This document shows positions 1 to 64,000 of a stretch of DNA of 64,000 nucleotides, one piece after another (positions within the stretch are counted from its first letter, which is position 1; the number at the start of each line of letters is the position of its first letter). Both the position numbers and the translations under genes were made by a program. The DNA lies in the NCBI GenBank assembly GCA_025558095.1, contig JAIVFI010000031.1, positions 248,001 through 312,000 of the forward strand, read 5' to 3'. The stretch is from Hyaloraphidium curvatum SAG 235-1. Taxonomy: Eukaryota > Fungi > Monoblepharomycota. The notes under the pieces are model-generated. The model saw only the letters and a program-made list of their open reading frames with translations, ran no database searches and was not told where the DNA came from.

Positions 1-718
1 ATGTCTGTCCACACTGAAAAACCCCCATAGATGAAGCCGGGATTGCACCTGTCCGGGGTTTCCAGGAACGGCAGCGGGAACGCAGACATGTATCGCAGGG
101 TGAGCGACATTGTCAGGAAGAAGGGGAGCTGCACCCATGGCAGCAGAAAGGTCCGCCGGGGATGACAATCGTACGTCCGGTACAGTTCCTCGACCTTGTC
201 CCTCATCTGCGACATCCAATTAGGTGCCAGTAACTGTTGAGCCGTTCCCGCCTCACCAGCTGCCCAACGCGCTTCTCTGGTTGGGCCGATCCTCTAGCGC
301 CCGCTGCCATGGACTCCATGTCTACTTGCCGCCGGAAAGTCTGCTCCCAAGAGAGGATCACGGGTCGGAGGTTGCGGAGCCTTTGCTGACGGGTGCGCTG
401 CACCACCGCGATCGGAAGAGTAAGGAAAGTCCTCAAAGCCACTGTCACCACGACGATTGTGGCCCAGTACGGCAGTCCAGCGGCGTGAATAGTTTCCAGA
501 AGAGCCTGCGTGGCGATGAGGGGGTGAAAGGACGCCAGGGCCGGCGTGGTCGACATGTGGCGTCGTGTTGACGGCAGGATCGGTCGGCGACGAAACGGTC
601 CCGGTACTGAGCTCATGGAAGTCCCAAAGGTCCGCTCCGATAGCTTCCGAGGCCATGCAGGGGTTCCGGAGCTAGGAATCGGAGCAACTGTCCAGCTGCT
701 CATGGCGCTTCTCCGCAT
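1..718 (-). CDS. COX18: Mitochondrial inner-membrane insertase, Oxa1/YidC family (Cox18-like); 3' end outside window
   Basis: LETIHAAGLPYWATIVVVTVALRTFLTLPIAV, then after intron 207-256 CHPRRTFLLPWVQLPFFLTMSLTLR; Arg/Ser-rich presequence-like N-terminus. Start codon uncertain. Confidence 0.75.
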
Positions 719-936
719 CAGTGCATGTCCTCGCAAAACGGAGCCCCTCCAAAGACGACAAGAAAGAAGCATTGTTGGCTGCGCAGAACGCGCGCTGTCC
801 GCAGAGGGCAAGCTCTATGCAGCTTCGCGTGGTCGGTCTTCGAACACGGTCTGGCGCGGCGACCAATCAACGCTTGCCACGCGCCCATCCCCAACCCACG
901 GTCTCCGCGCGGCAATCATCCGCGCTCAGAGTGGCA

Positions 937-1972
937 ATGGGTTCGGCGACGCGACGGACGCGTTTCGCGTCACGCTTCGCGTCCGCCCTGCTTCTGGTTG
1001 CGGTCCTTGCTCTTTCGCTAGGACCCGCCCGCGCGCTCCACTTCTACCTGGAGGGCTCGGAGGAGAAGTGCTTTATTGAGGAGCTTCCGAAGGACACGCA
1101 CGTCGTCGGTTCGTGGCGGCGGGTCTGGCCTGGTCGACGGGAACCTGAGCCTCGGTGTCTTGGATAGGAACGTACCGAACGGAGGAGTTCAATGAGAACA
1201 TCCAGAAGTACGGCGTGAATCCTTCAGTGGCCGTGCAGATCACCGTGGAGGTTGGTCCTCATGGCCGAACAGAGACTCGGCTCCCGCTCAAAGGGCCCGC
1301 AGGAACTGCCGGATCGCCATCGAGTGCTGAACCAGAAGGGTGCAGCGCAAGGCAAATTCACCTTCACTTCCGCAGACGCGGGGGACCATGCGATATGCCT
1401 CTCGACCAGTGCTTCCAGCGGCTGGTTCACACGCTCCAAAATCGTGGGTCGATAGCTGAATTGGCGCGTTCGGCTTCCTAACCACTGCGAATCGGCTAGA
1501 GATTCCACCTGGAGCTTTCGATTGGCGATTCCCCGGCAGAATCAAGCGGGAACCAGGCAAAGGAGCTGCTTGGAGGTTAGTTATCTTGAACCGAATGGGG
1601 GTCCCGTATCAACTTCTATTGCCTCCACCAGACCTGGCGATGAAAGTCAGGGAGCTGAACAGCAGGGTTCAAAACATCCGTCGCGAGCAGCAATACCAGC
1701 GCGAGCGGGAGGCGGAGTTCCGCGACACATCTGAGCTGACAAACTCTCGGGTCATCTACTGGACCATCGCTCAGCTTCTTGTGTTGGGCATCACGGCCTA
1801 CTGGCAGCTCTCGTGAGTCTCTGTGGGCATGTGTTTTGCGATCTGCCGCTCACGTGGACGGACCATCTCCCCAGGCACCTCCAAAAGTTCTTCATTTCGA
1901 AGAAGGTTCGTGGACTCGAGCGGAACGGAGCGTGGTCAACTAATGCAAAGTCCCCACGTTTAGATCGTTTGA
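937..1972 (+). CDS. p24/emp24/gp25L family cargo receptor (Erp1/TMED9-like), multi-exon
   Basis: Signal peptide, LHFYLEGSEEKCFIEELPKDT GOLD start, EQQYQREREAEFRDTSELTNSRV coiled coil, TM helix, C-terminal FFISKK|IV* retrieval motif. Confidence 0.9.
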
Positions 1973-2102
1973 GGCATCCATGTAGTGCCCGTTCGCTGCA
2001 TCGAAGACAGGAGATTGCGCTCTAATCACTATCGACCATGTCAAGACAAAGAAGTTGAAATCGTCCTTCCCCCACTGTCCGCCAGCAACCATGGCTGAAG
2101 AT

Positions 2103-3783
<1,681 letters not shown>

Positions 3784-3937
3784 CGCGGTGGGAAAGCGAG
3801 GTCCCTAAAGCCTCGAGTGAAGCCGTGCCGCGGCCGCGAAGGGAACGGGAAACATTCAAACCACGCGGGAGAACTTTGGCGGATTTCCGCACTTCTTATC
3901 GGTGCCTGGCCGCGACGCGTCCCAGACGGCGGCACTG

Positions 3938-5532
3938 ATGCCGCTGCGGACCCGTGATGCGGCGGACTCCGAGCATGGCGACGGTGGCGGGCCTCCCGCG
4001 GCGCTGCCGTCGCCGTCACCACCTTCCGCGGCGCTCCCGCCACCGCCTCCCTCGAACCCTGCTTTAAACGCCCCGTTGCCATCTTCTGTGAATGCTGGGG
4101 ACGCCTCTGGTGGCAACTGGTCCGAACCTTCGGCGAGCACGCTCCCCCTGGCGGTCGTGACCCAGTCGCAGCAAACGTTGGAGGCCTCGGCGTCGGCACG
4201 GACCGTGAACGACAAGAGATCGTTCGACTACGTTTGGAGATCGCTGGTCGCAGGCGGGGTCGCAGGCTGCGTGGCCAAGACGGTCATTGCGCCGCTAGAC
4301 CGCGTGAAGATCCTCTTTCAGACCAACAGCCCGAAGTACCGGCATCATTCGGGTGGGCGGCTTCGTGGGAACGTCCGGTTCACGGAGCGCCTAACTCTGC
4401 GATTGCAGGGTCTTTCCGCGGCGTCTTCACCGCCGCGCGGGAGATTCACGGCGAGCATGGTGTGCGTGGGCTGTTCCAGGGGCATCTCGCGACACTTCTC
4501 CGCATCTTTCCCTATGCCGCCGTCAAGTTCATGGCATTTGAGCAGTACAAGCTCGTTGGTGTCCCCCGCGGTGTTCTTCGAGCTTCCGTCGCTAACATGG
4601 TGTCCCAGCTTCTCATGCCCACTCCAGAGCAGGAAACGAGCTTTCGGCACTTGATGGCTGGCTCCATGGCCGGTTGGTGCCCATTCCGGAGATGACTAGA
4701 TCTCTGTCTGACGCCCAGCTCTTTGGCAGGGGTGACGTCGGTGTTTTGCACGTATCCTTTGGAGCTGATCCGCGTCCGGATGGCGGTGACAACCACCAGC
4801 ACGGGAGGGTTGCTGGGCACCGTGAACCGGATCTTCCACGAACCGAATCCTCTCTTTGACCGGATTAGCTCTGCTCTGCACGTCGGAGGCTCGGGAATCG
4901 GAAATCAGCCTCTGAACCCAGGAACGGCGCCCGGCTCATCGGTCGCCGCCACATCCTACCCTCGCGCTCTACTGCAGTCTTTTTTCAACGACGCGAGAGG
5001 CGTGGCGAACTTTTACCGCGGGTTCTTGCCGACAATCTACGGCATGATTCCCTACGCGGGCGTTTCTTTCTGGACCTATGACGTGGTGACGCAACTGCTG
5101 AAGACGTCGTTTGGAAAATGGACGATCATGCCTGCGGGCTCGGGCCCACCTCGCGCCGTGGGGAAGAAGGGACGGTCCTCCAAGGAGCACCTGAAGGTGT
5201 GGGCCCAGCTCTTTGCGGGAGCCGTGGCGGGCGCCGTGTCGCAGACGTGTTCCTACCCGCTCGAGGTGATCCGGCGACACATGCAGATTGCCGGCTCGCC
5301 CGAGTTGTCGGCAGCGAACCCAAACACGCCTGCCGGCAGGGTTCACGGCCAGCACCGCCATGCGGTTCCGCATTACCGGAACACGTGGCAAACGGCGCGG
5401 CACATCTACGAAGTGCGCGGATGGAGGGGATTCTTTGTCGGCCTCAGTATTGGCTACCTCAAGGTCACGCCGATGGTCGCGGTCTCTTTCGCCGTCTACG
5501 AGCAGATGAAGCGGCTACTAGCCATCGACTGA
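3938..5532 (+). CDS. LEU5: Mitochondrial carrier, CoA-transporter type (Leu5/SLC25A16-like)
   Basis: SLVAGGVAGCVAKTVIAPLDRVKILFQ, FQGHLATLLRIFPYAAVKFMAFEQYK, TYPLELIRVRMA, GFFVGLSIGYLKVTPMVAVSF. Confidence 0.85.
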
Positions 5533-5549
5533 TCCGCGCTGTTCGCTCG

Positions 5550-7507
5550 TCACTTTTTGAGGCCGCGCATCAGCCACGCGGGCATCTTGGCCCCCTTCTC
5601 CTTCCCACTACCGTCTTCCGTCTTCTTCTCCGCGGCGGCGACAGCGGGCGTCGGTCGCGCCGCGGGTGCCTTCTCGTCAACGCTCATGTCCTCGGCACCC
5701 ACGACTGGCGCGCTGGCGGTTCTCGGGTGCGGTTTGAGCTGCTTCGCAGCCTCGCTCGAGAGATAGACTACCGTCCCGCCCGGGATCTTCCAGGAGAGGT
5801 GCACATTGCACGCGGGGGCCATGCCGGATGCGACAAAGGACGCTGCTGGGTCAAGTTCTTTCTTCGACAATCCGGGTGTTGCTGGAAAGGGAACAGGTTG
5901 AAGTCCTCTGAGGCGAGACGGGCGAGGGGGATGAGTGACTTACTGAGGTGGAACTCTCTCTTGGCGTCCTGTAGGACGGACGAGATCACGGAATACAGCT
6001 CCGATACTGGCGAATGCAATCAGAGCTTGTGAGACGGTCCTTCGATGTGCACGCACCCGGCTCTTCGCTCCAAAACGTGGCCTCGAGCGAGACCATGTCG
6101 GGGAAGCGTACTCGGATCCGTGTTTTTGGGTATTTGGTCTTCCGGAGCTGCAGCTCCTTTGCCTTCTCCTGGTCCCGCAGTTCCTTCGTCATCAGGGGTC
6201 GGTTCAAAAGCTTCTCGGTCTGCCTCCGGCTCTGAGCGAGCAGTAGCTTGAGCTCCGCTTGGGAAAGTTCGAAGAACGAATCAGGCAGTTCGACTGAACG
6301 CGGGAGATTAGGTGAGAGCCAAGCCCATTCGCACCGAGGGCTTCACGTACTCGACGCCGCTCCCTCTCCGGCAGGCGGAGGCTGGAAAAGCGACACATTC
6401 CTGTCCAGCGGTCCACCGTCGTCCGCCTCCGCGGCAGCGGGTTCCGAGTCGGGCGGAAGTTGCCCTCCGGATCCAGGTCCTTCAACGGATTGCAATGGTT
6501 CACGTGGCAGATCGTCCGGCTTCCGCATCTCGGTAGCGGACGGAGCCGGCGCAGCACTGGCAGAAATGTCCGATGGTCCGCCAACCGGTGACGCTTGCCC
6601 TGCGCTACCAGCGTCCACCAACGGCGTCGCAGCAGTATGCGCCGTGGCCGGAGAGGACCCGGGTGCTCGAGCGGGTTCGGGGCCGGCTTGGGGTGCTTTT
6701 CGTGCACACTCAATGGCCTGCATCAGCGCCTCGTTCAAGGTGATATCGGAATGCCGAAACAGCACGCGGATGAGACCGCTGCCCGAAGACAGGCCCGCGG
6801 CGGCGAGGGTCGTGTCGTGCAGCGTGGGGATCGAGGAAAACTCGTTGTTCATGACGATAAGCACTGGCATCATGTAAACCGGCGTCCGTTTGTCCGCAAA
6901 GCTCTTCAGCGCCTTCAGAAGCGGGTTGCTCGAATCCGCCGGAGGTACCGCCTCCCGGCGGGTGAGGTTTATGGGACTTGACGGACAGCAGTCAGCAGTT
7001 TCCAATACTCTGCAATCGATGAAGAGCCCACTTGGTCTCCTGAGTCTCAAAGTGACGAAGGACATTCCACAGCGTGGTGGACGACTTGAACTTGCCAACG
7101 AACCTGCCTTCCTCCAGCTGAAGCGCAACAGCCACCTCTGCGGACGCAGACGCTAGAGCAACAGTGCTGTATGAGACCCGGTGTTTGCGCCGCGCGCCCG
7201 GCAGCAACGTGCCTTGGGACGTCGAGACCCGGACCAGTTCGAGCTTGGCTCCCGGCGCCAGATTCGCGAACCGCATGGAAAGCGACAGATCCAGCACCGT
7301 CTTATTGTGCCTTTGCGATCCGGCAGAGTCATTAGCCTCCCGCACCGCGATGAAGCGCCGCCAGAGGACCCACTTGAGGCCGTATCCCGCGGGCTCCACC
7401 TTGCCCTTCTCGCACGCCTGCGCGAGGACTTGGGCCAGAGACATCGTGGGCGTCGTCTTAATCATCAGCTTCCGGTTATCCGGAAGCACAATGTTCACCG
7501 CGCTCAT
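5550..7507 (-). CDS. TUG/ASPSCR1-like UBX-domain p97 adaptor (Ubx4-like)
   Basis: N-terminal ubiquitin-like domain (KTTPTMSLAQVLAQAC...LDLSLSMRFANLAPGAKLEL) and C-terminal UBX (KYPKTRIRVRFPD...LEATF). Confidence 0.85.
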
Positions 7508-7689
7508 CGTGAATGAGCGCAGTGGCAACGGGGCAGATAGTGGTGTTTTCAAAACAACCGGGACTCTGTGCCAAAAGAAGTTCTATATCACTACCTAAAG
7601 CGAATATAGGCCCTTGAATTCCTAATCACCGCATATCATTCTGACGCTCTGACGCTTTGATCGCTTCACGTCTCTATCTGCACTATAAG

Positions 7690-8714
7690 CTAAACAACAA
7701 CTACCAAATTGCCGAGCTGGAAGCGCACGTCAATCGTCAGCGTCGTCAGCCCGGTGGTCATGGGGAAGGCGGTTCCGGAATTCTGGCCGATGAAGTCGAT
7801 GATCAGAGGCTTGATCCTCAGGTACCGAAAGTGCATCAGAATGGGTATTGCGTCGATGTTTTGAACCGTCCTGGTCGAGCTATGAAGTCAGTAGTAGAGG
7901 TCTCGATCGATGATTGCTTACGCACTGCCAGAGGGCGGGTCCGTTGAAGACGTTCTGGCAGAAGACCTTGATGACCGCCTGTGCAGGCGGAAACCCGGGC
8001 GTGCCTTGATGTCCAGGTATGAGCAATATGGCAAGGATGTGGGGCGCCAGTCCGTTCATGATGGCATTGCCAAGCGCCCGGAACTCCCTGTTGACCATGT
8101 TGGTTGTATCACCGTTGGCGATCTGGAAGTAGCGTCCGATGGATCCCGATTGCATTCCGTGGTTCATCCCCATATTGATCACATTCATTTTCTTAACTGC
8201 CGGACCGACGGGCTGCGCCATCAGGATGTTTCCATGGAGCACCCTATTCATTGCGTGCAACGGGAACCAGGGAGGCATTGGCAGCCACCAAAAAGGGTTG
8301 TATGCTGGATTGAAGACCGCCAGAGAAGGTATGAGGGCCCACTGCAAGGGGCCGAAGACGCCAAAGTTTTGAAGAAAGTTGTGCACAGTCCCGTGCACGG
8401 TGGGATCGTAGACCAGGGCGCCCCAACGCACCCGAATGAAGTGGTCTATGGAAAGAAAATCCCGAGGACCGGCCAATGCCAGGGGAAAAGCCATGTGCCG
8501 GCCTCAAGAAACCGGGGGTGCAGAGGATTGACGGGATTCGCGCGGGGATCCGTGCTCGAGCCGGGTGAGCCGAACCCCAGTCAACCTCATTCACACAATT
8601 CCTGCAGTTCGTTGGTGAGCTCGACTCGGGATTGCCTCCGACGTAGTCGCTGACCTTCTTTCTTTCAGACGTCGGTAGTTTTGCGCCCCGCTTCGCTCTC
8701 CGCCGGCATGGCAT
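7690..8714 (-). CDS. Orphan protein with CxxC...DH (HNH/His-Me-finger-like) motif, divergent from the Fanzor gene
   Basis: Exon 1 from ATG 8714 (KLPTSERKKV...CRNCVNEVDW); acceptor ttttctttccatAG at 8446 gives D-H-F-I-R-V-R-W-G; intron 7880-7925 (GTGCGT...ctactgac...catAG) adds STRTVQNIDAIP...LVVVV*. Function is inference. Confidence 0.5.
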
Positions 8715-8980
8715 TCGGGTGCCGAGTCCGAGTCCGCCTCGCCGGCCGCATGGCCATCCACTGCACCAGCCGGGTCTAGGTGGGCCGCAAGTACACGGTT
8801 CGCTAAGTGCGCGATTCTGACCTCGCACTCGTTCCTTCTACACCTCCTCCAGGGCGCTGGTGACCAGAGCCGCCATTGCCTCCGACCTCGACCCCTGCCC
8901 AAGTCACCGAATCGAGGTCCGTTCCCTCGACCGTCGACGTGTATCAATCGAGCTCTAACATTGTTTGCAACAGCAGTGAC

Positions 8981-11900
8981 ATGGGGTCGAAACGAGGTCG
9001 AACATCGGACAAGGGGTCGGACAGCGACGATCCCGGCGAAGGGTCTTCGGCACTCCCACCTGCTCCCCGGAAGCGCGCCAACCAAACCAGCGAGTCCGAG
9101 GTCGTCGATGCTGCAGCTCAGCTTCCCGTGGCCGTGGCGGTGCCGCCCAACTCCGAGTCCGACGACACGGAGCTCGCATCGTCGCTGGTGGCCGCCGTGT
9201 CGCAGAATGACACCGAGTCGGATGACTCCCGGCCCAAGGAGGCGATTCCCCAGAAGCGGCCCCGCAAGGACGGCGACAAGGGCAAGGAGCAGGCCGAACC
9301 CGTCCCCTCGTCTCCGAAAGGCCCCGAGCCCAAGAAGGCGAAGAAGAAGGGCTACGATGCCGCCGCCGCCGCTGCCCAGGCTGCCCTGGCGCCCGAACAT
9401 TCTGCCCACCTCGAGCAGGCCAACGTGCCCACCGGTTGCCCCGCCCTGCTTTGCGGAAACACTGATCATTGGGATACCGGTCACGGCGACGGGAGCGGCT
9501 GCCAGTTATTTCCCTGCGGGAGCGTCTACCACAACACCAAGGAACATCTGAAGCGGCCCGATCCCCGCATGCCTTTCATGTGCCCGCACTGCGACCCGCT
9601 CAACACACTCGACCACGACGAAGATTTCCACTCGGTCTGCGGCACGTGTGGCGAGCTTGACCATGGCGACATCGCCCACGCGCATCCTTGCGACGCCCTC
9701 GTGTGCACCGGGAGGATCTGGGCGTCGCGTTCAAAGGAGGAACTGTGGGAGATGGTCGCAAATGGCTTCCTGTCCGAGAACGTGCTGTACTCGTGGTTCC
9801 CTCTGATCTCGTACGAGGACCACGTGCTCGAGCACAAGCATAGCTTCGTTTCCGCAGAGGAGCCCAACGGTTGCCGGCCTTTCCTCGTTCACTGCGGCTC
9901 GCTGGGCCACACGCGCGCGGCGCACGGCGGGGTAGAGCCTCTGTACTGTTCGCAGTGCGGATCGTTTGAGCACCGGGCCAAGGAGCACGTGCACTACATG
10001 TCTGCGTGCCACACGAGCGCCAACGGCTGCGGACAAAGGGGTCACTCGAAGGTTACCGCCGGGGCCTGCGTGTTCAACATCAACGATCTGAAGAAGCTCA
10101 CGCCCAAGGAGGCGCTGGACGAGCTCATGGGCCCGCAGTCTGCCCAGAGGACCGTTGTTATGGCGTTCCAAAAGTTCTTCAGGTATGGGGACCGGACGGC
10201 GCGGGAACCCGCGAGCCCAGAGGAGGAACTAGCTGCCACGCTCTACGAGGTCATCGAGGATGCCATCGGGCGGTTCACGAAGATTTCGTTCGAGATGTCT
10301 CTGTTCATGGACCTCTTCTTCAAGTACGTGCGCGACTTGCGGCTACTGGGAGGGGACCTTCGGTACCCTCACCTGGACATGAGCCTCGGCCTGAACGCCT
10401 TCTTCGCCGTGGCGGCGCCACTCGACGGCGACGAAGACCACGCCGATACTCTGGTGCCGCTTCTGAACACGTTCCGCGACACGGAATGGCTGGGCTGCGT
10501 CAAACGAGCTGCTCGTCATGGTTACAAGCGGACCTCACGGATTGGCCTCGGCCAGATCATGCGGACCGCTTCGCAAGGCTACGTGACGGCTGCCATGAAC
10601 TCGGTGAAGGGAAACCTGCACGATCGGGTGCGCGCGTGGACGATCTGCAGGATTCGCATCCGGCTGCACAAGCACGGTCGTTTTGGCCCCCAGCAACCAA
10701 ACCAGGGCCGTACGCTCACCAAGGGTGAAACCACGGCCATCGCGACCCACTTTGTCAACAGCCTGAAGTTCTGGGATCCGAGGGAGCACCCCGCCAACAC
10801 GAACCGGCCCTTCACGCTGCCAAACAACGAGCTCTACGACAAGGTCACGACCGACCCGCTGCTCCTGGAGATCTGCCGCGACGTCTACACCGAACTGCGC
10901 GACGACCTGCTCAAGGGTCTCTACCTCAACCCGTACTGGGTCGCGTACCACTGGCAGAGGTTCTTCGACGTCCTGTTCCGCATCCAGCGGGAGCACGAGG
11001 AGCTGCGCAAGAAGCTGGTGCAGTGGACGGAGAACTTGAGCAAGAGCGAGAGGAAGTTCGCTCTCCGCAACTTTCCCTACAACCACAAGCTCGTGAAGCC
11101 CTTCAACGTCCTCCCGCGCTTCTCGATCGAAGCCAAGCACATCCTCATCGACCGCATCGCTCTTCACCAGCTCCTCCAGGTGGCGCAGCGGCGGCTCGGC
11201 CAGGAGCCCACCTCGCTGGCCGACTACCTCGCCGCGGAAGCCGAGGATCCGGAGCACTGGTGGCGCATGTTCTTCCGGCCGGAGAAGGTCAACACCGGCG
11301 GCGCCAAGAACCCGTCGAGGCACTTCGACTACTCCTTCTCCACCAACGCCGTGCAGGCCTCGATCACGGTTCGCGTGCGGAAGCCGTCGGAGGAGCAGCC
11401 CGGCACGTCGTTCTCCGACATCAAGATCCCCGGCATGTCCGTTGCCGGGCTCGACCCCGGCAGCACAGCCATCCTCACGGTTTCGACGGGCCTCTCAACG
11501 CCGGGGGACGACAAGCACCACGGCCACAGCAAGGCCGTCAGCGTCTCCGCGGGCGAGTACTACCACCTCGCCCGGTACAAGAACAACACGTGGAAAGCAA
11601 ACCAGCGCAAGAAGCGGCACCCGTCCATCCTCGAGATCGAGCGCGACACGCCCGTGGCCAAGGCCTCCACGGTCGCGGACACCAAGCTGTACATCCACCA
11701 CTGTCTCAAGCACCTCTCCACGATCGTCGGCTTCTACGGGACAAAGGTCCACCGGCGGTCTCGGTTCGACCGGTACATCGGCAAGCACACCGCGCAGGAA
11801 GCAGTTGCCGAGAAGGTCATTGAGGGCTGCGGCGTCGAAGCGGAGCGCCTTATACTTGCGTTCGGCAAGGCCAGGTTCCGTCACAACATGCGCGGCGGCG

Positions 11901-12297
11901 TAACGACTCCAGGGTCGGCACTGGCGTGGCTGAAGCGCATCCTGCGCCGGCGCGGCGTCACGGTCACCGAGGACGTGGACGAAGACATGACGTCGCAGAT
12001 CTGCGCGGCGTGCTGGGAAAAGGTCGGCAAACAACACCCGAAGAACGGGCACTACCAGATCAAGGATTGCAGAAATCCGGAGTGTTTGATCAAGTGCTGG
12101 AATCGGTTCGTTGTGTTGGGTTCTCTGCACGCCGTTCCTGACTCTTCGATCGCAGGGACGTCATGGCTGCCACCAACATCCGCACCATTGCCTTGTCGGA
12201 GATCCTCCACGGAGGCAGGCCTCCCGTGTTCTACTCGACGCGGAGGGCCAACTTCGAGGGACGCGATCCGGCGAGCGCGAGTGTCATCGTCAACTAG
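8981..12297 (+). CDS. Fanzor (eukaryotic TnpB/Cas12-like RNA-guided RuvC nuclease), ~1088 aa; exons 8981-12105 and 12156-12297
   Basis: RuvC-I VAGLDPG (D at 11453); Gly in LILAFG where TnpB has Glu; relocated Glu in VDEDMTSQICAAC (E at 11981); C4 zinc finger CAAC...CRNPEC; RuvC-III WNRD-V-M-A-A-T-N-I restored by removing intron 12106-12155. Confidence 0.9.
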
Positions 12298-12569
12298 GGT
12301 CTTTTGGCCCTCCAACGACTCCTGCGTGTGTGACGATCCCGCTCAACGGTCAACTCTTGCGATCTTGAGTTCGCTCTCGAAAGCAAGGGTCGTGGCCGAT
12401 CCGATCCCGACTGAGCTATGCAATGATGTTTTGATCGGGCGGGGCATCTATCCGCGGGCTCGGTCCGGGCGATCAGTGATCCTGAGAAGACCCCGGCGGG
12501 TGGGAGCAGGAACCAAAACAATGGAGGTGGGGTTCATTGCTCCGGAGTCGGCGTAACCAATCGCCGTAG
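12297..12569 (+). ncRNA. Candidate Fanzor omegaRNA scaffold / element right end
   Basis: Directly follows the Fanzor stop. Visible stems: 12297-12305 with 12485-12493; 12347-12398 long hairpin capped by gag-TTCG-ctc; 12401-12406 with 12433-12438; terminal hairpin 12549-12566. Exact RNA boundaries unknown. Confidence 0.55.
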
Positions 12570-12699
12570 TACGAGCAGGATGCCGGGAGGTATTGTGGTT
12601 GGCTTAGTTGTTGGTTTCTTAGAGGCTCCCGTTCATTCTGTAAACGGTACTATCGAAGGAAGGATCTCACGGAAGCAGAGATCAAGACATGCGAAACAG

Positions 12700-13343
12700 C
12701 TATCTATCTGGTCCCGCGCCGTTCGTGGCCTTCACGAACTTCGACAGGTTGCTCTCGAAGAGCTCTACCCTGATCGGCATCTCGGCGGAGTAGAAGGGGT
12801 CTGGGAATCGTCGCTAGGAAGCGCACACGAGGCGGCGGACGCGATCGGCTCACTCTTCAGCGCGTAATCGGCGTAGATCTCGTAGATACGCCGGATGACG
12901 GCGTCCACATTGGGGTGGAAGGGGTCTGCGATCACCAGGAACTTGGTTCCTGGATAGGGGGAAGTTGAGCGCCGGAATCGAGACCACCCGAAGCGACAGA
13001 CCCGTCAGCGTCTGGTAGCAGTACATCTTGAACGTGTCCGCCTCCAGGACCTCCAGTCCGGAGGAATTCGGCACCGGCGATATCCGCGACGCGATGGCGT
13101 GAACGCTGCCGAACGCGACGTGGGTCAACGAGGCACTGGGGCGTGTTCGCGATGCCAGAGACGTGCCCATGGAATGTCCCGGCTAGCACGAGGTATTCAT
13201 TGGTCGTCAATCGCGAAAGCGAGTCCGAGTAGTCCCGCTGAAGGAGCGCCCATTCAGCAATCCCGCCTGTGCCTCGGGCCGGCTCCGTCAACCTGGTATA
13301 TCAGGCCGCCCGCCTTGTTGATGATGTAGACGGCAAGGATCAT
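12700..13343 (-). CDS. TRS23: TRAPP complex subunit Trs23/TRAPPC4
   Basis: MILAVYIINKAGGLIYQ, LTTNEYLVLAGTFHG|VHAI, YCYQTLTG|TKF, YEIYADYALK-NPFYSAEMPIR. Confidence 0.92.
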
Positions 13344-13484
13344 CGCACCGTCGCCTCGGCTCCCATAGCTGGGGCCCGCCGCGTCAAGGCTGCTAGCTAA
13401 AGCTGTGACGATCGGTCGATCGACGCGCGTCGCTACTACGGCGGCCAATTGGCGCCCGTACGAGGCCTCCAGGATCAGCAATTT

Positions 13485-15172
13485 ATGGAAACGAACGGCG
13501 GAGGAGGCTCTGCCGGCGGGGCGGAGCCGCCGGGTCCGCGAAAATCGCGCTGGGATGAGCTCGAGGATGACGAGGACCGGGACTCGGATACACGACCCCG
13601 GAAGAGGAAGCGGGGAAAGGAAAAGACTTCGAAGTTGGCGGCAGCGGACGCAGTTGACTCTCCGGCCTCGGGTCGCTGGACGATACCCGCGGAAGACCGC
13701 GCCAGGCGGTCGGGGACGCCGGACTCCTCCTCCTTTGCCCCACCCCGGGGTGTTGTGGCATCGCCATCGCGGTCCCCGTACTATCCCGACTCTCCGCGAC
13801 CTCGGCCGCGCGAGGTCCCGGCCCCGTGGACGTTCCAGGGCCCTCCCCTGACGAGCTGTCGAAGCGTGGACAACTTCGAGAAGCTCAACAGGATCGAGGA
13901 GGGCGCGTACGGGATCGTGTACCGGGCCCGGGACAGGCGGACGGGCGAAATCGTGGCGCTGAAGAAGCTGAAGCTGGACAAGGAGAAGAACGGGTTCCCC
14001 GTGACCTCGCTGCGCGAAATCCAGACGCTGCTCCTGTCGAAGCACCCTAACATCGTCAACGTCAAGGAGATTGCTGTCGGAGAGTCGCTGACGAGGTGTG
14101 TTTGGGGCGTGGTGACCTCCCCCGTCTGGATCATCACCGGCCCCGCAGCGTCTTCATCGTGATGGAGTTCATCGAGCACGACCTCAAATCCCTCATGGAG
14201 GTCATGCGGAGCCGCTCGACAACCTTCCTGCAGTCCGAGGTCAAGACGGTCATGCTGCAGCTCCTGTCGGCCGTCCGCCACCTCCACGACAACTGGATCA
14301 TCCACCGCGACCTCAAGACCTCCAACCTCCTCATGAACAACCGCGGGATGATCAAGGTCGCGGACTTTGGCCTCGCGCGGCGGTTCGGCAGCCCCCTCGG
14401 GCCCATGACGCAGCTCGTCGTGACGCTGTGGTACCGCGCGCCCGAGCTGCTCCTGGGCGCCAAGGAGTACACGACGGCGATCGACATGTGGTCGATCGGG
14501 TGCATCTTCGCGGAGGTGGTCAACAACGAGCCCTTGATGCAGGGGCGGAACGAGATCGACCAGCTGACGAAGGTGCGCGGGGATGCCGGGCGGCACTGAC
14601 GCCGACTGACCGGGCAGCATTTCGCTCCAGATGTTCCAGCTTCTCGGCACCCCGACGGAGGCGGTCTGGCCCGGTTACCAGAACCTGCCGAACGCGCAGA
14701 CAATCTCCTTTGCCCACCAGCCGTGGGTAATCGCGCCGGCCCGCCGGCTTCGGCATCGCTGACGGGGGCTTTCCAGGCACAACAAGCTGCGGACGACGCT
14801 GCCCTTCATGACGCAGGCAGGGCTGGATCTCCTCCAGCAGCTTCTCACGTACGACCCGGAGCAGCGGATCACTGCCGACGGGGCGCTGAAGCACGCCTAC
14901 TTCCGGTCGGTGCCACGCTCTCGTCGCCGCACCTTTCCAGCGCTCACACATCTCGGTACAGCGAAGCGCCGGCACCAAAGGACCCCTCCATGTTCCCCAC
15001 CTTCCCCTCCAAGGCCTCCGGCGAGAAGCAAAAGGCCTTTGTCTCGCCGTCCGCGCCGCACGCGCACGACGCCGCCGAGGAGGAGGAGGACGTGGTCGCC
15101 GAGGGCTCGCTCTTTGAGCTGCAGTCCCGGACGGGTGCGGGCAGCTTCAACCTGTCCTTCAACCGCCGGTGA
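13485..15172 (+). CDS. CDK11: Cyclin-dependent kinase 11 (PITSLRE-type)
   Basis: [65 protein letters not shown]. Confidence 0.9.
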
Positions 15173-15295
15173 CGATTGGCGATGCGTGGGCAAAGAATAC
15201 CATGGATCGACACTCTGTCTCTGATCTACATTCCCCCTAGCCTGTGCGGCAAAGAGTCCACGACCGAGCCGCGCGCGCCCAACGCGCGCACGAAA

Positions 15296-16466
<1,171 letters not shown>

Positions 16467-16629
16467 CGCGGGGAGAGCGGCGCCGCGCTGCGGGGCAGCG
16501 GGCGGCGGGCGGGGCGTGCGGAGCGGGTGGGGGGGGGAGGGCTGCGTGCGCGTGTCGGTGGCAGCAACCGCGTCGCCCGCCCCCTCCCGGTCCCAATCCC
16601 CCCAACCCCCTCTCCCTCCAGCCGCCGCG

Positions 16630-17645
16630 ATGATGTTCCTCGGTGCGTTGTTGTGCCCCGGCCGCCGCCCGCCACGCTGACGCGCCGCAGAGGACTACGT
16701 CGACACCATGGAGTCGCTGCCCGCGGAGCTCGCACGCAACTTCACGCTGATAAAGGAGCTGGACGCGCTGGCAGCCGACGCCGTGGCCCGCGTGCGCAGC
16801 GACACGGACTGCTTCCTCGAGAAGGTCGCGGCAATGGACAAGCCGGAGCGCACGGAATGGCTGCAGCGGCTGGCCGCGACCTTCAAGGACGCCCTGCGGC
16901 ACGGCGAGGAGAAGGTCGCCCTGGCTTCGCAGACCTACGAGATGGTCGACAGGCACATCCGCCGCATGGACGAGGACCTGGCGCGCTACGACGAGGAGAT
17001 GATGGTGCAGCCGCGGGGTCCCGCAGCCGCGCAGCGGCCGGTGCACGAGAAGGCGTACCGGGATACGTACAGGGACCAGCAGCAGCAGTACGAGGACCCG
17101 GGCAGGAAGCGGAAAGACAGTGGGCGAGCTGCTGCCCTGTGCCGGGGATCTGGCGCTGAAGTTCCCCCTCCCAACCACCCAGTGAACGAGATCATCCCGA
17201 CCCCGAACAAAAAGATCCGCATGGCCGACCGCAACCTGAACCGCGCCTCCCCCGAGATCGGCTCCGGCAAGGTGTCGGCGGCGGGCCGCAAGATCCACAA
17301 GGACGACGTCAAGCGCAAGGTCAAAAAGACCGCGTCGGCAAAGGCCGCGAGCGACCTCGTCGAGCTGTCGCCCTACAGGAGCGAGGTGCAGGAGATCCCC
17401 ATCGACCCCAACGAGCCGACGTACTGCCTGTGCGGGAGGGTGTCGTTCGGCGAGATGATCGCGTGCGACGACGAGGAGGTGACCATCCGCTGGCCGCTCG
17501 CTTTCTGCAGGAGCTGATCTATTGGTCGCAGTGCGAGATCGAGTGGTTCCACTACGAGTGCGTCGGCCTCACCGCGCCGCTGCGGACAAAGGCGAAGTGG
17601 TACTGCCCGCAATGCACCGCCAAGCGGCAAAAGGGCCGGAAATGA
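16630..17645 (+). CDS. ING-family PHD finger protein (Yng2/Pho23-like)
   Basis: [93 protein letters not shown]. Confidence 0.92.
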
Positions 17646-17727
17646 GGCAAGGCGAGGAATTGATATCTTTTGTCCGCTGTACATACGATACCAAGTTGGG
17701 TATGGAATCGATCTATGGTCACCTGCG

Positions 17728-19934
17728 TTACTCGGCACCCTGCTTGAGCGCTGCAGCGATCGATGGGATCGGAATGAGCATGGAGATCCGATGGACAGCA
17801 TACGGAGAAACCCACAGCTCCGCCCGGCGCGCAGTACCTCGTCCACCAGCAGCAGGTTGCTCCCGATGACGGACGACGAGTGCAGGATGGCGCGCAGCAC
17901 GCGGTAGTTGTCGAAGATGCCCTCGCTGACGGGGTCCAGCGGCTCGCCCGTCTTGAGGTCCACGCCGACCATGTGCTCGTCAGTCGTCTCCTCCTGCTCG
18001 GAGCGTCAGCAACGACGAGGGCCCGAGCAGGCGGGGAAGCCCACCTCGAGCTTGACGATCACGTCCTGCGCGTCGTACCCGCCGTTCGTCGCCAGGGTCT
18101 TGGGGATGATGAGCATGGCCTCGGCGAACGCGGCCACGCCCATCTTGGCCTTGCCGGCCACGGTTTCCTTGAACTTCATCAGGTGCTTGTACAGGGCCAC
18201 GAAGAAGGCCCCGGCGCCGGGCACAACGCACGCGTCCTCGATCGCGTTCTTGACGGCGCGGAGGCCGTCCCGGACGGCGTCGTTGATCTGGTTCAGGGTG
18301 AAGGAGTTGGGCCCTGGAGTCCGCAGAGTGAGAACCGCGTCCACGAGCCAATGCGAGCCAACAGACCCTTGATAAGGATGGTCACGCTCTTGGGGTTCTC
18401 GACGTCCTCGACAAAGGTGTACTTTTCCTCGCCCAGGGTCTGCTCGTAGACGAGGCCAGCGTGCCCGAGGACGCTGGGGCTCAGGTCGTCCACCGAGTTC
18501 TGGGCGACGCCACCACAGCAGAGCTGCAGGCTGGATGAACAAGGCATAAGTTCCGTGTAATATCGCACGGGAGAAGCGCGCCCACCGTTCCATGTTGCGG
18601 CGCTTCGCTCTCCGCAGCGCCACGATGTTGTTCTTTTGCAGGATGTCGAGGCTGAGCGGGTCGACGCCCTTCTGGTTGATGATGACGAAGCCCTTCTTGC
18701 TGTCTCCGACGACGGCCTTTTTGAACTCGACGATCTTGGCCACCTTGGCGTCCACGTGCTTTCGCTCCGAAGCGACGAGCTTCTCGCGCTCCTCGGCGCT
18801 GCTGTAGAAGAAACCAGAGTTGATCTCACTAGGAGATGTGCGCTCGCGTGAGTGGTGGTCGGGAGCAAGGGGACGAGTCTGACGCACCTCTTCTCGTACT
18901 CCAACGAAACGTTCAGCGTCAGGATGTAGGCGTCCTCCACCCGCTTCGCCATATCCGGGTGCCTCGCGCCGTGGTCCAGCACGAGCCCGCGGATGAGCCG
19001 CGTGTCCGTGTCGCTGCGGTGCTGCATCTTCATGATCTCGACCATGTGCAGGTCGATGGGCTCGCCCTCCTGGCGGATCGCCAGGACCGCGTCGACGACG
19101 GCCTCGGTGAGGGTATCGGCCAGCTCCTGGCGGACCTTGGTCCGGAGAGAGGTGCGAGCAACGGAGAGGAGGGTTTCCCGGTCCAGGACGTTCTTGCTGG
19201 CCACTTTGGCAGAGTCAAGAAACTGGGGGCGTCACAAAGATCAATTCGGCGCCGGCAGCCCCCGCGCGCAGGGAAACGCACGTTGAGGGCCTCCTTCTTG
19301 GCGATGTCAAAGCCCTCGGTGATTATCCGCGGGTGCAGGCCCTCGGAGATGTAGCGCTCCGACTGCTTCAGCAGCTCGCCGATGATGAGAACGTTCGACG
19401 TGGTCCCGTCCCCCGTGATCTCATCCTGCGCCGTTGCCGCGCGCGCAATCATCGCGGCCGTCGGATTTTGGATTTGCTAGACGGGACACGGGCCCAGGGT
19501 TTGCCGGGGTGGGCGTCGCCGGTGTGAGTTGGGACCTTCCGCGCAACCGGGGGCCGCACCATCTCGCTCAGGAGCACCTTCCCGTCCTTCGTGAGCTTGA
19601 TATCACCCGCACCGCTGACGAGCCTGCGCCGAACCGAGTCCCGCCGGGAGTAGCAATGAGAAACCTTCCACCCCTTTCGTTTCGCCCCCTCACATCTTGA
19701 TCGTTCCCCGAGGCCCAAGGTTCGTCTTGAGCACGTCCTGCAAGCCCAGCGCGGCATTGATGTTGAGCTGAAGGGCCTGGCCGCGCCGGGCGACCTCGGC
19801 CTTCGGGTTTATAAGCTGGACGGCCGCGGACGCCCTGGGTAGAAAACGAGCGGCGGCCCCAGTCCGAGGGGAGAGGGAGGAATTAAACGGATAAGCGAAA
19901 CGACGATGGCGTCGGACGCGTCCCCTGCCCACAT
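17728..19934 (-). CDS. CCT6: Chaperonin CCT subunit zeta
   Basis: [18 protein letters not shown]|[66 protein letters not shown]. Confidence 0.96.
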
Positions 19935-20051
19935 CGTGTCGGGAGCACGCGATGGCGGGGAAGTAGGCCGGGGGGTCCTTTTCGGCAGTTGCGGCGATGA
20001 ACGACCCCGCCGGACGAGCTAGATCACACCTTTCGCGCCCCCCCGGACTCC

Positions 20052-21235
20052 ATGGCTACAGCGGCCATGTGCGCCACGACACCGCTACGATTAGGCTTGG
20101 CGGGATCTCTGCCATCGAGGGCATTTGCCCGGAGGGCGAGCCCGTTGGGCAGCGCGTTGGTGGGACGCGTCGCGCTCCCTGCCCTGTCAACGGACAGGCG
20201 GCCGCGAAGATGCCTTTCTTCGGTGCCTTTCGGCCTCAAACCGGCCGAGCGACAATTGGCGGAGCAGATGCAGTACTACATTCCTTACGTGACGGAGTCT
20301 TCGGTGCGATCCCGCGACCCTTCGCACGGGAGATCGCCACCGATACTGGTCCGTGCCACAGCCTCGCGGGGAGAAGATCTGGGACATCTGGTCGCGGTTG
20401 TTAAAGGAGAGGATCATCATGCTTTACGGAGAAGTGGGCAGATTGCCTCACTACCCACCGTTGTTCATTGAATGAACCGATTGCAGATCAACGACACGAT
20501 GTCTTCGATCATCGTCGCCCAACTCCTTTACCTCGAGTCGGACAACCCGGAGAAGAACATTAGCATGTACATCAATTCTCCCGGAGGAGTCGTGACCGCG
20601 GGCTTGGTGGGTCACTGAGATGTGGGCGCCCCACGGGTCTAACTCCATGCCCTTTCCTCTTGGCAGGCAATCTACGACACTGTGGGCACTTCTCCCATAT
20701 GCAAGACCGCCGGACGCTAAACATGCGCTCGCAGATGCAATACATTCAGAGCCCCGTCAGCACCGTCTGCATCGGCCAAGCATGTTCCATGGGTTCCTTG
20801 CTCCTAACAGCCGGAGCACCAGGACAGCGGACAGCACTGCCGAATTCGCGGATAATGGTACACCAGCCCAGGTGAGCCGAGCTTAGTTTTCCGGATCAGT
20901 CCGAGCTAAGTTTTCGGGCGCAGCGGTGGTGCACACGGGCAAGCCGCGGACATTGCTATTCACGCCAAAGAGATCCTCGCCATGCGGGATCGCATAAACC
21001 AGCTGTACGTCACGCATACTGGACAGGATGCCAAGACGATCGGTGGGTGATGTGCCCGAGTCGTATGCCGGTCGCTAATTCTCCTGGTCCAGAAAACGCC
21101 CTTGACCGCGACAAATTCATGTCGCCCGAGGAGGCGAAGGAGTTTGGCTTGATCGATAAGGTCATTCAGCGGCGAGAAATCAAGAAGCCGGATGACAAGT
21201 CGGCACAACCGCCGCTTGAGGGTGGCAAAACCTGA
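20052..21235 (+). CDS. CLPP: Mitochondrial ClpP protease subunit
   Basis: Presequence; [31 protein letters not shown]|AIYDT|[46 protein letters not shown]. Confidence 0.93.
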
Positions 21236-21292
21236 TATCACACCAACCGTGTACAAAGATGTAAAATCTAGACGGCCCATGCCAAAGAGAAA

Positions 21293-22440
21293 CTAGCCTG
21301 CGACCCGCTCAAACCGGCAAAGACAGAGGAAGGTCAGTCCCGAAAATTGCCGCCGAATGCTCGACGTTGCAGTGGTAGATCGCCGAAGCAACGTCGCTGA
21401 AGTATCGACCACAGTCCGCTGAGAACACAGGGTCAGAATGTGCGAAAAACTCTTCAGGGACCGTGTGTCGGCTCACCTGGACAAGCCAAAGGCTTCCCCG
21501 CGGGCGCCGATGGGGCTGATTTCGTAGGGTGCTGTTTGTCCCTGTGATAGGCCAAACCGTTGCTGCTCTTGTAGCTGGATTCAGTGCTGCTGGTTAGAAC
21601 GAGTGTCCCGGGGGCGACTCGCGAAACGCACCGCTTCCCGCATTCAGGCTCCGTGCAGACGTAAGGCTTGTCCTCCGGCAGCGTGGACTTGGGATGCGGG
21701 TTCGGCACCCTCTTCAGGCCAGCGTGTGCGCGCTCTATGTGGTAAGCGAGCCCGCCGGCTTGCTTGTAGCCCATTTGGCACGCCCCGATCTGGCACTTGA
21801 ACAGCTTCTCGGGGTCGTCGCCCTTCATGGGCTGCCGGTGCTGCTCGTAGTGGTGGTTGATGATCCCCGTCAGCAGCTTGTACTTCTTGTCGCAGCCCGG
21901 AGAAGCACCTGCGCGGGGTCAGGCGCGATTCGCACGACGAAGCAGGGGTTCAAACCAACATTGGTAAGGCTTCGGGGCTCGAGCTACGAAAACCGACGTC
22001 GGCGGCACAAATTGACTCATGTCCACGTCCCCGGTAGTCTCCACAGGAGGAGGCGAAAGCTGATGTGCGGGCACGACTCGCAGATTCGGGTGGTGTTGGT
22101 AGACGTTGATTTGGGCCGGCTGGACAGCGTGCGTGTTTGGGGGGTTTGGGGGAGGGCCCATGTTCGGGAGAAGCTGCCGATGTTGGCCCATGTGCGGAGC
22201 GCCCATGGCAGGGTGATGCTGCTGGTGCTGCTGGTGCTGCGTCGGCGGTCCGGGATGTACCGGCGGCCGGGGGATGACATGCGTTGTCGAAGCTCCGGGC
22301 CGCCCGCCATAGGCAAAGTCGTACGGCGGCGGCGCGTAGGGCCTCGCCATCTGGTCCGGTTGAAAGGCGTAGCCCATGTTGCCGGAGCCGTGGATCGGGC
22401 CGGCGAACATGGCGGCCGACGGGTGGCCCGGATGTTGCAT
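21293..22440 (-). CDS. C2H2 zinc-finger transcription factor (Sfp1-like fingers)
   Basis: Pro/Gln-rich N-terminus; KPYQC, FKCQIGACQMGYKQAGGLAYHIERAH, KPYVCTEPECGK|YKSSNGLAYH. Start approximate. Confidence 0.75.
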
Positions 22441-22638
22441 CTTGCCCAACGGGACGGGCCGGTTACGGTCCACGCGGCGTCCCCTGCCGTCGCGACCCCA
22501 CGCAGCGTCCCCTGCCGTCGAGACCTTTCTAGAAACGCTGTTGTCTGCGGAGGTGACCTGGTGACGGAAGTCACGGTTGGGAAAAAAGAGACTCTTTTTT
22601 GGAGGGGACGAGGAGCCGATGATCCGGCCGAGGGAGCC

Positions 22639-24378
22639 TCACGGCCTTTTCGCTTTCCGATCTCGATATACAGCCTTTTCTCGCTTCGGAACGCGATCGA
22701 TGAGCCACCAGGCGACGCAACCCAGACAGATGAGGGCCACAAGCAACTGGAAGAACATGAGCTGCGGGGCGGGAGCGTTACTCAGGTACGTGCGCCGATA
22801 CCAGCGCTGGCGAACCTGCAAAGAGATCCTCTGCACCTCCTGCTCCAATCCACTCAGCTTCTGACGGAGAAAGTCGTCCGTGACGTCCGCGCCGAGCTTC
22901 TCTCCGAAGTTGCGCAGGAGGAACCGGTCGGGACCCCTGCGGTCATTCTGACGGCAGCAGTTAGCAGCTTAGCCGAAGCAGGAACACGCATCCGAAGATA
23001 CCATTTGAAGCGTGCGGGTTATGTTGCTCAGGCGGCGGAAGACCAGACCAAAGATGCGGTTAACGACCTGCACCTCCTCCTGCAGGTAGCGGGACGTGGA
23101 GGTGATGTTCCGTTCCGCCGCGGAGAGACGCTTCCACATCGATCGGAACACGCTGTCCGTCGGCGGCGGGTCGGCAGCGGGCGTTGGCGTCTCGCCTTCC
23201 GCGGGCGGCGCTTTCGGCGAAAAGTGGCGGTGAAAGAGCTTCAGAAAATCGCGCTGAGCTTCCGTCTCCGTCGCATCCAGGGTCCCGTAATCAATCCGAT
23301 CGCTGTAACGCTGCACCGCGGCCTGTTCTCGTCTGCTGGAACCGGTCCAGGACATTCCCGCTTCGTCCAGGTCCGGGAGATCGGTGAGCAGCAGCTGGTC
23401 CATCTCTTCGAAATCGGGACTCGGCGATGGATCCGAGGCCTTTTTGGCCTCCTCTTCCTTCAGCTCGTCGAGCATAGTCCGCCCGTGGACCCGCAGCAAG
23501 CTGATGGGGCAGAAGAGTTCCCTCCCGTAGAAGGAAACGACGTCCAGCCTGACGAACCTCGCCCACAGCTTCGGATCCGGGACCCGGAAGAGCTGCACGT
23601 CCCGAGTGTTGGCCGCGCGGAAGGTCCCCAGGAGCTTCCACCCCTCGGCCGGCCGTGCGCGGACTAGCACGTTGAAGTCCTTCAGATTCGAGCTGAAGAT
23701 CTCAAAGTTCGCGACCGCGAGCGCGTCCACCAAGACGTCCTCGCACAGCTCCACGATGACATGCTTGTCCGCCGCGGCGCATTTGTTCAGCATGTACGAG
23801 TCCCGGCTGGAGCTGAGGATCGCCGACGCGTGCGACGCCTCCCTGTTGGTTCCCACAATGCTCGCCCCGCAATCCGAGCTCGCGTAGTTGAACCGAACGG
23901 AGTCCCGCTTATCATCCGAGGCCACGGGTGTCACTACAGGCTGCTTGCCCGGTTCCGAAGCAGCCGAAGGCACAGGTTTGGCCGCCTGGTCCGAGGCCTG
24001 CGGCGGCGGGCTCGGAGCGGCCGCTGGTGGATTCGAAGAGGCGGACAGCGAGGATGTGCCGTCACTCGTTTCCGCCGGTCGTGTCCCGTCCGATCGAAGC
24101 GCGGGGTCGAGGTCGGGGGGAGCGGCCTCGACCGGGGGTCCGGCCCCGTTCTCCGCCTCGACGGCCGTCGACGGCTCATCCGGTGCAGACGGGGCATCCT
24201 CCGCGGCCGCATCATCGTCCTGCTCGTCGGGCCGCGCCTCCGTCGCGCTGGGAGACGGCGCGGGCACTGCCGCGCCGGCCGACGCGGTCTCCCTTGGCCC
24301 GCACGTGTCCGGGACCTCCAGCGGCTCCATGTGCTTCCGGCGCCCCCTCCCGTCGCGCTGACCGATCCGACGGCCCAC
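22639..24378 (-). CDS. SLP1: Mid-SUN-domain ER membrane protein (Slp1/SUCO-like)
   Basis: RFNYASSDCGASIV, ILSSSRDSYMLNKC, IVELCEDVLV..ANFEIFSS, WARFVR..YGRELFCPISLLRVHG, coiled coil and C-terminal TM. 5' end unresolved. Confidence 0.85.
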
Positions 24379-24499
24379 GCGCGGCGGCAGCGGGGTCCGG
24401 CCGATACTACGCGGGGTCTCTTCTCAACAGCTGAGAAGATATCGACGAACAACGACGCGCGCGGCGCGCATAGCCGAGAATAGCAGACGCGTTCCCGCA

Positions 24500-25526
24500 A
24501 TGTCGCGGGGCGGGCGGGACCTGGACATCTCCAACAATGAACGGACATTCCTCCTGCAGGCCCTCAAGGAAGGGTACCGGCTGGACGGGCGCGCCCCGGA
24601 CGCCGCGAGGCCGCTGTCGCTCTCGTACGGCCCGGACTTCGGATCCGTGGAGCTGAGCCTCGGTGACACCCGTGTGCTGGCGACGGTCACGGCGGAGATC
24701 ATCCGGCCATACCCAGAATCGCCGGGGGATGGCCAGCTGATGTTCAGCGCGGAGGTGTCGCCGATCTCGACGGGGAAGCGCGACCGGGGCCGAATCTCGG
24801 AGGAGGAGATGCTTCTCAACAGGATGCTTGAACGATGTTTGAAAAGGAGCCGCGCTGTCGACACGGAGGGCTTGTGCATCGTTGCTGGAGCCAATGTGGG
24901 GCGCGACACGGGGTTTCTGTGTCCCGGTTCCCTCACAACACGTCCGGCAGGTGTGGGGGATCCGCGTCACGGCCCAGGTGATCAGCAACGAGGGTAATCT
25001 TGTCGATGCCGTGTGCACGGCGGCTTTGGTGGCGCTCATGCACTTCCGGAGACCGGACGTGACCGTCGTCGACGGCGAGGTCGTGGTGGTGAGCTACTCC
25101 TGCTTTCTTTCTTTTCGATCTCCGTGACTGACACGTCCTTCCGATTTCCAGCACGGTATGCAGGAGCGGACGCCCTTGCCGCTGTCGGTTCACTTCACCC
25201 CGATCTGCACGACCTTCTCGCTCTTCCGCGGCGTCGGGACGGTGCTGGTGGACCCGACTGTCGCCGAATCGCGGGTGCAGTCCGGCGAGCTCATGGTGTG
25301 CATGAACGCCCACCGCGAGATCTGCACGATCGCAAAGTCGGGCGGCCTGCCCTCGGAACTCTCCACGCTGCTGCGGTGCAGCAAGCTCGCCGCGGAACGC
25401 GCGTCGAAGGTGTCGGAAATGATCCGGCAGTCGGTGCAGCAGGACGTGAAGCTGAAGATCGAGGCGTTGAAGGTCGTCGAGTCTATGCACGGGAGGAAGA
25501 AAGGGGACGAACGACCTGGCGTCTGA
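24500..25526 (+). CDS. RRP45: Exosome component Rrp45/EXOSC9
   Basis: SNNERTFLLQAL..RLDGR, SRAVDTEGLCIVAG, GNLVDA..ALMHFRRPDVTV, MNAHREICTIAKSGG. Confidence 0.92.
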
Positions 25527-25727
25527 TGTGGATATGAGACCATCCAAAGCTTGCGATCTCCAAGTAGGCGGCCAGGCTCTTGAATCGCAGCGTCCCGCGA
25601 CTTTCCGGGCCGCGGGGGCTCTTCTTGTCGTGGGGCTTAGAGTTTTCGTGTAGTCGTCCGACCTCGCCTGTCCTCGGTTCCTCCGCGCCATCCCCGCGCT
25701 CCTGGGCCCGCAGCGACCGTTGCCGAG

Positions 25728-26072
25728 ATGTCTCTATGTGTGTTTCCTGCTGTTGCACGCGGCGGTTGGCTCCGGGTTGCTGAGCGGGCTCTGCGGGTAC
25801 CCGGCGCCACGCCGGCGCTCGACCGCCACCCCGTCCCTCACCTAGCGCGGACCATCTACAACACGTTCATGAGGCGGAATGCCGTCTACTACGGTGCCAT
25901 TTTCGCGGGAGCCTTCCTGTTCGAGGTCGGGTTCGACAACCTGTCGGACAAGGTCTGGGACGATGTGAACAAGGGGGTAAGTTCGGCTTGCGCCGTCCCC
26001 GAGACCGCTGCTCATGTGGCTCCGCTTCAGCGTCAATGGAAGGACATCCGGGGCAAGTACGCGAGCGAGTGA
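25728..26072 (+). CDS. QCR9: Cytochrome bc1 subunit 9
   Basis: IYNTFMRRNAVYYGAIFAGAFLFEVGFD..WDDVNKG|RQWKDIRGKY. Confidence 0.9.
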   Translation: MSLCVFPAVARGGWLRVAERALRVPGATPALDRHPVPHLARTIYNTFMRRNAVYYGAIFAGAFLFEVGFDNLSDKVWDDVNKGVSSACAVPETAAHVAPLQRQWKDIRGKYASE

Positions 26073-26107
26073 CGCGGTGTGACCGCCGATGAACACGATG
26101 GCCCTCG

Positions 26108-28727
26108 TCACATGGATTCGGCGCCGTCGTCCTCCCAATCCTCGACGTCTAGGAAGCAGAACGCCTGCCGCTCCACGCTCACGATGCCCAGCAATCCTCT
26201 GGACGGGTTCGGTTGCAGCGTGGCGCTGCCGCAGTCCTTGACGGCGAACCGGATGTCAAGCACGGATTCCGGCGTCGCGTTGGCGGCGGCGAGTTGGAAC
26301 AGCGGAGTTCCCGTGCCTATGCTTGCAGGAGGCAGCGGCTCGAAGGCGGCATTGTCCACCGAGGCGCACGCGAGGAGCTCGTCCTGCTCCCTGTCCCCGT
26401 CGCGGTTGCGCAGCGCGAGACACATCATCGCCGATCCATAGAACCAGAAGCCCGAGCAGTCCGTCGTTCCTTTCCAGGGCATGTTCGATTCCAGAGCCTG
26501 TACGGAAATGGAGGCCTGTTCCACCGCCAGAGCGGGCGCCGATTTGGGGCGTAGGGATATTCGGAACATGGTTGCTTTGCAGTACCAGTCAGTCAAGCGA
26601 GGCAACTGGCCAGGCGACAGAACGCACCTCGGGTCGGCTCGTCAGTGGATCCCATTGTAGCCACGAGCATGTCATTCTGGTCACGCGAATCAATCCAGAT
26701 CGTCCCGGAACCTTTGTGCGACAGGAAGTCACCTTGTCCGTGAACGACGCAGCCCACGCATTTCGTCGAGGCCCCGCGCCTGCCGGCACTGACTCGTCCA
26801 GGATCGTGCAAGTGCCAACAACGGTCGTCATGCCGTTCTGATTGCGGTTGCTGGGGCTAAAAGCTGCAGCCACGTGCTCCTGCAGTCCGCGTGCAATCTG
26901 GACCAGGCTGTCCTCGTCGCTCTCGTCCAGCAGCCGGGCCACGTCGTCGGACTGCAAAAAATTGTCCAGGTAGCTCGAAACAGCGTTCGAGTCGCACACT
27001 TCGCGGCTTCCTTCCCGTTGCTCCACCGTGTCGTCCAGAACTGAAGGACAGAGCACCATGAACCTTTGCTGAGCGATTCGCAGAGCCAGCTTACCCGTCT
27101 TCAGCCACCGAATGAGTTGTAAAAGCCCCATGGAAGACTGTTCGAGCGCCAAAGCAAGTGTTTGGCAGGCAAAGAGCATGCGTGAACAAAGATCAGACAG
27201 CTTCCGGATGTCTGACACATCAATCTTCAGGCGCCCGAAAGTGCGCTTCCTGCAAACAATAAGTCACGACTTTGGAGCGGTGGCACTTTGGATGGTTCGT
27301 ACCAGCCGGCAATCGATGCCAGCTCCGAAAGAGCTGCGTAGAGGCGTTCGCAAGCCGGGCGAAGGAACTCGACAACGTGCGTCTTGATGCTCGATGACGC
27401 CTGCTCGACCGCTTTCTCCCAAATCCGGATCCCCTGTGGGCAAATGAGCGACCGGAGCGCGAATGCGCTGGGATAGGCCTACCCGGTCCCCAACGTGCTG
27501 CGTGAGGAACAGTTCGATGCTCTCGGTCCGCTTTCCCGTTGCCATGAGGTGCTTGAGCTCCTTCGTTGGATTCGTCGAAGCTGCGGTACGATTGGCATCA
27601 CAAGCCAGCAATCAAGGAGCACACGCACCGCCGTGATCGTAGAGCACCTCGTCAAACTTCTTCCAGTAGCCGTTCGTCGTATCTGCCATCTTTCCGTGTT
27701 CCTCCGCGGCGATCTTCACGACCGAGTCAATGTAGCGAAGCAGGTTGTTCAACGTCTCTGTCTTGTCGGCCACGGCCAGCAGCTCGGTTTTCTTGGCTGC
27801 ATCGAGCCCGGTGGGCGCGACGTCGAGAACGACAGAACGGCCCGGCTTTCCGTCACCGATCTCGTACTCGGACGTAACCCAGACGAAGGCAAGATCGGAG
27901 GAGACATCTACCCTCCGCGATAGCGCCTGAAGGAAGCGGTCGGCAAGCATCGCTGGGGATTGTGCATCGCAACCCACGACTGCCATCCCCAGCCTTCCCT
28001 GGCCGATTGGTAAAGTGCCATAGACCCTGCTATGTAAAGCGCCGCTAGCTGTTGCGACGACCAAGAGATTCATCTTGAGACCAGTTGCCGAATCCTCCGA
28101 TTCCGTGGGCATGAAAGTGGTGGACTCCGACTTGAATACGGTGGAGCTGCAGGATGCCTGTCATGCCTCAGAACCTGGAATAGACCAGAGATGTTGTACC
28201 TGACACGCTGGTGCGAAAGCGGTGCAAGAGCAGGAAGAGAGCCCAGGAAGTCCCCAGAACCTCGGAAGAGGACGGAGGAAGGGTTGGCTGCGGCACGCTT
28301 GTCCTCCTGCCAAGACATCGACACGACCGCGCCTCCCGGCGCATCAATATCCATGGAATCTGAATCCTGGACCTTGAACTTGAAAAGCACGTCCGACGTC
28401 TCCAGATCGAGCAGTCGCACAGAGCCGTCCGAGCATCCGACAGCAAGACCTCTTCCTGGTGCCTGTTCAGAGCACGTCGCATCCCCGACGCGTGCCAGCA
28501 AACGCACCATCGGGTCTCCAGGCAAATGAGGTCACGGTCCCGCCCCAGTCGGCCGTCGAAACCCGCCATACACGTTCCCACGAAAGCAGCCGCATGCAGA
28601 CCACTTCATTGGTTCCCGACACGGCAAACACGTCCATCGTCGGAGCCCACGAAAAGAGGCCATCCCACGGAAAGGGCTTCTCGGCAGACGGCCGTCGAAC
28701 AGGGAAGCCGAGGCTGTCAATAGCCAT
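26108..28727 (-). CDS. APC4: Anaphase-promoting complex subunit 4
   Basis: [30 protein letters not shown]|LAVG WD40 region; [13 protein letters not shown] Apc4 long domain. Confidence 0.8.
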
Positions 28728-28912
28728 TTGGGTCGTGGGGCCGCTGAAAGAGCGCGGGGTGCGAAAACCCCTTCGCCAAGCAGAAAGGCCGCGGCCGGCG
28801 ACCGACTTACTCCGCGTCCCTGCGCCTGGACAGGTTGCGGCGTGCTTTGTGTTGCCGCTAAAGGCGCAAGTGTTGTGCCGGCAGGTGCGGCGGGGACGGA
28901 CGAGTCCGGGTC

Positions 28913-31011
28913 ATGGATTTTGGTGGGCGTTCCTCTTGCGAGCCTCGACTGGATTGCTAACGCAGCTCGCAGACGGCGACGCGACCAAGCGGGACTTTGA
29001 CGGCCGGGACGCCATGGAGACGGACGACGCCGCGGACGTCGAGGAGAGCGCGGCCAAGCGGCTGCGGCTGGCCGTCGCGGAGGACGAGACGGTGCCGGCC
29101 GTCCAGCAGGTGGACCTGGACGAGGCTACCCAGAACACTTCCACGAAAAGGGCGCATGAGCTGCAGCCGTTGCCCGACGGCAAGATCATGGGCATGACGC
29201 CGGTCGAAGGGGACGAAGACGAGGCGGGAGGGGACGACCACGACGGGTCGGGGCAGAGGGGAGATGGGCAGGGCGGGAGCGACGAGCCCCGCGTCACGCA
29301 AACGGTGGTTTTTGACGACGGCTCCCTCGCCAACAAGACCATCTCCGCGTCGGAGGCGATCAAGCGCCTCCCGCAGCAGACCCACGAGATTATCATACCC
29401 TCTTACGCCGCCTGGTTCGACTTCAGCAAGATCCACGACACGGAGAAGAAGGCGCTGCCCGAGTTCTTCAACAACCGCAACCGCAGCAAAACACCCACGG
29501 TCTACAAGGACTACCGCGACTTCATGATCAACTCGTACCGCCTGAACCCATCCCAGTACCTCACCGTCACCGCCTGCCGGAGGTGCCTCGCGGGGGACGT
29601 GTGCGCGATCATCCGCGTCCACGCTTTCCTGGAGCAGTGGGGCCTCATCAACTACCAGGTTCGCTTGGTGTCGCACCCGCCGTTTCTGAGTGCTCACTCT
29701 CCCTGCTCCGCGTGCAGGTCGATCCCGATGCGAGGCCATCGACCTTTGGCCCAGCCTTCACCGGGCACTTCCGGGTCACTGCCGACACGCCAAAGGGGCT
29801 CGTTCCTTTCCAGCCCAATGCGCCAACGGCTGTCGCCGTTCCCAAAACCTCGATCCCCAGCACCAATCTGCCCGCGGCTGGCAAGGCAGCCCAGCTCCCG
29901 ACCAACCTGCCCCTGCGGAAGGATGTCTACGAGGACAGCAAGGAAGGGGTTGCCGACGATGCGAAAGCCAAATCTCCGGAGCCGTCCGAGACCAAGGACA
30001 GTGCGACGGAGGCGTCGACGCGCTACAACTGCGCCACTTGCGGCGTAGACTGCACCAAGCAGCGATACCACAGCGTGAAGGCGCGGAGCTATGAAATTTG
30101 CCCCAACTGCTATTTCGAGGGGCGCTTCCCATCGACCATGTTCAGCGGAGACTTTGTTCGTATGGACACTTCCCCCGGCAGCCTCGTGGAGGACACGTGG
30201 AGCGACCAGGAGACGCTGCTGCTCCTCGAGGGGCTGGAGATGTTCGATGACAACTGGGATCTCGTGGCCGAGCACGTGGCTACTCGTACCCGGGAACAGT
30301 GCATCCTCAAGTTCCTCAAGCTGCCGATCGAGGATCCGTACCTGGGGACGAAGCAGGAGTCGCTGGGACCCCTCCAGCACCAGAGGATCCCCTTTTCGCA
30401 GGCCGACAACCCCGTCATGTCGCTCGTGGCCTTCCTCGCGAGCGTGGTGAACCCCGGAGTGGCCAGCGCGGCCGCCCAGGCGGCTCTGAAGGAGCTGAGC
30501 CAGGGGGCGGAAGCGGCAGACAATGGCGACCAGATGGTCATCGACGTTGCGACGAAGCCCGGGGAACCCAAAGCCAACGGCGAGGACAAGCCTGCGTTCG
30601 GTACGGAGGCGGTGCAGAAGGCTGCGGGCGTCGCCCTGGGTGCTGCGGCCGCAAAGGCCAAGGTTCTGGCCGACTATGAGGAACGAGAGATGCAGCGCTT
30701 GGTCAACACGGCCATTGAACTGCAGCTCCGGAAGCTCGAGGTCAAGATGAAGCACTTCGAGGAGATGGAGAGCATGCTGGACAACGAGCGTCGGGAGCTC
30801 GAACGGCAGCGGCAGCTGCTGTTCGCTGAAAAGTCGGTTCCGCGTGCTTTGCTGTGAGAGCCCCTCTGACATTCTTCCTACCACGTTCAGGGTTGCGCTG
30901 CGTCGCCAATATGGCGACCTCATCGCGCAGTCTGCCCAGACTACCCACGCCGTGCCGCACGCGGACGCCGCCGGGGCCGGAGAGTCCAGCGCGATGCTGA
31001 CAATTGGATAG
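28913..31011 (+). CDS. SWI/SNF-RSC subunit Swi3/Rsc8 (SWIRM-ZZ-SANT)
   Basis: [40 protein letters not shown]; [10 protein letters not shown]; [18 protein letters not shown]; [11 protein letters not shown]. Confidence 0.93.
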
Positions 31012-31037
31012 GTATAGAGCCCGCAATACAGCCACAA

Positions 31038-31451
31038 TCACTTCTCCGCGTTCTTCTGCCACAAGCGCCACCCCTCCGAAGTTTTGAAGTCCCGGTCCGA
31101 GGACCGCTCCGGCGCCGTCAGCGCGGAATAGGTCACGCCCTCCTCGTCCGTATACCGGGCAGCGGGCGTGACAATGTCCACAACAACGAAGTGCTTCCGC
31201 TTCGAAACGCGCTGGCACGACTCGATCACGACCTCGTCTCCGACGACGCATCGCTCGGTCTCGTCGTGGCAGAGGAAGTTCTTGTGCTTCGTCACCACCT
31301 GAAACGAAGGCTGCTTCAGTCTCCGCGACACTGCGTCGAACAGGACGGTACCCGCCTTCTTCACGATGGGATGCAGCCTCTGGTGTGCGACCCGGACCTT
31401 TGCCGTCTTCTGCATCGCCGTCCCCACCACCATGCCCACGAATCGCACCAT
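31038..31451 (-). CDS. MRPS17: Mitochondrial ribosomal protein uS17m
   Basis: GMVVGTAMQKTAKVRV..HP..HKNFLCHDE..CVVGDEVVIESCQRVSKRKHF. Confidence 0.85.
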   Translation of the reverse strand: MVRFVGMVVGTAMQKTAKVRVAHQRLHPIVKKAGTVLFDAVSRRLKQPSFQVVTKHKNFLCHDETERCVVGDEVVIESCQRVSKRKHFVVVDIVTPAARYTDEEGVTYSALTAPERSSDRDFKTSEGWRLWQKNAEK

Positions 31452-31616
31452 CGCGAGCCACGCTTTCCTCAAGTGAGGAGGAGAAGCAACAGGTCCGGGA
31501 GAGAGGTGCTAGCCGCGCCGGGAAAGTGACCGTGAACTTGCTCTGAGATTACGCGCGTGCCGCCGCCCAACCCACCTGCCTGACCGCCGCCCTCTGCTGA
31601 CGAGAAGCGCGTATCA

Positions 31617-33020
31617 ATGGCCGCGGATCATGCGAGACACAAAGCCTATTTCATGCGATGCGTTAGGACGCTTCCGCACCAGTACACCGGGGCAGACACA
31701 ACTAGGTACGCGCTGCCCGTCACCGACCCCGACCCTATGCCAACCCGACCACAAGGATGACGTTGCTCTTCTTCGCTCTGGCCGCATTGGATCTCTTGGA
31801 CTGCATTTCCTCATTCTCGGAGTCCGAGAAGGCGGGGATCATCCGCTGGGTTTATTCGCAGCAGATCCTGCCGGAATCTGCCGACGATGGTGCGCCAAAT
31901 CTCCATGCGGGGTTTGCCCCGGCTCTCATCGGGCGGCTATGCAGATTGCGTTGGTTGCGGCTTCCGGGGTGCTCCTTTCCTTGGCGACGGCGGCTCGGTA
32001 AGGTCCCAGGGCACCTTGGACACGGCACACCTTGACGTCTTGGGCCCGTTCCGCCAAGCCCCGGACACGAAATCGCTACGATGTCGGCCACGTCACGATG
32101 ACGTACAATGCGCTCCAGATCCTCCTGATCCTTGGCGATGACTTGTCACGGGTCGACCGTCGTGCGATCGCGAAAGGGTTAGCGCATCTTCAGAATCCGG
32201 ACGGAAGGTGGGGACAACGGACCAACGCGTGTCTTGCGACTGAAGGTCGAAAAGCTTTGCACCCTACGAAGGCAGTAACGAGTGCGACATGCGTTTCGTG
32301 TACTGTGCGTGTGCTGTCAGCGCTATGCTCAACGATTGGAGCGGTGTCGATCGCGAGAGTGTCGAGCGCTTCATCCTCGCCAGTCAGGTGCGACATGGCT
32401 CGCTAATGTCGAATCGTGACTTGCCTAATTGATCCCATTCTTTCAGTCTTACCAGGCCGCATTCGGTCAGAGGCCAAATGAGGAGGGCCATGCCGGATCG
32501 ACCTTCTGTGCAGTGGCATCCTTGGCTCTGATGCAGCGGCTGGACGTGTTGGCGTCGGCAAAGAGCAAGTTGTTGCAGTGGTGTGTGCTGCAGCAGGAGA
32601 AAGGCTTCCATGGTCGAACGAACAAGGTGGACGACACCTGCTATTCATTCTGGGTCGGAGCTACCCTGGCGGTAGGATCGGGCTCCACGATTCTGTGCGC
32701 CCCGTCATCCTGATTTGCACGACACAAGATTCTCGGCCACTTGGACCTGATCAACAAGGACGCCAACGAATCCTTTTTGTGGGAAACGCAGACGCCGTAC
32801 GGAGGTTACGGGAAGACACCGGGAATACCACCAGGCAAGAAAGCACCCAGTTCCAGCACGGCCGTCTCTTATCTTCTATCCAGATCTCTTGCATTCGTAC
32901 ATGGGTATTGCGTCACGTTCCATGGCTGGAGCAGACGGGCTGCAGCCGCTGGACCCCTCCCTCAACGTGTCACAGCGGGTAGCTCGGCGAGTCCAAGAAT
33001 TAGCCAGAAGTAGAGACTAG
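31617..33020 (+). CDS. CDC43: Geranylgeranyltransferase type I beta subunit
   Basis: MTLLFFALAALDLL, HVTMTYNALQILLILGDDLSRVDR, DMRFVYCA, EGHAGSTFCAVASL, GFHGRTNKVDDTCYSFWVGATL, PDLLHSYMG. Confidence 0.9.
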
Positions 33021-33023
33021 AGA

Positions 33024-33876
33024 CTAGAGCTCGCCACACTCTGCTATGACGACCGGTATCTTTGGTCGATTGTTCGGTCCTGTCGGCACGTTCTCAATTT
33101 TCCGAAGGGTTAGGAGGCCGTCGACCAAACGGCCCTGAACGACAAAGGGTTGAGCCCCAAGGAAGTGTAGGGAGTCGAGGTAGCACCTACGAAAACGACG
33201 TGCTTCCCATCCAGGAAATCGGTCTTGGCGCACGTGATAAAGAACTTTAAGTGTTCCGACGGACAGGTTATGCTCTGGATGGCACGCCTGTCCGATCCCA
33301 CCAACCTGACAACCGTTTGTGTGGGGTCCCGAGTTGGCCTTGAAGAAGGGTCAGTGGCCGTCAGACGATGAACACAGCGCCCGCTTGCCATTGACAGAAG
33401 GCCGGGGCCCGTGTGCTTCAGCTCAAAGTTCTCGTCCTCGAAACGATCTCCGTAGATGCTCATGGAGCCAGTTCCGTCGCCCTTCAAGAAGTCCCCTCCC
33501 TGACACATGAAGTCTGCGCGGCATGAACCATGTAATCCTCGAAGCTGGAGTGTGGCAGCCGAGTCCCGGACCTTTGATGACCCGGTGAAATGTCGCCCCC
33601 TTGTAGCCCTGGGGCACGCCGTTCCGCCTAAAGACCCAAGTCAGATGAAGCGTCCGTGACCAGAACTATCATGAAACGTACTTGAACTCGCCGGTACACA
33701 ACTGCCGGAAGCTGGAAGATGGGTTAGCGGGCCATAAGTGTGAGTCGGAAGCACAACGCTCACTTCTCGGCCGTCTTCGGCACCGTGTCGCTGAAGAGCT
33801 CCATCTTTATCCTCCCCGCCTTCTCGCCGCCAATAGTAATGTCGAAGAACACGACCGGTCGCGGAGGATTCGCCAT
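33024..33876 (-). CDS. PPIH: Cyclophilin H (U4/U6 snRNP PPIase)
   Basis: [79 protein letters not shown]. Confidence 0.9.
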
Positions 33877-33944
33877 CGCGACGACTCAAGCCTCGAACGA
33901 TCAGGTGTGAGAGCTCTCACGCGCCGAACCCGCCGACAGGCCTG

Positions 33945-34608
33945 ATGTTCTCTGCTCTGAGCAAGGAGCATGCGACGCGGCAGAATGCTATCCGGACTCG
34001 AATAGGTATGCTGCGATCGTCGGATCCCGAGGCCCAGCTGATCGGACCTGCCAGAGCGCTACCGACGCGATGCCCAGGCGGCGATCGACCTCTTGAACGG
34101 ACCACTCCTCGACAGCCTCAACTTGGGGTAAGCAACCGAACAGATCACGTCGAGTCCGCCAGAGAGTAATTCATTCCATCGGTAGAGTGGCCCAAGTCTT
34201 CAAGAACGAGCGCGACCTGGAAGCGGATGCAAAGCGGTTCCAGGCCGCGGCGGCAGCGTACCACAAACAGTGCAGGGACTGGCTAAGCCTCGTAGACCAA
34301 TTCGACAATGCCTTGAAGGTCAGGGGATGCGGGGAGGGGAGGGACGAGACCTGACCGCGCTTCCACTGCAGGAGCTGGGAGACGTGCGCAACTGGGCCGC
34401 GGTCATGGAACGGTTTGCTGCTCACCTCTGCTGTGCTTGACCTCTGGAGTGACCTTTGCGCCGTTCACTTGACAGCGACATGCTGCAGATCGTCACCGCT
34501 GTGGAACGGACACGGGATCCGGCACCTTTGGCGTCGGGCAAGGATCCCTCGTTGGTACCGACGGAAGAGGATCGGGATGCCGTTGAAGCCTGGCTGAATG
34601 ATGAATGA
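33945..34608 (+). CDS. BLOC1S1: BLOC-1 subunit 1 (BLOS1/GCN5L1)
   Basis: Spliced reading LNLG|VAQVFKNERDLEADAKRFQ..WLSLVDQFDNALK|ELGDVRNWAAVME; not captured by the ORF track. Confidence 0.8.
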
Positions 34609-34693
34609 ACTCTTTGTCCAATACCATCTATCTACAAGCAATTGAAACGAGACAATACATGATCATGCACGATATCCTGGAATGACTCGCTCA

Positions 34694-37600
34694 TCATGCG
34701 AAGAACCTGCGAAAGTGAATCAGTGCCTGTCCACACGAACCTTCTTGGCGTGTCCTACCGCTTGTTGATCAGGAAAAGCAGCAGATTCACGTTCACTTTC
34801 GCGACGTCGAAGAGCGTGATCTGACGGACGCCCTCGTTTTGCTGCTGCAGCAGCTCCTCGATCCGGAGCTCCATCTGCTCCGCCAGCTTCACACCCATGT
34901 ACGAGCAATCGATGAGGAACACCCCGGGCTGGTTCGAGCTGATCACCAGACTCATGCCTCCGTACCTGTCACGGTCCAAATGTAAGAGCGGCGCCGTGCC
35001 CGTGTCTCCATCCACTCACTGTTTCGGCGTGTAGCCTTCCACTCCCTCCAGAACCCCCTTGACGCGGAGCTCCTCGGCGGTGTACTTGTAGGACCCAAAC
35101 TTGGGCATGCGTCCCGACTTCTCGAGGTTCTTGACATGCCAGTACTGCTTGCTGAAGAGCGGGGCCTTCTTCATACGGTGCCGGTTGTTCGAGAGCTGAG
35201 CAGTGCAAGAAGCGATGTAGTCGTTGTAAGACTGCTTCTGCTCCTGCAAGTACTGCGACCGTTGTTGCAGGCCGCCGATTGTCTGCCGGACCCGGCCGAG
35301 CTCCTGCTGCAGCTGCGCCCGACGACGGGTCTTGGTCACGATGTCCCGCGCAATAGCGGTCACAACGTCTTGGTAGTTGTTGCTACGCCTGCATTTCTTT
35401 GCGGCCTCCAGAGTGACCAGGTTCGCCAACGCACGCTTCTTGGTGTCGTCGAGGCTCGACAAAGCCTGCGCATTCCCTTCGCCTCGCTCGGCACGCTTGC
35501 GCTGCCAATCACGGAAACGCTGTTCGTCAGCAGCGGTGGTTTGGCGCCCTAGCAGCTCGACCAGGTTGGTTGCTCGGTTTGTCGCAAGAATGTCAGCAAT
35601 CATCCGCTTGGTCTCTGCCCATACACGAGTGAGCTCGACTCCTGACGGAATGGGCGGTGAGAACGGTGCAGTCGCTGCCGAGATTTTAGACTTGCCTTCG
35701 GCAGAGTGCACCAAATGGCGGTTGATCAAGGGAAGGGATACAGTCCTCGACCGATCGGCGTCACCCGCGCTGCCAATCGCCGGAGCGGGGCCAAGCTCTT
35801 GCAATGTAACAGCCAGAGGATCCTTGCGGTTCGGCACTAGGTCGTCGATGTTCTCAATGAGCATAGCGTGCACCTGGTAAATCTCCCCGGTAGTGATGGC
35901 AATCGTCGGCTTGGACGTGAGATCCAAGTACTCATCCATCTGGAAGTGGTTCTCGGCCGACTCGACAGTTTGAACTTGATTGCCAGTATCCGTCAAGAGT
36001 GCGCAAAAGGGCAACGACGGACAATACTCACTGTCGGCCAGGAACTTTCGGAACTCGGTAGCGCAGTTCTTGACAAAGTGCTCCAGCGGGATCAGGGTAG
36101 TATCCTGCGCCGAAAGCCTGCCGTTTTGCACACAGTTAAGCAGCTTGCCGATCTCGGCGAGGTTGCGGCGTTGGTTGATTTCGATCGCGTCGGTGACCAC
36201 GTCGTACGCTTCCGGAGCACTGGTTGCCGACACGATGAGCTTCTGCGTGACAAGCGCGCGCGAGAAATACACACCAGATGGCAGGGTTCATGAAGCGGTA
36301 GTACAGCACATGGCCGATAGCAGCATCGATTTCGGCTTCCTGGGCCGGGAACTTTGCCCTGAGCTGCTGGCCGAGCTCGCTCAAAATGCAGCGAATCCCG
36401 AAGGGGAGATCTTCCTGGGAAGCAATGATCCGATCCAGGAACTTGGTTGTGAAGGCTTTGAGGTTGTTCAAGTCTTGGGAGCGACGAGTGTCAGTCACTG
36501 GCTTTGTGATGGCAGGTATACGCACGGGATCTGTAGCGGGCATTGGTGTCCGAATCGTGCAGCGCTTCGTTCGGGGTCACGTTGTACGGCCGGGTGCTCT
36601 TCTGACCGGTCTTGGTCTCTTCGTCACGTATGCTCGCTTTGTAGATCTGCACCGTTCCGAGAAGTTGGCTTTCCTTCCAAATGGAGCTGTTCAAAGGGTC
36701 TTACCGAGAGAATGTCCGTGTCAAGGTCCATGTCCTTGGCATCCAAAACCTCCATGATGAGACCCTGGAACGTTTGCTGCAAGTATCGCCTCTGCCCGGG
36801 GGCCCTAGGACGGACGTCAGGCGCCATCGGGTGCGAAACGGTCATCTGCAATACCTGGTGTAGTGCAGCAGCAGGCGGACGTAGAAGGGCTGTGCCTTTG
36901 CGATGTCGCCAATCTCCTTGGCCTCCCGCACCTCGAACTGGATGGCCGTCTTGATGAGCTGGAGCAGGAGGTACTCCTCGCGGTTCTGCTGCGCATAGCC
37001 AAAGAGCGCCATGACCACGCCCTCCACAAAATTGTTGAAAGCCGCCCCCCACTTGCGGTTGAGCAGGAACATGAGCTTTCCCAGGTACACAGGCTGAGTC
37101 TGGAGGAGATAGAACAGCGACTGGTAGCCTTCGAGCTTCTGGCGAGACTCCTTGTCCAAGGTCTTTGCGCCGAACAAATCGCCCAGGGCTCCCTGTTCGG
37201 CCTCGGATCCGCGGTGCTCCCGGTAGTGCTTGGTGGTCGTCCGGATGACGTCCTCCAGGCTGATTTTGTTCCGAATGAGCAGCGAAATCTTGACTTCCAT
37301 GTCCTTGAGGTCGCTCTCGGTAGCGCTGTTTGACCTGATCAGCTTGATGACCTGGTGCTTCAAGTTTTCCAGCTCTGCGGAAATACAGCGGGCGGTTGAT
37401 GCAATAGCTGTATCGCGGCAGAGATCAACTCACCGGCCTCGTCCGCGAAGTCGTTGTTGGTGGCGTCGGCTGCCAGAAGGTACTTGCGAACGGTCGCAAG
37501 GGCAGGGTTCGACAAGGTGCCTGCCACGCGGGAGTCGGTTGCGGTTGACGGTGGGCGCCTCATCCGCACTCACGCATAGACTCCATCTCCCGCTGCCTTG

Positions 37601-39069
37601 ACGATCGGTAGAAGGCCTGGATCGCACGGGCAGCATCGCCCCTCTTCTTGTTAATCCGCTCCTGCTGTTCTCTGGCGAGGCGCATTGCCCGCTCCCGTTC
37701 CTCGGCTTCCCGCTGCAAGGCATCGCGGCGTTGCTTCTCGATGTACTCCTCCCGCGCCTTCTGCTCTCTGCGCTGCCGCTCCTCCTCCTCACGACGCTGC
37801 TTCTCCCTGAATGCGGCCAAGTCCCGCTCGAAGGCCGCCCTGGCAATCTTTCCGCGCCACAAGGCCTGGACCTTGACGACCGCGGCCAGGTTTTCGCGGT
37901 ACGCAGCATTCCATTCTGTAGATCGACTTGTGAGCACGGATGAAGCACGGCAACGAAGTTCCACCAACTTTCTTCAAGCTTCATCTCCTTCGAGAGACTG
38001 GATTCGATGCTGCCAAAGCTAGGCATAGCGACTCCGGCTTCGTCCATCTTCTGCTTCTCGGCCCTAAGCTGGTCATCTGTTGGGCATCTGTCAGCGCATG
38101 TCTGACAGCTCGGCGGTGCTTCCTCACCAGTGAAGGAAAGCTGTCCCCGGAGGTCGCGGATCTTGGGTCCCATCCCTTTGCGGGCGAGGAGATGCGAAAG
38201 GGCGTGAATGGCGTAGATGACCTTGGGGATGTTCTTCTTGTCGTATGCGTCTGTGAGCTCGAAAATGAAAAGCTGTGTTGCTTGTGTGTTAGGAGCTGGA
38301 AGGGTAGCCTGAGGTTCGTCGCCCACCTCAGGAAGCCCGACTTCGCGCATGGCCATGAAGAGGTAGTTGATGTTGTCCGAGTGCCGGAAGTTGAGCTTCT
38401 CTCCCTAGAGAAACTGCGTCACGACGGCATTCCAGGGCCTTCAACGAATCGAGACCCACGGTAAAGATCCTCCCAACGACCTTGGGGCAGAAGCTCTTTG
38501 CCAGCTTGGCAAGGATGATACCGCGCTGGCATGCATCGTCCAGGCTTTGGATGTCCTCGATGTGCTCGCCAATCATTGCCTCGATCCATCTTGCAGCGAC
38601 ATGAGCGGTATTTTGAGAGATTCAGCGACATCATCCACTTACTCTTTAGCCTCGCCGAGGTGGCACAGGTACTCGTACGCCTGCAGCTCCTCGCGTTGGA
38701 GGTCCATCCAGTTGCGGGTCACGCTCCCGGACTTGCCCGGCGCGGCGACAGGCTCCTCATGGCGCTTGAGGCGAAGCCGGTCGTGCATGCCTGTCAGCCG
38801 AAGTGAGTCTTTACGAGACGTTCGATGCTGCGCAGGCGTGACCTACCGGCGACCTCGACGGCATCGTCGGGCCTGATGATCTCGACGGCCTTGCCCTGCG
38901 TCAACCCGAGTTCCGAGCTGTCGGCGGACGTCGCAGCCGAGTCGGTAGAGCCAAACTCGAGATTCTTCAGACCGAGCGTGCCCGTGCCCTCGGCCACGAG
39001 GGTCGTCGGCGAGGTGCCCGTGTGCCCGAGCGAGAGGGTGTTGATGGGAGGGAGTTGCTCCGAAGCCAT
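34694..39069 (-). CDS. IQG1: IQGAP (Iqg1/Rng2-like): CH, IQ, RasGAP, RasGAP_C
   Basis: AYEYLCHLGEAK, FRHSDNIN, IFELTDAYDKKNIPKVIYAIHALSH, VQALWRG IQ, FYLLQTQPVYL, YYRFMNPAI, FGSYKYTA, VNVNLLLFLINK. Confidence 0.93.
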
Positions 39070-40300
39070 CGCGCCCCGCCGATTCCCGAAGATGATGTGT
39101 CGATGCAGAGATTGCCCGGCGGTGATGCGCGCGGCAGCAGAGCCGTGCGTGTACCGGCCCCGGCGGCGCGGTGTGTCAGCGCTTTAGCCCCTGCCGCTCC
39201 CAGCAGCCGTGCTCCCGAGACGCGGTCCGGGCAATGCGGCGCCTTCAACGATGCGCTACAATAACAGGCGGTACCTGCCGTGCCCGGTCGGCTCGGGCAG
39301 GAGCGACAATTCGGCCGGTGTTTGTATGGCCCAAACAGACGGCGCGAGCGACTACCGCTCACACGACAACCACACACCACACCGAAAACGCCAAGGTACG
39401 CGTTCGCGAAGGTCCAGGAGACGGGGAAGCCACATGAAGATTCTTTACCCATCAATCCCTGACGGAGGAGCTCTGATGAGCCGCCAATGTCGAGACAACA
39501 TGTACCACCGACGGATGGCATCGCAGACCTGGGATGGCGTTTCTGCGTCTAAGAACTGAAAGCTGACCGATTCATCGTGTTTGTGGCAGCTCCAAGCACG
39601 ATCAGAAGGTAACGAGGTGAGCAGCAGGGACCACACACGCAGAACAACTCGGTTGGGGAAGGCGATGAACACAACCATACAAAACCGCCAGTTTTGCTTC
39701 TGATGCTGTCTGATGAAGCCATAATCGCATCTGATTCCTCTCGGACTCGAGCTCTGGGTGGCCTGTTCGTGGAGATGGTCGCTAACCACCTCCGTCCCTC
39801 GCAGTCGTCGGCCGGGTGCCTCGGGAACGCTGTTAGGTGCGTACTGGGGACAAACCCAGAGATGGCCGTCCACGGATGATCTCTTCTATTCCGTGTTTCA
39901 ACTGAGCCTCGGCTCTGACGAACCTTTTTCCCGAATCTGAGGACGGCGACTCGGGGGCGGTTGTGATATGCGCGTTTGCGAGCGCTAACGCCTTGCCTTC
40001 CCCCGCAGAATGCTCGGCATCATGTACATCCCGCCTGCAACAACGATTCGTTTGCGGCCGCGCGGCATCCGCCGGTCCGTCTTGGAACGTCCAAGGTACT
40101 TTCGAACGACCGCATATAGTGTTGCCTCACCGAAAACTGGTGATCGTAACGATTCCTCCGGTCGGAGAGCAAAATCGTTTTCTTTAGAGCAGGCCCGAGC
40201 CTCGGCCGTGAACGGCCTGCGTCAGAGAACTCGGACATCCGTTATTATCGAGAGCTCCCGATTCAGAAGGCATGGATTCCGCCAATACATCCCCGTATCC

Positions 40301-41023
40301 CTACTTCTTCTCGAACTCGGCCATGTCGATCTCGGCTGGGCCCTTGGGCCACGCCCAGAAGCCCTCCCGACGTTTGCCCTTGGCCTTTGGCGTCGGGTTC
40401 TCGTACTCGCGGGCGAGACTGTTGGAGATGAGGGTGTCGGCGATGTTTTGGAGGAGGACGGCGGTGGCTGCGCCGAGCAGGGGATAGCCAAAGGCCTTGG
40501 TGGCCGAGAGAGCTGGACGGGACGGTCAGCCTCCGTCGACACGGCTGATTGATCGCCCGCGACGGTACGCACTCGAAGCTCCGGAGAGCAGTCCGACAAC
40601 TGCACCGCCACCAGCGGCGTTGAAGTTGTCCTCCGTGTCGCGCAGCTGGTTGGCCGTGAACCACGAGCCTGCGACAAAGGCCGAACCCAGGGCGCCTGGG
40701 ACAGTGAAGCGGGTCCCGGAAGATGCCGGTACGTTCCAAGGGACGAATAAAGGCGACGCATTAGGATGGAACCGCACCGGACCGGGATGGGACCCACCGT
40801 ACCACCCGGCGCCCTTCACGGCCGAGCCGAAGATGGCGCGCAGCTGCGGCGTCCTGAACCACCCCATCAGGCCGCCGCCGACGAATCCCGCCCACGCGCC
40901 GCCGAAGCCGCCGGTCGCCACCTCCGTCGCAAACTGCGAGCCGTGGAGCGGGCCAAAGTCCTTCGTGTGGACAAACGCGCGGAGAACAAGGGGCCGGTGC
41001 ACCGGCGCCGAGTCGCCGGCCAT
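40301..41023 (-). CDS. Tim17/22/23-family membrane protein, probably complex I subunit NDUFA11 (B14.7)
   Basis: Gly-rich TM segments, NQLRDTEDNFNAAGGGAVVG motif, last exon ...RREGFWAWP...EFEKK*. Confidence 0.6.
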
Positions 41024-41615
41024 CGCGGGAGGCGGACGCGATGCGATACGCCGGCTGCTCCGCCGGCAGGCTGCGAAGGATTGGAGCGCGGGTGGCACGC
41101 CCGGGTGAGCTCGTCAGGAAGGAGGTCGGTGGGCGGCGACAGACGCACCAAACGCCTCCACTTCGACTTCCTCTGCTCTCGCCGATCTGCCTGAATTGCG
41201 TCCGATTGCAGAACATTCGAATAGAAAATATGACAATCATTTGAATACGCCGAAAAGGTCGCGTATGGTGGCCTGAATGTGGAGTGCCTGGCATTGGTGA
41301 CATCTGGTGTGCGATCGGTCAGATTCGGCGCCTTGAAGTGCCTTCCAAGGGCGGATGAGACTTGCAGAAACGAGCATGCAGGCATACAGTGACTTGAGAC
41401 CGGGGAACGCCTCGAAGGCCGATACGGGCGGGCCGCGCTCAGGTCGCGCTCGAGTCGCGTCTCGCATCACAACACAACACGGAGTGTGAATCAACAGAGC
41501 ACCGAAATTTGGCCCGCTGTTCCCGGCGGAACCTCCGGAAACACAGCGCCGCGCTCGAGCCATTTGCAGTCGCCTGATCCGGGCGCCGCTGTCGCGTTCG
41601 GAGCGTGATTGCGAC

Positions 41616-42329
41616 ATGTCCGCCGTGAGTGACAACAACGGCGGCCACCGCGCTCCCGCTGACGCCGCGCAGTCCGCGTCGCTTGCAGCACCGCAGCCGC
41701 CTTGGCCCGACCACGGCTCGTACACTCGCCGCCCCGTGACACCGCTTCGCGCGGCCGCCGACGAATGGAAGGCCGTCTTCTCGCCCAACGCGTCGCGCGC
41801 GGCCGGCCTGCTGGTCGAGCTCGCGGCACGCGCGAACGCCTCGAGCAGCCCGGGATACCTCAGCACGTCGGCGCCCGCCCTCGCGCCGCACGGCAAGCTG
41901 CTGGCCGGCGTGCGCCCCGAGATGAATGCCAAAGCTCCGGGCTCGCCGCCGGCATTCTCGTTCATGCGCTTCACGACGTCGCCGATCCTGGCTCCCGCCG
42001 AGGGCGATGCTCTTTTCGACTACGAAACGGACGAGGCCGAATCCGAATCCGAGTACGGGTCGTCCTCGACCTCCCTGGGCACGTCGCTGCAGAAGCTCGA
42101 CTTCAGCGGCACGGACTGCGACACCGAAGCCGAGGGGCTCAGCGACGGCGGGGACACGGACATGGACAAGACCGAGGACGAAGCCGCAGGCATGCGCCGG
42201 GCTGCGCGGGCGGCCCGGAAGGGCATTTCCGCTGTGTCTTCCGGACGCGCGAGGAAGAAGAAGGTCACCCGGCGCCGATTCGGCAGCGTGCGCCGCCGAA
42301 AATCCGGGGCGCGCAAAAACACCGTCTGA
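41616..42329 (+). CDS. Hypothetical low-complexity protein (237 aa; acidic tract then basic C-terminus)
   Basis: ATG-started single-exon ORF with host-like GC3; no recognisable domain. Confidence 0.5.
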   Translation: MSAVSDNNGGHRAPADAAQSASLAAPQPPWPDHGSYTRRPVTPLRAAADEWKAVFSPNASRAAGLLVELAARANASSSPGYLSTSAPALAPHGKLLAGVRPEMNAKAPGSPPAFSFMRFTTSPILAPAEGDALFDYETDEAESESEYGSSSTSLGTSLQKLDFSGTDCDTEAEGLSDGGDTDMDKTEDEAAGMRRAARAARKGISAVSSGRARKKKVTRRRFGSVRRRKSGARKNTV

Positions 42330-42361
42330 GGCGGTCGGATCTCGTGCTGCTATTCCTGCCA

Positions 42362-44689
42362 CTACATCGCAGAGAGCTTTTTCTTTGGGAACAGCAGCCG
42401 CATCTCCTTCAGCGTCCTATCGAGCGTATCCCTGAACTTCAGAACCTCCCGTCTCCTCCCGATGGGATCCTTGCGACAGCATATCGTGAACCTGAGTTGC
42501 CCGTCTTCGATCGCATAGTTTATACCGAAACCGTCCGGCACCGCCGGAGCGAAACCGCCGTGGTAGTACGTTCCTGGAGAAACGTTGGATGTGGAGAGCC
42601 CGAAGCGGTTGTTGCGCGCATACACCGCGTCTGAGAACAAGGAGTCGGAGTTGGACGCCTCTGTCTCGGTCATGAGCGACTGCAGCGCCAGGAAGTGACG
42701 GTCAAAGGCCCGGCCTTGTACAGCATCCTTCATGTAATCGCGGTGGGCCGTGGCCGCTTTGCGGAAGAGTTCCGCCTTCTCCTCGTACTAGGACAGAACA
42801 TGCCATGTTAGCCTCGGGCACAATGCCATTTGCCGTTGGAATGCACGCACCAGCACGTCGTCGTCGTCGAAGGCCCGCGCGAACTCGAGGCTCTCTTGGG
42901 AAAGCGAACGGCACGTTTCCGTCCGTCCGCGGCTGAAGAGCCTGCCCGTGGCCGTCTCGTAGGTCGCGGTCGGCTCGCCTCGGAACCGGAGCCAGGCAAC
43001 CTGCATAGCCATCTGCACGTACGAGTCCGGCGCCGTGCGGGCTACCTCGCGGATGTACTGGCTCCCGTAAAGCCTAAAGCGGAGAATGGCCACGTCGACC
43101 TTGAGCGACAATTCCTTGGCGTTCTCCAAAGCCTTGTTGATGCCCTTTTGGACGGGGTTGCTGACTTTGAAGGTGAGCTTCCTCGGGGCGGGCATTTGTA
43201 CGTCGCGGTCTTCGACCGTCGCGGGAGCCGACTCGCTGTGAAACCGTGAGATCGATGGAGCTTCGCCGAGGCCATGCGATGCCCACCTTGCAAGCGCATA
43301 GTCCAAGGCCGTGCAGGTGACCACGGCATCGCAAGGCGAGTGCTCCCCATTCAAGCCGGCGCGACCGTTGTTGGCAACAATGATCTGCACTGCCTTGTCG
43401 AACCACCGGTTCTTGGCCTTGTGGAACCACTGCTTGTACGCAACCTCCTCGTCATTCTCGAGCGAGTAGTCGTCCAGATTCAGCACGAAGAGGGCTTCCT
43501 CGATCGCCTCCAGCGAGCGCACGTTCTCCTCCGAGATCTGTGTGAGCTTTCTCCGCAACGTGCTCCATGTGGCGCGCGGCTCGGCCGTGAGAATGGCAAC
43601 GTTGGGTTCCGGAGGCGTCTCGAGCGCATCCCTCGTTACCATGAACAGCTGGCTGTAGGCGGCAATCGAGGCGTCACAACCTGCTCAGCTGGAAAACAGC
43701 GAAGATCCCACTTTTCCAGCTCCCGGACAGAAAGAGGCCCTCCATCCTCGGGAACAACTGGCACGAGATACGGCTGGTTCCGCGCCATCACGATGATGTG
43801 TCGCGCCAGGTTCGGGAACCGTGAGATGAGGACATCCTCGATCAGACCCGGTCGCCTGTAGGCTCCAAAAAGATGGCGGAACTGGTCCATACACAGCGGC
43901 TTGCCGTTGAGCTGCTGCGGCTCAACCCGACCTCTGCCAGAACAGCCGCCGGTCAGATGGCCCCAAGTCGGGCGCTCCACGGTACCCACCCAAGTAGAAG
44001 GGAATGAAATCGCAAAAGATTCTGGGTCAAGATAGCGGCGCGGCGGATTTGGAAAGCGGTGAAAGTCCCCTTGGGCGAAGGCATGTCCAGGTGTGCGGAT
44101 GGCTGCTCCGGGTGGTCACGCAGCTGGCACCACCAGTTGGAGTTTATCGGCAGCGGATCGCGGCTTTCCAAGTAGGCTTTGCGCAGCCAAATATCCTCGA
44201 GCCATGACTCCTGTTGCGGTGGAAGCGATGGTGTCAACGCGAGGTTCCCGGCAACCGCGGAAACATCCCTACCGGCTGCTCGGCGTCATGGTCCTGCAAT
44301 CTCTTCTGCAAAATGGATCCCAACCCTCCAGCGCCCAGGAAAGCCTCGACTCGGCGCTCAGTCGCGTCGAACTCGTCGTCCGTCGTCAAAGGTCGGACGG
44401 ACTTCAGGTACCGTTCACAAGAGTCCTCCAGAGACGGCACCGGTAGGCGCGGCAAGGGCCTAGGATTCAGCGTCGTCACGCCACCCGCGTCGTGGGTCGA
44501 CGATGAGGGCGCGTAGGCCACAGCCGCGGGCGAGGACCTCGACGACCCGAAGCCACGTCGCGGTCCTGCCGACATCCCCCCAGCGGGAGCCCGGGGGCTG
44601 CACGGAACGCGAGCACCGAGGCACTCTCCCGCGTCCGTCGCCAGGAAATGGCGGTGGAGGCTCGCGACGCGGAGGAGGCGCGCCCGCAT
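42362..44689 (-). CDS. Carnitine/choline O-acyltransferase (CPT2/Cat2-like)
   Basis: LPRLPVPSLE, SWLEDIW..AYL..RDPLPINSN, NRWFDK, GLNGEHSPCDA, TYETATGRLFSRGRTETCRS, DRHFLAL, GFAPAVPDGFGINY. Confidence 0.92.
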
Positions 44690-44804
44690 CGTCGTTTGTT
44701 GTTGACACCAGGAGTTGGCGTTGCGCGACATGATGCGCCCGCGTCGCGCTCCTTCGCCGCCGCGGCAAACTGCCTTGCTAGCAACTCTTTCCTGACAAGC
44801 GTGT

Positions 44805-47651
44805 CTATTGTGCCGCCAGGGCAGTCCTTGCAGCTTCACCTATAGCGTCGCCGCGCTTCACCAAAGTCTTCAGCAGCCCGACGCCTCCGGATCGCTCCAC
44901 AGACTCCCGGCATTTGCCCCCAGCCAGGATAAGGTTCTTCAAGATCTCGGCACCCCGATGCTGAATCTCCGGCTGCTGCGATTCCCGAACTAGATCGCAC
45001 ACGTGCGAGATGGCTCGTTCGATCTCGCAGAGCGATCGGCAGACCTCCTCCGACATGCCCGACAGGATCGCCAAGGTGCCCGACGCCGCCCGACGGGTTG
45101 CGAAGTCGTCGACGGAACACAGCGCAACCATAGTCTTGAGGCGGTTGGATGGGAGGTGCGACTGGGGCTTCCTGTCCGCGTCCGGCGCACCAAGGAACGA
45201 TCGGAACACCTCCGGCTGATAAACCATGTTGCAGAAAAGCTCGGTGGATGCTCTTTGCAGCAGGACAGTGTCCGATAGGAGTTGCGCCTCCGCCTCCTTC
45301 ATGGCGCCTTGGGCCACGATGCGGTTCATCACGTCTGCCCCAAGCTCCCCTTCCACGCTTGCAAAGTTCGTCAGGGCGAGGAGCGCCTCGAAGGTGTGTA
45401 AACCCGTGCTCTCCCGCGAGGACATCAGGCACGTCACTATGGGGCGGATGACGTCTAGCATTTGTCCTCCCTTGAAGGCGACCTCGGGATCAATCGAGAT
45501 TGCGATTCGCGCCAAGCACTGCGCAGCCGCAATGCGCGTCGCCATGGGGAAAGCCTCCGCAACAGAGATCCGAAAAAGCACGGGAACGAAACCCCGTTGG
45601 ACCGCCAGTCCGCGGGTCCTGACGGCCGTTTGCTGGTCCGTCGTGAGGTTGAGCACAGTCTGGACCACCAGGCCCGCCGTGGACAACGGTAGACCCTCGG
45701 AGCTCCGGCTGCGCTGTGCCACGATTGCAGCCACGGCGTCGAGCGCGCCAAGAGACACCAGAACCTGGCATCTCTTGTCCACGGACTCGTTGTCTTCGAA
45801 GCGTGGATTGATCTCCGTGTCCAGCTTCTTGGCGAAAGCCTGGATCTTGCGGATATGCGCTTCTTCCTCCGAGACCTTGGGCTTGTACACGCTCAGGTTG
45901 TGCAGAACGCCGAGAATCCCAAAGTGAATGACTAAGAGCTCCGAGGGCGACGCCTTTGGCGCCGCAGTTCCCTTGGCGAGACCAATCAGAACGTTCAAGA
46001 GCTCCGTGTTCCGGCAGAGTATCTCCTTGCACAGAGGCTGCAGGGTTATGAAGACCAGGGACTCGATGGCGTCCTGAACGTTCGATAGTGCGATATCGAT
46101 CTCGGATCTGGGTGCGTCTTTGCGCGTCGCAGCGCCAACCTCTTGCGTTACCCGCGACGAAAGGAACTTGACCATTTCCGCGATGCTCAATGTGGACGAT
46201 ATCCTCGCCCTGGCGTCCACAGCTTCTGGCCCGTCGGCCGAAACAAACATGAGCTTGATTAGGGCCGCCAGAGCCTGCGTTCTGGCCGCGGCCATGCCAG
46301 GCGAGCCTTCGGAATCGGAGCCAGCTATCGACAAGAGCAGGTCCAGCGCAGAGGTCGTCGCGACGACCTTGCGAACCTCCTCATCGACGCATCCAGCTGC
46401 GATGAGAGCCGCCGTGGCCCGCTGCAGGTCCGCCGTCTGCTCTTTTCGCCCTTTCGAAGCCGTCACTTCGCGGTGTGCTTCCGCGTAATCCACAAGGGAA
46501 GGCAACAGCCCGGGGCGGAGGAGCACGGCTTTGGAATACTTGGCGGATGCCAGAAGCACGAGAGTCAGTGCTCGCAGACCCCTGAGATGCTCCTCCTCCG
46601 ATCCTCCAATCCACTTGTCAGCGACGGTGACTACCTGCCCTAGCACCTTGGCAGACTTCGACTCGTCCTCGTCGGTGCCGGATATCGTCATGAGCCGCGC
46701 GAGAGCAGCAGACAAGGCCTGCGTGACTTTGGGTGACTTTGCGCCGGCGAATCCAAGCAGCACCTCCACGACCGAGCGGTCCTCTTCCATCAAGGTGTCC
46801 ACGGCACGCACGTCCGTCAGGAGCCTACCGAGCAAGACCAGGAGGGAAGCATCGAGGTCCTCATCGAACTCCTCGTTCTGATCCGTCGCCCTACGATGCC
46901 GCGAAAGGGCAAGAACCGCAAGGAGACGGTGCAGAACTTCGGCACGAAGGCTCAGTGCGTCCTGACGGCTCGGACCGGCCTCGATCGCCATAGCAACGTA
47001 CGAAGTCGCAAACTCGAAGGAGCTGTTGATTCTTTCCTGAATCAACGCTTGGTAAGCTGCGTCTCCAGGGCGATCCATCGCGGTGTAGTCGGGCATCCAA
47101 GCAGTTTCCAGGGCTGACGAATCGACAAACGAGAACGAGTCTGCCCCTTTCAACTCACGCAGACATCCACGAAGGAAACTAAGAAGCTGAAGACGCAGCT
47201 TCTCCAAGTCCATGCCCTCCTCCTCGCTGCGGCCCGTTTCGAACGTCCGTGCGAAGGCTCTCCCCGCCGCGGGCGCCAGGGAAACGCGCTCCTTGACGGG
47301 CAGAGTGCTCAGGTGCCGCACCAACAAGGTCTTCTGTCCGATCTGGCACAGCTCCGTGGGCAGACCGACAAAGAACAGCGCGGTTTCGCCGTCGGGGATG
47401 CCGTTGGCCTGTCCGCGTGCGAATGGTGAGCCCGATTTGCATTCGGCACTTGCCGCGGCAGTACTCGCCAATGACTCCGTTAGCTTGGTCACTAGTCTGG
47501 CGAATGCAGCGTGGGTTGTCTCCGGGAGCGTGTCCTCCCGTTGAATGTCCTCGGCGGCGGACCGCGCCAGCTTCCATGCTTCGCGAAAGTCACGCTTCGC
47601 GACAGCTTCTGCAGCACCGGACAGGGAACTCGAAGCCATTTTGTCTTCCAT
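44805..47651 (-). CDS. UCS-domain myosin chaperone (She4/Cro1/UNC-45-like)
   Basis: ARM-like repeats; RGLAVQRG, AAQCLARIAISIDP, FEALLALTNFAS, QRASTELFCNM, TRRAASGTLAIL, IQHRG. Confidence 0.88.
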   Translation of the reverse strand: MEDKMASSSLSGAAEAVAKRDFREAWKLARSAAEDIQREDTLPETTHAAFARLVTKLTESLASTAAASAECKSGSPFARGQANGIPDGETALFFVGLPTELCQIGQKTLLVRHLSTLPVKERVSLAPAAGRAFARTFETGRSEEEGMDLEKLRLQLLSFLRGCLRELKGADSFSFVDSSALETAWMPDYTAMDRPGDAAYQALIQERINSSFEFATSYVAMAIEAGPSRQDALSLRAEVLHRLLAVLALSRHRRATDQNEEFDEDLDASLLVLLGRLLTDVRAVDTLMEEDRSVVEVLLGFAGAKSPKVTQALSAALARLMTISGTDEDESKSAKVLGQVVTVADKWIGGSEEEHLRGLRALTLVLLASAKYSKAVLLRPGLLPSLVDYAEAHREVTASKGRKEQTADLQRATAALIAAGCVDEEVRKVVATTSALDLLLSIAGSDSEGSPGMAAARTQALAALIKLMFVSADGPEAVDARARISSTLSIAEMVKFLSSRVTQEVGAATRKDAPRSEIDIALSNVQDAIESLVFITLQPLCKEILCRNTELLNVLIGLAKGTAAPKASPSELLVIHFGILGVLHNLSVYKPKVSEEEAHIRKIQAFAKKLDTEINPRFEDNESVDKRCQVLVSLGALDAVAAIVAQRSRSSEGLPLSTAGLVVQTVLNLTTDQQTAVRTRGLAVQRGFVPVLFRISVAEAFPMATRIAAAQCLARIAISIDPEVAFKGGQMLDVIRPIVTCLMSSRESTGLHTFEALLALTNFASVEGELGADVMNRIVAQGAMKEAEAQLLSDTVLLQRASTELFCNMVYQPEVFRSFLGAPDADRKPQSHLPSNRLKTMVALCSVDDFATRRAASGTLAILSGMSEEVCRSLCEIERAISHVCDLVRESQQPEIQHRGAEILKNLILAGGKCRESVERSGGVGLLKTLVKRGDAIGEAARTALAAQ

Positions 47652-47745
47652 TTCGGCGCGTCTCCGCAAGGGCGGCGGGCTGCCGCCGCGCGCGCGCGGT
47701 CAAGCAACCTCTCACAGCACGAGACGGTCACCGCCGGTGTCGAGC

Positions 47746-49566
47746 ATGTCGGCCGCCGGCGGCAGCGATGGCCGCGAAAGCGTGCTCGGCAGATCGCTGG
47801 CGGGGGCAGCGAATCTGATATCGGCCAACGCTTTCTCGCGCATCTTGACATTCGCGCTGAACCAGGTGCTGCTCATGTATTTTACCACCCCGGCCGTGCT
47901 CGGCGTGGTCCATGTGCAGTTGGAGCTGCTCCTGAGCACGATCTTGTTTCTCGGACGCGAACCTGCGAGGATGACGGTCCTGCGGCAGCCAGCGGGCCCG
48001 GAAGGCGCCGGGAAGTCGGGCCGAACACGTGCGGAGGCGGCCAAGGTGACGCTGCGAAGCATCGTGGACCTCTCGTACATTTCCATTGGCATCGGAGCAT
48101 GCCTCACTTTCCTTGTTACTGGCCTCTTTGCATTCCGATCTGGTGGTCGGGTAGGCTTGAAGACCGAACACGTGCTTTACGCCGGGGCATCTCTGCTGGA
48201 GCTGCTCGCGGAGCCCATGTATCTCGTTGGTCAGCATCGGATGATGCTCTCCCAGCGAGCGCAGGTGGAGGCTTTGGCCGCGACTGGCAAGACAGCCGCG
48301 ATCGTGGCTGCGATGGCGTACTTCTACGCCTCGGGAAGCGCCAGCGCGCAACGCACGGGGCCCGTGACGGAGCAGGAAGCCATCGTTGCCTTTGCTGTCG
48401 GGCAGCTTGCTTACGGACTTGCAACCCTGTTGGCGTGGGTCGTGCAGTGGCGAAAGGAGTTTGGGCGGATCCACAAAGCCGTAGGCACGGGCAAGAAGGG
48501 CGACTCGAGCTCCAATGGACCCCAGGAAAATGGCGCCGAAGAGAGCTCATTGGCGGCGGCCGGCTTTGCGGGTTTCTTTCCGGGCGGCTTTGGGACCCGC
48601 GGAGAGTCTCGTTCGTCGGTCGGCCCGTTCTTCTTCTCCTACTGCATCCAAACCGTGCTCAAGTTCCTCCTTAACGAAGGCGATCGTCTGCTTCTTAACT
48701 GGTTCGCTTCGCTGGAGCAGCAGGGAGTCTGGGCCTTTGTATTCAACTACGGTACTATCTCCGCCGCTCGCTTCGGGGCATGGTATTGACACAAACGCTT
48801 GTCAGGATCGCTGGTCGTCCGCATTCTCTTTCTCCCGGTGGAGGATTCCCTCAGAGCGTTCATGTCTAAATCCGACACCGGCACTCCCGCTGGACGGAAG
48901 GCTCTGGCGGGCGTCCTTTCGACGATCCTGCACATCTACCTGACCTACCTCGCCCTGCCGATGTGGTTCCTGGCGCCGGCGTTTGCGGAACCGTTGGTGG
49001 CGCTCGTGGGAGGTGCGGGCTGGCTGAAGACGGGCACAGCGGGCGCGCTGGCCGTCTACTGCTGCTTCCTGCCCGTGCTGGCGTCCAATGGGGTGACGGA
49101 AGCCTTCGTGCAGACCCTGGCGGATTCGGCAACGATGAGCCGATATTCGTCGCGGCTCGTCCTGTTTTGGATCGCGTTCGCGGGATCGGCCTGGGCTCTA
49201 ATGGTCGGCTTCGTACACTGGGGCGCCGCGGGCATGATATGCGCCGCCGCCCTCAACGCCGCCCTCCGCCTCGAGTGGGGCCTGCGGTACGCGGCAAGCC
49301 AGCTCAACGCCGGCGAGCGCGAACCGCAGTTTTCCGTCCGCAAGCTGTTTGCCGACGACGCCGCGACCTGGGCAGCTTGGTTCGCGGCTTCGTTGGCCTC
49401 GCGCCAGGTGACGGCATTAGCAGCCTCACTGAGTCTGCGACCCTCGATGCGGAACCTCACGACCCTGGCGCTCGGCGCGGTGCTCGGTGTCGTCTGCATA
49501 TCGTTCACCGCGTACCGCGATCGCGCCTTTTGGCGGCGGGCGGCCGAGCTCCGGAGGCAGCTCTGA
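47746..49566 (+). CDS. RFT1: Rft1 oligosaccharide translocation protein
   Basis: SRILTFALNQ, QLELLLSTILFLGRE, ELLAEP, KFLLNEGDR, QGVWAFVFNY|GSLVVRILFLPVE, NGVTEAF. Confidence 0.92.
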
Positions 49567-49582
49567 GCTGCCGGCGCGGCCC

Positions 49583-52045
49583 CTAGCGACGGTTGCTGTA
49601 TGCAAACTCCTTGAGGTACTCTTCGCCGCCCTCGAGGTACTCCTCCCTCGTGAGGCTCGCATTCCTGAGTTCTTGTTCGCTCAGTCCCGCGGCCCACATC
49701 GCCGCCCCCCTCCACGCGTCCAGCCTCGGGTCCGCCGCCCGCCGCACCATGAGCGGGCTCCCCACAGGCCGAATTGCGCGCAGCTCGCTCTCGAGCCGCT
49801 CGATCAGGTCCGGGTAGATGCTGTGCGTGCCCGTGACGAGCACGTTGCGCATCAGTGCGTCTTGCGTGCGTGCGTCCACCCGCTTCAGGATCTCGGCGAT
49901 GATCTCGACGATCCCCGCCTGGTCCAGCCCCACGATGCTGGGCTGAAACAGCACCTCGGGCACCCTGATCCGCTCCACGTTGAGGTGGATCTGGTGCGCC
50001 ATCGCTGCCTGCTCTTCCTTGCCCTGCGGGCGCGGCGCCGAGGCGGCGTAGGCCCCGTAGGCCAGGCGATAGACGATGGATTTCCGCATCAGCTTCTGGT
50101 CCTCGTCCACGTCGTCCGGCTGGAAGTTGGGATCGTGCTGCTCGAGCAGCGCGTCGATGTGCCCGAGCTCCGTGATCTCGGCCTCCTCGCCGTCCGAGTC
50201 CTCGCCGCCGATCTCGCGGTAGACGTGCCAGTCGGCGTCGTCCGCGCCAAAGTTGTCGTCTGACGACGGTGCGCACCGTGAGTCTGGAGGCTTTGAAGGA
50301 TGGCGCAGCGACCCACCGTCCTGCCCACGCCGCCTCCGCTTCGCCGGCCCCTCGTCGTCCTTGGCCAGGTTCGCCACGGTCCGCATCCTCGCCTTGGACG
50401 CCTGGCTCCTCCTGTCCTGCAGCTGCTCCTTCTTCTTCTTGCGCGCCCTGATCCGCTCCACGAGGTCCTTGCGGCGCTCGTGCTTCTCCTTCAACCAGCC
50501 CTCGAAGTCGTCTCTCCGCTTCTCCTCCTCTTTCCGCGCGGCCTCCTCGGTGCGGCGCTGCACCTCCTCCTTCTCCCGCTTGATCTTTTCCCTCGCCTCC
50601 CACGACGCCTTGAGCGAGCGCTGCCGCTTCTTCTCCCTCTTCTGGTCCTCGGTCAGCGCGTCGTCCGGTACGTCGAGCAGGTCCGTCGGCGGCGGCTTGT
50701 CGTCGTCCGCCCGCTCGGGGTCGCGCCGGCCCTTGCGTCCGCCGACGCGGATGCGGTGCAGGTCCCCCTCGGCCTCCTCCAGCGCCGCGTCCAGGTCCTC
50801 GTCCCCCTTGAGCTGGTGCCACTTGAGCTTGGCCGCGTACCCGCGCGGGTCCTCCTCCTTCATGGCCACCACGGACCGCAGCTCCCCGATGTAGGCCTCC
50901 ATCTCCGCGATCCGCTCCTCCTTCTTGCGCTGCGCCTGCTCCTGCAGCCTCCTCCCCTGCTCCTTCTTCTTCTCCTCGAACCGCAGCCGCTCCTCCTCGG
51001 TCATGCCCGGCTTCTCCTGCGCCAGCGCGAACGGGAACTGCACCACCAGGTTCGCCGCGTCCAGCGCCGCCGGGTCGTCCATCGCCCGCAGGTCGGCGAG
51101 GTAGTCCCCCGACACGTGCGTCGTCTCGCGCAGCAGGGCCTCGGCCTGCGCGGGCGTCACCCTGGCGGGGAAGTCGGGGTACTTTGCCTGCAGGAGGGCG
51201 AGGAAGTAGGCCGCGGCCTGTGCGCCACCAAAGGTGATGCGGCGGACGAGCTCGTACAGGGCGTTGCCGGGGGTGTAGGGGAGCACGTGCGTGGCTTCGT
51301 GGCCGGAGGAGATGACGAGGCCGCCGGACGAGGGGTCGGGGGTGTTGGCGTGGTAGCTGAAGAGGGCGTCGATGCCGTAGCAGACCGACGGGACGTTGTA
51401 GCCCTCGAAGAGGAGCTCCGAGACGACTGGTAGAAAGGGGGAACAGAGGTCAGATGGCACTACCAACGGCGCAGCACGAGCAGGCCACCTTTCCGCGAGT
51501 AGGACAGGTTGGCCACGGGCTCCGTCATGACCACGGGGTGGTCGACGCGGCTCTCGCCCGACACGCCCAGCTTTGTGAGCGAGTAGTCGAGCACGGTCTC
51601 GAGCACGTCGACGTTTGTCACGATGTTGCCCTCGAAGGCCGTGCGTAGACTGAGCCGCGCCGACGGGTCCGCCAGCGGCGAGAGCGCGTCGTGGCCGGCA
51701 TGCAGCACCGTGCGACCGGTACGGCGGTCGCGGAACTTTGCGATCACGTTTGGGAATTGGACTGGCGCGTGAATGGAAAGCGGTTAGGCGTCGGTTGGAT
51801 GGGGCGGGGGGTTGGAACCCACGGCGGGGGGCCTCTGCCGCGCTGCCTGCGGCGTCCGTTGCCCAGCCTGCCCGCAGCTCCCAGCAGCCGTTGTCGACGA
51901 CGAGCGGGGCGCGGGCAGCTCTGAACTCTGGATAGTCGTCGTACGTGGGATCGCCATTTTCGGGGCCGCGCTCGAGCCGCGACCCATCGATGACGCGGCG
52001 CGGTTTGCGCGGGCCGCCCGGAGAGAAGGGCTCGTCGCTCGTCAT
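49583..52045 (-). CDS. ARP5: Actin-related protein 5 (INO80 complex)
   Basis: LVVDNGCWELRAGW, ELLFEGYNVPSVCYGIDALFS, DNFGADDADWHVYR, HLNVERIRVPEVLFQPS. Confidence 0.93.
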   Translation of the reverse strand: MTSDEPFSPGGPRKPRRVIDGSRLERGPENGDPTYDDYPEFRAARAPLVVDNGCWELRAGWATDAAGSAAEAPRRGFQPPAPSNRRLTAFHSRASPIPKRDRKVPRPPYRSHGAACRPRRALAAGGPVGAAQSTHGLRGQHRDKRRRARDRARLLAHKAGRVGREPRRPPRGHDGARGQPVLLAERWPARAAPLVVPSDLCSPFLPVVSELLFEGYNVPSVCYGIDALFSYHANTPDPSSGGLVISSGHEATHVLPYTPGNALYELVRRITFGGAQAAAYFLALLQAKYPDFPARVTPAQAEALLRETTHVSGDYLADLRAMDDPAALDAANLVVQFPFALAQEKPGMTEEERLRFEEKKKEQGRRLQEQAQRKKEERIAEMEAYIGELRSVVAMKEEDPRGYAAKLKWHQLKGDEDLDAALEEAEGDLHRIRVGGRKGRRDPERADDDKPPPTDLLDVPDDALTEDQKREKKRQRSLKASWEAREKIKREKEEVQRRTEEAARKEEEKRRDDFEGWLKEKHERRKDLVERIRARKKKKEQLQDRRSQASKARMRTVANLAKDDEGPAKRRRRGQDGGSLRHPSKPPDSRCAPSSDDNFGADDADWHVYREIGGEDSDGEEAEITELGHIDALLEQHDPNFQPDDVDEDQKLMRKSIVYRLAYGAYAASAPRPQGKEEQAAMAHQIHLNVERIRVPEVLFQPSIVGLDQAGIVEIIAEILKRVDARTQDALMRNVLVTGTHSIYPDLIERLESELRAIRPVGSPLMVRRAADPRLDAWRGAAMWAAGLSEQELRNASLTREEYLEGGEEYLKEFAYSNRR

Positions 52046-52260
52046 CGCGGCGACGCGTTTGGTGGGGCCGCGGGACTCGGGAACCCGGGTGAACCGCGAA
52101 CGTGATGACGTTGCGTCGTCTGCGTTGAAACCAATAAACAGTCGGGACCGCGTATCGGCGGCTCTCGGGACTCGGTCCTCTGCTCGAGGGGTCCTGCATC
52201 GCTCACAGCGGCAGGCGGGCGCTGCTCGGCGAGGCCGGCACCCTTCGGGTTTATTTGGAC

Positions 52261-53533
52261 ATGGCAGACGACGAGGACGATGCTCCCCAGGAGCCGTTCG
52301 AGGCGGTTCTCAAATGGGCCGGCGCCCGCATCGAGCTGAATCTGGTGCCGGGCAACACCGTGGCCGAGCTGCGCGAGCTGGTGCTGGAGCTGGTCGACGA
52401 CCCGCCCAAGGACCCCGCGGATCTCCGGCTCGTCGTCGGCGGCCGCGTGCTCTCGGACCCGGACCAGACCATGGCCGCTGCCGGCATTAAAGAGGGCACC
52501 GTCATCAACGGCGCAAAGGCCGCGAAATCGGCCGCCCCGCCGGCCGTGACCCCGGACGCCCTCGCGTCCCAAATGGCGAAGCCGAAGAATCCCCCCGGCA
52601 CGCCGGACATGTCCGTACTGCAGACTCCGATGATGCAGGCCCTGCTGCAGAACCCGGTGAGCCTTTGCTCCGCGCCAGAGCACCCCTTTGGGCTTCCTGA
52701 CCGGCCGTCGTAGGACATGATTCGCGCGATGCTCACGGCGGATCCCCGGATCCGCGAGGCCATGGAGCGCCAGCCGGAGCTGCGCAACCTCCTCTCGGAC
52801 CCCAACTTCCTCCGCCAAACCATCGAAACCGTCTCGAACCCCGCCGCGCTGCAGCAGATGCAGCGCAACCAGGACCGCGCCCTGCTCAACCTCGAGAACA
52901 TCCCCGGCGGGTTCAACGCCCTCGCGTCGTTGCACCACTCCCTGGAGCCACTCATGGGGCCGCGGTCCGAGGACCCCAGCACGGACGAGGCGAACAGGAG
53001 GTTCGCGGAGCGGCTGGGCGTCGCGCCGGGGGCCGCGGACCCGGCGTCGGGGCCCAACTCGTCGGCCCTGCCGAACCCCTGGGCGGCGGCGCAGAACCGG
53101 GCGCCTGCGGCGGGGAACCGCGGTATTGGTGCGGGTGCGGGCGCGGGGGCAGGGGCAGGGGCGGGTATGGACATGGCCGCTCTCCAGCAGGTGGGTCTAT
53201 TGCGTTCCCGCCGGGACGTTCCGATAACGCCTCCACCCCTGTGCAGATGATGCGCATGTTCCAGCAACCGCAGGCGTCTGCCGGCGCTTCCCTGGCCGCG
53301 GGTTCCAGTCCCGCGGCGGCGGCGGCGCCTCCCGCGGACGCCGCGGTGCGCTTCCAGGCGCAGCTGCAAACTCTGGCCGACATGGGGTTCACGGACCAGC
53401 AAAAATGCCTCCGGGCACTGGTGGGCACGGCGTGGCCGCAATAAGGGGGTATATTCTGACCCGAGCCCGCCAGACAATGACGAACGGCAACGTAGACGCC
53501 GCGATCGAGATCCTCCTCTCGTCCCTGTCGTGA
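52261..53533 (+). CDS. DSK2: Ubiquilin/Dsk2 (UBL-STI1-UBA)
   Basis: UBL (RLVVGGRVLSD), QRNQDRALLNLENIPGGFNAL, LPNPW, RFQAQLQTLADMGFTD UBA. Confidence 0.9.
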
Positions 53534-53540
53534 CATAGAA

Positions 53541-54691
53541 TCACATCGCCAACGTGTAGCGGGAGGCCGCCCTGTCGAAGGCGCTCTCCCGGGCTGCTGT
53601 CTCGGTTAGTAAAGCGTGTTGTGGTGCGACCTCGCGGAGCGAGCTGTCCGGCCCGTGAGTTGCCTGTCACGTCCAGCAAGCGCGCCGCCACCCACTTGGT
53701 GTACCGCGCCACCACGTCCGCCGGCTTGCCCGCCAGGTGCGAAGCGACGATCAGGTTGGCCAGGGTCTCGGGGTCGTTGGGGTCCTTGTTGGAGGACTCG
53801 AGGAGGAGCTGCTCGGCCTCGTCCAGCTTGCCCTGGTGCAGCCGGCACACGGCCTGGCCCGTCAGAACCTTGGCCGAGGAGCCGTGGCCGAGCTCCTCGA
53901 AGATGTAGAAGGCCTCCTGGTACTTTTGGTCCCCGCCCTGGCGTCCCGCCCCGCTCAGCTCGCACTCGGGCACGTTTGAGGGAAGGTCCTACCATGTAGA
54001 GGTTCACCCACGCCTCCGCCAGCTGCGCGATCGTCGCGTCCTCGGCCCAGGACCTGAGCTGCGCGAGCTGCTGCCGCGCGAGGTCGGGCCGGTCCATCTT
54101 GAGCAGTATCTGGATCATGAAGGACACGCTGCCGCGTCGCCGTGCCTCAGCCCCTCTCCCCGACCCGCAGCGCGCTCCAGCCCACCATTCCATGTTCCTC
54201 GGGTGCAGCGACAGCGCCTTGAGCGCCTCGTCGATCAGCCCCTCGCGGAAGAGCACGGTTGCCACGAGTACCGCCACGGTCGCGTTCCCCGCGTTCTCCT
54301 GCGCCATGAGCTTCACCCGCTCCGTCGCCTCCTCCAGGTCCGCGTCGGTCTTGGCCGCCAGGTACAGTGCGAACGCAAAGACGGCCTGCAGCTCCGGCTG
54401 CTCGCTCGACTCGACCTCGGACACGACCAGCTTGGTGCGGCCCAGGGCGAGCTGCGCGCGGTGCAGGAAGACCTGCCGCTCGATCTTGCCCTTGTCCGTG
54501 CGCGCGGGCGGGTTCGAGAGGCACGCGTTGACGCACATCTGGTAGTTGCCGATGTAGAAGAGGTTCCGGACCTGCAGGTTCTCTGGGGACAACACCGCGG
54601 CGGGCAGGGGCCGGCGGGCGGGCAGGGCCGAGGAATTCATTAGGCAAAGCTCCGTGGTGTTCGGCAGGCGCGATTCACCGTCGTCCGCCAT
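53541..54691 (-). CDS. COPE: Coatomer epsilon subunit
   Basis: VRNLFYIGNYQ, QILLKMDRPDLA..EDATIAQLAEAWV, YQEAFYIFEEL, ETLANLIV. Confidence 0.92.
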
Positions 54692-54899
54692 CTTTGCGGG
54701 GAGGGGTGGGTTGAATAAGGTAAGACGTGGCCTCCTGCGAGCAGAGTCGAAGGCGCACTGCTCGAGGGACGCTCGCAGCCGAAAAGAAAACACAGAGGCC
54801 AAGTAAATCATTCAGCTGACTACTGGTATCGTCTACTAACATCGCCAGCCGTGAAAAGAGCGGTATCGGAAAATATAAACAGTCAGATCGCCACGTCGC

Positions 54900-54929
54900 C
54901 AACGTCGTCAATCCCAACGTCGTCAATCC
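54900..54929. repeat. Perfect 15-bp tandem duplication (CAACGTCGTCAATCC x2)
   Basis: Read directly, in the intergenic region between AVL9 and COPE. Confidence 0.85.
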
Positions 54930-54953
54930 TCCCTGCCACCTAGCGCAGAGTCC

Positions 54954-57226
54954 TCATTCCTTCCTGCTCGCCCGGCGGAAGAAGCCGTTGATGCTGCCAC
55001 CAATGTTCGAGAACACCCCCGAGATATGACGCAGCGGGTTGTCGGCCGCCTCCCCGCCATCCTCCGAGGGCGGCTTCGCGACCTTTTGCAGCGCTGTGCC
55101 AATATCTGCGAGCCGCTCTTCGACGCGGAGGTCCTTAAACCTGGTCACGAAGGTCTTCTGGAGCTCTCCAAAGACCGTCGTGCCGGAGCACGGATGCCGG
55201 TTCGGCACGTTCTCGGGGAGCTGGCTTACGGAAACGTCCTTCGCCGCCCAATCCTCGTAGTTGAGCTTTTGGGGCGTCAGAATGCGCCGGACAATCAAGT
55301 GCAAGACCCCACCGTCTGCATCCAAGCCTCAACAAAGCGCGCGCCATACTCCGAGAGGGATCCCCGCTCTGGTGGTTCGATCAGCTGCAGACGAGGAAGT
55401 CGGCGCCAGATTCTACGTACCCTTGCCCTTGTCGTTGCCGTCCGAGCTCTTCCGCGGCGCTTGGCTGCAAAGCAGCAGCCCGTACAGGTACTGTTCGAAG
55501 CGGGCCCGGATTTCCTCGTCGGAACCTTCGTAGCCCACAGGGCTCGTAGATTCCGCAGGCGAGTCTGGTGTGACAGCAGTTAGACAAGTAGCCAACACAC
55601 TGCTCGAGGCTCCCACCGAGAAAGTCGAAGCGAGCATCCACGGCTGCGGCAATCTCCTCGATGAACCGCTTGTCCGGCGCCGTCAGGGCGACCGTCTGCT
55701 CCAACTGGCGGTCGAGAATCTCGACGGAGCCGGACTCGACGTCGATGACGGCGTGAATGCCAGAGTCCTCGCGCTCCGCGCGCTCGACAAAGATCTGGTT
55801 GGTCACGCCGGCGACAAACGTCCGCGTGTTGGGGTCGAACAGCACCGACATCTTCTGAAGCGGGCAGTAGGGTTGGAAGTAGGCCCCCTTCTGGAAAATG
55901 CGGAGCTGGAGAACTTCGGTTAGGGTGGCCTCGAGAATGATCCGCAACGGAGCCTACCGGCATGTGGAGCTTTCGGGCCAGACTTGCTTCAGCATCGCCC
56001 GAAACATCGGTTTGGTCATCAATCTCCAGCTGGGGCGAACCGACGTCTTTGAGATGAGACATTAGCTCTGCCCAGAGAAACGGTCAGCGTAACCTGCTTA
56101 GCGGAAGCGCGACCGAAGCCAACCGGGTATCAGAGAAACCAAAGAGTACTGGACGTTGCAGAGGGTTTCAACGTCGGAGCCAAAGAAGAGTAACCGCCGC
56201 TCCAGCAGGAGCAGCTTAAAGAGCGTCAGCGTCTTGGCACGAAAGGTTCGAACCACCTCGCCGAGTTTCGTCGCTAGAATCGCAGACGCAAAATGAGATC
56301 GCGCGCCATCTGGCACGGAGGTGACCTACCCTGATAAAGAACTTCGTTTGAAGGACGCGAGGGCACCTTCTGGTTGAGGCTGACATACAGTTGCTGCGAA
56401 AGCGTGTCAGCGTGGATGCTCCTCAGCGACATTGTTGCCGACCTTCAAGATGTCAGTCTGCGAGAAGTCGCGCTGGTTGAAGAAGGCCTGGGTGCCAGAA
56501 CCTAGGATTGATCGAATCGCTCCATAGACAGGCTGGGACCGACGTCAGCCAAATCCGCACGAGGCAAAAGGCAGCCACCAACTTCTCTCGCCAGCACAAC
56601 CACTTTTGAGTTGAAGGGGACGATTGAGGAACGAGGTCTCCGTGTCAAGCGGCTGAACCTTACCTGCTTTCTGGACTGTGAACGAGGGACAACGTCAGAG
56701 GAGCTAAGCCAGGCACACCACGACTCTTCCTACCAGTGTTACGTGTAACATCGGCAGTCTTGTTGACGAGCTCCTGCGGCGAATGTCAAACAGTGCCCCA
56801 CGGCCGGAGACCGCCCAGTCCCACAGAAGCCTTAATCTGCCGACAACACGCCATTCCAAACGTCGTAGAAGCCGAGAACGCCGGCCATTCCGCCACAGGA
56901 GCAAGGTGGAAGCTCGTAAACTCCTCTTCCTTCAAGTGGGCTCCGTCGGGGAGGCAGAAGAACGGTAGGTCGGACCATTCCGGGGGAAGGGGAAGGCGAG
57001 AAAGAGATTCCGGAGTTCCCAACTGCTCCTTTCCAGCCGCCTCCGGGTGATCCTTCAAAGGTGGGAGGGGAGGGTGGCAGAACTCGACTTGCGGACCCGC
57101 TCGATGGTGGAAGTTCACCAACAAGACTAGCAAGCAGGTTGGTGCTCCGACTCCGCGCTCGGCACTAGAGAGAATCTCACTGTTGGTGACTATCCTCTCG
57201 TCCGGTAGACAAGACGGGCCGTCCAT
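54954..57226 (-). CDS. AVL9: Late secretory pathway protein Avl9 (DENN-like)
   Basis: LVNFHHRAGPQVEF, LPFFCLPDGAHLKEEEF, FGMACCRQI, LFKLLLLERRLLFFG, PYCPLQ, GYEGSDEEIRARFEQYL. Confidence 0.9.
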
Positions 57227-57307
57227 AGCATCTTCAGACTTCAAGAAGCAAGTTGATGTCTCGCCCGCGTCTCAGGTTAGTATGAGGCCCGCCGTACGTA
57301 CCGGAAG

Positions 57308-58342
57308 ATGGCGGAGGTAGAGAACCAGCCGGCAGAGCCGAGGGGGCTCAAACGGACCCGCAAAGGGACCAAGGCGGAGGTGGATATACGTCGTGCTTCG
57401 GCCTGGAGGACGTGTTGGCAACTTGGAATCGCAGGACTGGGCGCCGTGGCCAGTCGAACAGCTTCCGCCTGAAGGAGGGAGCCAGGACGCGATCCGAGCC
57501 TTTGTTGAGGTGTGGAACGCCCAGGCCGTTTCTCTGGAGGGCGTTCGTGAAGAGGGACACCTCCACAGGACTCCTTCCGGGATGAAACCTTTGAGCCGTC
57601 AGTCTTCCACAACTCGCAAGTGGACCCCGCGCTCTTGCAGTACGAGTTCTTGCGGTAAGATTCACTGGCTCACGATTGAAACTCCTTGGCCTTGAACTCG
57701 CGTGTCTCCAGGCTCGTGTGCGTCAGGCTCGGTCACCTTGTCGTGGTCCTCGAGGATGAATGTACTCCTGCGACTTGCGCCGACATGAAGGCGGACGAGT
57801 GGCAGTTTCTTTGGTAAGCCTTTCCCATGGACCTTCGTGTTGTCCCCTGACTGTCTCCCTTATCGCAGTGCCGCTCACCTCACTCCACAATCGGTTGGTT
57901 GGTTTTGGCAGCTCTGGCGTCGTCGCTGACGTTCGCCGCAGTGTCCAGCGATCGACTACATCATTCACACGTTGTGAGTGGGCCGATGTGTAGCTGTTCG
58001 GCTATGAGACCCTCCTGACGCGCTTTAGGGATGGAGCCACCGCTTTGCTCAACAGCCACAAACATTTTCCGTTGAACGCGCCAACACCCGAGAGCTCCGT
58101 AAAGCATTTCTCTGTGAGATGAGATGGTCTCCGAGCCCAGGTAACGGATCCTGACCCGCGGCCCACAGAATATCGCTCGCCGCCTCTACCGGATATTTGC
58201 ACACTGCTACTTCGTGCACCGGGAGTCGTTCGGACTGTTTGAGAACGAGACCCAGCTGTACGCTCGTTTTCTGGCCTTCTCGAACGCTTTCCAGCTCATA
58301 CCGGGCAATCTGCTGATCGTTCCCGAAAATGCTGGGCAATGA
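57308..58342 (+). CDS. MOB4: MOB4/phocein (STRIPAK subunit), many short exons
   Basis: Spliced reading QYEFLR|..ECTPATCADMKADEWQFL|CAAH..|CPAIDYIIH..DGATALLN..FP..ARRLYRIFAHCYFVH..FENET; invisible in the ORF track. Confidence 0.85.
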
Positions 58343-58479
58343 CGAGACGGGCCAGGTCGGCGGATGGCTGGAACGAGAACCTCCGTGTGATATTAGGCCT
58401 GCGGAACATGATGGGTATCATAACCTAGCGACGACAAGAGCAGCACCACTCCGGAACCCGGCCCAACGCCCCAGGCTGC

Positions 58480-62514
<4,035 letters not shown>

Positions 62515-62540
62515 ACCACATAGACCTGATCATTCGCGCC

Positions 62541-63511
62541 ATGGTTGTTGCCGTCGGACTCGGTGGTGACGCACGTCCCCTGCCATCCCTCCTCGACGAT
62601 TCCCATCCTGGCCCGACTAGCGCCGAGATGCCTCTTGCTCCTGCTTCTCCTAGGTCTCTCCGTCCCGGGAAGCGACGCCAACACGGAGAAGATCCGCCTG
62701 GCGGTCGGGGGACGTGACGAAACTCCGTGCTTCGCCGGAGACCCCGCCCTCGTCGGCCATAGCCAAATGTGGCCGCGGGCCCGCATCCTCGCCGCTCTGA
62801 CAAGAGCGGAAGAGTGAGAAACACTTTGCGTCGGGTTCCACTGCCCGGACCGATGAGATTTCCTACTCAGATCGCCCAAGCCGGTCCTGCAACCTCCTTA
62901 CACCCTCGCCCCCGGAAACGTCCTGAACGCGACCTGCTGCGGCCCGGGAGCATCGTGGGACGTCGATGTCTATTTCATTCGCGCGAATGAGGTCGGGACG
63001 GCGCACGAGCTGCGGATATCGTACCCCGCGACGGTGGGGCGGCTCCACTCCCGCTCTCGACTTGCCGGCCTGACTCCGGGACGCAGTTCCCGGCGGACTT
63101 TTACCAGGACGTCTTTACTGCGGGCTGTTTCGTGCGGTTCCTGGGCCGGGATGCGGGGTCGCTCGCGGCGCCGACGACGGGCGAGCTCCAGCTTGCCTCG
63201 CACGTGCAGCTCGTTGCAGCAAAGGCCACGGGCGTCGCCCTGCCGGACAAGCACCTTCCCACGCTCGTGCCCTATGATATGGGTGGGTGCTCCGTCGTTC
63301 GTCGGCTCGTGCGGGGAGCTAAACGCGGACGATCCGGGCAGTGCTCGACAGGCTCTACTTCGGGGCCGTGCCCCACTCTTCCCTCCGCCTGATCGCCTTC
63401 CTCGTCGCCCTCATCATCCTGTCCGCCAAGTTCGCCGTGCCTTGGGTCGCCGCACGCATCGAAGCCATCCTCGACGCCCCCGACGCCGGAAACCGCCCCA
63501 AAACAGATTGA
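62541..63511 (+). CDS. Signal-peptide and C-terminal TM protein, Pga1-like (GPI mannosyltransferase II co-activator)
   Basis: Leu-rich signal followed by ANTEK, ELRISYPAT, VPYD|IVLDRLYFGAVP plus TM helix. Start uncertain. Confidence 0.55.
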
Positions 63512-63694
63512 CTTGATGGCAGCTTTATTGAGCTTTTAGGAGAGTAAAGGCAATTGTTCGCAGCTCCTCCTCAATATCCCCTTCCCCCCCTCGTCCCCGC
63601 CCGCGCGGCCGCTCCTCAGCCCGCAGGGATGCCCCACAGCCCGCTCACCCCCCAACAATCAGCCAACCCGCCCCAACGCCACACGTCCGGATAT

Positions 63695-64000
63695 CTAGTG
63701 CGAGGAAGCACCCTTGAGCTCGGCGGCCTGCTCGGGGCCAATGACGAGTTTCGGGAGGCCGGCGTCTGCAAGCGCGGGGAGGGTCAGTCGGTGCCGGCGG
63801 AAGATGCACGCAGGGCAACGCACGGTAGTGGTGGTACTCGGGAGGCGAGGGCAGGTTCCACTCGAGGCCGACGGTGGCGAGGGTCTCGGGCTCACGAAGG
63901 TTGCCGTACCGGAACTTGGTGAAGAAGAGCGGGGGCATGCTGCAAACCGGCCGGGATGAGCGAAAATGCGGCCCACGGCCCGCGCGATAACCCACATCTG
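63695..64000 (-). CDS. 3' end of a nuclear gene encoding a Cox1 C-terminal-tail-like peptide (candidate Cox1-c); 5' part outside window
   Basis: Introns 63940-63995 and 63766-63823 give ..QIMPPLFFTKFRYGNLREPETLATVGLEWNLPSPPEYHHYHAGLPKLVIGPEQAAELKGASSH*. Confidence 0.7.
   Translation of the reverse strand, partial: QMWVIARAVGRIFAHPGRFAACPRSSSPSSGTATFVSPRPSPPSASSGTCPRLPSTTTTVRCPACIFRRHRLTLPALADAGLPKLVIGPEQAAELKGASSH

Follow-up and report, generated by a model that had tools for sequence, protein, structure and literature searches.

What is a large and apparently intact RNA-guided nuclease gene doing among the housekeeping genes of Hyaloraphidium curvatum SAG 235-1, a fungus of an early-branching lineage? 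The gene lies in a window of 64,000 nt (assembly GCA_025558095.1, contig JAIVFI010000031.1, positions 248,001-312,000 of the forward strand; coordinates below are those of the window), where a sequence-only reading had recognized a Fanzor of ~1088 residues with host-like codon usage and a possible activity as a programmable DNA endonuclease. Its neighbors are indeed of the housekeeping kind (mitochondrial carrier, TUG/UBX, Sybindin/TRS23, CDK11-like kinase and ING genes), but the gene itself is no resident among them, since it rides on a multicopy transposon.

This element spans positions 7540-12650 (5.1 kb), and similarity among its copies is confined to these limits. The genome holds six near-full copies with a pairwise identity of 94-99%, one degraded copy and, on contig 14, a sister family that is 41% identical. 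Comparison of the copies places an imperfect terminal inverted repeat at either end (left, 7540-7566; right, 12624-12650; both read on the plus strand), which match at 17 of 27 positions, and the left terminal bases differ among copies. The target site ATA (7537-7539), also the predicted TAM, adjoins the left end in five of the six copies and in the contig 14 sister, its TA (7538-7539) being the left target-site duplication; the right TA (12651-12652) follows the element in all five copies whose right end is intact. TA duplication is a hallmark of IS630/mariner elements. Since no DDE transposase lies inside the element, it is classed as non-autonomous and mariner-type, and not as a mariner proper. 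No transposase was found within the loci of this family, nor was one with matching ends identified among the families examined. Helitron-like ends were considered and dropped, the element having a TA duplication and inverted repeats instead. In the whole assembly, only six left and six right ends were found, which leaves no ghost copies. With respect to a viral origin, the viral contigs searched contain no close relative; in JGI metagenomes, no further relatives were recovered by protein pattern and the 26 DNA-pattern matches are due to chance.

In the window, the insertion occupies a ~90-bp intergenic gap between TRS23 and UBX; it lies upstream of UBX, whose start codon is 32 bp away. With the junction (7507-7540) just upstream of UBX/TUG, the promoter must come from the left arm of the element or from beyond it. 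A patchwork of variants is common to the window copy and to copies L015, L018 and L019, which suggests gene conversion or recombination among copies. On contig C1, ~5.1 kb (1439308-1444408) is inserted in the right end of one copy, with an apparent 9-bp duplication and no clear ORF in the half examined. Duplications of 9 bp are made by Mutator-like elements.

The Fanzor gene is encoded on the plus strand in two exons. Exon 1 (8981-12105, 1041 codons) is a single open frame starting at the ATG at 8981 and backed by profile and structure matches. Exon 2 (12156-12297), supported by its reading frame and by its match to protein P0007, begins DVMAATNI, aligns with P0007 across DVMAATNIR and ends with its stop codon at 12297. 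Between them lies a 50-nt spliceosomal intron (12106-12155) with a GT donor, a CTGAC branch point and a CAG acceptor, which splits the arginine codon of the WNRD motif. Splicing yields 1041 + 1 + 46 = 1088 residues, in line with the size first estimated, and the motifs on which the Fanzor call had been based are all present, namely GLDPG (residue 823), LILAFG (957), VDEDMTSQICAAC (999) and CRNPEC (1030) in the one frame of exon 1, and WNRD across the intron. The intron is found in all six copies, and the intronless metagenomic relatives P0003 and P0004 (42-43% identity) read CLIKCWNRDVMAAANI straight across the splice site, a homology that supports the 12105/12156 splice model. If the intron is not removed, an open frame continues for ~150 further codons (12106-12556) in five of the six copies. 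The NCBI models of two other copies (P0001 and P0002) do retain it and lose the third catalytic aspartate, so that surveys demanding an intact triad could miss the family.

The N-terminal part of the protein (8981-9436) is of low complexity and carries the expected basic NLS-like clusters PRKRA, KRPRK and PKKAKKK at residues 29, 92 and 117; a nuclear-localization role for them is extrapolated from PMC10530073. It is followed by ~8 zinc-knuckle-like repeats of the form C-x2/4/6-C-x4-H-x4-H (9437-10069, residues 153-363) with conserved ligands, and then by a WED-REC-RuvC-TNB core (10130-12103) delimited by the alignment of relatives, the profile and the structure match. Codon usage is host-like, as proposed, with a GC3 of 0.84 versus 0.90 in the adjacent ING gene. 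The two knuckle-bearing Fanzor families of H. curvatum each have one intron, the two positions lying 17 codons from each other, and their metagenomic relatives are intronless, which points to separate intron gains in the two families.

Assigning the protein to a family required a profile of its relatives because exon 1, when searched directly against Pfam and PDB sequences, gave almost no matches. An HMMER search yielded 260 relatives, and the profile and alignment were built on 98 of them, the two exons being handled separately in profile, structure and database searches. This profile matched SpuFz1 with an E-value of 1e-68, GtFz1 with 1e-56, PpFz1 with 4e-53 and Fanzor2 with only 2e-15. The AlphaFold model of exon 1 residues 384-1041 (pLDDT 91.7) has the Fanzor1 WED/REC/RuvC/TNB fold and superposes on SpuFz1 with a TM-score of 0.62-0.64 by query and 0.66-0.70 by target (Z 22-24); Z-scores are 20.7-23.7 against Fanzor1 structures and 8.1 against ISDra2 TnpB. 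Judged by profile and predicted fold, the protein is thus a Fanzor1, nearer to Fanzor1 than to Fanzor2 or TnpB, which bears out and narrows the initial identification. The Fanzor1 family is already known, and the new features are the knuckle array, the long RNA arm and the cargo gene. Hyaloraphidium is absent from the Fanzor literature searched, whose coverage is incomplete, and from the supplement of PMC10432273.

The catalytic residues announced by the sequence-only reading are in place. In the profile alignment, D825 (11453-11455), E1001 (11981-11983) and D1043 (12157-12159, RuvC-III, in exon 2) align through the DPG, DE..TS and WNRD motifs with D383, E541 and D606 of SpuFz1, the catalytic residues of that enzyme (PMC10432273), and should by analogy meet in one active site. 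RuvC-I has D825-P-G, E1001, the rearranged glutamate some six residues ahead of the finger, is kept in 95 of the 98 aligned rows, and G962 and the C4 finger (C1008, C1011, C1030 and C1035) also belong to the aligned core. The Fanzor motif of Bao and Jurka, D-x(125-275)-[TS][TS]-x-x-C4 finger-x(5-50)-RD, is matched here by D825, T1004-S1005, the same four cysteines and, after splicing, R1042-D1043. These residues make an active nuclease plausible.

The stretch that follows the stop codon is a candidate omegaRNA. Its predicted scaffold (12297-12652, plus strand) would end with the right TA duplication, and the predicted guide (12653-12667) consists of host flank, differs in every copy and takes its 14-15 nt length from SpuFz1 (PMC10432273); the TAM is predicted to be 5'-ATA, with the guide starting at 12653. 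From stop codon to TA, the 355-nt arm is 96-97% identical among copies. It has no Rfam match, and when this arm is taken by itself the energy of its fold is not significant (z -1.1). Its predicted fold comprises a 5-bp hairpin at the stop codon, a helix pairing 12316-12322 with 12544-12550 around ~220 nt, a small hairpin and a terminal helix that runs from 12566 and closes on the final ...UACUA. When each arm was folded on its own, with anchors picked by eye, those of five families (window, contig 14 and three metagenomic; 220-355 nt) converged on the same three-stem skeleton, in which a short linker precedes a 6- to 10-bp helix around a variable insert, a small hairpin and a terminal helix reaching the last bases. 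Pair probabilities in the first helix are mostly 0.86-1.0, with compensatory A-U/U-A and C-G/U-A swaps, and three families have in common a GGGUC/GRCCC hairpin at the stop codon. Conservation breaks off at ...CTA in every family, and in the metagenomic one it does so at or just before these bases, with variable flanks beyond. A MAFFT/RNAalifold alignment did not recover the skeleton because large insertions caused the arms to be misaligned. In published Fanzor1 omegaRNAs, three stems are found with the target-site duplication inside the scaffold (PMC10711439) and the first stem has 7 bp (PMC11423790), a pattern that the folded arm fits.

Taken together, these features make it probable that the locus is a non-autonomous IS630/Tc1-mariner-type transposon carrying a Fanzor1, its omegaRNA and an orphan cargo gene, which is mobilized in trans and homes by cutting empty ATA sites. 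A DDE transposase encoded elsewhere would insert the element at ATA sites. Processing of the right-arm transcript would yield an omegaRNA with the TA duplication as the end of its scaffold and ~15 nt of host flank as its guide, and the Fanzor-omegaRNA complex may enter the nucleus by means of its basic N-terminus. There it would recognize ATA followed by a guide match, that is, the empty insertion site, and cut it, and repair from the element-bearing chromatid or homolog would restore or spread the element. The window copy could also serve its relatives, its protein using the guides of the four frame-broken copies with an intact right end. The cleavage and homing steps of this scenario are modeled on SpuFz1 biochemistry and bacterial TnpB. 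Transposase-less Fanzor elements have precedents in Spu-1 and PUl-4 (PMC3627910, PMC10432273), and Fanzor-only mariner derivatives are known (PMC3627910). Restorative homing has been shown for bacterial TnpB but for no Fanzor, and one review questions whether DDE transposons gain much from it (PMC13565253).

Several observations count against this model, namely the variable left end, the missing end-matching transposase, the ordinary folding energy of the arm, the automatic alignment that missed the RNA skeleton and two departures from consensus in the protein itself. At the WED TDG position, TDG being a Fanzor1 trait (PMC10711439), the window copy reads T788-N-A, two other copies T-D-A and the contig 14 relative T-N-G, while TxG is found in 92 of the 98 relatives. 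After RuvC-I, it has DPG-STA versus DPG-RxD (DPGR) in most relatives and DPG-RKD in one other copy. The Fanzor could then be a decaying passenger that binds omegaRNA and DNA and cuts poorly or not at all. Four of the six copies are frame-broken (three by frameshifts, one by an insertion carrying a stop), a second open copy has its right end interrupted by a ~5-kb insertion, and only the window copy combines an open frame with an intact right end. Moreover, mariner excision leaves scarred sites. Such sites fit homing badly (PMC13565253). We nevertheless consider decay unlikely, as the triad and C4 finger are intact and pN/pS, from rough counts of variants pooled among copies, is 0.33 in the core and 0.28 in the knuckle region versus 0.74 in the fast-evolving first 150 residues. 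In addition, SpuFz1 has DPN and GtFz1 a non-canonical triad, and both still cut (PMC11423790).

Most Cys/His ligands of the knuckle array are invariant across four families that are 40-42% identical. The knuckle proteins form one clade (support 1.0, or 0.84 with P0009 included); P0009, a protein of the sister branch, is preceded by a comparable run of Cys and His, as is another fragment. The pattern was seen in none of the other relatives fetched, many of which are fragments, and the array was found nowhere else in the genome or in the other proteins searched. Pfam and Atlas gave only weak zf-CCHC leads. Against PF00098 (C-x2-C-x4-H-x4-C), the score of 16.3 bits is below the 20.8 cut-off and the last ligand is mostly His, so that the array resembles a zinc knuckle and is not a member of that family; its AF2 model (pLDDT 37) is unreliable. 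The literature searched, which is incomplete in coverage, contains no Fanzor with zinc knuckles. Within our model, the array would be an add-on that binds nucleic acid, the simplest ligand being the long omegaRNA arm. A bolder proposal, which we find possible though rather doubtful, is that the clade is a Fanzor1 subtype in which a CCHH knuckle array co-evolved with the 220- to 355-nt arm and serves either to chaperone or process the RNA or to connect the RNA-guided complex with the transposon ends or transposase. In the literature searched, neither OMEGA nor Cas12 effectors are described with such a module.

Upstream of the Fanzor gene, the element carries on the minus strand an orphan cargo gene of ~249 residues (7690-8494), spliced as in NCBI model P0154 (exon 1, 8494-7926; intron, 7925-7871; exon 2, 7870-7690). 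With 14 synonymous versus 8 non-synonymous variants among copies (pN/pS 0.18, again a rough pooled count), it appears to be under purifying selection. It is confined to copies of this element, and no homolog, family or domain was found in Pfam, PHROG or Atlas. An identity as an HNH nuclease is not supported, there being no profile match and the proposed upstream CxxC exon being frameshifted in three of the six copies.

The contig 14 sister (L021:1944-7481) is an apparently complete, single-copy, mariner-type element of 5.5 kb with near-perfect inverted repeats matching at 25 of 30 positions, ATA/TA flanks, an intron-bearing HTH + DDE_3 transposase, a knuckle-bearing Fanzor1 (41% identical to that of the window) and a 232-residue Cys-rich cargo gene on the minus strand. 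It directly precedes an ankyrin-repeat-like gene. That in both Hyaloraphidium elements the Fanzor is preceded by a cargo gene on the minus strand, that the knuckles are conserved clade-wide and found nowhere else in the genome, and that the weak inverted repeats leave the mobilizer unexplained could mean that array and cargo couple the Fanzor to transposition, for instance by binding the ends or the RNA and recruiting a trans transposase, and not to the cutting of empty sites. This would be surprising, however, because the cargo genes of the two elements are unrelated, only ATA is common to the insertion sites and the catalytic residues are retained. Least credible of all is a domesticated host gene acting in genome regulation or defense, since the housekeeping neighbors, the intron, the host-like GC3 and the status of sole fully intact copy are outweighed by the near-identity of six copies that carry TA duplications in unrelated flanks (grounds on which a domesticated single-copy gene was rejected), by the tiny intergenic gap so close to the UBX start codon and by a guide that is mere flank.

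The element has company in this genome. In two further young families, a DDE_3 frame of 800-930 codons is followed ~7 kb downstream, on the same strand, by a Fanzor that an intron splits, a pairing present by coordinates in 10/10 copies of one (contigs C3, C5, C6, C7, C11, C15, C28 and C35) and 5/5 copies of the other (C4, C5, C16, C25 and C36). Other Fanzor-like frames of 985-1205 codons without a knuckle array occur at C12:393476, C18:375796, C20:251519, C2:467208 and C2:426595. This genome, with its many young Fanzor families, some accompanied by a mariner-type transposase and some not, is thus well suited to the question of what use Fanzors are to eukaryotic transposons. The window element offers a testable Fanzor1 for which a short TAM (ATA) is predicted, the end of the scaffold is defined and several guides of natural origin exist.

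Among known systems, CrFNuc of Chlamydomonas also has spliceosomal introns and six genomic copies in a transposon, but is Helitron-associated and belongs to another host lineage (PMC10530073). PpFz1 and GtFz1 (PDB 9CF0, 9CER; PMC11423790) display the same fold (Z 21-22), AT-rich TAMs (ATN, TTAA) and a first omegaRNA stem of ~7 bp. They differ in their shorter omegaRNAs (75 and 150 nt versus the 355-nt arm) and in the knuckle array, of which no report was found for them; in GtFz1, N replaces the third D, which is kept here as D1043. PGv-1, PUl-1 and PUl-4 (PMC3627910) resemble the window element in their TA duplication and non-autonomous, Fanzor-only derivatives, and their layout of transposase, extra gene and Fanzor is that of the contig 14 sister. 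However, the extra gene of PGv-1 is a GIY-YIG nuclease, whereas the window cargo has no recognizable domain and its family no transposase. The closest counterpart is SpuFz1 (PDB 8GKH; PMC10432273, PMC3627910), with its Fanzor1 fold (Z 22-24 over ~520 residues) and a D-E-D triad whose E just precedes the C4 finger, although it has only ~635 residues versus 1088 and ~15% identity, and lacks the knuckle array and the RuvC-III intron. Its scaffold is 75 nt long versus the 355-nt arm, and its element, Spu-1, has 134 ghosts where we found no ghost or MITE copies; conversely, the window element has degenerate inverted repeats (17/27) and a cargo gene. Both elements are nonetheless multicopy and transposase-less, with inverted repeats of ~30 bp (imperfect in the window element), a TA duplication and an omegaRNA (predicted in the window element) in the right end, and the CATA TAM of SpuFz1 and the ATA predicted here both end in ATA.

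Follow-up and report, generated by a model that had tools for sequence, protein, structure and literature searches.

At the right edge of the window, by which we mean the whole 64,000-nucleotide stretch of DNA analysed here from the zoosporic, monoblepharid chytrid fungus Hyaloraphidium curvatum, lies the 3' end of a seven-exon nuclear gene that is encoded on the minus strand and continues past the edge. The entire gene occupies positions 311695-313362 of contig JAIVFI010000031.1, a nuclear contig of 572,809 bp, and is present as a single copy in the H. curvatum genome. Its product is KAI9009171.1 (label P0001), a protein of 323 residues deposited as a "hypothetical protein". We searched the exons one by one, and the full-length protein considered below is the database entry itself rather than a join of exons of our own making; the translations of all seven exons are contained in it, ordered and contiguous.

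The coding sequence of exon 7, the last exon, spans 63695..63765 on the minus strand and ends with the stop codon TAG at 63695-63697. It supplies residues 302-323 and reads (H)AGLPKL...SSH-stop, with the initial His contributed by a split codon. This exon encodes the end of a Cox1-like tail (F/Y-x-x-x-P-K), followed by a variable stretch whose final residue, a His, is conserved. Intron 6 (63766..63823, minus strand) is a 58-nt, phase 1 intron, GTGCGT...TTGCAG, whose excision reproduces the annotated KAI9009171.1 exactly. Exon 6 (63824..63939, minus strand; 116 nt) encodes residues 263-300, where the homology to the Cox1 C-terminus has its core, and reads MPPLFF...GLEWNLPSPPEYHHY, in which the motifs FF-x-K-x-x-Y-G and LEW-x-x-PSPP-x-x-HH-Y follow one another. 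In a close relative from an environmental assembly (P0047), the open reading frame starts at the same MPPLFF.

Directly upstream of the start of the Cox1-like segment lies intron 5 (63940..63995, minus strand), which is 56 nt long, in phase 2, and reads GTGGGT...TTGCAG. Because the reading frame is uninterrupted at this point in many other chytrids, we regard intron 5 as lineage-specific rather than left over from the fusion. The last 5 nt of exon 5 (63996..64000, minus strand) complete the part of the gene inside the window. In numbering extended beyond the edge, exon 5 runs on to 64309, exons 4, 3 and 2 lie at 64364-64419, 64481-64655 and 64926-65126, and exon 1, with the ATG 1.36 kb past the window edge, lies at 65324-65362, all on the minus strand. 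These five exons upstream of exon 6 encode a predicted presequence and an SPFH domain. All six introns, which range from 54 to 270 nt, have GT-AG boundaries, and GC3 is 0.94 across 320 codons.

A sequence-only reading of the window had described two canonical short introns here and had placed them in a nuclear, intron-containing gene. Both statements hold: the two introns inside the window are GT-AG introns of 56 and 58 nt with translations as described, and the complete gene has six such introns and nuclear codon use. The same reading had pointed beyond the edge, to a mitochondrial presequence and the rest of the gene, and it is there that we found an Arg-rich, presequence-like N-terminus and the SPFH/Band-7 domain.

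On the opposite strand, a convergent gene ends close by. Its last exon, on the plus strand at about 63340-63511 of the window, stops with TGA at 63509-63511, 183 nt from the stop codon of the seven-exon gene. This exon encodes a hydrophobic helix (..LIAFLVALIILSAKF..), and the product looks like a small membrane protein.

Predicted presequence, SPFH domain and tail

KAI9009171.1 is composed of three parts: a predicted presequence, an SPFH/Band-7 domain, and a disordered tail of about 60 residues. Residues 1 to ~30 are Arg-rich and free of acidic residues, resembling a matrix presequence, and in 8 of the 10 full-length family members the first 30 residues hold three to five Arg or Lys and no Asp or Glu. 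These features predict that the protein is directed to mitochondria and imported.

The SPFH/Band-7 domain lies at residues ~81-230. Pfam Band_7 (PF01145) matches KAI9009171.1 with 32.0 bits, against a curated cut-off of 23.6, and matches the homologues P0006 and P0013 with 56.8 and 50.9 bits. When the PDB was searched with a profile of the family, the best match was E. coli QmcA (E 2e-12), followed by stomatins, HflK/C and prohibitin. An AlphaFold2 model built from an alignment of 25 sequences has pLDDT values of 85-98 across residues ~70-235, the SPFH region, and Foldseek searches returned human stomatin, HflK, prohibitin and QmcA at E values of about 1e-8 to 1e-6. No hydrophobic segment was found in KAI9009171.1, where the maximum KD(19) is 1.12. 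Neither the coiled-coil region nor Band_7_C (PF16200) was detected in KAI9009171.1, P0003, P0006 or P0013.

Before the SPFH domain, at residues ~47-80 (exon 2), there is a family-specific block with the pattern G-[IV]-P-x-E-x-x-R-x-[IL]-x3-E-x-x-W-x-[FVT]-W-[ST]. It is kept in all full-length chytrid homologues, is modelled with moderate confidence, and does not align with SLP-2. At the other end of the protein, residues ~250-323 are predicted to be disordered (pLDDT 35-55). His is the final residue in most complete family members (..SH, ..AH, ..KH, ..GH), where it follows a variable stretch of 10-15 residues; in KAI9009171.1 its codon, the last of the gene, is at 63698-63700 of the window. 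This terminal His may make contact with a metal or a protein.

Cox1 homology of the tail

We considered the relationship of the tail to Cox1 with a profile made from the tails of nine homologues, which was searched against 177,635 distinct PDB sequences at E<=10. There were 22 matches, and 21 of them were Cox1 chains, each aligned at the extreme C-terminus, within the last ~40 residues. The best was plant COX1 (7jro_a, residues 496-519 of 527, E 0.003), and the others included Cox1 of Paracoccus (1qle_A, residues 511-532 of 538, E 0.005), Rhodobacter (residues 534-556 of 566), bovine mitochondria (residues 475-508 of 514) and yeast (residues 503-525 of 530). Actinobacterial Cox1 chains gave a collinear alignment over 42 profile positions, which runs from the aromatic-x-K-x-x-YG motif after TM12 (FF-x-K-x-x-YG) through LEW and (S/C)PP to H-x-F and E-x-P. 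By these alignments, the tail is the counterpart of the whole hydrophilic domain that follows TM12 in Cox1.

The specificity of these matches for Cox1, their C-terminal position and their collinearity indicate that the resemblance goes beyond chance. With so short a homologous segment, the individual E-values are modest, at 0.003-0.06. Searched by itself, the 38-residue exon had no match in the PDB, and the tail exons had none in Pfam. A scan of bacterial genomes with the tail pattern likewise returned no relatives, because the pattern contained a double His (HHF/HHY) that is the family's own and is not seen in canonical Cox1.

The tail is also the most conserved part of the protein. The LEW...SPP-x-x-H-x-F motif is invariant or nearly so among 25 homologues. 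Averaged over sequence pairs, identity amounts to 0.80 in the LEW..HHF core and to 0.62 across residues 267-305, the Cox1-like tail; for the SPFH domain it is 0.33. The sequence-only reading had taken the locus to be a gene for the C-terminal tail of Cox1. As far as the last ~45-60 residues are concerned, the PDB profile search bears this out, since they are homologous to the post-TM12 domain of Cox1, but the tail makes up merely the last fifth of a 323-residue protein whose remainder is predicted presequence and SPFH/Band-7 domain.

Distribution of the fusion and its SLP-2 neighbour

Exon 5 (104 residues), searched against 1.84 billion representative proteins, had only 10 matches at E<=0.001, among them KAI9009171.1 at 100% identity. 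A word search of the protein database with the tail region of KAI9009171.1 returned one close relative. The same fused architecture is present in at least seven chytrid genera: besides H. curvatum, we found it in Gonapodya prolifera, where it is annotated as "Band 7 domain-containing protein", Gorgonomyces haynaldii, Phlyctochytrium bullatum, Batrachochytrium salamandrivorans, Blyttiomyces helicus and Caulochytrium protostelioides. JGI, ENA and Logan environmental or run assemblies contribute more than 30 further family sequences, some of which are full-length, unbroken open reading frames on transcript-sized contigs about 1 kb long. A profile of the tail alone, searched among proteins of 41-130 residues, recovered no free-standing Cox1-c, just exon-level fragments of the same family that still bear the end of the SPFH domain. 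Within the databases searched, the fusion of SPFH domain and Cox1 tail appears confined to chytrids.

Because these genera share one architecture, we place the fusion before the split between Monoblepharidomycetes and Chytridiomycetes. The sequence-only reading had considered an event in the lineage of H. curvatum; we assign it to Chytridiomycota as a whole (Monoblepharidomycetes and Chytridiomycetes). Two deposited models of one B. salamandrivorans gene disagree in length (P0019 and P0013, 296 and 323 residues). The shorter omits part of the conserved N-terminal block and changes one SPFH strand, and it is probably an annotation mis-splice.

Just past the window edge, on the plus strand, lies a canonical SLP-2/STOML2 orthologue, from position 313570 of contig JAIVFI010000031.1 onward (1971-~3560 of locus L003). 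It carries VPQQEAWVVERMGRF and the motifs that follow. The two genes stand head-to-head with 207 bp between their start codons, a spacing that makes a bidirectional promoter likely. In Gorgonomyces (L005) and in three assemblies of B. salamandrivorans (L006-L008), a canonical SLP-2 gene with Band_7 and Band_7_C is found in tandem, immediately upstream of the gene for the SPFH-tail protein; in Gonapodya, the canonical SLP-2 gene is not adjacent to it.

The neighbours are also related in sequence and structure. In Gorgonomyces, the two proteins are 36% identical over 90 residues in the N-terminal half of the SPFH domain (E 2e-15); between the second halves of the domain, BLASTP found no match. 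In H. curvatum, a phase-0 intron interrupts both genes at a homologous point, DPYK|A in SLP-2 and DLSK|V in the SPFH-tail gene. The adjacency, the 36% identity and the common intron position together lead us to derive the carrier from a duplicated SLP-2. Since the PF16200 region that the adjacent canonical genes carry is missing from it, the gene is a derived SLP-2 paralogue and not an SLP-2 orthologue. The simplest history is a tandem DNA duplication of SLP-2, in one copy of which the coiled-coil C-terminus was swapped for a 3' fragment of cox1.

A proposed split cox1 in Chytridiomycota and its relation to known systems

The gene model, the homology of both parts of the protein, the pattern of conservation and the linkage to SLP-2 are matters of observation or computation. 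As a whole they are best explained, we think probably though with considerable room for doubt, by a protein that joins a presequence, an SLP-2-derived SPFH carrier and a Cox1 C-terminal tail, and that serves a split mitochondrial Cox1. In other words, a fungal lineage may have transferred a piece of the normally mitochondrial cox1 gene, from its 3' end, to the nucleus. The protein may be imported into mitochondria, the mitochondrial cox1 may be truncated to match, and the imported tail may be incorporated into complex IV.

Such a transfer could have proceeded as follows. On the stem of Chytridiomycota, the 3' end of mitochondrial cox1 would have been copied to the 3' end of a duplicate of SLP-2 and have gained from that duplicate both a promoter and an import signal, after which the mitochondrial copy of the tail would have become dispensable. 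The precursor, consisting of presequence, soluble SPFH domain and tail, would be imported into the matrix. There the tail, disordered alone, would dock in trans onto the matrix face of the mtDNA-encoded Cox1 core, occupying the usual site of the covalent Cox1 C-terminus and supplying the LEW...SPP..H.F motif. The SPFH domain would ride along, either as an extra matrix lobe or as a carrier for import or assembly. We found no precedent for an SPFH domain of ~170 residues on the matrix face of complex IV.

The mitochondrial side of this proposal can be set against earlier work. A search of the whole 31.9-Mb H. curvatum assembly with PF00115 (COX1) gave no match, and we conclude from this that the assembly does not include mtDNA. 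The work of Gawryluk & Gray 2010 (Mol Biol Evol 27:7) on Cox1-c is summarised in a 2017 review, which notes that the Cox1-c motif includes a conserved His implicated in proton entry, and that in all identified cases the cox1-c region transferred to the nucleus is no longer recognisable in the mtDNA (PMC5664110). Given that precedent, we regard a split cox1 in chytrids as reasonably probable. In the literature, we found no report of Cox1-c, COX1C or split cox1 in chytrids or other fungi, nor of a fusion between SPFH and Cox1 sequences.

SLP-2 has been linked to the organisation of the respiratory chain, in scaffold and assembly roles, and a function of that kind would suit the alternative that survives best. 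Here the chytrid mitochondrial cox1 would be intact, and the nuclear SPFH protein would use a tail copied from Cox1 as a decoy or adaptor; during the biogenesis of complex IV this captured copy could, for example, fill the sites at which nuclear-encoded subunits, or regulators of translation or assembly, bind the Cox1 tail. A binding mimic would also require a Cox1-derived, strongly conserved tail, and the carrier derives from SLP-2, as the adjacency of the genes in H. curvatum, Gorgonomyces and B. salamandrivorans shows. The 2017 review states that split cox1 is not found in fungi, nor in animals or plants (PMC5664110), and chytrid cox1 genes may have been among those inspected and seen to be intact. 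On the other hand, the SPFH part is without the region, coiled coil and Band_7_C, that is needed to form a scaffold, and every structural motif residue of the tail is kept across deeply diverged chytrid classes, as predicted for a genuine piece of the subunit. The loss of the transferred region from mtDNA in every identified case (PMC5664110) likewise argues against a retained, intact cox1. We therefore hold a tail that imitates Cox1 to be possible, though rather unlikely.

A chance origin, in which the tail would be a C-terminal extension of the SPFH family with an accidental likeness to Cox1 and no relation to cytochrome oxidase, is much less probable still. The similarity is short, the single sequence is without a PDB match, the profile E-values reach just the range given above, and Pfam is silent on the tail exons. 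Against these points, a profile confronted with 177,635 sequences would have had to select almost nothing except the extreme C-terminus of Cox1, and all of these matches run collinear with the tail, the distances from the post-TM12 aromatic motif to LEW, and from there to SPP..H.F..P, being unchanged. The adjacent canonical SLP-2 genes, moreover, end differently, in Band_7_C. We rejected this explanation as very unlikely on the specificity, position and collinearity of the Cox1 matches. The sequence-only reading had already argued from introns and high GC3 against a recent NUMT. A recent NUMT, a pseudogene or an annotation artefact, for which nothing speaks except how often mitochondrial DNA inserts into nuclear genomes in general, is so improbable that we set it aside on conservation and gene structure: the gene is single-copy with six GT-AG introns and high GC3, its intact frame agrees with an independent annotation, orthologues in at least seven genera conserve that frame, and unbroken full-length frames recur on transcript-sized contigs of about 1 kb.

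Returning to a divided Cox1, we can state its full consequence. Cox1 would be split throughout the phylum Chytridiomycota, with a mitochondrial cox1 that ends after TM12, a C-terminal domain delivered from the nucleus on a duplicated SLP-2, a complex IV with a built-in SPFH module on its matrix side, and a fission that arose independently within Opisthokonta. Taken jointly, these statements are ones that we favour by a small measure.

Few proteins are, to our knowledge, encoded in practically all mitochondrial genomes; Cox1 is one of them, and its partial relocation as Cox1-c is a textbook example of a gene transferred piece by piece. What is new here is a Cox1-c-type tail in Fungi, fused to an SLP-2-derived SPFH carrier and possibly paired with a truncated mitochondrial cox1, in proteins that have so far been annotated only as hypothetical or as Band 7. 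The genera concerned include Batrachochytrium, to which amphibian pathogens belong; among chytrids, Spizellomyces can be cultured. If the proposal is true, a fungal case changes the known distribution of Cox1-c and bears on whether the fission is ancient or recurrent. The route of activation would be unusually clear: a gene for a mitochondrial protein would have been duplicated in tandem and the duplicate would have taken up the fragment, and the linkage of parent and daughter that persists in three genera would preserve a record of how the import signal was gained. The proposal also predicts an unprecedented composition of complex IV, with an SPFH-domain subunit.

The closest known counterpart of the tail is the Cox1-c of protists (CoxIV of Dictyostelium). 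In both systems a nuclear gene encodes the hydrophilic, matrix-exposed post-TM12 domain of Cox1, and the SPP-x-x-H motif stands behind an import signal, which is a predicted one in the chytrid protein. In contrast to the protist form, the chytrid form is fungal and is carried as the C-terminal tail of an SPFH carrier of ~250 residues. Intact plant, bacterial and animal Cox1 were matched by the tail profile, with no separate Cox1-c chain among the PDB matches at E<=10.

For the carrier, the appropriate comparison is SLP-2/STOML2 (bacterial counterpart QmcA; PF01145). The two share the SPFH fold, the N-terminal half of which is 36% identical to that of the neighbouring chytrid SLP-2, as well as one intron position, and each is expected to reside in the matrix of mitochondria or on their inner membrane. 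They differ in that the cage-building region of SLP-2, its coiled coil and Band_7_C (PF16200), is replaced by the Cox1 tail in the chytrid protein, which is also without a hydrophobic anchor and has a much diverged SPFH sequence.

The proposed mode of capture is best compared with organelle-to-nucleus transfers in plants, which gain targeting from an existing gene for a mitochondrial protein, as rps14 has done within sdh2 in grasses. In both situations a mitochondrial fragment would take its promoter and presequence from a nuclear gene that was already present. Unlike the plant examples, the chytrid host gene is a duplicate that still lies beside its parent, and its carrier domain appears to have stayed part of the mature reading frame from a time that precedes the divergence of the chytrid classes.
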